Assembly (NCBI GenBank): GCA_013265495.1
Contig: MU057744.1
Location: forward strand, 1,997,370 to 2,061,369
From: Vicugna vicugna
Lineage: Eukaryota
Length of the DNA stretch: 64,000 nucleotides
Direction: 5' to 3'
Part shown: positions 1 through 64,000 of the stretch, piece after piece
Numbering within the stretch: position 1 is the first letter of the stretch
Layout: the number at the start of each line of letters is the position of its first letter
Position numbers and translations under genes: made by a program
Notes under the pieces: model-generated
Told to the model about the DNA's origin: nothing
The model's database searches: none
What the model saw: the letters and a program-made list of their open reading frames with translations, nothing else

Positions 1-109
1 GTTGGGACTTTAACACAATGGTTTTAGAGAAATTTTATGATAGCTGTCAAGTTTGTAAGAATATTTACTCTTTAACCTGTCAGTACCACTGCTAGTAATT
101 GGCCTGTTT

Positions 110-171
110 GTTTTTTGGGTTTTGTTTTGTGCCTGCTAAGCACATGTGCTCCCCCTGACTATCCCTCCCCC
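110..171 (-). mobile_element. Internally deleted tRNA-derived SINE
   Basis: SINE head (ctaagcacatgtgctcc...ccctccccc) plus T-rich tail, flanked by imperfect direct repeats gctagtaattggcctgttt (91-109) and gccagtaactggtctgttt (172-190). Confidence 0.5.
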
Positions 172-2364
172 GCCAGTAACTGGTCTGTTTATTCACAAAC
201 GTGCCTCTGTGTGTTCAAGGGTGTTGCTGTCATAAATTGGAAGCAGTGTAAACTGTCATCGACAGGTTCCTGATTAAAGCAATATGGTGAATCCATGTGC
301 TAGGAAAGCACGTAACACAAGTATGTGCCTGCTGGTATGGAAAGACGTACACGTGACATACAAATGGGGGGAAAGCCAGATCCTGAACAGCATTATGATG
401 GGCCCCTAATTGTGTAAGATGGCGCACACACGCACGCGCACACGCACACACGAGTGTGTGTATTACAGATGCTAGAGTGTGTGTACGAAGTGTCTGGAAG
501 GAGACTAGGAAACTGCCACAAGGTTCCCCCAGGAAGTGGGACCACCCATGAGGGAGAGGAAGGCCCGTGACTAAGGGGCTGACTGCTCACCAGGGCCACC
601 TCCACCAGAGTCACCAGCAGGTGACACCTCACCGCCCCCTGCGGCCCCTCTGCCACTCCAGACCCCCCATCTCTTCTGTGTGCTGCCCGTGACACCACCT
701 TGTCCCTCCGTCCCATGACCCTGAAGACCTGGGGTAGTGGCTGGCCAGAGGTGGGGCTGGAGGGGCAAGGAGGCACAGAGGACGGTGGATAAGACCCACC
801 AGTCACACACTGACACGGGGAGCCTCGTCTGCACTCGGGGGCAGCGCCGCATCCGCCGCCTCAGGCCTGGCAGCGTTAGGGAGGTCACCCGCTCTTGGAG
901 GGCACTGCGCTCAGTGAAGTGCTCAGGGTCGGTGGGAGGTGGGGCTGATCTCAGATCAGACTGTGGTCTGCAGTGGCCTGTGTTACATGCGGGAATGAGA
1001 CGGGACGCAGACCCCTCAGTACGGCAGTACGACCCCACACACCCTGGCCTCTCCCTCCGACGTCCTGCGTCGTGTTGGGCCCCACGCAGCTTGTGCCAGT
1101 GGTACCCTCGTTGACTACATTTTGAATTCTGCCCTCAGGATGAGTCCCCGCTGCTTTTGTTAATTTTGTCTGTGGGCTTATTATGAGAAGAATCCATGCA
1201 TTACTTGAACAAGGGGCAGGCCAGGAACACCACAGCCTTGCCCTGGTCGGCTTCACCCACTTACACAGGATTTGTGTCAAGAGGGCGGCAAAGTTTGCCT
1301 CACTTCAGCATGAATAGGCTTCTTGATGTTTTCAGCTCTGGACTCGGGTTACCCTGGTGGCCAGCCAGCCTTTTAGTCATCGCTCCAGCCAGGGTTGTGT
1401 TGAGCACCAGGAATTTCTGTCCAAATGGGTGAGACCACCTCTGCCCACCTCTGCTGTAGGTGTTCACAGCTCTCACGGAACAGGAGGGGCATCTGGCTGT
1501 GGGGAGCTGGGAGGCACCCTAAGTGCGCGTTGCAGGTGTGTGTTTCTTGCAAGAGAAAACTCAGTTCCAGGATCCGAACTGCCTCATCTCCTCCCTGTTT
1601 GGTGACTCCGTGCTGCGGCCAGTCACTTCAGCCAGTCCAGTGATCGATGTCAGAGCTGCCATGTTGAGGTCACGCTACCTAGTTTAGGTCCCAGAACCCT
1701 CTTACTAATGTTTGTGCAGCGAGGTTTTGAAGAAGCCAGCGACACTCACAATGTAACTAACCACTGACGGTCGTGTTCTTAAAAGCAGAGGCTTAATAAA
1801 ACCAAACAGCGGGCAGGACACAAGTACGGAGGAGGAAGTGGTCAGATTTCTTTTCCTTAATTCCCAAAGAGAATCCTTCTTGACGCCACCTCCTTGGCGT
1901 TTCTTCCCCGCGGATGATGCCTGGCGCTCCCGTCGGAGCAGGCTTTGCTCGTTCACATCGTATTGTGTTGGTGTCACCCCGAGTTTTCTAGTTTTCGTCG
2001 CCTTTGCTGTTTCTAGCCGTTTCTTCGGGTCTGAAGGAGCACTTCAGGTTCCCGAGGGGCAGGACGCACCACCAGTGTTTCACCACGTACGGCAGGTGGC
2101 ACTGTGGCTGCACTTTTACAGATGCAGTGATGACTCACTTCAGTTTCTTTCCTTCCTTCCTTCTTTCTTTCTTTATTTAGGATCATGGTGTTTTGAGCCA
2201 GAGAAACTAATTAAACCAGCAGTGACCTGATAGAGCTTGAACCTCTTCTCCAGGAATGCAGGAGAGTGAAAGGTGAAGCTGTAAAGTCCAGGGCAAAAGC
2301 TGATCGTAGGTGGAGGGCCAGGGAGACTGACTTGGTGTCTGTGCGGGTATTCATGTCAGAGGGC

Positions 2365-2530
2365 GTGGTTCTCAGCCTCAGATGCACGGAAAAAATCACT
2401 GGGGAAACTCTTTATAAATCCATAGATCTGCTAGACCAGCCCCGGGTCCCTGAGTCAGAAACAATAGGGAAAGTAGTTTGGAGTATTTTGGGAAGAGCTT
2501 TCCAGGTGATTGAGATAAAACTATACTCCT
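2365..2530. mobile_element. MER5-like hAT DNA transposon remnant
   Basis: Degenerate gtggttctcagcctc...aatcactgggga...gagtcagaa...ccaggtgatt pattern. Confidence 0.4.
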
Positions 2531-3399
2531 AGGGCAGTCGCCTGCTTAGGTGATGGCTCTAAAGCTTACTTTACCCTCCCTTCTCAACGAGTCATCTTCT
2601 CTCTAGTTCATTCTCCTCCTCCCTCCCTGTGTCTGTCTCTCCCCACTGCTGGGTGTTTTGTTTGGCTGGTTGGCTGGTTGGTTTTTCTATCAAGATAAAG
2701 ATCTTAGGATTGAACAACTGCCTCGTCCCCGTTTTTGTGGAACCAGGCACCTTCCGTCCTCATTACTCGGATTCTCTGAAGAAAGTGGGTATCTTTCTGC
2801 TCCAGCTCAGATTGTCAGGTTGAAACTAATTCTCTGAAAAGGAAGATGGCCGAAAGGATGTCCCTTTTCAGGGACAGGGGGTTAATGTGGGAGGTGAGAG
2901 CCTGCAGCCCCAGAAGACACCACCCCCACAGCAGCCATCTCTCTGCTATTTCCAGTGGTAACTTCTGATAATGAAGGACCCGCTTGGGAAAATCAGTATC
3001 AAAATCCCACTGGTGAATTGTGCATTTTATTCTTCTCAACTTTGCTATGTTATTAAGCCTAAATCATCAAATCCACAGAACTTCCCCTGTCTGTTCTGCA
3101 TGGCCACAAGTCTGTTACTGAAATCGGATGGAATCCTTCCTCAAAACTCTTACTGCTGTCATAGAATGAAGGCAGGCAGTGAGACAGGGGCATTGCCAGG
3201 AGAGGCTAGGAGGCAGATGAGAGAGCTGAAATGAAGGAGACATTTACTTTGGTAATTTAGCCTCATTCCATGGTCTTGTTTTCAACTTTAATGTCTAGAA
3301 GCTAAAAGTGAATCATTCGCTTGAGGACAGACTCCCATTAACCAGGCTCCTAGGAGTCAGACGTATGAGTCAGAATAGCAACATTCTACTCATTAAGAG

Positions 3400-4470
3400 T
3401 TCTCGACGCAGCAAAGGAAGCCATGAACAAAATGAAAAGACAGCTTACAGAATGGGGGAAAATATTTGCGAACGATGCAACTGACAAGGGCTCAATTTCC
3501 AGAATATACAGACAGCTCATACAACTCAGTAACAGAAAGACAACCCAATTCAAAAATGGGCAGAAGACCGAAATTGACATTTCTCCAAAGAAGACATACA
3601 GATGGCCAATAGGCAAGTGAAAAGATGCACAGTATCATTAATTATCAGAAAAGTGAAAATCAAAACTACACTGAGGTATCACCTCACACCAGTAAGAATG
3701 GCCATCATTCAAAAGTCCACAAACGATAAATGCTGGAGAGGACGTGGAGAAAAGGGAACCCTCCTACACTGCTGGTAGGAATATAGTTTGGTGCAGACAT
3801 TATGGAGAACAGTATGGAGATTCCTTAAAAAACTAAAAATAGACTAACCCTATGATCCAGCAATCCCACTCCTGTGCATGTGTCTGGAGAAATTTGAAAA
3901 GATACATCCACCCCAATGTTCACAGCAGCACTATTTACAATAGCCAGGACATGGAAGTAACCTAAATGTACATCGACAGATGACTGGATAAAGAAGTTGT
4001 GGTATATTTATGCAATGGAATACTACTCGGCCATAAAAAAGAATGAGAAATGCCATTTGCAGCAACATGGTGGACCTAGAGATCGTCATACTAAGTGAAG
4101 TAAGCCAGACAAAGACAAATACCCATGTGATATCACTTACATGTGGAATCTAAAATATGATACAAATAAACTTATTTACAAAACAGAAAGAGACTCACAG
4201 ACATATAAAACAAACTTATGGTTACCAAAGGGGAAAGGCAGGGGGAGGGATAAATCAGGAGTTTGGGATTTGCAGATACTGACTACTATATATAAAAGAT
4301 AAGCAATAAGTTTCTCTTGTACAGCACAAGGAACTATATTCAATATCTTGTATCAAATAACCTATAATGAGAAAGAATGTGAAGGATGTGTATACATGCA
4401 TAACTGAATCACTGTGCTGCACAGCAGAAACTAACAAACATTGTAAGTCAACAATTCTTCAGTTAAAAAG
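3400..4470 (+). mobile_element. 5'-truncated LINE-1 (ORF2 C-terminus and 3' UTR) in an RYR2 intron
   Basis: Translates NKMKRQLTEWGKIFANDATDKG and [15 protein letters not shown]; typical L1 3' UTR with G-rich tract and A-rich end. Confidence 0.92.
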
Positions 4471-6347
4471 AGGCCATCAACAAGTTGATGGTCTCTCCCT
4501 GTAGAGAAGCTCTGTTTGGGGGCCGAACCGTCATCCAGAAGTCTTGGTCAGCAGGAATTAGCAAGAATTAGCTGGATGATCGTAGTCACGTGCAGGTCAG
4601 ATAAGCAGGGTATGGAGGGCGAGGTCACTGCGGGACCGGAACTGGGAGCTGCACTGATCCACCATGGGCCCCTCTGGGTATGGTGTGGGGAGTCAGAGGG
4701 CCAGAGTTTGACGAGAGGTGTGCCAGACCACAGCCAGGTGGACTGTCCAAGCTAAGACCCTGCCCCCACTGGGCAGAGCCAAGTGCGGGAGAGCCAGGGA
4801 AGGCCCGGCCTCTGTTGGTCCGTGAGAGCCCAGGTGGGCGCGGTCACAGTTCTACTCCCTGCGGCCGCAGTGAAGCTCATACGAAGACCGATTTGGAGAG
4901 AACCTTATAACCCCTAGTTGTTCTTGTTAAAGATAAGAAATGCATGCGGTAAAAATAATTCCAACAGTGTGTCAGAGGATACAGTGAGAATGAACTTTCT
5001 CTTCCCAGATACCCACTGTGAATGGTGTCAGGTACTGCTGCAGACAGACGGTTCTGAGAGGTTAATGCAGGACCCTGGGGGCTTTTTTATTAGGAGACTG
5101 TCTTCAAAATTTCACTTCCAGAGGCGGAGTCAGTAGGTGGTACCAGAAATCCAGAGGGGTCGAAGCCCCGGGAGACGCAGGTGCGGAGTTCAGTTCCAGC
5201 TGCATCCGTCTCATCGGGCCGTCTGCGCAGAAGGACCGTCCTGGCCTCTGCTGGAGAGGCCTTTCCCTGGGCCCCGGGCTCTCCTGGAGTGGGCGATGGC
5301 TGGGGTGCCTCTCGATGCTCTTGCCCATCACGTCCCAAAGTGACAAACCTCTTTTCTGGGTGACCCAGTCTTTGTTTAGTCCTGCACATTAAATCCCAGC
5401 GCCTGACTTAGGAAACTTTGTGTATTCTGCGTCTGTCAGTAGTCAGCTGTTGAACCAGGAGCACTTTGGTCTCACCTCGCTGCCTGTTCTTCGCCTGAAC
5501 TTTGTGCTCTTAGGGTGATCTGAGGACCTGAGGTCTGGGTTGAGGCGTCCAGTCGCCATTAGAGCAGCTGACCAGTCGTCGCTTTTCCCCCTTGTTCATC
5601 TCACAGGTGGCTTTTGAGCGCCTGCCGTGGGCTGGACATTGTCTCAGCACTGATGGTAGAGCAGGGGCCACAGTGCTTCCTCTCCTAATGGGACCAGTTC
5701 TGGTGGGTCAGATAGATCACAAAGCATCGAATAAGAAGTAAGTTGGCTGGAATTCAGCGAAGAGACCCAGGGTGTAAAGAGCAGTGTTTTGAGGCAATTA
5801 GCGCAGATGGTACTTAAGTATGGGACTGGAAAAGTTCCCCAAGGAAGTGTCGTAAAAGAAAGTAAAAGTTGAAACACCCCACTGGGCAGGAGTTCCTGAA
5901 GGAACAGGGAGGTGGGGATGCCCTGGCCGAGGGGGCTGAGAAGGGGTGACCAGAAATGGAGGAGAAAACCGGCGGGGGTGGTGGTGAGGTGTCTCTGAGT
6001 GAAGATGCTGTCTCGAGGCCGTGGCCCCTTCGTGATGGCAGACGGCACGCTTCTATTTTTCTGAGGGGTGAATCCGAGTGTCTGGAATGGTCTAAGGAGA
6101 GCTCACGGAGGGGGTTCCTCGCTGAGGTTCCAGTGGGAGAAGCATGGGAAGGTCTGCAGGGACAGCACAGGCAAGCAGAATCTCAAGTCAGGAGTGTTGT
6201 ATTTGGAGGAGGCGTGGGTAGGGTGGAGGGGTGCTTCTGGGGGCAGTAAAGGATCAGCTTAGGCGAAGAAAGGCGGGGAAGTCAGGGGGCCTGGTGTGGG
6301 AAGTGTGGATTCATCTTGAATAAAGATAAAGCCCCAGATGCTTAAGC

Positions 6348-6557
6348 CAGTGGCTCTCCACCGGTCGTGATCCTGTCCCCCAGAGGACACTTGTCAGGGC
6401 CTACAGATATGTCTGATTGTCTGCGGGGCGGGGTGCTGTCGGCACCTGGGGCACAGAGGCCAGAGGTCCTCCTGGAGTACTGTGGGATGCATGAGACAGG
6501 CCCCGCAGCAAGGAGTGTCTGGCCTGAAACGTGGTTGGTGACGAGCAGAGGAACCCG
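6348..6557 (+). mobile_element. MER20 (hAT-Charlie) DNA transposon
   Basis: cagtggctctccacc...cccccagaggacacttg...agaggccagaggtcctcctg...gaggaaccc is colinear with the MER20 consensus. Confidence 0.75.
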
Positions 6558-7183
6558 CCCCAAACGCACTTTACTGAGCCCCTTTTTCCTGCTGTGGACA
6601 CTTCCGGCAGCACATTTCATTGGTCGCTTTAATGTTTCAGAGTTTAAGCAATGAGCTGCTATCTCCTCCCTGCCTCTCCCTTTTCTCTTCTTTGTTCTAG
6701 ACCTTAAAGTAAAAAAAAAAAAAATTGGCGTTACATTCCACATACGATAGATGAGAGCACAGTGTGTTAGTACCTCTGGCTTTTTCTCGCTTAATTGCTA
6801 ACTTTCCGTCTTGTTACACTTTGGGTGTTTACTTCCTCATTCCTTGGTCTGTTATGCTCAAAAAAACGTAAACAATGCAATTCGGTACCGTTCTGTGGCC
6901 CCTCCTGTGACTGCAGTGGGATTACCTTCTGCCAGATGCTCCTGAGATGATCTCCATTTCCTGCCAAGTGTGACAGAAGGCGCTAAGCCGAGTGTACATG
7001 TGGAGCTGTGTTGATAAAAGACAGCAGAATGGAAGAGCCAAGTGTTTGCACCACAGTTACAGATACTGAAACAAAAAGGGGTGGTACAGACGAGAGATTC
7101 GCATCATCCAGAGCGAAGATTCGGAACCAGAGCGAGTCTTAGGTGTGCTGAGTGTGAACGGGGGCGGTGGGCCCCGGTAGTGA

Positions 7184-7603
<420 letters not shown>

Positions 7604-8750
7604 TGATCCCAGCCCTGCTGACTGTTCACAACCCGGGGGGGAGCCGCCTAACCTCTCTGGGTCTGCCACGTGGAAAGTGCACACATCTCCGAGCCGTGGG
7701 CTGTGGGAAAGAGTTCTTTAAAAATGACGTCTGTCAGGGGCCCTGTGAGCTGGTGGTGGTGCTCTCATTAGAGGGAGCCGAGTCTGGTAAGTCTGAGGAA
7801 CGTGGCCGACGTTCCCAGCTGAGAAGCGTCAGTGCTGGGGTCCACGCCCTCAGGTCTGCACCCAGGCCCACGCCCGCCCCGGTGCCACGCTGGCCAGGGT
7901 GCTTCCTGTACTCCAGGGTGACTTGGGGTCGGGTGGGGGTTCGCCCTCCTTTTATTCCACGTTAACGCTTTTCCCTCAGAAAAATCACTCCTGTTGTCTT
8001 TTTTCTGCCTGCACATTTATCCTGGCACGATTTAAACATCTGCCAACGTGACATTATCCTCTAACTCCCATGGGCATAAGATGGCACTTTTTTTTCAGTA
8101 AAGTACGTGAACAGGTTTAAAGGGCCCATAATCCTCCCTTTATATGTCTGTATTCAGCATAGCAGTAATGTGTTTTCTAAGAGGGCAAAGTCATAAAACA
8201 CTTGGAAGAAAAAGTTCAGCTGGCAGGTCACAGGAGAGAGAGGCCCCGAGCCTTTCGGCGCCGACTGACACTGTTAGTAACGTTACGGAAGGTTTATTCA
8301 CGAGGGACTTGTGAAAAGAATGATCGGAGGCAGATTCCACACGGTTAATGTGGTCACGCTGGATTTGCAAGTAAGGACTTGGAGACCGCCTTAGTGGCGC
8401 TCTCTGTTCCTGACAACCATACATCTCAGCGGCTCCTTCTCGGCACAGAGCAGGTGCGAACGCACCGGCTGTTGGTGCCAGGGTGACCCCCCCGAAGGTC
8501 CTTCTGCTCTGTCTACGACACGTCAGCCCCCCATCAGGCAGCCTGTGCCCCAGGAGCCGCTGCTATGTCTGCCCCAAAGAGGAGCTGCAGCCGCCCTGGT
8601 CGGGGGTGCAGTCTGTCCCCACGACTCGGATGTCCTGAGCTCTTCCCTGTGCTGGGCGGCGGCTGCTCCTTGGAGGGACTGGCCGTGGGGCCGTGAGTTT
8701 CATCGTTCTCCGCTTGATGCAGATTGAAGCCTGCCTTTGTTTAACCCTAG

Positions 8751-8815
8751 GTTTGATCATTGATGCGTTCGGGGAACTGAGAGACCAGCAGGAACAGGTC
8801 AAGGAAGACATGGAG
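8751..8815 (+). CDS. RYR2: RYR2 coding exon (S6 cytoplasmic extension)
   Basis: ccctag|GT acceptor and GAG|gtgag donor, 65 nt, phase-consistent with both neighbours. Translates (G)[21 protein letters not shown]. Confidence 0.97.
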
Positions 8816-9369
8816 GTGAGTCTCCGCTTGTCTGCGCTTGCGTGGTGGCGGTGCACACGCCCTGTCCTGCTGCCTCTGTCAGAGAACCACGCCGGGGACG
8901 CGGGCACGGGCTTCCCTGGCCTGCTCTCGCTCAGCCAGTACCTGGCGCTGAGCGGTGCTGCCCGGTCCACACGCACCATCAGTGTTTTGTTCCTCAGGGA
9001 GCGGTAAGAGCACCCCTTCACAGTGAGGGCTTCACCCCAACGACAGCTAAGTCAGCAGGCGGTCACGGAGCAGCGCGAGAGCCCCTCGGAGGAGGGTCAC
9101 CAAGTGCCGGGGTGGCTGGGGCTGGCAGCTCGTCTCCTCCAGGGTGACCAGGGGAGTTCTCAGGCCCATGCAGAGGCCTGGAGCTCACAGAGTGTGGGTT
9201 TGAGAGATGGCACAGCAGGCCAGTTTGGGCCATCGCCCTGCCCTGCCGCGCCCTACCATGCACATCTCCAGGGCACTGCTCATGTGGGTTCCGGGAGAGC
9301 GTCACCACCTGAGGGTCTGTATACCAAGGCCCTGATCTTAGGGAGTTTGATGCGCAGATTCTCTCCTGG

Positions 9370-9950
9370 AAGCATTGCATTCTGATAGTGGGGCTGGAGA
9401 CGGAGGCCAGCTGACGGAGAGTCTTGTCACCATCTGAGAAATGTACAGCGTGACCAAGAGGCTAGGACACTGGAGAGGGTTCAAGCAGGGCAGTGAGGTG
9501 ATCAGATTTACACTTTAAAAAGATAACTGCAGGTTGAAACACGGGCATGAGCTAGACACTGGCTCGACCAGGACAGGGACGCGGCCGTCAGCATTTTCCC
9601 GGTAGGAGATTTGAGGCTTCACTCAGGAGGATGCGGGAGTCGGATGGAGTCAAGCAGTACTTCAGAGCCGCATGAAAAGAGCGTAGCGACTGGCCAGAGG
9701 CAGAGGATGCCGAGTGTGGAGCCGGCAGGGATGGGACAGAGGGTCCCTAGACAGAGGAAAGCGTGGTGGCCTTGTTACACCCAGAGGACCCGAGAGAGGT
9801 CACACGGGGAAGGGCAGCTTCCTGGGAAGAGCCGCTGAGTGTGAAGCTGTTTCTCTGGGACACCGAGTGGTGTGAGGACCAGACTGCTGGGTGGAGCCTT
9901 TCTGTGTCGGCTGCTGTCGATCAAGAAGGCAGGGGAGCGCTAAATTCTCT
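9370..9950 (-). mobile_element. Degenerate LINE-2 fragment
   Basis: Purine-rich L2-type sequence (aagcagggcagtgaggtgatcagatttacactttaaaaagataact). Confidence 0.5.
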
Positions 9951-10740
9951 TCATCACCTTGACCCTGGACCCTGGTATCTAGGGCCATAAACATACCTCT
10001 GATGCCATTAAACAGCTTCTCCTTGGCGGGGAAGGTGAGCGCCGGGGGCCGCTGGAGGACAGTCATTGAGTTTGTCTGGATTGGCCCACAGGAAATGCTC
10101 CTGATAGGACGGGGGCCTGGCTCCTCCCAGGTGTTGGTACAGCTGCAGATGCAGACCTGGTGGGGAGAGGGCGGGGCTGGGATGGGGAGGGGGCCAGGGG
10201 AGCAGGCCCCCAGCTCCTGTCGGGGGAAGCCGTCTGTGCATACGTGTCTGCTGGTGAGCTGTGTGCTTGCCTGAGTCGTTGACCGAACGCCTCACAGCTG
10301 GGATTGGCTGGTCCTCCCCAGATGGAAGGGGTGGGTGCCCCCCCACCCTCTTGGTCACCAGACTCGGCTAGGATGGGTACCCGGTTCACATCAGTCCTGC
10401 CTTGTGACTGGAGTCAGCACCCCGACCAGAGTGATTGCCACGCTGGGGCGTTCTCACTTAGGCCGGAGAAGGGAGGGAGGAGGCGTGGCTTTTCCGCCAT
10501 CATCTCCTGGACGCTCTCTGCCCCTGTGCTCCCTGCCAGCCGCCGGTCCCTACGCCCTGTAAACGCAGGGCCCGCCGGGCTGGCGGCGCAGGAGTCCAGT
10601 CAGTGTTCCGTGCTTGGCTTGGCCTCCTGGGATGGCTTCACGCAGACCAGGCCCAGCCGCTGCCCTGAGTGGTGAGCGCTGTTTTCCTCCTCCGTTGCCG
10701 TCCGAACCCTGACCTTCCCACGCTTGCCTTTGTCTTCTAG

Positions 10741-10841
10741 ACCAAGTGCTTCATCTGTGGGATAGGCAACGATTACTTCGACACCGTGCCGCACGGCTTC
10801 GAGACCCACACCCTGCAGGAGCACAACCTGGCCAATTACCT
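10741..10841 (+). CDS. RYR2: RYR2 coding exon (C-terminal domain C2H2 zinc site)
   Basis: ttctag|ACC acceptor and CT|gtgag donor, 101 nt. Translates [33 protein letters not shown](L) with CxxC and HxxxxH zinc ligands. Confidence 0.97.
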
Positions 10842-11286
10842 GTGAGTGCGCCCCCACCCGGCACTGGAGAGCAGCGGGGAGCCCCTCTCTTTACCGTGGC
10901 CTCAGGCTTCTTGCACCTCCTGGAGGCAGAGACCCCAGGCTCGTGGTTTTTCTTCCCCAGGAGCAGCTGTAACCCTGTTAGTCTCTGTTTCCACACGCGG
11001 ACTGTGATCCCTGCCCCGCGAGAGCAGCCGCCCAGCCGGGTCTGGCTCCGGCCTGTCTTCACGCAGCTCCCGGGAGGCAGAGCTTGGTCTGCACACGTTT
11101 TAGCCCCTTTGAAAACCTATGTTAAAGAAGGTTAAGCTTTTGGTCCCCGTGGCGTTGCCTGCCCCGCAGGTGTGACCCATGCCTTTGCTCTGCCACGAGG
11201 AGTGAGCCCGCAGCAGGACCAGAAGGGCCTGATCCTGCTGATCCTCCCAGACAGCCCGTTGCTGACTCCTGCCTCTGTATCTGCAG

Positions 11287-11338
11287 GTTTTTCCTGATGT
11301 ATCTCATAAACAAAGATGAAACAGAGCACACAGGACAG
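11287..11338 (+). CDS. RYR2: RYR2 penultimate coding exon
   Basis: ctgcag|G acceptor and CAG|gtagg donor, 52 nt. Translates (L)FFLMYLINKDETEHTGQ. Confidence 0.97.
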
Positions 11339-11867
11339 GTAGGTAGACAGTGACTGCATGTCATCCTCTGGAAGAAATGCTGAGTCTCTGCAAGTTGGAA
11401 CCAAGGGAGGGCGCGGGGCGTTAAGAGGTGGACTTGCTGTCAGGCCTCGTGGTCACGGTGTCTTAGTACAAGCTCCCTGTGGTCCTGAGTGAGGGTGCGA
11501 GGGTGGCCTGAGGAGGAAAAGTCAGGTGATGATTGCGTGTGAAAAATGAAGCCGTTCTTAGCTGAGAACGCTGGGTCTGGGCTGCGGTAATTACAGGGTG
11601 CTTGGTTGCTTAATCAGGGAGCCGGTGATTTCAAACGAACTTCAACCCCACAGTGTTATGGTCGCTTAAAAATTACTGCATATTAAATGTTTAAGGTTCT
11701 CCTTGAACTGTTTGAAATTCTCTCCACAAAGATTCACCTCCAGTTGTCAGTAGTTCGAATTTGAAGGATATAATTAATGAAAATAATAGTTTTAAGGAGC
11801 CCTCAAAAACATGTTGCAAATGGTGTTTTTTAATCAGTATTACGTGATGGTCAGGGTGAAGACTAAC

Positions 11868-11988
11868 GATTTGTTTTTGGGGGGGTGGTAATTAGGTTGA
11901 TTTGTTTGTTTGGAGGAAGGACTGGGGATTGAACCCAGGACCCTCGTGCATGCTGGGCACGTGCTCCACCACTGAGCTGTGCCCCCCA
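11868..11988 (-). mobile_element. tRNA-derived SINE (Vic-1-like)
   Basis: Reverse complement of gctcagtggtggagcacgtgcccagcatgcacgagg-tcctgggttcaatccccagt, with Pol III A/B boxes and an A-rich tail. Confidence 0.85.
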
Positions 11989-12152
11989 GTTATTTGCTCA
12001 TTTGTAGGATCAAACAAGGCCGGGTGTAGTTAGGAACTACCTAAATGAACCTGGGCTTCTCCAGTTACATAGCTGTGTGTGATACACAATTACACATACG
12101 CAGTATGTATAGTAACAAATCTGAGTTTCTTTCTGTCTTCTGTTTGTGGTAA

Positions 12153-12302
<150 letters not shown>

Positions 12303-13615
12303 GCGCCGACCCAGCCCGCCTCGGAAAACCCACGCGCGCTCTCGCTGTCTTGGCCTCTGTCTCTCCGACTCTCTGTCTCTCCGCTCCCTTGGAGCGTCCT
12401 GCTGATTCTGCGAATTGCCAGCGTGATGCGCTCTCTGGGGGCTGAGAAGCTGTTCCCGAATACCCGACCGGGCTTCTCCCCCTACCTGGCCTGTTTCCTT
12501 TGCAAACAAAGACTGAAGAAGAATCTGGACTCACACACAGACCGGCGAGGAGCTCTGGGCGCGCTCAGGCGTCACCCAGACAGGTCTGCTTCTGAGACTC
12601 TGGAACCTCCTTGAGCTGCGGGACGTGGAAGGGCAGCGGGGTCGCCACACTCATCCAGCCTCTTTATTTCCCCATCCTGAAGGGAGCCCCGGCCGTCACA
12701 GAGCGCGGTAGCACGTGACCGACGGCCGTGGACACCAGTTACAAAGAAATAGTGCCTTACTATCTGTGGGTTGAGCTATGCAGAAGAAACGTGCATGAAA
12801 AACATCTTTATTTCCTTTATGTCACCTTCTTTTTCCTTAGTTAGACTGGTTTGGTGAGGTTTGGGGTTTTTTTTCCTTTCATGCTTTTCTTTAGTGGGGG
12901 AGGGTAACAAAAGCAGTTTGCGCGCACCTTTTGGCCAAGGCGGGTGGCCTGTCTCAGGACACGAGGAGGTTCTTCTCATTCCTCACATTCACCTCCCTCC
13001 CCACGGGCTCCTGCTCTGATTTCCGTCATGCTCTGATGCCACGTTGCAACTTTACGAAATCTTTGTATGAGAAAAAAAGACTGCAAAAAGAAAAAACACA
13101 CCTTCAAAAGAAATACTTCATTGCATGTTTATTATGCAAGTGTTAAGTGAACAAAGAGAACCCTCAGGAGCAAGCTGGTCAACGTGAGCGCACTCTCATG
13201 GTAACTACACGCATAGTGAGAAAGTGTCGTGGGCTAATCGTGTGCTTGGAGCCAGTGTCCGCCGCCGCCGCCAGTGTGGCAGCATCAAGAACGCGACTGC
13301 AGTCTTGGGCCTCTTCTTCGGCCACCTGTGATCAGCTGCTGACTGAGGACTTCTTGTCAGGCCACTTTTAACGTCAAAGCTGCAGTGACATCCATTCAGG
13401 GGTTTCATCGGTTGCATCAAAGAACACGGGTGACAGTGGCGATCACTCCATTTTGAGTCCTTTTAAGTGTGATGCAAACCTTTACAAATAAAAAGACATT
13501 CAGAGTGGAAGTGCAGTCGTTCTGCAGACGTCGGAGCTCTTTTGTCATAGGTCCGCTTGTTAATTTTAGAATTGGAAAACGGCTCTGATTAAACTACTTA
13601 ACTAACTTTCTCACC
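12303..13615 (+). other. RYR2: RYR2 3' UTR (3' end approximate)
   Basis: Follows the stop codon; poly(A) hexamers AATAAA (13487-13492) and ATTAAA (13588-13593). Confidence 0.7.
13487..13593 (+). terminator. RYR2 tandem polyadenylation signals
   Basis: AATAAA at 13487-13492 and ATTAAA at 13588-13593, each followed by T/GT-rich or pyrimidine-rich downstream sequence. Confidence 0.65.
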
Positions 13616-14119
13616 CTCTTCTTTCTCCATTTCGCTTATCCCTGGGCTGCACCACTGAACCTTGCGCTCTGAACTCAAGGGTCTGGGGCAGCCAAACGTG
13701 GCCCCCAGGCCTGCGTATGTCCCATAAGTAAGCCGCTGTTCTGCGTTCAGGGCTGCGGAGCTCAGGCCTAGGCCCCGCCCCTGTTGCTCCTTGTCCGGGG
13801 GCACCCAGGCTCCTTGGAGACCACCAGCAGCGCTGTGTCCCAGACCGGTTTCATCTGCGTACAGCTTTCATTTGAGCAAGCTCTTCCTTGTTCAGTGCAA
13901 ATTCGCTTCCCGGTAATAACAGGGACTCATTTTCTGTCTTAGTCTGGAATAGGGTTAGCACACTAGCTAGTAAGTGACGTCTCAAACACTCAACCGCTAA
14001 CGGGACGTCTGCCGCGTCCCAGGGGCAGTGCGGGGTGTCCCCGGTCACCCATCACCTCGTGGGCACAGCAGCAGAGCTGCGCTGCCTGGGTGTGGCGTCT
14101 GTCTCTTGGTGGCGTAAGT

Positions 14120-14615
14120 GAGGAAAACTTTTCCCTTCTTCTCTTCTAGGTCCGTTGGCTGGTTAAATGGACATAAGACAGGTTCACAGGAGAAAAGCAT
14201 TTTGTACATACGAGAGCCCCACAAAGACATGAGAGGCTCCAGACGGTGAGGCCACTGAGGCTTAGAGGCCGTCCTGAGCTCAGGAGGAGAGAGTGGGGTC
14301 CGGGGCCCAGAGGGAAGGAAGACTGTGCACGGGAAGGTGAGAGGAGCGCGTGTGTGGGTGCCGGGTGGAGGCAGTGGGACACGGGGGGGCTCTGAACAGC
14401 AGGCTCTGCCCGGCCCCTCCCCGGCCTCCTCGTGCTGGTTATCTCTGGTGGTGGCGCTCTTCCTGGACCCGGTCTTCTGTCTAAACTCCTTTAGACGCTT
14501 AAAGGGGAGGCAGAAAGCTCTCCCTGAGTGTGTTGCCCTTGACTGTCTTCATCTCAGAGCCGTCCATGTGCCCCAGTGGCACGTTCTGGGGCGGCTGGTT
14601 CCGAACCTCCCAGCG
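14120..14615 (-). mobile_element. ERV1 (MER4-group-like) LTR remnant
   Basis: gacataagacaggttcacaggagaaaagca and atgtgccccagtggcacgttctggggcggc resemble MER4-group LTR ends; recognised by eye only. Confidence 0.45.
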
Positions 14616-17574
14616 TCATTTTACTGGGGGAGGAATCATTCGGCTGCAGCGTGGGAGTCCCCACTGCGGCTCAGGGAGGCGGCCGCATGCTCTGCGGGGT
14701 CTGAGTAACGTAGGTGTAGTCCGCTCCGCAAGACGTCAGAGGCCCCGCTCCCTGTCGCCCCACAGTGGAGCAGAGGCAGCTCACAGTGGAGGGGAGTCGA
14801 CGCTCTTCCAGGACGTCAGATCTGGTAGACGCAGGCCTGCTGTTTATGATGCCAGCACACGTGAGAGGTGAGCCAGTATGTGTCCAGCTGTCGCCTGGGT
14901 CTGTAGGCTCTTGTGGATGCTCCTGGCTTCGGAGCCCTGGGAGGGGACAGACGGAACCCACGGGGAGAAGCAGAGAAAGAGGCTGGTTCCGAAGGGCAGC
15001 TTCCCTCCGCTCGTGGGCTTTGGGCATCAGGGTTGGAGCAGGAGTGAAGGGGCAGAGCCGGCCATTTTAGAAACTGTCGCTGCGTCCCTGGTGGCCCGCA
15101 GTCGGAGGGGAGGACTCCTCAGTTCCCGTCTCGGGGGGGGGGGTGCCTTTTTCATTAGCGTTATTAATTCTCCCGGGAAATGTCACACAGATGACAAGCA
15201 CGCTGGGACTCCGCACTTCTCTGATTAAATTCAGGGCGGCCTGACTCAGAAATTGCAAACCCTTCAGAAGTTCTCAAATGTTCCGTCGCCAAGAACACCC
15301 TCCCGTCGTGTCTTCATTCCTTCACCTCCCCTCTCACAGACACCCCCCTTCCTATTCCCGCCGCCCCTCCCCCTTTTCTTCTTGGGAGCATCTCTGGACT
15401 CCACTCTGCAGGATGGACTTAGAGTCTCTGCCGCGTCTGAGGTTTTGCAGACGCACTGAGTGGTGCTTATTCCCTGGACGGGTGGACGGTATTTTTCACG
15501 TGCGGGAGACAGCTCGTTCTTACGCCCCACAGACACGCAGGTAAAAGTTGGACTGTAATGCGAATACTGTCTGCCTGGCTGGAAGAGCCTGTCCGTGAAA
15601 ATTGTACTTTTTTCACTATCTTGCTTTGCCGGAGAGATGTCCCTGTTTTAAGTCCCCATTCCCGGAGTGCCTGTATCAACGCGTACCCCCTTCCCTCCTT
15701 GTTTGAAAGGCCTTTGAGGGCCGGCCGTCAGCGTGGTCACTACCTCGTTTTCCCCAGACATAGTGAAAGAGAACTTTTAAAGCAAATATTTATTACATTT
15801 ACCCGAGCGTTGAATTCATGTACACTCGACACGGACACGGGTTGGGCAGTTAGGCATTCCCTCGATTATTTCTGCGTCTGCGTGTTGTGAAGAGGGTGAC
15901 CTCCGTGTCACGTGGTTGATGACACCTCTGCCCACGACGCTGAAGCGCCTGACAGGAGTGGGGAGAGGAGTGTCTCAGTCCTGATACAAACGCATGGATG
16001 GCCTGGGGTTTTAGGAGCCGTAAATGTTAGTAGCACGGACTTCTTAGCAGGACAAGGTCCGAACCTGTCACATCATCTAGAATTCTGTCAGAATATTTAA
16101 TCGTGTGGCCAGACTACTAAACAGGTAGCTAAGTAAGTCCTTAAAGTTGCGTGTTCCCCGAATCACAGGGTGCCGGCAACGTCCCAGCTCTGCACAGGAG
16201 CAGAGAGCAGTGGTGACGCCTTCCTCGTGCAGATGGCGCGGGAGGGCTTCTGGAACATTGGCGCCGCGTTCCGGTGAAGCAGTCCAGGAGGGTTAAATGG
16301 CTCGGAAGAAGCCACAGCGCTGCTCAGTGGGGGGCTGGAGCTTTCTCTAAGAAGTCAGGTTTCTCTCTCATCTTTTTCCTATTATGGCCAGAATGGTTTG
16401 ACACCTAACAGGTTCCATACGACCTGGCAAAATGAAACAGGGAGGCAGAGAGTGACCGAACTTCAGATGAAAGATGATCTGCTTCTGGGATACGAGGAGT
16501 TCCGGAAGTGATTCTCAAATGAGTAGCTGGCTCCGAAAATGCGCCACGGAGCACCGCTGTTTCGGAATGAAGGGACCAGCTGCCAGTGTTAGTCCCGGAG
16601 TCGGGAGGGCGTCATCCTGGTGCCGTATCTCGGGACCTGCCTGACTTGTGGAGCGCTGGCCTGTCCAGTGGTGCTGTAACCGTCCGTGAGGGAGAGCCAG
16701 TTCCCGTGTTAAACTCGTCGTGGCGAATGTAATCTGAGTCCCTGCTTTCTCCTCTCAGACTTGGGGTGTCATCAGCTGAGGCAGGGCTGCAGGGGACGTC
16801 CACAGGGTCCTGGTGCTATAGGGGCAAAGCAGTGTCGCTCTGCCTTCTTTGCCCCCAGCCCGCACCCCCGTGCTGGCTTCAGTTCCTCCCGCACGTCGTT
16901 CAGTTTCTGTGCGTTTCTTCCAAGAAGTCTGACAGTGATGAACGTGGACTCTGTTCCCCTTAAGCACCACTGAGCAGGCCTTGGAATTCTGTGCGTAGAA
17001 AGAATTTACCTTTTATGGCCTGGTTAGCACCACTGAGTGTTGTGAAGTGCGGTGCTCCTAACATGAGCAGTGGTCTGTCGACAGAGCGGGAACTCCAGGG
17101 TTAATAATTTTTTAAAAGCCCACCAAACCTGAAGGTTATGGCACATTGTAATTTGAATTGCAGTTTGAACCTAATGTTCAAAAATGTATTAAAACTAGGG
17201 AGGCCTAATATTTTATATGCAAAATCAGAAGTACACAATATAGTAAGTATGTCTTATACGTAACTATATACAGTACATTATGTACTGTACAAACTTAGTA
17301 TATGGTATGTACTATAAGTAAATTATAAATAAGTATATATATAAATATATTATGTAAGTCCTCCCTCAGAATTTATAATTCTTCCCCAAACTCTGCATTC
17401 CTAATGCTTTAATTCTTTTCCAGTAACACTTTAAATCATTTTCTTGAGTTCCAAAAAATTCCCGTTGGTGTTTTGGTTATAATTTTGTTAAATTATCGAC
17501 TGATCTATTGAAAATCGACATCTTGATAGTCTGTTGACTGAGAAACACGTCAAATGGCTAGTGGAACTCAGTAC

Positions 17575-17973
17575 TTTCTGTGACAAAGAGCCAGCAGCAG
17601 AGTGGCCTCAGCAGAAATGGGTGGTCTCAGTTCTAGAGGCTAGAAGTCGGAGGTCACCCCTCCCCTTGAAGCTGTGAGGGGACTCTGCCCCAGGCCTCTC
17701 CCCTGGCTCCCACTGGCTTGCCGGTGGTCTTCAGAGACCCTTCACTGCAGCCGCGCGACTCTGACCTGTACGTGGCACTGTCCCTGGTGTGTCTGCCCAT
17801 GGTGCCCTTGCATCAGGACAGCAGTCATACTGGACTAGGGCCGCCCCGGTGACCTCATTTTACCTCACTGACCACTGTGAAGCGCCTCTCCAAGGACCCT
17901 CCCCACCTCTGAGGTCCTGGGGGCCTGGCACCAGCTTATCTCTTGTTGGAAGGACACAGCTTAACCCCTAACA
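17575..17973. mobile_element. MLT1 (MaLR) LTR
   Basis: ctcagttctagaggctagaagtc...aggacagcagtcatactggactagggc...gaggtcctggggg...ggacacagcttaacccctaaca. Confidence 0.75.
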
Positions 17974-18779
17974 GTTCTGAAGCAATGGTTTTGAATCTTT
18001 TCCTTTATAGATCAGCCTTTCTTAAACTGATGCTAAGATCTAATCTTTGGTGTCAGTGAATTCTCCATAAGAATTTAAATTTTTAGTATTTCATGTCAAA
18101 ACCAATATACACCTGTTATTTAAGCTAATGCTGGTTAATTTCTCTTCCTTGAACCACTACCACCCCCCCTTGTCTAAGTTAACAACATGTTGCTGGGAGT
18201 CTGGGGGAGCCCTAGGTGGTTAGTGTCCGGTGGGAGGAGAAGCCAGCGAGGACAGATGCGGAGAGGAGGTGGGGGTGGGAGGAGCGCGCCCTGCGGGTGT
18301 GCGGAGGCCGGTCAGCTGAGTAAGCCCGGCAGGAGCACGCGCGGAACCTACCGGGAGAGGAGCCCCGCCAGAGCTTTCTTCAGGCCGAAGGCAGGAAAGC
18401 GGCGAGTCAGAAGGGGGCTCTGGGGAGATCCGAAGCGTGACACGAGCTGGCACCGCTGTTGCTGGCCTTAAACCCGGAGGAGAGGAGGCACGGCACAGAC
18501 TCCAGAGGCCGAGGATGACCCTGGCTGGGGCCAGCAAGGGAGCAGGATGCCGGACCCACAGCCGCACGGGGCCAGATCCTGCCAGCGACCCGCTGCGCCT
18601 GGCGTGGACTGCCTGCCTGGAGGGGACACAGCCCTGCCTCTACCTCGTGCAGCCCAAGCAGAGACTCCACTGAGTCCCATGGGGCCCAGCCCTCCGCCCT
18701 GCAGAGCGGGAGGTAGTGGGTGAGTGCTGCCTCCAGAAGCCAGATCCCTGGTCACCTGTGACGAGAGGAGCAGGACACG

Positions 18780-19340
18780 AACCAGCAGAGACGCAGTGAC
18801 AGCGAGGGACGGGTTCACAGAGGTTCACACCGCGGGAGGGAGTGTGAACTTGGAGACATGGCAGCAAAGTCCCCGAGTAAGCACAGAGAGGACAGCAGAC
18901 GGCAGAGGGGGACTTCCTTTTAAAAACAAACAAAGCAGAAAAGATACACCGTCATCTCTACAGATACAGAAGGCGTTTAACAAAATCCAGCCCCGTTCAC
19001 GATAAGCACACGACACACAAGCAACAGAGGAATTTCCTCAGCCTGATAACAGCGTCTCCAAGAAATACCCCTACCGACGTCATCATTGATGGGGGAGGAC
19101 AGAGCATCCCCCACCGCCGACGGCGGGGGCGACAGACGCCGCTCCCCCGCTTCTGTTCAGCTTCGTACCAGAGGCCACGGCAGGGAAACCAGGCGAGAAG
19201 AGGAGATGAAAGGCCACCAGGTTGAGCAGGAAGGAGCAAGGCCGTCCCCGCTCACGGCGGCCAGGCCTGCGGAGCGTGGGTTCTGCCCACACGCACGTCT
19301 GTGTCTGTGGCTCTGGTTCTGCGTGCGAAACCATGCATTT
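18780..19340 (+). mobile_element. Ancient L1 ORF2 (reverse transcriptase region) remnant, GC-shifted
   Basis: gatacagaaggcgtttaacaaaatccagccccgttcacgataag follows the DAEKAFDKIQHPF motif; downstream sequence follows RQGCPLSPLLF and RQEKEIKG motifs. Confidence 0.7.
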
Positions 19341-19879
19341 ACACAGGCGTCTCCAACTCCAGCTCAGCCCCGCAGACTTCATCCTGGTATGTCCCCTTCC
19401 AGCTTTGTAACTCCTTCCCCCGTGGTTAGAAGCCCGGATCCCTGTCCCCTGGGGAAGTTTGCTCACTGGATCCGCGTCCCATCCATGTAACCAAACTGCC
19501 TTTGCTACGGTCGCGCCCAACGTGGTTGCTCAGGCTCTGGGGTCCCCACTGGACTGCTCTTGGCTACACGGCCACCCATGTCTGGTCAGTCTTGCCACCA
19601 GCTCGGTCACCTTCCTCCACCTGGACACCCTCCTCGTCCCTTGGCTGCCCTCGCTGGGCTGCCCCACCGTGCTCTTGGTCCCTTTACCCAGAGCTGTGCC
19701 CCTCGGTCCTCTGGGACTCCTACCCCCACACCCGGCTGGGCCGTCACCCCACCTCACCCAGGCGCCCCTCCTCTGGTCTTGATGCTGAATTACTGCGGAA
19801 GGAAGAGATCTTTGTCCTCGTACGATTTCTTACTGTCTTGCTAATCCATCAAGAGATTTAATACGTTGATTTCCTGTGT

Positions 19880-20400
19880 GGTGACATCTGCTAAAAGTGG
19901 TCCTTGCATACCACGTGAGCCAGAAACCCCACTGCTACCCAGCTGTACACATGTGCTCCCAAAAATATGCACCACAGTCTTCGTAAAGGCGTCGTCCGCA
20001 GTAGCTAAACCCTGTAGGAAATTGTCCTTCAACAATTCAGTAAACAGACAAGTTCTATATTTATCTACCACATTAACACGATGAAATACTACACACCAAT
20101 CAACGGAACGAACTGCCACACGTGCAGCAGTATGGGTGAGTCTCACAGTTGAGTGAATGACGTCAGATCCAAAAACAATAAATATTGCGTCACAACCATC
20201 AGGCAAAAGTAACCTACAGTTTTAAAGTCAACTTGAGGGAGGAGGAGGGGGTTTGTGGCCAAGAAGGGGCACAAGCCGGCTTCTGAAATGCACATGGGGT
20301 AACATTTGCAGATCTGGGCGCTTGCTCTGTTCACTTTCTGCTGTTCAACGATGTAACTATTGGCACACTTTCCTCTGTGCATGTTGTTCTCTAGTGAAAA
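19880..20400 (+). mobile_element. Old L1 (L1M-type) 3' end
   Basis: atgaaatactacacaccaatcaacggaacgaactgcc...tatgggtgagtctcaca...cactttcctctgtgcatgtt. Confidence 0.6.
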
Positions 20401-22399
20401 TCGGGTTTATTTAAACCAAAGTTGGTTTTTATATCTTACTTAGCATTTTTATGTGTTTCCCACTGGGGAGCATGCTGAAGATAGCTGCCCTGCAAGAGAC
20501 GGAGTCCTGCCTCGCTGAACTTTGTGTGGGTTTTTAGACATCACTCTACTGAAGCACTTTTAAAAAAAGCGAATCTCTTCTGTTTGTTTTGTTGGATGGC
20601 ATCTCCTGAAAGGCAGCACTGCTGACTTCCGCCTTTACTTCCGCCTAGATGATTCTCAGTGTGTTACGGCTGTTCAGTGTTTGTTAAATGAATGAACTCA
20701 TGGCTTTTGCCAATTGAGTCTGTGCTGGCGTGGAACTGTAAGCTCCACCTTTCTGAAGATGCGTTTTGTTTGACTTTGGTCCTCTGACTTTCCTGTGTAG
20801 CACCCAGTTGGATGGGCCTTGTTGTCCAGACCTGGCTAAGGTTCTGTCGGGCTCCATCACACTGAGATTGTTTGAGTCGGTTGTTTGAGTCATGCCAGTG
20901 AAACCTTGCAGCCTGATGAATGCCACCGGAGCAGGCAAGGTATAACCAGAGCCAGGAACAGGCGGTCGAACAGAGCTAAGGACGTGCAGCTTCTGTGTCA
21001 GCACCGACTTTCAGGCTGGAGGTCCCCGGGGGGGGTTCCTCGCAGAGGGAACGGGGGGCAGCGGGAAGGCACTCTTGCAAGGCGTCCGCATTAGCACTGA
21101 GTGTTCTGCTCCTGATACAAGTATTACATAATCATGTTGCACCAGGTTGAGACAACTCGACCGTTAGATTGAAGGAGAAACGTAAACGAATGTGGGGCAG
21201 CTTTCTCCTCGCTACGGTGAGAACGGCACGCACCACCGTGTTGCACAAGTTTGATTTTATTCTTTCTCAGTGCATATTTTGAAACTTCTAAAGGGGCTGC
21301 AGTTTTGTCTCCTGTAAGCATGATTTCCCTTCCTTTCCTCCTTCCTTCCTTCCTGTCCTTCTTTCTTTGGCTCTTAAAACAACACTGCAACGTCTGCCTC
21401 GTCACCGAATACTTTGGGGTTTATTTGTAAGGATGGGGTTTTTGCAGCTACTTCACTTCATGTACGTTTTTTTCAAGTTTTTTTTTTTTTAGCCTGTCTT
21501 GAATTTAGGGACTAGTTTTTGGTTTGGAAAATGAGGGAAGGGCTTCTCCTCTGCCCGCAGGTATTCGGGTTGTGTTGGTAGACGCCCCATCAGGGGAGAG
21601 CCCCAGAGAAAGGGTTACTTGTCTGGGTGGTGCCGTCGGTTGTTCACGGGGCACAGGGGGGCTTCCTGGTCTGCCTGGCGCTTGGCATAGAGCAGGCCCT
21701 TAAGCACCAGGCATCTGGTGGCCCAGGTGGGAGCCTGGGCACCACCGCTTCATCCGTTCATCCAGTCGCTCACCATTCACTCGGCGGGTGGTCACTGATG
21801 CCTCTACTCGCCAGACATGAGGTGAGAAGGGACCGTGAACACAGGGAACAAGACCGGGTCGGGCACATCTCCCGACCCTTCTCGTGTCCGTTTTCCTCCT
21901 CTGTGGAGTGAGGATCACGATGTGCTGCCTCGCCGCCTTGTCAGGGGACTTAAATGGGACGCAGCCCTGCCTGACCCTGTCTCAGCAGCGCTCGGCAAAC
22001 GTTGGTCTTCGTCACATTTGTTAGTGCTCTGTACTCAGGCTTCAAGCTCGTGGTGAACCAAATGCTTTCAGTTACCCTCAGTATTTTTAGTTATTTCAGT
22101 AGTTTTAAACACGGCGGAATTTAATTGTGGTGAGGGCTTCTGATGACATTTTAGCAGCCTTCACACTGGGGTTGTAATAAACTGGGGACGCCTGCTCTGT
22201 CACTGAAGAGAGAGTTTCCGGTCATTTCTGTTCATGTATCATTTCATTGACTTCCTGGCCGCGACGACCTCTAAGCGTTTCTCGTGTGCTCTCTGACTGG
22301 AATTTGTCTTCTGTGTCCTTTGCCTTTGCCTTCCCCCTAATTTTCCCAAGTCAGTCCTGAAGCATTTTCTATTCTTTTAATTTATTTTTGAGTCCCCTT

Positions 22400-23700
22400 A
22401 GTGCGGATTTCGAGAAGGAAGTTGACCGCGTTTGCAAGCACACGGGCGGACCGGTTGCCTGCGGACCCGGCCCAGGGCGTTGCTCTCCCCGCCGCCCTCT
22501 CCCTCCCGTCTCTCTGTTACTGTCCGGCTCAGCCTGAACGTTCGCAGTGTCTTCGGTTCCGGAACGGCCAAGGTTCAACGTCTCAGCCACCGTTGGAGCA
22601 GGAGTGTCAGATCACGGCTGTCTGTTCTTACCTGTAACCACTTTTGTTGAGTTGCGGCCAAACATGCCGCAGCGCCCTGCACGCCCGCGTGCCTCTGGCC
22701 TGCCTTCCTCGCGACCTGCCGCAGGCGGCCTCTGGAGACACTTGGCGGGCGACCTTTGTTTCCGACGCCGGCGTCTGTCTGCCCGTCTCTCCGCGCGGCA
22801 GCTCCTGCCCCTGCTTCCCGCCCCGTGGGGGCGTGGCCCGCGGGCGGCCCCTCGCGCTCTGTCCTCCCCACCCCCCACCCCCCCCCCCCCNNNNNNNNNN
22901 NNNNNNNNNNNNNNNNNNNNNNNNNNNNNNNNNNNNNNNNNNNNNNNNNNNNNNNNNNNNNNNNNNNNNNNNNNNNNNNNNNNNNNNNNNNNNNNNNNNN
23001 NNNNNNNNNNNNNNNNNNNNNNNNNNNNNNNNNNNNNNNNNNNNNNNNNNNNNNNNNNNNNNNNNNNNNNNNNNNNNNNNNNNNNNNNNNNNNNNNNNNN
23101 NNNNNNNNNNNNNNNNNNNNNNNNNNNNNNNNNNNNNNNNNNNNNNNNNNNNNNNNNNNNNNNNNNNNNNNNNNNNNNNNNNNNNNGCCGTCCCGGGACA
23201 GCGCGCTCCGCGGACGCCTGCTGCCGTGGCCGCGGCCCCGCCGGTGCTGCGCGTGGCGCCCGGGGTCCGGCTCGGCCCAAAGCCCGCCGTCCTGGGTTGG
23301 AAAAGGCAGAGACGGACACACAGGCCCGTCCTCCTCCGGCGGCTGCGACGCACTTGGGCGTTTCCGTGGCGGTGGTGAAGGCGTCAGAGCCTCTCCCGGC
23401 GGACAGGCTGCCCTGCCGTCGCAGTGCGCAGCTTCCCCTCGAGAGCAGCCGCAGGTGCTGACCAGATGGTCCCGCTGGTTCTTTTTTGGCCGGAAAATAA
23501 GACTAAGGGCGGGAGAGGCAAGCAAGGCCCGGGCGCAGCCCCTTGTCCCCTCGTTTCCCTGGAGCTGCTGGCGCGCGGCTCAGGCTCGGGCCGCGCGGTG
23601 AGGTCGCCCTGGCACACCCGACGGGGGGGCCCGCTTGCACGGCGCTGGTCTCACAGCCTCGAGTCTGCCCGCGGCCTTCCGACAGGGACGAATTAGCCCC
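22400..23700. other. Intergenic CpG island
   Basis: Very high GC and dense CpG on both sides of the gap; no exon recognised. Confidence 0.7.
22891..23186. other. Assembly gap (296 N)
   Basis: Run of N preceded by a poly-C tract, inside GC-rich sequence. Confidence 1.
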
Positions 23701-25979
23701 CCAGCCCCACCTGCTCCCCATGTGTGTGTGTGGGGGGGTCTTCTCACCAGTCCCAGGGCACTGACGTGACCACAGCCCCGGAAACAGCCTCTGCCCGTTG
23801 AGAACTGACTGCTGGTGGGGTGGTTCCCCGGGGGACTGGAGGGACGCTGGGTGTCCCCCTGCCTGTGGCATCTCCCCGGCCTCCGTTGGAGAGGCTAGGT
23901 GGTCCAGCAAGGCGGACGAGACGGCACAGGACCTCTCTGCCCCCGCGGTCGCTACACTTCCTCCCCACCAGGGCTTCCACCGTCCGGAGGCCGGCGCTGT
24001 CCAGCCGAGCTGTCTGCAAAGTGGGCACGGCCCGCAGCGTGCAGCTCAGCACAGTAGCCACTGGTCACACGCGCCCACTGAGAACTGGAAACCTGGCCAG
24101 CAGTGCAAATGAGGAACCAGATTTTTAATGTTATTTGCTTTCAGTTAATTTGACTTTAAATGCTGCACGTGGCCGGTGGCTACCGTGTGAGACAGCCCAG
24201 GCTACCAGCACCCCAGCTAGCCCACGCCCAGGGAAGCTGCCCACAGTTCCAGGCCGAGTCTATGTCACGTGACCCTGCCTGTTCACCGCAGCTGACGGAC
24301 CGGCTGTGGTTACCGGCCCTGAGGACAGCCAGTCATGGCAGCCCCTCCGTCCTCTTTCCCTCCTCGAGTTTGGAGCTGGGACGTGGAAAGGGGGCTGGCC
24401 ATGGGGACGGAGCATGAAGTTCACCAAGTCACCTCAGGGTCCAGCGGCCATTGCGAGTCACGTGCAGGCTGACTCTGTGGGAGAACAGGGCTCCTGTGCA
24501 GCTCGGCCAGGAGAGCAGGCTTGGGGGTGCCGAGGCGGCCCTGCGCTGGGGAGGGAGACGCTGTGAGGAGGGCACGCAGCTCCCCGGCCCGGCTTCCTCT
24601 CTGCGGCAGGGCTGCGTCTCGGCCTGTGACCCTGGCTCCTCAGGACATTCCCCCCTTGTCCCTTCCTTCCCGGTAATAAGCTCCTCACACCAGCCAGCGT
24701 GCACACAGCTCTGCTCCCTGTCACCCAAGCCACCTGTAGTAACATCGTGACAGTTCTAGGACAAGTTACAAGACACATCACGGAGACAGACACCTCCTGC
24801 AGCACAGCAGCCAGTGCAGGATCCCCGAGCTGGGAGGGAAACGAGGGGCACGAGGTTCAGTCTTACTCTGAAGAGGTGCTACTCTCTGCGGTCACGCGGC
24901 TGCTTTGACCTCAGACAAATGCAGAGAAAATTTTGTGTTAAGTTTCTTCCTGGAAGTTTATAAAAAAATAACCAACCAAACCAAAACAAACAAAACCCCT
25001 GCCCCTGGCGCCGAGTGGGAGCAGAACCACAGCGGTGTGCGTACACCGTGCTGAGCCTGCTCTGACTTTTCGGGCCTTGCTTGTTCCCTCAGCAGCTGTG
25101 ACCCGCGTTTCCTGGGAGCTGGCCTGGGCGTGAAGGGGGGGACTCTGTGCATAAAGTGTCGTCCTCCACCCGAGAGATTCTGAGGCCACGGGGTGTTTTC
25201 AGAGGGTGCCCTCCCACCTTCCCAGGTGCTGTCTCCTGCTTCCCCCACTGCCTGGCCTGCACCTGTGCAGCGACCGCCTTGACCTCTGGGCCGAGGCCAC
25301 TGTCCTGTCCTGTCCCCAGCAGAGTGCTGGCCTCTCCGCGGTTGTAGTCCTGGATGAAATAAAACCACGTGTGATCAGGGCCTCCTGGGGCCAGGCCAGG
25401 CCAGGGCTCCCTTTCCGGGATCCCTGGTGCTTCTGCCTGGAGCCCCGGGGGCGCAGGGTCGGACTCTGACAGGCCGGCAGACCCGGGGCACCAGGGGAGC
25501 CTGGTGCTCTGCATCATTAAGCGCACCTGCCTTTTACCAAACGAAAGACGACATTTACGACGCTGGCCTAAAAGCCTTTACAGTCTGGAGTTGAGCACAT
25601 TCCAGCGGTACCGTAAACCAGTCTAGAGCGTGGTTCTAACAGGAAGGCATTAGAATGGGTTTCCTCCGTGAGTCAGCCCAACGTGGGTTCCTAAACAAAC
25701 AGATGACGAGAAGCTTCTCCCCTCCCGCCTCCCGCCACCGTGATCGGTATTTTTGCTTCTGTATTTATCTCTTTATTCATTTATGCTGCACTTGTCCAGT
25801 GAGTCAGGAGGTTTTCTGAGGGCGCTCCGGGGGTTGGAAGACGCAGCAGAGGAGCCCGATTTATGCCACTGCTGGCTGAGGGTGGGGAGCACGCTCAGGC
25901 TCAGCACAGGCCTCCCCGCACGGCCGCTGTGCACTCAGGACACACCCCTGTCCTCCCCTTAACTGCCTGGAAGAGCTCA

Positions 25980-27520
25980 AATTGAGGACTTTTCCCAGAA
26001 AGAGTTATCACCGGAGATGAGTGTCACCCAAGTGGCCGCAATTACAGGGCAGGACGGACGTCTGATGAGCAAACGCCTGCCTTCTGAGGCAGGAGGAACA
26101 ACGGGGCGTGAGAGGACGGCCACGCCCCAGGTCCCAGGCCAGCACCCCGGACGCGCCCCGCCAGCTGAGGGTCCTCAGCTTCACGCGGGAAAGAATTCAG
26201 TGAGCCACGGCGGAGTGAAGGGAGATGTATTCAGAGAGACGCACACTCCATGGACAGAGTGCGGGCTGTTTCAGAAGGAAGAGAAAGGCCGTGAGGTGGT
26301 GGTGGTGGTGGTTTTTCTGGGTTGGTAACTTCGTATGCTATCAAGTGGGAGGACTCCCCACTCCTTCGGGGCAGGGGCTGGGATCCCTGGGCACTGGGCC
26401 GTCACCCGCTTTTTGACCTTCTGCGGGCAGCCTCGGCGCTGTCGTGGCGCCTGTGGGAGGCCGTTTAGCAGCTGCTGCGTCCAGTGGGCGTGAGACGAAG
26501 GTCTGCTGGGAGCTGACGCTTCTGCCGTCTGGGTGCCCGTTGCTGTCACCCTTTAATGGCCGTGCCCGCCCCTTCCCGCCCAGCTCACTTCTTCTCGTCC
26601 TGTGAATGACCGCGCTGTCCTTGGAGACCCCGGGTCCCCGCCCCATTTCTTGGCTCAAGGTGTCACACGCGTCTCACTTTACCTTTCTGTCTCTGAACCG
26701 CTCCCACATGCAGGGCTCCAGTCCTTCCGAACTTAAATTTGATTTTCTCCTGGTAATCTGCCTCCTGTCAGTTTAATTCTCAGCTCAGCCAGATACAGAT
26801 TTCTCCCTGACGGCGTTAATGCCAAGACACATCATTTGTGTGTAATTTTGGTTAAAGGCTGCGCGGGACCCTCGGGGAGCAGGACCGCCGGTGGCGGGCG
26901 TTCTCCCTGTGGCAGCCCTCAGCCGTCAGTATGCACCTGTGCGGGGCCGCTGTGCTGGGAGGCAGAGAGCAGGCTGGCAGCACTGGTTCCCCCCGGGCAG
27001 CTGCCTGCCTGTGGGGAGGAGGCCCAGGGCAGGGCCAAGCGCCGTGAGGGACGCTGGTTGACATTCACCCGCCCAGTTGTTACGTGTCTGCTGATGACCT
27101 GGCACCGATCAGACCTGCGCCAGGGCTGGAGCAGGCGGCAGGGACGGTCAGAGGACCTCTGACCCGACTCTTGTCAGACTGCCATCCTGTCTGGGAGGCG
27201 TTTAGCATAACTGAGGCACATTTGAATTTTTAAAGGGCTTATTTGAATAAAATCTGACTCAGTGGGCAATTCCAGTGCAGGTGCTGGCGGGAGCTGAGGC
27301 GAGGCTTTTACTGAGAAGACGCAGAAGGAAAGCGAGGACATGATTCGACTGGCTCCAGCCTCCGTGGTCGCCCTGCGGTCTGGGAAGGCCTGGTTGGCTG
27401 TGGGTGACTGGCTACCCCCGAGACACTTACAGGCTGAAATTTGGGTTTGCTTACGTGTGTTGCCAGGACGTTGGAACCGCCTCAGCCTGTCGGCCTCCTC
27501 GTTTGCTCACCTTAACAGTT
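25980..27520. mobile_element. Cluster of nested or adjacent ERV LTR fragments
   Basis: LTR-like segments at about 26190-26660, 26690-26810 (reverse-complement similarity to 14150-14200) and 27210-27517 (ends ttaaca). Family assignment uncertain. Confidence 0.45.
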
Positions 27521-27645
27521 GAGGGGAGGGCGCAGCTCGGGGTGGAGCGCGTGCTCAGCGTGCACGAGGGCCTGGGTTCCATCCCCAGCACCTCCATTAG
27601 GTACATACATACCTGGTTACCCCGCCCCCCCCGTTTTTTTTTTAA
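27521..27645 (+). mobile_element. tRNA-derived SINE (Vic-1-like)
   Basis: ggggagggcgcagctcggggtggagcgcgtgctcagcgtgcacgagggcctgggttccatccccagcacctccatt. Confidence 0.85.
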
Positions 27646-28069
27646 TTTCGTGATTCATAATACCATTTAAAACTGGCCACAATGTAAGTGTTTGTCAAAT
27701 GGAGATGGTTCAGTATAGCCTGGGGCTGGCACCGCACTGCTCTTGCTGTGGTATGTTACCTGCTTCGCAATGTGTGTCGACAGGTGTGGTGCCCCCAGGG
27801 GTGGACTTCACTCCCTCAGGAGGCACACCCTGCAGGGGGGTTCGGCAGACCTGAGTAGGGGGCCCCTCATCAGTGCGACTGCCGTGACGTCAGCGGTTCT
27901 TAGAACCCTGGATTGAATAATCTATTTGAAACACTACCTTATCTTTGCCTAAAAAGAGAATACAAGCATTTAGCAGGGCCCATGGCCCACACCCTGAGGG
28001 GTGACACCTGAGGCTTGAACCCGAAAATCCAGGGGAGCTTCCGTGTAGACTGGGCTGTATTTTGTTAGT

Positions 28070-28210
28070 TTAATTTATTTATTATTGTATTATTTAACTA
28101 TTTTATTTTTGGGGGGTAATTCGATTTTATTTGTTTCTAGAGGAGGGGCATGAACCCAGGGTCTCATGCATTCTAAGCATGTGCTCTACCCCTGAGCTGC
28201 CCCCTCCCCC
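28070..28210 (-). mobile_element. tRNA-derived SINE (Vic-1-like)
   Basis: T-rich tail then gaacccagggtctcatgcattctaagcatgtgctctacccctgagctgccccctccccc. Confidence 0.8.
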
Positions 28211-28640
28211 TAGACTGGACTTGAAACAGTGCTCGAACTGGGCCTGGATTCTGGTTGCCTGGATGCCCAGGCTAACTGAAGTCTCTATTCTGCGTCCTGA
28301 GTTAAGCCTCTGTGCAAGATGGTAAGCAGACAGAGCCAGGCTCTCGCCTGCTCGCAGCACAGACGACGGGGCTGTTTTTGTGCTGGTGTGCATGCATGTG
28401 TGTGCGTGTGTGTGTGTGCATGTGTGTAAACTTGGGCTGAGCCTTACTTTCTTGTTCCTGGAGGGCAGTAGCTAACTCTCCAATACCTCCGACTTCTCTG
28501 TACCATGATTTACCAAAAAGAACTTCAGATGTCTACATGTCCAATCCGCTGAAGTCGATCTGGCCCTGGCCCTGTTTAATGATAATGCAGATTTATACAC
28601 ACTGACGTGAAGATCTCTGCGCTGTGTGCTGTGGTGTCGG

Positions 28641-28995
28641 TGTATTTGTTACCTATTGCTGTGTGACAAACTACCCCAAAACTTTGTGGCTGAAACCAAC
28701 CGTAGTCATTTATCATCCGTTACAATTTCCGTAGGTGAGGAGTTCGGGCAGGCGTGGCAGACACGGCTTATTTCTGCTCCACGTCGTCTGGAGTTGCCCT
28801 GGGAGACCGGGAGGCGGGGGCTGGAGCAGTGGTACCCCTTCTGCGACCCGGCCTCTGAGCACACACACCCCATCTCTTCCAACTGACTCCACGGGCGGGA
28901 AGCCAGTCGCCAAGCCCGACGCACACTGAGGGGAGGGAACAGGCCCTTCCTCTTAGGCCGAGGAACTCACAGGAATGGTTTAAAACCATCACAGC
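28641..28995. mobile_element. MLT1 (MaLR) LTR
   Basis: tgtatttgttacctattgctgtgtgacaaactaccccaaaactttgtggctgaaacc is a typical MLT1 terminus. Confidence 0.7.
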
Positions 28996-31972
28996 CGGCA
29001 AGAGCAAATGCACAAGGGCACGAGGCATAATCCCACGCTGGTAAATACAAGCGTCTAAGAGGTTTGGAAGAGTCTGTACAAAAGCCTGATGTTTGTTGTC
29101 CTTCACGCCATGTGACTTCTCAGCTGCGCAGAGTGTGTCCGTTTATGGTCCTGAAACGTGGGGGGCGACTTCTGCTTTCCTCAGACATGAAAAGCAACAC
29201 GTAAGTCTGCTGTGAACAATTGGAACTGTTGTTTGAATATAGACTGAGAAGTGAAGTCCCTCCTCATTTCTGCAGTGATTGGAAATGTTGCCTTTTTACA
29301 CATTAAATTCATGACGCACGTGGTTCCCCGCCAGCTCGAGGCTGTCCTGTTGCGGGTGTATCCCCTCCAGAGGCGGCGCGGTGTGCGAAGGCGGAGAGCT
29401 CCGCCCCGGCTTTGGCATCTGCTCGACGCACCAGACCGCGTCTCTCTGACTTTGCTGGCGTTTCCTTCTGCTTGGAGCGTTCTCCTTTCCCTCTTTCCCA
29501 GCCCCCACCGGCCCCCTCCCTGCCCTGCCTCGCTCCGGAGCCCGCGCTGCACCTCGGCCCTAGCCCGCACCCCTTGTGTCGCGATGACCGGGTTCTGACC
29601 CTCGCCCAGCGCTGGGCAGAGAGCCGGCGTTTACGGAGACATCGCTGAGCAGTGGTCTTACTGCTGCCTTCACGAGTGAGCGCGTCCCTGTTCTGTGCGA
29701 AGAAAGTACCAGATGGAGGGGAAACCAGAGCAGCCCCCTTCCCTCTCCCACGACAAACTCAAAGGAGACCTTCGGGGAGATGAGTAAGAGTTCGACTTCC
29801 TGTGATTGCTGTGTCTTCGCTGGGAGGCGGCACACTGGAAATAATCAATGCGTTTTGCTATTTCTGTCTCTGCGTCTGTAGATGTAACAGCTGTGATGGC
29901 TTTTAGGGGTACTTGGTGTGAACAGGAAGGACGTTTATGACCACAGGTAACTAGAAGTCCAGAGGCAGGTGGGCTGGGCGGCTCAGGGATGCCCTCAGGA
30001 CCCCAGGGGCTGCTCCCTGTCTCCACTCTGTCACCTTCCTTTCCTGTGGGCACAAAGCACACGGGCTGCACCAGCGCTCGGTGCCCCCGCGGTGCACCGG
30101 ATACCTGGAACATGAAGAGGTGCCCCTCACATCTGCCTCTTCGGGGCGAGGAGACTTTCCCAAGGCCCCCGGCAGGAGTCCCCCAGCCTCAGGGCCAGGG
30201 TGTGTCCCCACCTGCCCCCCAGAACCAGCTACTAACAAAGGGGTGGGATTACTCTGCGACCAAAGAGGCCTCCTCCTCGAGCCAGAGGGTCCCCTTCACC
30301 CGAGGACATGGATGTCTGGGGGCGGCTTTGGGGAGGTGCCTGCTTCTCATGACAGCTCCCTCAGGAAGGGAGGCTGGGAGGGGGTCCCAGACAGCTCATG
30401 AACTTCGCTGTTTTGGGGGTGCAGATAAGCACATGTTTAGTGAAGGGTGATGGCTGCAGTAACAACAGTGACAACTCTGAGGATCTCGTCATTTCCTGGG
30501 GTGCGTTTCACGTGCCCTGTGCCAAGCTCATTAAATGTACTGCCGTGGTTAACTCTCATAACTCTTTTCTATCTATTAATGCCAATTTGATTTTTCCATC
30601 TTCCCAAAGCATACTCGGAAGTTTCACGGAAAGAGTGAATGTTGAAAAGCGGTTTGAAGGAGGAAAGGACGAGGGGGCCGTGGCCGCAGCAGATATCCTG
30701 GGTGACGGTCCCAGCGAGCGACCAGGCGGGGCCAGCAGAAGGCTTGGGGGTCACGGGTGACAAGGATCTCGGTTCAGGGAAAGGGTCACGGGGTAGTTGG
30801 CAGGTCTTGAAGGTCCCACTGGGGACTGAAATGTGATAGAAGAGCTGTTTTTGAGGCAAGGTGCTCAGATCCTCAAAGCATTAGCTGGAGCCAGACTGTG
30901 ATAAACAAATTCATGCCAGGTCATCTCCTGTTAGTGACTTAGGCCACCCATGGTTTGGACACCCCGGCTGCCAAAGGCAAGAGTGCAAAGGCGGTTATTC
31001 AAACACAGTAACCAGCGGAGGGGCCGGAGCAGCAAGCCCGCCTGTGCGCTCCAGGGCCCCGTGCCGAGGCCACTGGCACCCTCCTACTTGCACGGCCCTG
31101 CCAGCACCTGGAACGTGACACAAAGCCAAGGCAGCTGCTATTCGATACTTCCAAATGGATGTGGGGAAAATAAACAGAAATAGCAAACAGGGGAGGACGG
31201 AGGAGAGAGAGCTACCGTGGAAGGGCGTGGTCTCCCAGGTCAGAACATCCAAATCCCAGTTTGGAACAGCAAGTGGGTTCCTGAGCGCTGGGATTCTCTG
31301 GTTCCCAGGCCTCAACCAGGCTGGACCGTCACAAAGCAACGACTCAAAGAGCAGTTTGACATCTGCAGTGGGCTGCACTGTGTGTCTTGGAAAACCAGGT
31401 GTGTGGACTTCTCCTCCTCCCTCCCCGTTCTTAGAACCTTTAGCGGGGTGCTGCAGCCCAGCGGCTGCCTGCTGGGTGCTGGGGGTGGGCCGCGGGCAAC
31501 ACTGATTCACTCCCCGTTCAATCCTGGAGCGTTTACTGGCCGTCTGCCCGAGACACCTATTCGTCTATGTAGCATCGATCGCACGACTCAGGAATGTCTT
31601 TTTTTAAAAGTTATAATAACATAATATAAAAGGCAGATAATACTACTACTTCGCAGGCTGTTGTGGGTAGTATTGTAGTAGTATATTATAACAATAATAT
31701 AATATAATATGTATAATATATATTATAATCCATGGAAATGGCTTACACAGTGTCTGGCATGTGATACATGCTAAAAAATGGTAATGACTATTTTGTGTTT
31801 CCTAAACATTTATTGCAGGGGTTATAAAATGCACACGCTAATCTTTTCCTTTCGATGCCATCCGTCTCGCAGAAGAACCTTTCACCTAGATGAGTTCACC
31901 AGGGGAGACTTGTGGCTAATTCCACAGCTTGTTTTGTTTTTAATTTTTTGCGGCACATAATTAACATGAAAT

Positions 31973-32542
31973 TGTTGCAGGAAAGTGTGATACAGCTCGG
32001 TGTTACAGCTCAGTTGTGACAGCAGCCTGGATCTGGGCGAGAGACCAAGCAGCACTCAGATGGTTGGAGAACTCAGGTTTATTACACCATCGAGCCCAGA
32101 GGAGTTAACAGTCCAAGCTCTGGACCCCGTCTGTAGGTTTACACAGGCCTTTATAGGCTGCTAGTTTACACTTTGCAACATCATATGCAAATAAGTATAA
32201 CAAAAGTTGACTAATTAGGAACAAGCTTTGTAGAAATGGACCAATCAGGAGGGAGAGAAACAACCAATCAAAAGTGAAGGAAATGGGCCAGTCAGGAGTG
32301 AGAGAAATAACCAATTAGGAGTGAGCTCCATGCAAATGAAGTACTACAAATGGGCCAATCAGGAGTGAGCTCAGGGAAGCAACAGAATTTCAGGGGTAAG
32401 TTCCACTTTCCTAGAAGTTAGCCGTTTCAGAGGCAAAAAGTGAGGTAGAGCCACTGGGCCAGGGAACCGGACGGTGCTGGCAGGAGAACAGTGGCCCTGT
32501 CTGGGGGTCCTGCCGGTCTTTTTTACGGGGCTTCCCGCCTCA
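31973..32542 (-). mobile_element. Solo ERV1-type LTR, intact
   Basis: TG...CA termini, 4-bp TSD aaat (31969-31972 and 32543-32546). On the - strand the order is CCAAT array, TATAAA (32155-32150), AATAAA (32083-32078). Confidence 0.8.
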
Positions 32543-32902
32543 AAATAACAGTGTATCACAATTGCATTATGTAAATAACACTGCTTTGGTGCTCTGTCCG
32601 CTGCCCCAGGAACAAATTCTGGGAAATTTCCGTCAGGCCTCAGCAGGGTAAGTCCTTTCACTGGGCGCCCCGACTGCAGTCGTTAAAGTGTCCATATTTT
32701 AGCCAAAACAAGATGGTACCTGAGGGACTAGAGATTTAAAGAAGGTGACAGTGACGGTGAGGGACTCGTTTCATGTAGACAGCGGGGCAAACGAGGGAAA
32801 GGACCCGTTTCCAGGAGACGCAGCGCGCCGCGTCGACTGGTCCGCAAGGAAGGGCACCGAGCCCGGGGCGCCGCAGGGCTCCCCGTCACCCGACAGGAGC
32901 CG

Positions 32903-32920
32903 CTCCAGCAGAGGGCGCTA
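32903..32920 (+). promoter_or_regulatory. Candidate CTCF site within a CpG island (about 32780-33500)
   Basis: CTCCAGCAGAGGGCGCTA closely matches the CTCF core CCAGCAGRGGGCGCT. Confidence 0.55.
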
Positions 32921-33689
32921 AGCGCGTCTGCACGGTGACCGCGGGGAGGGCTGACTCACGGGCCTGAAGTGGGACTTTGGCAGCGGCTTCCTCCCGGCCG
33001 TCGCTGTGAAAGGCCTTCTTTATGGCCGTGTTCCCTGCCCTGTCGCGCAGCTTCCTGGGCAGACGCTTGCGGCTCGGCCCCCGGAGGGGACAAGGAAGAT
33101 GGCTCTCAGGCCAGGCGCGGAGCACCAGGCAGAGGCACAGAAGCGCGCGGACCCGGGCTCGGCCCACCCCCCGCCCCGGGTCTGCTCTGGGGAGCTCGGC
33201 ACGAAAGCCAGCACGCACCCCCGGTCCTTCTGCCTCGTGGTCGGGTCAGAGCCGTCCCGTGAAGGGCGCTTCCCCGAACAGACGGCCCTGCTGAGCCCAC
33301 GGGGGACGCACAAGAACAGGTGCGGCTCTGCCCTCCGGGCCCTTGTTCTGCGGACAAGAGACAGACGACAGACACACACAGAAGGAGTAAGGGTGGCACC
33401 ACGTGCAGGCGGGCAGGGGAGGGCCGCCTCGTGTCAGCCGAGGGCCGCTCACCCAGGCACGGCTTCCCCGGACTCAGGTGCTGCGGGACACTGACCCTCA
33501 GGAAGGCCGGCTGGGAGTGGGGTGGGGCACTTCTCTGCTTTTTTGGGCTTTTCTATGTGGTTTGGGTTTTTCTCTTTCTACTTCGGACATACCTGTTGGT
33601 ATTCTTATCGGTAGGATTAGGGGCCCTTTTATTGTCTTTACACTTTTTTCTGTTTAGAAATCGTGTACAAACACTACTTTGTGACAAGA

Positions 33690-34600
33690 GACAAAAAGAC
33701 CACAAGTGCTGGGGAGGATGTGGGGAAATCGGGGCTCTCGGACCTTGCTGGTGGGCGTGGAAGATGGTGAAGCCACTTACAGTCACGGAGTTCCTCGGAA
33801 GGGTCGGCACGGTGCTACCGCGCGACCCAGAAGGTCTGCTCCTAGGTGCAACGCCGAGAGCAGAAAGCGCGGGTCCACACGGGAACGCGCACGTGAACTC
33901 CCAGCCGCGGTGTTTTCATGGAAGTGGAGCTGATTTACACTGTTGCGCTAGTTTCGGGTGGGCGGCTAGTGGCCCTGTTGTACGTGCGTGTTCTTTCCCG
34001 TTGCAGGTTATTACAGGACATTGAACATACTTCCTGGTGCTCCACAGTGGGTCCTTGTTTATCTATTTCATACATCATGGTGTGTACAAGTTAAACCCAA
34101 ATTCCTCATTTATTCCTCCCTCCCACCCCTTCCGCCTTTGGTAACCGTAAGTTTTTCTGTCTGTGGGTCTGTTTCTGGTTCAGAGCAGCATTCGTCTTAA
34201 TAACAAAAGGCAGAAACCACCCACATGCCCATTGGCTGATAAATGGACACAAATGCAACAATGGACCGTTTCCTGCTGTAAGGAGGACTGAAGTGCAGAC
34301 TCCGTACACAATGAAAATGAACCTCAAAAACATTATGCAGTGAAAACGGGAGTCACGAAGGCCACACGAATTAAATGACTTCATTCACTTATTCATTTAT
34401 TATATGACGTAGACAAATTTGTGACTGTCCGGGGCTGGGGGGGTTGCAAATAGGGAGTGACTTCTAATGGGGTTTCTTGGAGGATGGTGAATATGTCCTA
34501 AAGTCGAGTGGTGGTTGCATAATTATGAATTTACTGGAAACCGCTCAGCTTTCACTTTAAATGCGTGAATTACCTGCAATGTAAGTTATGTCTAAAGCTG
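33690..34600 (+). mobile_element. Old L1 3' segment interrupted by a younger antisense L1 3' UTR (about 33918-34185)
   Basis: acaagtgctggggaggatgtggggaaatc...gacccagaaggtctgctcctaggt resumes at taataacaaaaggcagaaacc (about 34198). The insert is the reverse complement of the 3' UTR type seen at 4180-4460. Confidence 0.75.
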
Positions 34601-35874
34601 TTGGGCTAGGCCAGCCAAGGCTGCTTTCTGAAGGGCCAGTGTTGCAGCTGCTACTGGCTGGTGCTCTTTCTTCGTGGCAGTTGTATTCCTTGATTAAGTA
34701 CTTTTCCCCCAGGGAAGACGTGAGCTGTGGTGTTTTAACAGGAACTCTAACGTCTGGGTTTCGTGACGGTCAAACGATAGACATTTGTTTGTTGGGGGCC
34801 TGGTTTCTGATGAAGGGACAGTCCGTGGTTACGGTGAAGCGTCTCCTTCCCTGGCAGCCCCAAGAGTTGGGCGGGAGGGGGGCTGCTGGCAGAGGCTGGC
34901 GGCCTGCCAGCCTTAAAATGCCTGCCTGGTCAGGAGCGAGAATCTGGTTAGAAGCCAGCCAGTCGTCCTCTGGGATTTTCTGGGCTCCTTGAAAGCTGGT
35001 TAAATTGGGTCAGATTGGTGTCGTCACCCAGCAGTTCCCTGAGCTCCTGGTCTGGGCCAGGCCCTTTGTCCTGCACAAGGACAAGGGAACTCCCAGGATG
35101 AAAGTCTGGCTTTGCTGAGGTCTGGGTGGCGCAGCCGGCCGTGAAGGCGGCTGGCACAGGGGCCAGACCCCCAGCCACCACCCCCTCCGTCTCAGGGCCG
35201 CTCCCGGGCTGCGGCTTTGCCACAGTGAGGTGTCTGGCAGACAGGTCCCTGGCTCTCTGTCCCCAGGTTGGTGCTTCTCCCCACCCCACCCCGTGTCCCT
35301 AATGTTTACCCCACAGATCGCAATATGGCCAAGTAACCCCCAGGGGAAGAAAGCAGGTGCTTTATTGGAAGAATAACCTCACAGGTATGTTTGACACATT
35401 CTGACAGCCTTCAGAGGGCAGTGCTCCTGTACTGACCAGGGACCAGGCTCAGAGCAAGAACGCTTTGCACACTTGGAGAAGTAGCCGTTACACTCCAACC
35501 CTTCTACTCCAACGAGACTAAGGGACAAAACCTGGCAGGTGTACCCAATATCCCTGAAGCCTGTTCTGGACTTTCTGACCGTAAAGCAGCCCTCTGTCTG
35601 CTGCTCTGTCCTCCACTCCCCGGCTGCTCTGCCTGAGGTGACAGCCTTCGCCTGGTTCGGCCGTTTCTGGGCGACTTGGGAGCCCTGGGGGAGGCGATTG
35701 ATTTCTCTGTGGCCTCTTCAGTCTTTCATGTCAGCAAGGATGGAAGGAGCACTGCTTCTTTGGGAAAAGTGAGAGGAGGTTGGTGAGTAGCAGGACTGCC
35801 TAATTTCCGCTCCCCCCGGCCTGTGGCTGTTACAGCAAAAGCTTGCTCAGACTTTTATTAAACAAAAGCTAGTC

Positions 35875-36632
35875 AGAAAGTCCACAAATGGCAAATGCTG
35901 GAGAGGGTGTGGAGAACAGGGAACCCTCCTCCACTGCTGGTGGGAATGCAGTTTGGTGCAGCCATTATGGAAAACAGTATGGAGATTCCTGAAAAAACTA
36001 AAAATGGACTTACCCTGTGATCCAGCAATCCCACTCCTGTGCATGTATCTGGGGAAAACTTGAATTTGAAAAGATGCACCCAGTGCTCACAGCAGCACTA
36101 TTTACAATAGTCAGCACATGGAAACAACTTAAATGTCCACTGACAGATGAATGGAAGTTGTGGTATATTAATACAATGGAATAGTATTCAGCCATAAAAA
36201 GAATTTTAAAATACCATTTGCAGCAGTATGGATAGACCTGGAGATTGTTATTCTAAGTGAAGGAAGCCAGAATGAGAAAGAAAAATACCATGTGACATCA
36301 CTTATACGTGGAATATAAAAAAAGATACAAGTGAACTTATTTACAAAACAGACTCACGAGACATAGAAAACAAACTTATGGTTACCAGAGGGCTAAGGGG
36401 GTGGGAAGGGATAAATCGGGAGTTTGAGATGTGCAGATACTGACTGGTATACATAAAACATATTCATACTGTAGAGCACAGAGAAGTGCATTCAGTATCT
36501 TGTAGTAACCCAAAGTAATATGAGAAGGCATATATGTATGTACATGTGTGACTGAAGCAGTGTGCTGAACACCAGAAATTCACACATTGTAAACTGACTG
36601 TCAAAAAATTTAAAAATTAAGTAAAAATAAAT
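35875..36632 (+). mobile_element. 5'-truncated LINE-1 with target-site duplication
   Basis: L1 ORF2 end, 3' UTR and A-rich tail; exact 11-bp TSD aaaagctagtc at 35864-35874 and 36633-36643. Confidence 0.93.
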
Positions 36633-37978
36633 AAAAGCTAGTCTTTAGCTTTCAGAAGGCAGAAGTGTGCTGTCGTGGAGACACAAGAGCACATCCGCAG
36701 CTCCCGGCATGGAGGTTCTGAGCAAGGAATCAGGGAAGTTGCCTTTCCCAGGGAGAGCCAGGAAGCAGGACCAACGGGAGATGGGATTAAGAATGTTCTA
36801 AGAGCCAAAAGTGCAGAGACAGAAAGGTAGAGACAATTTAGTCCTTTTCTCAGGAGGGAGAAGGTTGGGTCTGCAGAGGTTAGATGTTGGGCCGACAGTC
36901 ACACCAGACCCTGGTCTGAACATTCTAGGTGGAGGTGGAGGTGGCAGGGGCTGGCTTCTACTAAAAACAGTAGGATTCCTCCTGAATGGCCACTGATCTC
37001 GGGCGCAGCTTGTGGTTTCCTGTCCCTCCTGTGCCCAGGCCCCGTGAGTAACTTTCCTGCTGGAGGCTGAAATAGTCTAATGTCACCTCCTGATGTGAGG
37101 GGTGGTTACTTCATCAAACATGAAGACCCCGTAAAGCGTTTCCACACGTGCGGCCGACGTCAAGGTGCCGTTTCCAGCCTCCTCCAGCCCCCGGCCCACT
37201 CCCCTCCCTGGGAAGAGAGGAGGCCACCCGTCCCCGGAGCACCGCCAGGACTGTGAGTTATAGAGTCCTTTGCCTGGGATGTTCAGCTTGGGACGTCACC
37301 CCACTCCTACGTCCCATTTCTCTGCTAGTCTTAAGAGCTACTCAACTAGGAAGTGACTCTTTGGTTCTGGCTCGAAACAGCACCTCTTCTGATCACACCA
37401 TTTCCAGCTGGTCATCCACGATCAGATACCTCTTTTTGGCTTTGTTCCGGACATTAGTTTCTGAAGTGTGATGCTTGGAATAGAAAGATCAGGAGCACCC
37501 GAGAAATGCTGAGAAACCAAGCCCCCGAGCCTCAGCCCAGAGCTACCGCATCAGAAGCCCCGGGCGGGGCCGGCAGTCTGCTTCCTCAGCCTCCTTCGGC
37601 CCTGCCGCCCACCGGAGCCCGAGGACCGGCGTCGGGAGGACGCGTGAGGAGCTGCAGGCGAACTCTGCCCGGGCGGTTCCTCTGGGGGGAGAGCTTTGCT
37701 CGCTGCCCCTCAGGAGCGCGCCGGGATCTCTGCTAAGTCTGAGGCCTTTAGTTCTTGTCGATTCTGCTTGAAGTTGTTAATTCACCGACTAGGAAATTCT
37801 ACTGAAATGTTTTTCTATTAAGATGGAAGGGCTGGAGAAAATAGGGTATTTTTTTATTCTCAGATAAAAAAGAAAATGACTTCCAGGCTGGAAAAAGGAG
37901 ACGCCGACAGATGAGCTCAAGAAATTGCTCTTTACCTTTCAAATGAGAAGCGGGCACAGGCTGTTAGTGCAAACGGGT

Positions 37979-37984
37979 TTTATT
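37979..37984 (-). terminator. ZP4 polyadenylation signal
   Basis: AATAAA on the - strand about 20 nt after the stop; very short 3' UTRs are typical of ZP mRNAs. Confidence 0.8.
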
Positions 37985-38003
37985 GACACGCGTGGTCCGT
38001 AAC

Positions 38004-38119
38004 TCATCTCCGCTTCCTGATGGCCAAGCAGGACGCGGACAAGGCCCCTAAGGCGGCTCCGACGATCACGGTTCCAGAGAGGCCGGCCACCCACAGCGCG
38101 CGGGCGTCCACCGGAGACC
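38004..38119 (-). CDS. ZP4: ZP4 exon 12 (transmembrane segment, basic tail, stop)
   Basis: cgcag|GG acceptor. (R)SPVDARALWVAGLSGTVIVGAALGALSASCLAIRKRR*, TGA at 38006-38004. Confidence 0.93.
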
Positions 38120-38328
38120 CTGCGGGGAAGGCGGGCTAGTGCGGGTGAAGCCAGGTGCCTCCGGGCCGGGTGGAGGCTGCCCGTCGTGAGCTATTGGGGA
38201 GAGAGCTGGACAGTCCCTTTGAGGTTCCCGCCGACCAGATCAGCAAGGGGTAAGCCAGGGTGAGGAAGCAGCTGCGGCTTGGCCAGTGGCTCAGGTTCAG
38301 GACCGGAGGTGGGTCCCCTTCCACTCAC

Positions 38329-38445
38329 TTGAGTATTTCCTGAGCTCCTCTGCAGGGTCCCGAGTAGCCTGGAGCAGGATCATGGGGCCCTCGCTGGAAA
38401 CGCGGGCCGTGCTGTTCTGAAGGGGGCCCTCCGAGCGCCTTCTCC
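38329..38445 (-). CDS. ZP4: ZP4 exon 11 (furin site, external hydrophobic patch)
   Basis: aacag|GG to A|gtgag, 117 nt. (R)RRRSEGPLQNSTARVSSEGPMILLQATRDPAEELRKYS; polybasic furin site plus the VSSxGPMILL patch. Confidence 0.93.
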
Positions 38446-39371
38446 CTGTTGGAGAGACGGGGCGGGGATCCGGTAGAAGCCGTGCGCGTGCTGGGCGTGG
38501 TCAGGAACGCGTCCGAAGGGGGCCCGGTCCCCGGTGCGCGTGGCTCCGCTCCTGCCTCAGCGCCTCATACAAACGCGCCGCTCAGGGGAGCGCCCTTGCC
38601 TCGGGTTCACCAGAGAAGCTGGACTGTCCCCAGCGGTCACCCCTCCTGACGGAGGTGGGGGCACAGCGGCACTTGATCCTGAGGCCCCGCCCGCGACGCG
38701 AGGGAGACCGGGAGGGCGGGGACAGCCGCGCCCCCGCCGTTTCTAGTGCCGGCTGTCGCGCCTCGCAGCGCTCCCAGTGCGCGTCTCTTAGACTGGACGG
38801 GAGGGCCGCACGAGAAACAGGCGTGGCTCGGAGAGGACCACGTGTCACGTGCCTGTGTGTCACTGGAGTAGCAAGCATGTAACGACAGTTATGAGAAATA
38901 CTATGTTTTTCTTTTTTTTTTTTTTTTTTTAAGGGGCTGGGTAGGTGTTAGTGGATCTGGCGGAAGTGCACACGCTGGGCGCACCGGCCCGGACCAGCGA
39001 GAGCGCACGCTCGGGCTGCAGCCGTGCTCCACCTGCAGGCGCGGCCAGACCTGCCTTCCAGCAGACTTGAAGTCTGTTTGTGTCTGGCTAGACCAGAAGT
39101 GTTTCACCAGACTGAGCCACGGACAGGCCACGAACCAGTCTGCCTCCTGCCTCAGGTCAGGATTCACATGGAAGGAAGCTAAGGCTGAGAGCTAAGAATT
39201 TAGAGCCTACACTTAGAAGGCCTGGGAGTCTCCGCATTGTCAGTGCTTTAAAGGGGCCCCGTTAGTAAGTCGAGCCTTCCGTTTGATTCATTTGCCCACG
39301 GGCTGCAGGCTAGCCCTGGGCCTCCCCTCCACACAGACCTGTCCTCCAGTGTAGACGGCCTGGGTACTCAC

Positions 39372-39450
39372 GCCTGGCAGCGGGACAGGTTACCCGGCAG
39401 GATGCCGCCCCAGTGGGCTGGCAGACGGAGGCGCTGCAGTGCAGGTACAC
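39372..39450 (-). CDS. ZP4: ZP4 exon 10
   Basis: cccag|GTG to C|gtgag, 79 nt. VYLHCSASVCQPTGAASCRVTCPAAR. Confidence 0.95.
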
Positions 39451-39723
39451 CTGGGGGAACAGAACTGGAGTTGCGGTGTGGCCCCGCCCCAGAGGGAGAG
39501 GCTCCAAACCTGCTTCATCTCCCACAGGAAGAAGCTGAGGAAGTTACCGGAAGACTGATGAATGAAACTGATCTCACAGAGGCCCCGGGACACTAGGGCT
39601 AGTTGACAAGCGCCACTCGCGCCACTGGCATCGAGCGCCGCTCGGAGCAGCACCCACAGCCCAGCTCTGCGGGGGCACCCTGGCCGAGGGGGCAGTGGGG
39701 GAACAGTGGAGCTGGGGGCGGGG

Positions 39724-39871
39724 GGGGGGGATGAGCGCCTGCTTCGACGCCGAGTCCACAAAACTGAAGGTGGAGATGCTGAAACGCTGGTGGTGGGAGG
39801 GGAACGGCAGGCCCGGGGCCTCCCGCACGGGGACCAGTCTGGTCCGGTAGTTGTCTCCCGTGTAGGGGCAT
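39724..39871 (-). CDS. ZP4: ZP4 exon 9; 3' end and splice donor missing in this sequence (left boundary is the expected position)
   Basis: ctcag|A acceptor. (G)CPYTGDNYRTRLVPVREAPGLPFPSHHQRFSISTFSFVDSASKQAL; homology stops near 39732 and is followed by a C-run with no GT donor. Confidence 0.8.
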
Positions 39872-39941
39872 CTGAGCAAAGACACCGGCCGTCAGGGGGG
39901 CTTCCTGGAGGGGCCGCGAGCGGGCGCAGGGCGGCACTTAC

Positions 39942-40131
39942 CCCTTCACCAGCAGGGGCCACTGGGGCTGGAGCAGGGGGCTCGCGCCGGGGGTGGCCCA
40001 GCAATGCTGCAGGCGCAGCCCGAGGGAGGGGTCCGCCCTGCCGCGGAGCGAGACCTCCACGTGTATGGGGTCCCGGAGCAGCTTCACCACCGGGTAGTCA
40101 CCAGCTGCGTAGTAGGAGCCGTAGTGCGAGT
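39942..40131 (-). CDS. ZP4: ZP4 exon 8 (ZP-C domain)
   Basis: gcag|AC to GG|gtaag, 190 nt. (D)SHYGSYYAAGDYPVVKLLRDPIHVEVSLRGRADPSLGLRLQHCWATPGASPLLQPQWPLLVK(G). Confidence 0.96.
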
Positions 40132-40280
40132 CTGCAGGGGCCACGACACGGGGGAGGCTGGGCACCGGGCCGCCTGGGGCGGACCGTCGCCCCGTGAACA
40201 CCTCGGGCAAGCTTCCCGTTACAGAGGGGCGTCTTCCTGCCCCGAAAAGTGACAGGACTTCCCCTCCCAGGGGGCCTCAC

Positions 40281-40411
40281 CTTTGGCGATCCGAAGTTCC
40301 ATAGTGAGGGGTCCGGGATGGGCCTTGGGCAGCGGGGGCGGGAGGGGGAGGACCTGGATGCTCGCCGGGAAAGCGCTGCTGCTCACGGAGTAGCTGCAGC
40401 CGACGCGGAGC
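40281..40411 (-). CDS. ZP4: ZP4 exon 7
   Basis: cccag|G to G|gtgag, 131 nt. (R)LRVGCSYSVSSSAFPASIQVLPLPPPLPKAHPGPLTMELRIAK. Confidence 0.95.
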
Positions 40412-40953
40412 CTGGGGGGGAAAACAGGACACTGACCGGCGAGCTCGTGGGGCGGGGGGCACCTCTCTACAAGAGCTTGTGTGGGGGGCACCTCTCTGCA
40501 GGGGTGAGGGGCTGCTGCGGCTGCGCGCTGGGCGAGTTAGAGCCAGGCTGGGGGTGGTTCCGGCCTCGTGAGAGCCGTGTTCATGGACCTGGTCTGCAGA
40601 CTGGACTTGCCAGCACTCGGGAGCTGGGCAGAGCCGCAGAGGCACGAGACATGGTGCGGGGGAGGGGGAGGCACCGACAGGAAGGTGCCGCAGGCACTGG
40701 GATCCAGAGGAGGCTGGAGAGGAGTGGCGGGGAGGTCGGGGGAGAGGACAGAACAGTGTGGAGGCAGGAGAAGTCTGAGGTCCTCTGAAGACACTGGAGG
40801 GACAGTCTAGGGGACAGTGGGTGAAGGACTGAGGACGTCGGACCAGATGGGGCTGGAGAAGAAGAAGCTGCCTGGTGCAGGGCCCTGAGGTTATGCTCAG
40901 GATGTTACCTTGAAGCTACGGGAAACCACATAAGGAGCTCTCTGTGCTAAGAG

Positions 40954-41104
40954 TTTTTTTTTTTTTTTAATTAAGTTTACTTTTATCATTTGAGGGGATA
41001 ATTAGGTTTTTGTTTAGTTTTTCCTCTCAGCGAGGGACTGGGGATGGAACCCAGGCCCTCGTGCGTGCTGAGCACACGCTCTGCCACCGAGCTGTCCCTC
41101 CCCC
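40954..41104 (-). mobile_element. tRNA-derived SINE in ZP4 intron 6
   Basis: Poly-T then gactggggatggaacccaggccctcgtgcgtgctgagcacacgctctgccaccgagctgtccctccccc. Confidence 0.85.
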
Positions 41105-41398
41105 TGGTCTAGGGTTTTAAAGGGATCCTTTTTGCTGCAGCTTAGACAGTGGAGGCCAAAATGAGAAACAGGAGAGCCGGTCAGATGAACCAGAGGTCCA
41201 GGCGAGTCTGAGGCTGGGATCAAGTCGGTGTCAGGGCTACAGATCCAATGATGGTCAGCGAGACCGGACAGCCAAGGCCGCAGACAGTCTCCCGCACGAG
41301 GCGGCATTTTCGTGGGCTCGCCCTAGAGCTCCCGCTTCGTGGGGGAAGGGAAGTCAGGCGTCCTGGCCAAGCAGGGTCGGGTTAACCGAGACCTTTAC

Positions 41399-41496
41399 CT
41401 GAAGACACTGTCTCGGGTGATAGAACCCTGGCTCCAAGTTTGCACATCCCTGGCGGCCACCAGCTCGTTCTCATACACCGCATGGTTTCTGGTAAC
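41399..41496 (-). CDS. ZP4: ZP4 exon 6
   Basis: gcag|GTT to AG|gtaaag, 98 nt. VTRNHAVYENELVAARDVQTWSQGSITRDSVF(R). Confidence 0.95.
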
Positions 41497-42022
41497 CTGC
41501 AGGGGCAGGTGAGGGCGGCCGTCACCCCGCAGCCTGGTGCTGCCGCCGCCTCTGGAGCTCGCTCTGGCCCAGCCTCACCCGGCCACCCAGATGCTCTCTG
41601 ATGCTGCACAAATGCTGCAGCGTGAATGGAGCCACAGGTAGGGCCTCCCCTAACCTGGGAAGTGGACACTGCACCTTGCTTTCAGGACAGAGGGACGGCA
41701 AGAGGCTCCGAGTGCTCAGATGAGGCGGCCAGAGACACCAGCCACCTCCAAGGACCTCCCTGCTTGTGTCCCAGGGGGGCAGCAGGGACATGTTACTTGC
41801 TCTGCAGCCCGGTCAGAGGCCAGCCCCACGCGGGGGCACAGGCGTGATGGCCTGGCTGCGGGCCCAGAGAGGGAGGCCACCCCTTCCTCTGGGATGAGGA
41901 GACCGTCTGACCTACCCAGCCGCGGTCCGTGTGCCCTGCAGGGCTGAGATCCCCGACCTCCCCCGGTCCCGGGCATCCCTGCCCGACGTTGTCAGACCAG
42001 GGCCCGCAGCCAGCCCACTCAC

Positions 42023-42210
42023 TTGCTTGGTGGTGCCACAGGCAGTGACGGGGAACTGGAACAGGACAAAGGTGTGCGTCACCATCACGGGTTCACACTC
42101 GCTGTCATTCGTGAAGGCCAAGTGCACAGAATTCAAGAGCAGCGGGGGTGAGGTCACGTTCCGAGACACGGCGATGGAGAAGTGGCTGTCCTGGGTACAG
42201 CGTGAGGTCA
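42023..42210 (-). CDS. ZP4: ZP4 exon 5 (ZP-N domain)
   Basis: ttcag|TG to CAA|gtgag, 188 nt. (V)TSRCTQDSHFSIAVSRNVTSPPLLLNSVHLAFTNDSECEPVMVTHTFVLFQFPVTACGTTKQ. Confidence 0.96.
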
Positions 42211-42917
42211 CTGAAACGCCAGAGCAGTGGTGCTAAAGGCAGGTGGCCTCCCGTTACGGGGCTGGCCAGACAAGGCCTAACGGTTAGGCCAGTGACTTCT
42301 GACTCGCCCCAGCCTCCTAGAGAAGCTGGCAGCCCTGCTGCTGACCTAGCGACCCGGATGCAGTTCAGCCGCCCAGGCCTCGCCAAGGCTCTGCACGAGC
42401 GCCGGAGTCTGAGTCCTGCGCCCAGCACAGCACGGAGCCTCCCCACAGCCTCCCCTGAGGCCGGGAGGAGCAGCACCTGCCTGCTTCACTCATCAGCCAG
42501 GACTGGAGGGGAGGGTGGCAGCTGCTGTTTAATGAGCATCACTTTACACGAGAAAAACTTGGGAGGGTGATTTGGGACAAACAGGCTTTTGAAATGAAGC
42601 TCTCTAGACAGACTGTCGGCCACCAGAGGGGCTGTTTCTTGGGAACTGGTTAAATTCCTGTTAATTAGCATCTTGCCCATTGACTTGGCTTCTTGGGTTC
42701 ATTGACTGACTTGCTTTGCGTGGGATTCTGGAGTGGATGATGGAAGGCCGTAGAAAGCTCTGTCTCTCGGGGCCCAGTGTACCAGGATGCACGCTTGTAC
42801 CTCAGCCTCTGGTCGCCTTCAGTGTCTGCCTTCTGCGGGGTGCAGACCACCCTCCTTTGGGTGAGAGCAGGTAACGGGCACTTGTCCTCAGCTGATCTCA
42901 AACACGCGGGGGCTCAC

Positions 42918-43070
42918 CTGTGTTTCCGTAGTAACAGGGATTTTCCTCCTCAGCGTCGTAGCAGCATCCCAGCCGCTCGCAGTCTCCTCGGGTGCTGGGC
43001 GAGGGAGTGCACGGCAGCCTGTCCCACGCTGGGACGGAGTCACAGACACCAGCGTTGGGGACGTCTCGGG
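42918..43070 (-). CDS. ZP4: ZP4 exon 4 (trefoil/P domain)
   Basis: ccag|CC to G|gtgag, 153 nt. (A)RDVPNAGVCDSVPAWDRLPCTPSPSTRGDCERLGCCYDAEEENPCYYGNT, with the six trefoil cysteines typical of ZP1/ZP4. Confidence 0.96.
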
Positions 43071-43864
43071 CTGGATTTGGAAGGGAGAGTAACTCGAGCC
43101 AGGTAACAAGTCTGGCTTTTAAAGAGACCACTTTGTTACAAAGCATTAACTCTGAATTCCCACACGTATCCAGTGCCTGGGGTCGACACGCACTAGAGGG
43201 CAAGTGTCCACCAGAAAAGTCAGCGTTCGTTAAGTCACCTTATGAGGGTCCCCTGAACTGAGTCGTTCTGAAGAAGGAAATACAAACAAGACTGGTAGAA
43301 GTGAGAAGCAATGAGGCCCTTTCCTCCTTTACTCAAAGAATCCTCCTCCTGGGCTTGGCGCGACCCCTCTTGGCGCCCGTGAGTGGCGTGGGCGCCACTT
43401 CGCGATGCCCTGTGTTCTGGTTCTGCAGCTGGGGCGGGGTTGGGGGGGGCAGGGTCGGCGGTTCGTCAGCCTCACCCTCGGGCCGGCGGCTCCGGGGGCG
43501 GGGCCAGGTCCGCGGGGACACCCGGCATCTGATTCCCGCTAATGCCCCGGTTAAGGGGTCAAGCAGCCCCAGCTGCAGGGCCTGAGCCCCGGCCTCGGAG
43601 CCCGGTCTGCTTCTCCCGGGCATTTGTCTCCGGGCGGTGTCAGCCTCCTCCCCCACCTTGGAGGGCAGCTCCGGTCCTGGGGGCAGAGCCGGGAGGGGCG
43701 CGCGGTCGGCCCCCCCGCGGGCGGGGGCGCGGGTCAGGCTCGCAGCCGGGTGTCTCGGGTGCCCCCCCGGGGAGGCGAGGGGCGGACGACGGCCCCCTCG
43801 GGCGCCGGCGTCACTGCAGGGCCGGAGAGGGCATCCTCCGGGCAGGGGCCTCCGCCTGCCTTAC

Positions 43865-43967
43865 CCGGGAGAGCCACAGGGCACTTGAACAGCTGTGTCT
43901 TGGTCACCACCCTGCGCCCGGCCGCATCCGCTTCTTCCACTCCAACCGGCATGACGTAGTGCGTGTC
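43865..43967 (-). CDS. ZP4: ZP4 exon 3
   Basis: cag|GAC to G|gtaag, 103 nt. DTHYVMPVGVEEADAAGRRVVTKTQLFKCPVALP. Confidence 0.95.
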
Positions 43968-44035
43968 CTGGAGAGACAGGCCCGGGTCAGCCGGCCGGGG
44001 CTCGGGCCCGCGCCCCCCGCGGGCCGGGGACTCAC

Positions 44036-44157
44036 CCACTGGGTGACGTAGCAGCCGCCGTAGGCCGCCTCCACCAGCACGGAGCTGCCGGGGCCCGCGC
44101 CCACGCGGGTGCCGCAGTCAGAGTCATTCCGCAGCCTGTGCAGCAGCCCGCGCTGGT
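44036..44157 (-). CDS. ZP4: ZP4 exon 2
   Basis: cag|AC to TGG|gtgag, 122 nt. (D)QRGLLHRLRNDSDCGTRVGAGPGSSVLVEAAYGGCYVTQW. Confidence 0.95.
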
Positions 44158-44424
44158 CTGCGGTTGGGAGCGGGAAAGAACGAAGGTCAGACTCCGCGGT
44201 CCCCAGGCTGCCCCTCAGGACGGCCAGCTTTGCCTCGGCGCCGGGGTCAGCGCCAGGTAAGGGCAGGAAAGGAGGGGAATCGGGTTCGGAAGCCAAGCTG
44301 CGTCTCGGAAGGTTCCTTCTAGGGAGAGAGGCTGCAGGGTTCGGCAGAGGTTCCCGGGGGAGGGCAGCTGGCAGGCCGTTTCAGGCGGCCGGGAGCCAGG
44401 CCAGGGCTGGCTACAGTCGCTTAC

Positions 44425-44599
44425 CCCAAGCTACCAGGGCGGGAGGAGCGGCCGTCTCCAGGCTCAGGTTCCCTGTGAACAGGAAGCCCTCGGGCCCACA
44501 GTGGGGAGCACCAGGGTCACCGGGCCCCCTGGGCTCGGGCTGGCCGCTCAGAGCCAGGGACAGCGGGAGGCAGAGCCAGACGGACTGCAGCCACCGCAT
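44425..44599 (-). CDS. ZP4: ZP4 exon 1 (signal peptide, start of ZP-N1)
   Basis: ATG at 44599; MRWLQSVWLCLPLSLALSGQPEPRGPGDPGAPHCGPEGFLFTGNLSLETAAPPALVAW; donor G|gtaag; 175 nt. Confidence 0.92.
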
Positions 44600-44760
44600 G
44601 ACGCGGCCGGAAGCCCTCACCTCCTTCCCGAGAGCCTGCGGGCCTGCGCTCGGCGTCCTTAAATACGCAGGGAACTGGCTTCAGGTGCGGTCGGGTGGCC
44701 GCAGGTGGGCCTCCCCCCGGAGGTGGCTCCTCAGCTCCAGGCACTTGAGGCGCAGCTGCA
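44600..44760 (-). promoter_or_regulatory. ZP4 proximal promoter (TATA-like element and E-boxes)
   Basis: TATTTAA on the - strand at 44665-44659, about 60 nt upstream of the ATG. CANNTG boxes at 44682, 44702, 44742 and 44753 (CAGCTG). ZP promoters are known FIGLA/E-protein targets. Confidence 0.6.
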
Positions 44761-46732
44761 GCCCTCAAACACCGCAGGCGGGCGGGGAGGATGCGGCACC
44801 TCAGCCGAGAGAGGCTTCCTCAGGGTGGCTGAGGGCACACTTTACCAGCTCACCCAACAGGCGCAGTTACTACCTCTCGGAATCTCAGTTTTCTCATCTG
44901 TAAACTGGGAAGGGTCTCTCCCGGCAGGAGAGACGAGGTGAGACACTGAGTGTCTGGCCCGGGGCTTCACCAAGAAAAGGGGCTCAGTCAACATCGTCGG
45001 GGCCTTCAAGGACCCTTGTCACCGTCTCCACTGGCCCTAAGCTTTGGAGAGAAGTCCCTGCACCTTTGGAGCCTGGCTTGGAACCCCAGAAAAATTTAAA
45101 CCTGATTCTTGAGAAAAGCTGCCTAGAAAGTTTCCCTGGTCCTAAAGGAGAATTCCACCACAGGGGTCTTTTCTTGACAGATTCCAAAGCTTTTATTTTC
45201 CACAGCTGTCCTACTGGGTCCCCATTAGAGGACACAGGTCAACGGCTGGATTCTGAGATGAACCCCTCAAGCTAATTCTGCCTCTTGCGGACAGTGGGAA
45301 ATCTCTTTTCATTCACCTGTGTTTCTGTCCTTGTTTGCTTGCTTTCCACATTTCTGTGGAAAATGGGTCTCCTCCTTACAAGCTGTGATTGACGTGTGCT
45401 GGCGGCTGTGCAGTTAAGGTCACGGTGCCGGGTTCCGGGGCTTCTCAGAGGTTCAGGAGTGATGTGTGCACTCCTCACTGGTGACGTGACAGCGTGGAAA
45501 CTAGCTTCCGGGGTCTCCCACAGTGTCCCCTTACCTCCGCTCCCGGGGACCTTGCAAAGTTTTACTATATAAAATTCTCCAGAACTGCTGGAAGCGGCTG
45601 CAAGGACAAATTGAGGTAACAGCTGGAGAAAGACCGCTCGCAAATCAGAGATGCAAATTGGCCCCGGCAGTGGGTAACGAGCGACTCCCATCTGCATCAG
45701 AGACTGGGGCCATGCCTGCTACCGCCCCACGCACTGACGCAGCTGGAGCAAGGCTCGGCCAGGGATGAATCACACAGTCTATTAAAAATGTCATTAGTGA
45801 AAAATTAATATTGCAAAGCATTTGAGAAGGGCTGGAGCAATCATCTCAGTTTAATAACAGAGGACAGTTCTCATAAACACCCTTTATTTTTTCCCAGAGC
45901 AGAAATGAGGGACAGGCCAGCATTATCTGATCTCACGCCTCTCTTTCCAAACTGCAGACTGAAACTGTTGATCATTTCCTCCTTCCTGAACTGGGTGGCA
46001 CTGTCAGCCTGCATGGGACGGGTCACGCTTTTCCCTTTACTGGAGACTGCAGAAGACTCCTGGCTTTTGGGGTGAAGGAATTGCTTCTCATTGGTTGAAA
46101 AGTATGGGCTTTGAAGATGGATTTTTAGGAAGGCTTTAGCTTCCAGGAAACACCGAGCTGTGTTTATACATCCTCCCCCTTGCTTTGAGGTAGAAAGAAA
46201 GGATTCTGATGCTCCAGCTTACCAGCAAAGGCCTCAGGACTTGAGGGGCCCCTCCAAAGACACCTCAGGGTGGCCCTTGGAACTGCAGACCTTCAGGGAA
46301 ATGGTCGCACCGACCTGCCTTAAACCCCCTCCTTGATTAAGCCTCTGTTACAGACCGCCGTTGTACTGGGAATTGAACAGAGTAGTAATAACACTCAAAA
46401 GGAGCAAATCTGGAATTTTAAACAGTAAGTGACCGAGGACACCTTGTGCAAAGAGGCAGGTCGCCCCACCCTCGGAGGGGCGGCTGCCAGACGCCACGGG
46501 CACCTGGGTTGGTTCTTAATCATGGACCAAGAGCCCCAGGAGGCATTCTGCCTTGTTTACTGCCCAGGGCCAGTAGCTGGAGCAGAGACTGGCCCACAGC
46601 TGGCACTCATGGGAGGGCTGATGAACGAAGGAATCAAAGCATGAACGAGCAGACTTCAGTGAGGGTTACCAGGCTGAGCACATAAATACACGGCATGCTT
46701 AGGAAATATGAATTTCCAATAAGCAATGAGTA

Positions 46733-47270
46733 TCCAGTCACCTGTAGATGGACATTTAGGCTGTTTCCATGTCTTGGCTACTGTAAATAGTGCTGCTCTG
46801 ATGTAGTATATTTATACAATGGAATACCACTCAGCCATAAAAAAGAATGAAATAGTGCCATTTGCAGCAACGTGGATGGACCTGGAGATCATAAGTCTAA
46901 GTGAAATCAGCCAGAAAGAGAAAGAAAAATACCGCATAATATCACTTATATGTGGAATCTAAAAAAAGACACAAGTGAACTTATTTACAAAACAGAAACA
47001 GACTCACAGACATAGAAAACAAACTTATGGTTACCAGGGGGAAGGGGTAAACCGAGAGTTTGAGACGTGCAGATACTGACTACTAGATATAAAATAAACA
47101 CGTTCATAGTGTAGAGCACAGGGAAGTGCGTTCACTATCTTGTAGTAACCCATAATAATATGAGAAGGCATATATGTGTGTTCTTGTGTGACTGAAACAG
47201 TGTGCTGCACACTAGAAACTGACACAACATTGTAAACTGACCAGACTTCAATAAAAAAAAGAAAAAAAGG
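46733..47270 (+). mobile_element. LINE-1 3' end with 5' inversion (twin priming)
   Basis: Antisense L1 segment about 46733-46797 joined to a sense segment about 46801-47270; TSD aagcaatg(a/g)gta at 46721-46732 and 47271-47282. Confidence 0.85.
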
Positions 47271-48149
47271 AAGCAATGGGTAATTTTTTAGTGTAAACAT
47301 GTCTAAACATTGCATGGACATACTGATACTGAGAGTCTGCTGTTGATCTGAGATTCAAGCTCAGGCGGGCGTCCTGCATGCATCTGGCATCACTTTCCTG
47401 AGGCTCCGTGTTCCTGTTGTGCTGCCTTCCCTGTCCGTGGGGTAGTGACGCCATCCTTCTCAGGGGCAGGAGGGGGTGACTCTCAGGCGGCTTTCAGAAG
47501 GCGGAGGCGGCTTGTCACAGCCACTTCACCCGGGTGGGCCCTTTACCTGCTCTCCTCCAGCCTCTCGGAGAGTGATCCTTTGCACCTGGAAGATAAGTGC
47601 ATGACACACCTGTGCTCCATCCCGCAGGGAATTGGGGTCTCCTTGGGGAGGGGCCAAGGAGAGGATTCAGTGACAATTGCTCACAGGTCCTTATTCAACC
47701 CCAGGCTGTGAAGCAAGTCTGTTCCACAAGGAGAGGATGACGGGAAATTCCGTACTCAGCTCTGTTACTTCCTCAGGAGACGCAGGTACAACTGCAGAAA
47801 GTAACCGGCGCTGAGGGGAGGACTTTCCAGAGCCGCTTACATGGCTCCCCGTTGGTCTGACTGCCCACAGCCTCACGGCCCGGCACACTCCTCCTGGGCC
47901 CCGCGGATGGACGCTCCCAGTCTTCCTCTGACCCTCTTCCCTCCTCGTTCTCGTCCGCTCCCTGGGTTTGACTGGCTCATCACAAATCTGACATCTCCAG
48001 CCAGACCATCATCCAGTAGACGTGGGAGGAACACGTGCTGCATGGGAGCTAAATGCTTGGGGGTCAAATATGGAGCAAAATATGCATGACTTGGACCCTG
48101 ATTTTGAAAACAGGCTTTTCGAGCAGACAGGTCATCAGAGACTTGAAAA

Positions 48150-49540
48150 AATAGATAAAAATGACGATATGTGCGATGATAAACAGACAGAGAGGGCTGG
48201 GAGACTGGCCGAGGGTAAGGAAGAAGGGGGGTGTGTCTGGGGTGGGGGCAGGGGGAGGATGCTGAGAAGACAGGCCTGGGCTGGACCACCCGGAGCCTCG
48301 GAGAACACAGCCAGTACTCTGTTTCTTACCGTGAGAGCAGGGAAGCCCCTCTCCGGGGTTTAAGCTGGAGAAAGAAATGCGCAGACTGACCTTGTGAAGA
48401 GCTTACTCTGGCTGCGGTGCGAGGAGGGGCTGAGGGGCCATGCCAGCGTGGCGGGTCGGCTGGGGGGCTTCAGCGGTAGCCCCGGTAAGAAAAGACGGCA
48501 GGCAAGTCTGGGGTGGTGGTGGTGGGGCTGGAGAGGAGTGAAGGGTGTGGAAATCAGGTGAGGGGTACGCGGCAAGATCTGGTGACGGCGAAGTGGGCTG
48601 GGGGTGGGGTCAGGACTGGCTCTCAGGTTCCCGGTGAGCGCAGCCTGGGGGTGTGAGCGCGGCCGACTGAGATGTGGAGGCCGGGAGGAAGCCGGGTCTC
48701 GGGGGGGAAGGTCTCGAGCCTGGTTTGGTACGTGCTACAGTCACATCATGAGGCTGGACTGGCAGTTGGATGCCTTGGGATTGGAACTCCAAGAAAAGGG
48801 CTGGGTTACATATTTAAATCTTTTTTTTTTTTTTAATGGAGATACTGGGATTGAACCCAGGACCTCACGCATGCTGAACACACGCTCCACTGCTGAGCTA
48901 CGTGTTCACACTGGAGCTCCAACTTGACATCTGGATGGTGTCTGAAGCCGTGAGTTGCCTAAATAAGGAGTGGAGTGAAGACAGGGGGGGTACCTGTCGT
49001 TAATCCCGAGGACCCCCCTCATTTAGGGGGGTGCGCACACAAGGATAAAGTAGCCACGGAGGCTGGCGGGGGGCGGAAGGCAGTGGAGTCCACAGGAGAG
49101 GACAGTTTCAGGAGGAAGGTGCACAGAGGCTCTTGAAAGGTTCAGCGAGATGCGGACTGAAAACTCCCCGTTGGCTCTGCTGGCACCACGGCACTCACGA
49201 CGCCTGCAGGCTGGATGTGACAGAGAAGCGATGGCGCCTGCCTGAGAAGAGTCGAGTCTGGGAGGTGAGGAGAGGGCGCTGAGACAGCCACGCGGGGATT
49301 TTGCTCCTTCTGTCTCGTGGAGAGGATGCAGAGCAGTGGCTGGAGAGGTGGCAAAGGCGGAAGGAGATCCGCTGTAGGATGAAGGAGACTCAGACGGTCT
49401 AGAAACCGACGGAGGGAAGGCACTGACTGGCCAGAGCGGGAGGATGCAGGGCAGGAAGGGGTTGCCGACAACGGAAGTGAGGATCGGGCAACAGCAGGCG
49501 GAAAGGAGCCGGACCCATCGGGGAGGGGCTGATCTAAACG
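48150..49540 (-). mobile_element. Long degenerate LINE-2
   Basis: Purine-rich L2-like blocks (gggaagcccctctccggggtttaagctggag...actctggctgcggtg; ttggctctgctggcaccacggcactcacg). Confidence 0.5.
48820..48903 (-). mobile_element. tRNA-derived SINE
   Basis: Poly-T then aatggagatactgggattgaacccaggacctcacgcatgctgaacacacgctccactgctgagcta. Confidence 0.85.
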
Positions 49541-49630
49541 GGGAGGGTGCAGCTCGGGGGCAGAGCGCGAGCTGAGCGTGCACGAGGTCCTGGGTCCGGT
49601 TGCCAGTCCCTCCATTAAAGAAATAAATAA
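49540..49630 (+). mobile_element. tRNA-derived SINE (GC-shifted copy)
   Basis: ggggagggtgcagctcgggggcagagcgcgagctgagcgtgcacgaggtcctgggt...ctccattaaagaaataaataa. Confidence 0.8.
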
Positions 49631-51493
49631 GCGGAGGGCCATTTCCTCTGTGGTGTCAGGAAGAAAGAGACACGTTTCTCCTCCGAAAGCGGGCAGACTG
49701 AGAGTGACAGAGTGGAGGTCTGGGGAATTCCACCCTTGTGACGCAGGGGGTGAGGCTGTCCGTCCGCCCAGAGTAGGAAGCACTGGGCGGTGCCGGCTCC
49801 TAAGCCAATTCCACCGGTGTTCGCCACGAGCGTCCCATCGGAGGCGGAACCAGAGCCCACACTGAGCTGAAGCTCTTTTGTTGGACGACTGGATGATTAG
49901 AACAGAGGCAGCACAAAGGGCTTCCTTCAAAAACCTTTCTGACCCCAATAGATACCATCTGTTTTCTCGCTTCCAGTATTTTTTCAGCCTGTAATGATCC
50001 ATTTCTGTAAACAATACATCTAATACAGAAAAAAAGCTAGAATTCCTCTCGAGTGTACTTAATTTTATCACAGAGCTAAAAAATTAGACTTGAAAAGTCA
50101 CTTCCATTATGTAACGTTATGACAGTCTAAAAAAATGCCTGCACGTCCTTCGTTTTTATGCCTAAAGATGATGAGCAGGTATTATCAAAAATAAAAACTC
50201 TTTTCTGAAACCACTGAATTGGAGTTAACGTTCCAGTGGCGTACGTGATGTGAAAAGTAGGAAGCTCGATGTTAAAGAACAAAATTTAACCCATCTTGAG
50301 TTTTCCCTTAAAATCATGTCTCTCTTTTAAGAGTACAAAGAAAAGTCATTATCAATACTAACATTTGAGGGAACAGCAAAAGTTGAATCTTCCTTGAATA
50401 AGAATAAAGTGTCTCAGAGACAATTTTTCTTGGACTCTGAATTAAATAAAGGAGGAATTATGTTAGAATGCTTTTTTCTCCTCATTTAAAAATTTGCCAT
50501 TCATGCAGAATATATATACATGCATATATATAACGTTTAAAGGTCCTGGTGCCTACCCGTCTTCTGCAAATGCTCTAAAGTCAAATTGGGGACTGAACAT
50601 TTCTTTTGTCAACCTTGTCCAAACTCGTCTCAATACAGAATCACTTTTTGGCCAATCAAACAATTCCATAAAGACTTGTTCAGCTAGTTTGTTGAGATCT
50701 GCGAGCCAATTATTTTTTCCCCTCTGAACTTCTGATGTCTTTTTTCAGAGGCTTTTATTCAAGGCCCTTGGCCATACGTGTACGTGAACTTGTGTGAACC
50801 GTGCCACTGCAGGCTCCTGTATGGAGGAGGAGCAGGTCTGCCTCTTGCAATCTGGACCACATCAAACCAGGTGACGGTGTTAGAAAGATGCTGAAAATGA
50901 GTGATACCAACTTAAGCACGCAGGACCCTGTCCGAACGCAGGCCTTTCAGCTGCCTATGGGCAGTAAGATTCATCAGGTGAGTGTTCATTGAGGACACCC
51001 TCAATTCTGGTCCTGTGCTAGGGGCTAGGGAGAAGAAGACGGACACAGATCTTGCCTTTAAAAAGCTGGAATAAGGAATAGATGGCTGTAAGCACAGACA
51101 GCTCATCAAATCCTGGTCACTTGTGAAGACGCTCAGGGAAAATGACGTTAACTCAATCATGCAGTGAGAGAGACTCAGGAAATCCAGTCCTCTGGGCCTC
51201 CGCGAGGACGTGCGGACAGTTCCTCTGCCTCTCGCGCCAGAAGCTGCCCAGTTCTCTCCCGCACCTTTGGGGTTTCCCTCAGCTCCGGCCTGGATGAGGT
51301 CCTGGTTCCGTATGTGCCTCTCCCACCAGCCCCCACACAACTCTGCCTTCCTTCCTCAATCACATTTCACCAGCCGTGAGCTATTTCTACTTCATCTTTT
51401 TCGACTTCGGAGCAGCAGTCAAAGTTTCCGACTCCAAGACACCTGAGCATGAAGCCTACACCCGTGCATGTTTTATCTGTAGGATATGCAGTG

Positions 51494-51627
51494 CACTGTC
51501 ACAGGAGACACACAGGCAGCAGTGGGCACTGCCACAGGAGACGCACAGGCGACAGTGGGCACTGCCACAGGAGACGCACAGGCGACAGTGGGCACTGCCA
51601 CAGGAGACGCACAGGTAATAGTGGGCA
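51494..51627. repeat. Minisatellite, 4 x 33 bp
   Basis: Unit cactgccacaggagacgcacaggcgacagtggg; central copies identical, outer copies diverged. Confidence 0.95.
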
Positions 51628-54600
51628 TTCAATGCGGATACTATGCTAAGGTTCAGATCAGGGGTCAGAATCGTGACCTGCCTGGTAGCCACTTCCTACT
51701 TTCTCGACAATGTTCTAAGTGTTTTTTATATTTGATCTCTTTTAACTATTCTGACACGCCTGTGAGGGAACTGTCCCCACTTTACAGAGGATAACAAAAC
51801 TTGGCGAGGCCACACCAGTAAACATGGGGGAGCTTGGGTCTGAACGCACATTCAGCAGGTTCTGATCCGGGACGCACCGCCGCCCAACACAGGAGGTGGT
51901 CCGGTGCGGTGACCGGGAAGGCCCCTGGCTCCGTCCCTGCAGCGTCTGTGTGACGGGTCACCTCCACTGGGTCCTGGCCCTTGATGAAGAGGAGCTAATA
52001 ACGGCGTTGCTGCAGAGAGGCTTTTCACGGGGTCGGTGAGTCCATCCGTGTGAAACGCTCTCAGCCGCACCAGGTGTGCGGGCGGCTCTAACAGGCAGCT
52101 CGAACGTCATCATCATCGTTGCTGTTTAGCCTTTCAGGCACCAGAGTGTAGAAACAGAAGAAAGGAGCAGACCTGTAATGTTCTTACCCGCCGGCAAGGT
52201 CTGCCCTCGCCGCGGGCACACAGCGGTGGGGGAGGGTGCGCTGCGGGTGAGTGTCTGATGAAGGAATCGGAGCCGAGTGCACTGGTCCAGTGGAAGGGCT
52301 GTCTCAGGTAGACTAGGGTGAGTCCTACTGAGCTGGACCCCAAAAGGGCCTGAACACGTGTAGGTGAGGGTGGAGGAGGAGGGAGACCAGCTCTTCCAGA
52401 TCAGAGGGCCCAGCCGCGCAGTGAGCGGGCTCCACAGAGTGGCCAAGACTGAAATGCATAGATAATGTACACAGCGCAGGCCGCCACAAGTTCGGTGAGA
52501 TCCGAGGACCCCTGGGCACGCAGGGTGGCCCCGCTGGCGGGGACAGGGGAGGGCACCAGTTTGATGTTATTGACTTGGGCCTCAGTTGCCAGTGAATTAG
52601 TGCTGAGGCCTTGAGAGACAGCCTGTGCCCCTTTCCCAAGGCAGCCCGAGCGTCCTCTGCCACAGAGGGACGGCAGCTCCTGCCATGTCTGTTACCACAA
52701 GGCACCTCACAGGGTCACTGCATTTTGCAGAGCAAAATGATGAGAGAGATATATATTTGAGAGTAAACAAACTATTTTATACCAGTGTTACAGAAAGCAA
52801 AATAGCATTTCCCAAACTTGAAGCTGCTAGAAATCTAAGCTGGTATCATGGCCACACAGAGGTGCAGAGCAAAGGAAAGACTGTGCAGCACAGGTGAGGA
52901 CACCCCCAGGTCTCCGGCGTCAGTGCTGGATGGCGTGGCTCTGTGACAGACGTCCAAACCCAGCACCGCCCTGCTCCTCCCCAGGCCCCGCGCCTGTGTG
53001 GCCATCACGCCAGCTGAAACGTCCACCTGCTCAGGAACGGAAGGCCGGTTTCACACGCAGACAAGGAGCTTTCACATAAAGCAGGTGTCCTACACAAGTG
53101 CTCAGAGAACGGAATGTACCGGAACACGGACACGTTAAGCAAGCACAGGGGTTTTAAGTGTGGGAGGGGAGAAGCCATTTTCTCTCTCCCTCCCTCCTGT
53201 TTCCTGACTGCTGTGGAAGAAGCTGCGTGGGGAGCCCGGGCCCTGCGACGGGAGCAGGTCTCCAGACACAGCGTGTCAGTGAGCTCCCCGTGACCCTCCA
53301 GGCTGCAGGGTCCCAGACTTTGTCCTAAAAGGGAAAAGTCACAGGACTGGACTTCCTCAAAACCACATATGTTTATAAATGGGCTGTTTCAAAACCCTAT
53401 ATAACTGGACCATTTAAAAATCTTATATATATATCTGGACGTTTATATATAAGGTTTTGAAAAAATAGGTGTTAATTATTATTATTAATTCATTGGGGAA
53501 AACCTCCTCTTTGACACCCACATTGTTAACCCTTGTGGGTTAGGAGTTCAGCACTCACTTCCCAGTGTGAACGTGCACCTGGGAGGCCCTGGCCCTGGTC
53601 TGCCTGCTCAGGTAGCCCGTGCAGGCTTCTGTCGGGCACACTGGCCTGTCAGCTAGGCGCCCGTGGAGGCAGGTGTGGGGACGCAGGGAGCCAGGGGGTG
53701 CTGAGCACCTGTGTGTGGACTTGGAGAGAGATGGGCCCACGCACCTGCTTGCCACCGCCCCTCAGCTGAGCCCTGGAGGCCCATGAGCCTCACCCAGATT
53801 CACAGTCGAAAAATCAACGGAGTTGCTGGGACTCTGTTACTGTCTTTTGTTTCATTCCACATTTGCTTGTTTATTTAATTTCACTGGATCTTAGCAATGA
53901 CTACGTACAATATGGGAACAGAGAGTGAAGTGACACGTTGGACCTGCAAGGGGACAGGACGTGCAGAGGGACTTGGCTGAATACCCTCGGCTGGTGGTCC
54001 CCTCTCCCTCGTTTCCTTGGCAGTGACACGGCCTCTTGGCCGGAGCGGGCCCTGCCTGTGGTCCCTGACCCTCTGGGAAGCTGCCGTCCTGCATGTGCAG
54101 GATGCTTGTTACCAAGTTACCAAGGAAATGGGAACTGGGTCAAAAATATAAATGATGCCTGTTTTCAGAATCCTAAAGGAAACAGACTGGCAACAACGGA
54201 CAAGCCACTTTTTTTCCAGATCCACACACCTGAATATTTAAGCGTTATATTAATCGCTTCAATACGGCTTTCAAATTTATATAAACATTGGTTAAAATCG
54301 ATCAGGCAAGCCTTAGAAGAAACAGACTCTTTTCTTCCATTAAATTAAGGAGCAAAAATGCCAGACTAATTATTAAACAAATTAATGGAAAGGCCAGAGG
54401 ATTTACGTTGCAAATTTAATACATCTGAATATCTCCCCCCAAGAGCTCACGGTTGGGATTATTTGATACGAACACCCATAAAGTGTTAGCCTTCGCAGAA
54501 GCACTTTCCTTTCGTATTGCATGGGTGGGATCTGCTGTTTCAGGTCTGGGGAGAAGGTCCCAGAAAACAGGAGTTCCTGAGAGACCCCACCCCCCGCCCC

Positions 54601-55429
54601 CAGCGCCTCACTTTCCAGCTTTGTCGGGGAATGTTGGCAAGTGATCTTGCCAGTGCAGGGTGAGTTCACGCCATCCTGAGCACGGACGAAAAGCAGGAGG
54701 AGTAAAAAGAAAGGACTAGAAAGGAAATCAGCACTTCCCACGCCACGTGAAGCCTGTGTTTTCACAGGTGCCAGCACCTCACACCTCTCCCTCCATGCTG
54801 GAAAGGGAGTTCGCAGTGACCACTTGGAAATGACCCAAAGATGTGTTTCATCCCCAGTAAGTCTGTTTCTCATTATGTCAGTAACACAAGACAAGAGGGG
54901 ACAAGACGACATGGCACGACCCAAAGCCACATGGTGAACCCCTTCTTTGGTGACAGGGCAAAACCTTCAGCCTGACATGCCCACTGCTGGGTTCCCGAGG
55001 AGCAGAGGGATGCAGGTGGGCTGACCACACCCCAAAAGGCAACTGGGAGTCAGTTCTTTGAAATGGAACTGATCTGACCATGATGCAGCTAGCAATTTTT
55101 GTGGTGATCTCAAAGCAAACAACAGAAAAGGCAAAAAAGAAAAAAAAACCCCAAAAATTCCACTAAGAAAACAAGATAGTATTTTATGTTTACACACGAG
55201 TCCTGGATGTTTACATGGAAAGTCGCTGGCAGAGGCCAGGGGATGTTGTGGGACTGCTTCCCAGACCCGGAGGACAGGCGTTTCAGGGGCAGACAGAGGG
55301 CACTTGCTGGGAGCTGCTCACTGCCTATCCTGACCCAGGCACCAGCTCCTATTCCGACACGGGACTGGTGTGCGATGTGATGAGCTGTTCCTGGGCCCGA
55401 GCTCTGCGGGGGGACAGCTAGACTGGGTC

Positions 55430-55625
55430 CTCTTCCAAACTCTGTGACCTCGGGCAGGTGACTCAACCTGCCTGTGTCTCAGTTTCCTCATCTTTAAAAT
55501 GGGTATAAAAGTGGAGCGGGTACAGCTCAGTGGTAGAGCGCATGCTTAGCATGCACGAGGTGCTGGGTTCAACCCGCAGTCCCTCCATTAAATAAACAGA
55601 TGGATAAATAGATAAATAACAATCT
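55430..55625 (+). mobile_element. MIR core followed by an inserted tRNA-derived SINE (about 55512-55625)
   Basis: tgtgacctcgggcaggtgactcaacc...ctcagtttcctcatctttaaaatggg (MIR), then gtacagctcagtggtagagcgcatgcttagcatgcacgagg...gggttcaa. Confidence 0.85.
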
Positions 55626-56224
55626 AAAAATGTAATCAGGAGACACCCGGAGAACCGACGTGTGGGATGACAATGATGCCGGTAGCCGTTCAGGCGTCAC
55701 TTATCTCCCATCTGTCGCTTGGACAGACCTAGAGCCTCTTTCCACGAGGGACCCAGGAACTGGCCTGGGTGCCCGGGCAGCTTGTTCTGGACAATGAGGA
55801 ACAGGCGACTGGCACATCCTGCAGTCCAGACGTTCCCCCCAAGTTTCTGGACAATGATCATGAAGCATCGTCCTAAAGCTGTTGTAACTGCCCACAGGAA
55901 CACGATGATAATTTAATTCCACAAATGTGAACCGAGCACCAGGAAGTCCCAGGCGTCGTGCCAAGCGGGCGAGGCACAAGGAAGACCCAGATGATGCCTT
56001 TCCACCCCCATCTCCGCCCCCTGCCCCTGGATTCACAGTCAAACGAGAAGAGCAGGCTCAGAAACCAGGCACCTCAGTATAAGGAGGATTCTGGCCAGTG
56101 GGCTCCAAAGCCCAGGGCTGGCTCCAGAGTCAGTCTGCCTGATTTGAATTCAAGCTTTTTCTCTCATGACATACACCTTCCCGGCACTTCTGTATCCTGT
56201 TTTCCTCTGTAGAACTGGGCTGTG

Positions 56225-56918
56225 CCTGCAAATGGCATTATTTCATTCTTTTTCGTGGCTGAGTAATACACACACACACACAAACTTCTTTATCCAGTCC
56301 TATGTCGATGGACATTTAGGTTGCTTCCATGTCTTGGCTTTTGTAAATAGTGCTGCTGTGAACATTGGGGCACATCTTATCTTTTCAAATTACAGTTTTT
56401 GCACAGCAAAGGAAACCATAAGCAAAATGAAAAGACAGAATGGGAGAAAAAATCTGCAAATGATGCAACCGACCAGGGATTAATTTCTAAAACATACAAA
56501 CAGCTCATACAGCTCAATATCAAAAAAAACAAACAACACAATAAAAAAATGGGCTGAAGACCTAAATAGATATTTCTCCAAAAAAGACATCCAGATGGCC
56601 AACAGGCATATGAAAAAATGCTCAATATTGCTTATTATCAGAGAAATGCAAATCAAAACTACAATGAGGAATCACCTCACACCAGTCAGAATGGCCATTA
56701 TTCAAAAGTCCACAAATGACAAATGCTGGAGAGGCTGTGGAGAAAAGCGAGCCCTAACAAATGCTGGCTGTGGAGAAAAGCGAGCCCTCCTGCACTGCTG
56801 GTGGGAATGCAGTTTGGTGCAGCCACTGTGGAAAACAGTGTGGAGATTCCTTAAAACCTCAAAACAGGGTTACCACACGACCCAGAAACCCCACTCCTGG
56901 GCATACATCTGGAGAAAA
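56225..56918. mobile_element. LINE-1 fragment with internal inversion
   Basis: Antisense L1 about 56225-56397 joined to sense L1 ORF2 about 56398-56918 ([10 protein letters not shown]...[13 protein letters not shown]...[21 protein letters not shown]). Confidence 0.88.
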
Positions 56919-57949
56919 GTTTAATAATTCTTGGTTACCCCTTTAATGTCCACAGGACTGGTAGGACAGCCCCTCTCATATTTTAGACATATTGGAATAT
57001 GAAAGGCATGGACTTTAGAGTAACAAGAACTTCCATCTTTAATAATAATAATCATATAATGCGACACTGCTTCAGGCACAGCACTGGACAAGAAGGTGTC
57101 CATGTCCTCGCTGGGCCCCCTTCATTCTGTTAGGAGAGAGGGACAGCGAGGGGACCCCTGTGTGGTAAGGAAGTAAAGTCCAGCATGTTGACATCTCCAC
57201 GCACGTCACACACTACACTTAGCACTTTCCAGCCTCGCAGCAGCCTTGAGAAGCAGGCGGTATTCGGCGCACTGGACAGAAAACAGGGAAACTCAAGAGA
57301 AAGTGAGTAAGGACTGAAGCTCACAGCCACTCACTGGAAAAGTCAAACTTTTAACCAAGTCTGATTTCACAGCCCTGAGCCCGAAAGCTCTGACACTCAC
57401 ACTGGTTATTTGATGTTAATGGTGGAGGGTTTAAACAACAGAATGATGGTTTTTTCTGAGAAAGGCCTCGTCCGCTTTTCCTTAGAAATTAAAACCTCCA
57501 GACTAAGATTTCTCAAACAGAAGATCCTTTGAACTTTTCCAAAAGCTTTAATTTCACCTAATGAGATAGGAATCGATTAGATCTATTATTTAGAGGGATT
57601 AGAGCCCTGCGAGGACTCGCAGCAAATCCTCTGAAATCTGTAAAAATCTGGGCTCTGATCTGACAGGGATCATCAGTCTGCTGTGTCGTCCCAGACTTCC
57701 CTGTCATCTTCTGTGACACTTCCCGGGTCGTCGAGAGGATCTAAGCTGTTAGAACTGCTTCTTCTGTCAGCCACCTCTCATCAAACTGGGGCCTGTGAAA
57801 TTTTTTTTGGAATCCGTGTGGTCCCCGCCCAGGAGGGACCCTCTGGAAGGTGCTTGCACTGGGGGCGTAGCCTCTGGTTGGGAGCAGCGCTTGCTGGCTG
57901 ATTATAATATTAACAACAGTGGCTAGCTTAACCCTAAATCTTTCTTCTT

Positions 57950-58107
57950 TAAAAAAAAAATTCTACTGTTTTTATTTATTTTTTTAAAAAAAATCTTGGG
58001 GGAGGAAGGTAATTAGGTTTTTAGAGGAGGGACTGGGGATTGAACCCAGAACCTGTGTATGCTGAGCATGAGCTCTGCCACTGAGCTCTACCCTACCCCC
58101 TACCCCC
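57950..58107 (-). mobile_element. tRNA-derived SINE with TSD
   Basis: 14-bp TSD aaatctttcttctt at 57936-57949 and 58108-58121. Confidence 0.9.
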
Positions 58108-58362
58108 AAATCTTTCTTCTTCAGAAGAGGAAAGAGAATTTTCTCGGAGAAGGTGAGTAACCGCATTTGGTCTTCTTTAAACATGAAGATTCAGTGATAA
58201 TTCTACACTGGAAGTTAAGCTGTTTCTTCATAGTCTATCACCCAAATCGGCACTCGGTCTCTGTATATTTATAATTCCATGTGCTTTCACACTGACTCGG
58301 GTCTCTTCACCAACAACCCATAGACATAGAGGTTTAAAAAATATTATAAACATTTTATTTAA

Positions 58363-58498
58363 GCGGTGGGGGGGGAGTATAGCCCAGTGGTAGGGTGTTT
58401 GCTTAGATGGATGCACGAGGTCCTGGGTTCAATCCCCAGTTCCTCCATTAAAAATAAAAACCCAATTACCCTCCCCCCAAAACAAATAAATAAAACCC
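58363..58498 (+). mobile_element. tRNA-derived SINE with TSD
   Basis: 12-bp TSD cattttatttaa at 58351-58362 and 58499-58510. Confidence 0.9.
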
Positions 58499-60932
58499 CA
58501 TTTTATTTAAAATGTTTTCCCTTTAGATTTGCAGAGCAGTAATATTGCCTCAGCAGGCCACTTCTTTATGACATCGACGTGGTCTTTTATGAGGTGAACA
58601 AAGAAATCAAAGGTTCTTTATTGCCAGATATCAGCATCGTTAAGGTGCAGCCAGTGAAACAGACGTAACAGCTTTTCGAAAACCCTCACCACCCCCCACA
58701 AAGAGACTACCTGCCGCCTGATCAGCCATCTGTATACTGGTGTCAGCTCCTAGATCTAACATACTGGCAGTGGGGGCAGAAGTATCAGTTTCCAGAGATT
58801 TACAACTTATAGAGTGTTACATAGCAGGCGGTTATCCTGTTACAGGTGTCTGTGAAAACTGGGTGACCATAATGACTGGTCTTCCAAATCCCTACTACGT
58901 TCTCCCTACAGTTTTCTTTCCTTCATTTTCCTGTGGGGGAAACCGGGTGCCAGGCCAGGTGTGTTTCTGCTCGTTCTACTGTAGGTTAGTTCGTACCTGA
59001 CACCTGATGGGGAAATGCGCTCCTGTGGACCGCTGGAGAATCATGTCCTGATCTTACAGAACAGCAGCCGGTTCCGCGCACAGCCCAGCGCCAGCCCGCC
59101 AGGCCCAGCCCCAGCTGTGCCCCATACCGGGCATGTAATTACAGGCAAGTCACTTAACCTTGGTTTTCTCACCTGTAAAATGGGGGTAGCAGTATTACCC
59201 ACCTCTGGCACCTGGGAAATAGTCAGTAAAGATTAGCATTCAATTAACATTAGTGTTTCTTCTCAACATGTCAGTCAGACTTAGGTTTCTGTTCCTGCTC
59301 CAGCTGGTAAGAAATTTTATTTCTCCAGGATCACACAGTCGAGTGGGATCATGACTGTGACCTACCCTTTATATTTCTGTAGCCAATTCATCAAAGTGCT
59401 TTCACATTTACTTATTTGAAAGAGGCCATGAAGGATCTGACACTTAGAAAACTAGTTTCGTACTGTACTGGATCCAGGAAAACAAGATATTTTCAGAGTC
59501 ACGCAATGTAATTTAAAAAAAGACACTCAATATTGGGTTCTTTGAAAACCAAGACCAGACTTTTGAAATGCCTGACAATTTTTTTCTCCATTCCCTCAGG
59601 AAGAAATGTGCCAAGGACACACCTTGGCAGGTAATTCAAGCTAAGGCAATGTGATTCCTGCAAAGGAACTGTGACCAGAGCAGATAATCTGTACTTGTAC
59701 AAAAAGCACCAGAGGGTCCATTTTGGGCATTGCGTCCCAGGAGCGGAGTGACGTGAGCTTGGGGGACCTGGAGGTGTGGCCCTGAACCGCCTGGCCTGAC
59801 ATCAGGCCTCTGAGTGGCAACATAAACACGAACTGGGAAAGCATCGTTATCCGTTCACGCAAACGTGAAAACCACAGACGCATCCGAAGTCAACGTTCCA
59901 GTCCCCCTGCTCTGATTTATCTCCCTGGTGTCTCCAAAAGCATCAGTTTCAAACCTCTCTTGCACAGAAGTAGCTGAGAGAGCTGCTGGCTTCAAGTGTA
60001 GTATCTCCTCTCCTTATTTCTGCTTAGAGCACCCCGATGGAGCGTTACAGGCACCAGAAGGTTCAGGAAAGCCCTCTAATGGTTTTTCTAGCTACAAGAA
60101 ATCGTGTGCTTCACGTGAGACTTTATTTTCTGCTTTGGCATGAGAAATACTGAGATGGTATGGAAGTTAACATACTGGAAATGCAGCTCCCCCGTATCAC
60201 CCAGGACAAGCTAACAGTAGCTTTTCATGCTTCACAACATGTTGGGGAGAATAGAAGAACATCTTAAATAAATTTTTTAAAAACTAAGTAAAATAACGCA
60301 AAGGTCATGCAGGTGAGGCTCGGTAAACCGGCGATGAACACTTCAGGCCTGGGTCCCCTCCACCCACGAGCCCCGCAGGAGCGGGGGAAGGCTGAGGGAG
60401 GGAGGGGCAGGCGCGCCCTAGGCTTTGACGTGCCACTGACACTGCAGGGTCACCCGGGGGCAGGCTGAGGGACAAGCCCGGCATGACAGCACTGGAGGAG
60501 ATGAGCCGCGGGTAGGTCGGCAAGAAGCACCAACAAAGGTGACAGACCCTAAGGGCCGCACGCTCGGATGAACGGGACCTCACCGGGGGATGAGTTTCAG
60601 GCGCGCTTCGCTTAGAAGATGGCACTGCACTTGGCTTTTTATGGATGTAGACACTTGGAGTGGAAAAGCAGAGAGTGGGGGATGAGACTGAGGATGAGTG
60701 GGTGCAGGGAGGCTCAAAGGGGTGGGAAGAGCCGAGTGACACTCAGAGGGTGCCGTGAGGACCTAGCTCGAGCCCCGACATCACGCAAGGTGGGGAAACC
60801 TGCAGGAGCATCTTGTGTTTGGGTGATGGAGGCCCTTGAAAAACGGAGCCTTTGGGAGGTTTTGCAGAAGGTGGCTTTTGAATCCTCCTTCTCAGGAGTA
60901 AAGTGAATGTAGGAGATCAGAAATGTGGCTCT

Positions 60933-61027
60933 GGGGGGAGGGGCAGCTCAGGGGTGGAGTGTGTGCTTAGCGCGCCCGACGTCCTGCGCTCAATCCCTAG
61001 GACCTCCAAAAAAAAAAAAAAAAAAAA
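60933..61027 (+). mobile_element. tRNA-derived SINE with pure A tail
   Basis: ggggggagggcagctcaggggtggagtgtgtgcttagcgcgc...caatccctaggacctcc followed by about 20 A. Confidence 0.85.
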
Positions 61028-62036
61028 CAGGTGTTGTGAAAGAACGGAGAGAAGTAAAAAGTCTGTTCACTCAATATTCCAGTTATCCTAGAAGAAGGGA
61101 GTGATGTTAATGAAGTGCTTACTATGGGCCAAGCTGTATATTCTGTTTTTCATCTTTTAAAAATCCTCATAAAAGCCTATTGAGGGAGTTACCACCTCCA
61201 CTTCACAGAGGAAAGACTGACACACAGGCTACGTTCACAAAGCTCTCAAGTCCCAGAGGCGGGGTCAAGACCGAGGCCTGTCTGAACTCAAGGTGTATGA
61301 CTTTCCATCTCCAGAACTAGCGTGAGGGGCTTAAAAAAGCCCACGTGGACGCCACAACAAAGTGGGACACGAGCTGTGCTCGCATAAGCCCGTGCCTACG
61401 TGTGGTGACAAAATGAGACCAATTTCCACACCAAACCTCAGCTACTCAATTTTCTTTTTAAAAAGTTTTGCAAGCAAGTCTTTGCGTCCGTTTGCTCTGA
61501 CAGAGTCCCTGTAAACTCAGCGATGACATTTTACAGGAGACACATTTATCAGGATAACTGAATATCCTTTGAATTAATCAGGTGAAACCATTGTGCTTAA
61601 GGGGAGAGCGGTCTGGAAGCAGTAACCTCACTGCCTGCATCTTCTGCCTGCCTGTTGGAGCACGTCGCTTTGGGGTGTCTGGCTTGTGCAGGACTTACCG
61701 ACTGCCGTTTTGGGGGGCATGGTTCAGGCTCGGGTGGACACCAACCCAGGCTGGGCCGCTGACGTTTGTCCTCAGCAATCTGGAACTGGGACCTAGAGCC
61801 ACCCGGTGAGTTTGTCCAGAGAGCAGGGGCGGGTGAATTCCATCCTAGGAGCTGAAGCAGAGAAAACCTGCCCTGTTTGCTGAGAGCAGATGTGTGTGTA
61901 GGCGAAGAGAGAGAGAAACACGGGTCCGAAGCTCTGAGAGCTTTGCTGCTTTGGGTTCCAGCACCTTCCTGCGGCTCCATGAAATATCATTCTTTCTTAT
62001 AAAACCTTTATTGCTTAAATTAGCTCAAGTTGGTTC

Positions 62037-62583
62037 TGAGACGGGAGGGAGGGGGCAGGGCGCAGCCATTAAAGGAATGGCACAGCCATTAGCACCAAGG
62101 TGGCGGAAGGGTCAGCTCCCAGTAGTCCTTGAGCATCAGCGCACACTCACTGGATACAGCAGCTGCCAAAGTGACACTCCCACAGGTGCCAGCGCAGTTT
62201 CCAGGCTGCCCACGGAAGGTCAAAAGGTGAGTGACGGCCCATCCTGGGCTCCCAGCCCTGCCCAAAGCAGTGGGAACAGTCCTCCCACTTGTCAGCATAT
62301 GACGTCACCGAGCCCAGAAAAACTACCCACCCCATGCCTCATGGTCGATCTCATTTTTCCTAGCAGACCCCCATCCTCTGAGGCCACAGCTGCTCTCCCG
62401 TCTAAGACAGACCATGTGCTGTCTATGGAGTATGTATCTCTCTGAATGAAACTTTTACCCAGCTGTGGCTCGCTCTTGAGTTCTTTCCTGCATGAAGCCA
62501 AGGACTGACACCTGGTGGGGCCCAGGACTAGCCTGGAACCTGGGGCACGGCCATCCTCTCGCCCCACGTGTTTTCCTGTATCA
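62037..62583 (+). mobile_element. ERV-type solo LTR inserted in an older MaLR element
   Basis: TGAGAC...GTATCA termini and U5-like ctcgctcttgagttctttcctgcatgaagccaagg; the left flank resembles an MLT1 end. No clear TSD. Confidence 0.55.
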
Positions 62584-64000
62584 TCTTCACTGAACTTGCC
62601 ACCACATGGTCTCTATGAAGAACACACATCATAGTAAGACTGGCTTAGAGTACAGCAGCCTGGCCCCGGGTCACAAGAGCCCCAGACAGGTCACGGAGTC
62701 GGAAGCAGTGTGGTGGCACCTTCCTGGGCACCAGGCGAGGCCACACGTGCACCCGGGCTCCGTCCTGTTCCCACACCGACTACTGGAGCTCCGGAGCAAG
62801 GTGTAGCCCGGGGAAGCGTTCCTCACCACCTCATGTCAGCCTTGACGTGACGGGCTGCTCCACGTGGGAGGTCTGGAGGTAATGACCTGCTATTTTTGTT
62901 GTGACAAATTACCATGTTGGAAACAGGAGAGGACAGTCAGAGGGTAACCAGGCACCCGCTGAGGGATGGAGGAGCCCGGGCGGGGACCGCAGCGCGGCAG
63001 CCTGATGCTCACGGATGCAGCGGCAGTCACGTCCCAGGATGCCGTCTTTTCCTGTGATGCCCGCACACGGACAGCTGGGTTCTCACACGCCCAGAAAATA
63101 CTGTTCTGGATGTGGAAGGCTTTCCTTTGGCAAACTCGAGAATGAAGTATCAGCATAGAAACAGGGGCAGCAAACCACTTCTGTTTCCAGAATGATTCCA
63201 ACTGTGTTCTCTGAACACATGAAGAAAAAACAATTAAGCTTTGAAACGGGTAACACTGTGCATGTTTGATGATTCATGTTGTGCTTAGAGTGTAAGCTGG
63301 CCACCGCCTCTCACCTCACTCCCTGGGGGTAAGAGATGGAGGCAATTGTGCAAACGCTTGGAGGCTCTGCAGCCAGGAGCAGGCAGTGAAACATACTGAA
63401 ATAAGAATTGGAATTAAGTTTCCTTGGTCACACATTGTAAAAAATTGATGATGATTCTGTCAGAAGCAGACACTGAGAATTCTTTGATGTATAATAAATG
63501 CTTGTCACTAAGTGTGAAGAGCCACAGAGTGCAAACAAGTTAGTATTTCGCAGAGATGAGGATGAATGCTGGGCGTAGCCCCTGTTCACGTGCCTTGTCA
63601 ATGCGTGGGCTTCCTGACTTGTGCTTATTTAGCTCATGTGAACGGGGATGGATGGCTACTTTCCTCGGTTGAAGTAAATGGCCTTTGGCTTCACTTGGCT
63701 GTTGCAGGAGGCACCCCGGGACCACACTGATTATCTGGGGCTGACTTAGACTCTGTTGCATGCTGCCTGCTTTGTGCTAAGAGGTTCTGCAAATTCCCCG
63801 TATGTCAGAGGAGTCAAAGTGAGCTTCTGGTTTTCGTCCTGTCTTGTGTGTGGCGGGGCCAGGAGTCAGGGTGTAGGGAAGGGCAGCTTCGCAGGCCCTG
63901 GGCACGTGGGGAGCCACTTCCCAGAACCCGGGCGAGCTGAGGTCCTAGAGTGGCCGGCAGGGTGCTTGTCACAATTGCTTTTCTTCTCTCATGTTTCTGG

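Follow-up and report, generated by a model that had tools for sequence, protein, structure and literature searches.

A missing exon 9 splice donor in camelid ZP4 is best explained as a local consensus error

ZP genes have been lost in some lineages. In its passages on such losses, a review (PMC8005149) describes ZP4 as lost in the subgenus Mus and in Monodelphis and ZP1 as lost several times, and the subgenus Mus is the only loss of ZP4 among placental mammals that is counted there. The consequences of losing ZP4 can be seen in ZP4-null rabbits, for which the summary findings of PMC6805156 give a thin, leaky zona and impaired fertility. Losses of another kind exist only in assemblies: false gene loss through splice-junction disruptions and false indels in GC-rich regions is a documented class, as the pertinent sections of PMC9516821 set out. 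A related error is described in parts of PMC8002175, where bases read after a homopolymer in Illumina data take the identity of the preceding base.

Here, we analyzed a window of 64,000 nucleotides of camelid DNA, the whole stretch from which the lines above are taken, in which exon 9 of ZP4 ends without a splice donor. An earlier note, made from the letters of the window, had offered incipient pseudogenisation, an altered ZP-C loop or an assembly artefact as explanations. Had the lesion been real, the Zp4 pseudogene of the subgenus Mus would have been the model, as it concerns the same gene (PMC8005149, same passages). That loss, however, marks a whole subgenus, whereas the present lesion is found in one assembly and the reading frame is otherwise intact. 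A literature search on ZP4 in camelids, which included the ZP4 passages of PMC7381958, returned no report of camelid ZP4 loss.

The ZP4 gene and the edge of exon 9

The ZP4 gene lies on the minus strand at 38004..44599, and its 12 coding exons were placed by their exon joins and by the match to alpaca ZP4. Exons 1 to 4 are at 44599-44425, 44157-44036, 43967-43865 and 43070-42918; exons 5 to 8 at 42210-42023, 41496-41399, 40411-40281 and 40131-39942; and exons 9 to 12 at 39871-39732, 39450-39372, 38445-38329 and 38119-38004. The coding sequence is GC-rich (66% GC, 82% at third codon positions). The exon 9 read-through, used as a protein query, matched 52 proteins, headed by the ZP4 of alpaca, Bactrian camel and wild camel at 86-90%, with matches to ZP1 ranking far lower, and the gene is thus ZP4 and not ZP1. 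Alignment to alpaca ZP4 (XP_072827148.1, P0002, 539 aa) is gap-free once three X are placed at the break. Outside the junction, 534/536 residues are identical and only two differ: residue 309 is E in alpaca and K in the window, and residue 442 is R in alpaca alone and S in the window. The two proteins have the same length once K-G-P is counted; the alpaca residues K434-G435-P436 and the donor are what the window lacks. These matches support a camelid, alpaca-like source. Bactrian camel ZP4 differs from that of the window at 25 other places, and all 22 cysteines are kept in the window, alpaca, Bactrian camel and dromedary. The Pfam families PF22821, PF00088, PF23344 and PF00100 scored above cut-off on the alpaca protein, which gives the domain order of a ZP4 (Ig-like ZP-N1, trefoil, ZP-N, ZP-C) for a protein to which the window is identical at the 534 of 536 residues given above.

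On the human map, ZP4 stands tail to tail with RYR2. The window holds the 3' end of RYR2: a plus-strand exon within 7184-7603 corresponds to residues 4812-4865 of RyR2, close to its C-terminus, and so the neighbourhood expected of ZP4 from the human synteny is found here. This RYR2 exon was the only feature that Pfam recognized in 60 of the 138 long open frames of the window.

As the earlier note had said, the ten other ZP4 introns have clean GT-AG ends, which can be read from the exon-join table (GT start in 10/11 introns, AG end in 11/11), and no phase-0 donor GT follows the SKQAL of exon 9 in the assembled letters. Exon 9 (39732..39871, minus strand) starts at 39871 in phase 2 and has 140 of its normal 148 bases; it reads ...SASKQAL and then continues as I-P-P-P-R-P-Q. 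Intron 9 (39451..39731, minus strand; 281 bases in the window) starts with ATCCCC instead of GT, has a clean AG acceptor and is followed by an intact exon 10 (39372..39450, minus strand; VYLHCS...). Between 39748 and 39704 there is no GT, and neither of the GTs at these two positions is in phase. A TGA stop at 39572..39574 on the minus strand, the stop that the note had placed at 39574, is reached only if the faulty sequence is read through. Four in-frame GTs occur: the two cryptic donors already named in the note, 39678 (+15 aa) and 39657 (+22 aa), and two others, 39759 (-12 aa) and 39591 (+44 aa). The G11 and G5 runs that the note had seen at the lesion are present in the window letters: a C11-G-C5 tract occupies 39714..39730 on the minus strand (G5-C-G11 on the plus strand, with the G11 run at 39720-39730), and its G4Hunter score of 2.72 is the joint third-strongest peak in the window.

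Sequencing runs across the site

Four of 24 listed runs were compared with the window over 39200-40500 (1301 bases). Three of these are DNA runs (X1, X7 and X10), which come from three studies under two organism labels and are 3 of the 14 strong DNA matches; the fourth is an RNA run (X15). All four were compared as contigs, which drop rare or second alleles. In X1, X7 and X10, one contig each spans all 1301 bases, and all three DNA runs have the same 11 letters inserted behind 39731. At the neighbouring position, X1 has one extra C behind 39730, and X7 and X10 read a C at 39730. An X15 contig that runs across intron 9 carries the same 12 extra bases. Against these four runs, the error site of the window (39730..39732, minus strand) lacks 11 bases between 39732 and 39731 and, at 39730, has one G either absent or read as C.

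Of the 11 missing bases, 8 close exon 9 and encode K-G-P, and 3 open the donor. The restored reading on the minus strand is ...L-K-G-P, then the donor CCG/GTATGC, then the C-run. In the DNA runs, exon 9 has 148 bases and intron 9 has 284-285 bases, and only 11-12 bases are missing from the window. Of the artefact that the note had envisaged, the intact K-G-P donor is therefore found in 3/3 DNA runs, whereas the extra intron sequence is not, the difference being 11-12 bases beside a C-tract that was always there. Nor does a poly-C tract replace the end of the exon, as the title of the note had it: this tract belongs to the natural beginning of intron 9, where it sets in at about +6 of the true donor, and it is common to camelids. 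In sum, the note described the assembled window correctly, and all four runs compared show different DNA. The site is intact in 4/4 runs and the lesion is seen in 0/4, counting the three DNA runs and the intron-holding contig of X15; independent data thus span the site with a different and conserved sequence, as expected of a consensus error.

X1 shares the alleles of the window at 39472 and 40103 and the length of its G-run, at all of which X7 and X10 differ. X1 therefore represents the haplotype of the window or a close one and may even be its source, in which case it would not be independent but would bear directly on the error. The window differs from all four runs at 40326 and is therefore no copy of X1. 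Word sharing with 39300-40500 was 0.83-0.95 for the 14 strong DNA runs; none held all words, and the top run has the intact site. The other 11 strong DNA runs, at 0.83-0.89, come closer to the intact pattern of X7 and X10 (expectation 0.87, observed 0.89) than to the 0.92-0.97 predicted for a lesion-bearing pattern, a slight pointer that we do not count as evidence. Runs X16 to X24 had only a small share of these words or none.

Three substitutions, at 39698, 39708 and 40326, are private to the window with respect to 4/4 runs. Those at 39708 and 39698 are, on the minus strand, an A read as C directly after a C. Two of the three window-only substitutions thus fall within 35 bases of the lesion (p ~0.008 if they were scattered, for a stretch chosen after seeing the data). 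A GGT error motif on the plus strand was considered and fits neither 39698 nor 39708, whereas the preceding-base pattern on the minus strand fits. The third substitution, a CpG-type transition in exon 7, gives K309 in the window, where 15/15 aligned ZP4 proteins and 4/4 runs have E; it may be a real private allele or another error.

The earlier note had also pointed out that the N gap of the window abuts a C-run. The gap (22891-23186, 296 bases) directly follows a C13 run (region 22866-23186), and the strongest G4Hunter peak of the window (3.68) ends at the gap, which suggests that the assembly loses sequence at such runs. Elsewhere in the window there are tandem repeats at 51493-51627 (33 bases x 4.1, 93% matches) and at 32240-32325 (23 bases x 3.7, with a CCAAT-like word).

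Splicing and annotated relatives

Run X15 is of Old World camel type: it is ~3% different from the window and has the Bactrian camel residue at 9/9 residue-changing sites. One joint in this run connects 39732 to 39451 across 7 intervening letters and corresponds to the normal K-G-P/V-Y-L junction of exons 9 and 10. This junction is carried by one 57-letter contig from a different species, with 30 + 20 matching side letters, which is below the 31-letter bridging bar. The depth of the junction contig was 15.9, versus 7 for the unspliced contig, both being contig depths and not expression levels. In X15, loose ends coincide with the points where exons 6 and 11 end, and spliced ZP4 RNA is therefore present in this run. 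Joints at the cryptic donors 39678 and 39657 were absent from X15, the sole RNA run compared. By hand count, the true donor has 6/9 matches to the donor consensus and the other ten donors have 6-8; the four in-frame GTs reach only 3-5/9 on this crude count and were rejected as donors.

The only X15 contig over exons 7 to 9 (39732-40414) retains the short, GC-rich introns 7 (149 bases) and 8 (70 bases), although its end is spliced to exon 6, consistent with partial splicing or with the filtering out of spliced records. Across exons 7 to 10 (39372-40411), 8/9 coding differences between X15 and the window are non-synonymous versus 73% expected by site count. This excess is not significant (p 0.26), and relaxed selection was rejected as a reading of it; ZP4 may be evolving fast between New and Old World camelids.

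Annotated camelid proteins give a similar picture of the junction. Among 13 aligned camelid ZP4 proteins, KGP is present in 12/13 and KGP/VYLHC in 10/13, in agreement with the DNA runs. The other three are gene models that go wrong at the same spot. P0058 (dromedary) reads KGP-VCPPPGPQLNW, a read-through translation of the donor and C-run, and both are therefore present in camels. P0004 has intron-like residues added after KGP, and P0063 is without exon 9. All three are faulty at exon 9, intron 9 or exon 10 (39372-39871), which suggests that this GC-rich spot troubles other camelid assemblies or annotations too. More widely, all 40 homologues with the motif have a junction span (TF.F to LHC) of 21 or 22 residues; the remaining 12 of the 52 were left out of this count and comprise one faulty camel model and low-ranked, ZP1-type or hypothetical bird or amphibian proteins. 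An insert of +15 or +22 residues therefore has no parallel there. Alpaca isoform X1 (P0054, P0056) has 11 more residues after exon 10 (the REYPGRLHWRTG region; window 38446-38478), apparently from a later intron 10 donor just before the basic cleavage site.

Consensus error and competing explanations

On the basis of these results, we conclude with a probability of about 95% that the missing exon 9 donor is a local consensus error of the assembly and that ZP4 is ordinary and intact. Gene loss is rejected, as the donor is intact in other sequence data. The case resembles the cases in the relevant part of PMC9516821 in having a small splice-junction indel in a GC-rich gene that is contradicted by other sequence data. 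There, reads were checked against old and new assemblies, with two species from the same individuals; here, the comparison is with contigs of other or unidentified samples.

As to mechanism, reads would fail in passing the C10-11/G/C5 tract of this GC-rich gene, and the consensus would depend on a small number of low-quality, one-sided reads. Twelve bases bordering the run may then have been dropped, and two A's beyond it converted to C. The substitutions at 39698 and 39708 both take the preceding base on the minus strand, like the post-homopolymer errors described in parts of PMC8002175. Those are single substitutions, in contrast to the 12-base loss in the window. We hold this mechanism to be less certain than the error.

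The rival that survives best, which we consider very unlikely, is that the animal sequenced carries a private, probably heterozygous deletion allele. Such an allele, segregating in a New World camelid, would lack 12 bases next to a C-run prone to form G-quadruplexes. By removing K-G-P and the intron 9 donor, it would lead to intron retention or to use of a weak cryptic donor, and hence to loss of function through a null or malformed ZP4. The assembled sequence of the window itself speaks for such an allele, as do the collapse of heterozygous sites in contigs and the window-only K309 at 40326, which has the look of a genuine variant. Deletions are also known to concentrate in G-runs and G4-prone tracts, which would suit a real deletion at this place. 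However, the allele would need four changes in 35 bases (an 11-base gap, a 1-base gap and two A-to-C changes), two of them at sites that are equal in New World and Old World camelid runs, and 0/14 strong DNA runs exceed a word share of 0.95, the top run being intact.

That the camelid species of the window has lost ZP4 as a lineage, or has fixed a Pro-rich loop through use of a cryptic donor, is highly improbable: ZP losses elsewhere (PMC8005149, passages cited above) and the in-frame cryptic GTs lend it some plausibility, but the donor is intact in runs of both organism labels (X1 and X7 refute a loss unless the species of the window is neither organism A nor organism B), alpaca ZP4 is annotated at full length with a normal junction, and the loop has neither a joint at 39678 or 39657 in X15 nor a counterpart in the junction spans. 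A unitary pseudogene would show its lesion in independent individuals or reads, and would show further decay. The lesion is in none of the four runs, and the rest of the frame is free of lesions, as the earlier note had seen: the ten other introns are GT-AG, 22/22 cysteines are kept and two residues differ from alpaca. Both the pseudogenisation and the altered ZP-C loop of that note thus give way to its artefact option, which the intact donor in the DNA runs and the normal junction in X15 bear out, the latter in a short contig of Old World camel type.

With the consensus error put right, the gene would make the usual ZP4 precursor of 539 residues, with Ig-like ZP-N1, trefoil, ZP-N and ZP-C domains, a furin-type basic site and a membrane anchor. 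Lesions beside long G/C runs in this assembly need a check against reads. If a natural ZP4 null allele did exist, it would be one candidate explanation for subfertility in female camelids. For this camelid, ZP4 does not belong in a list of lost or altered genes.
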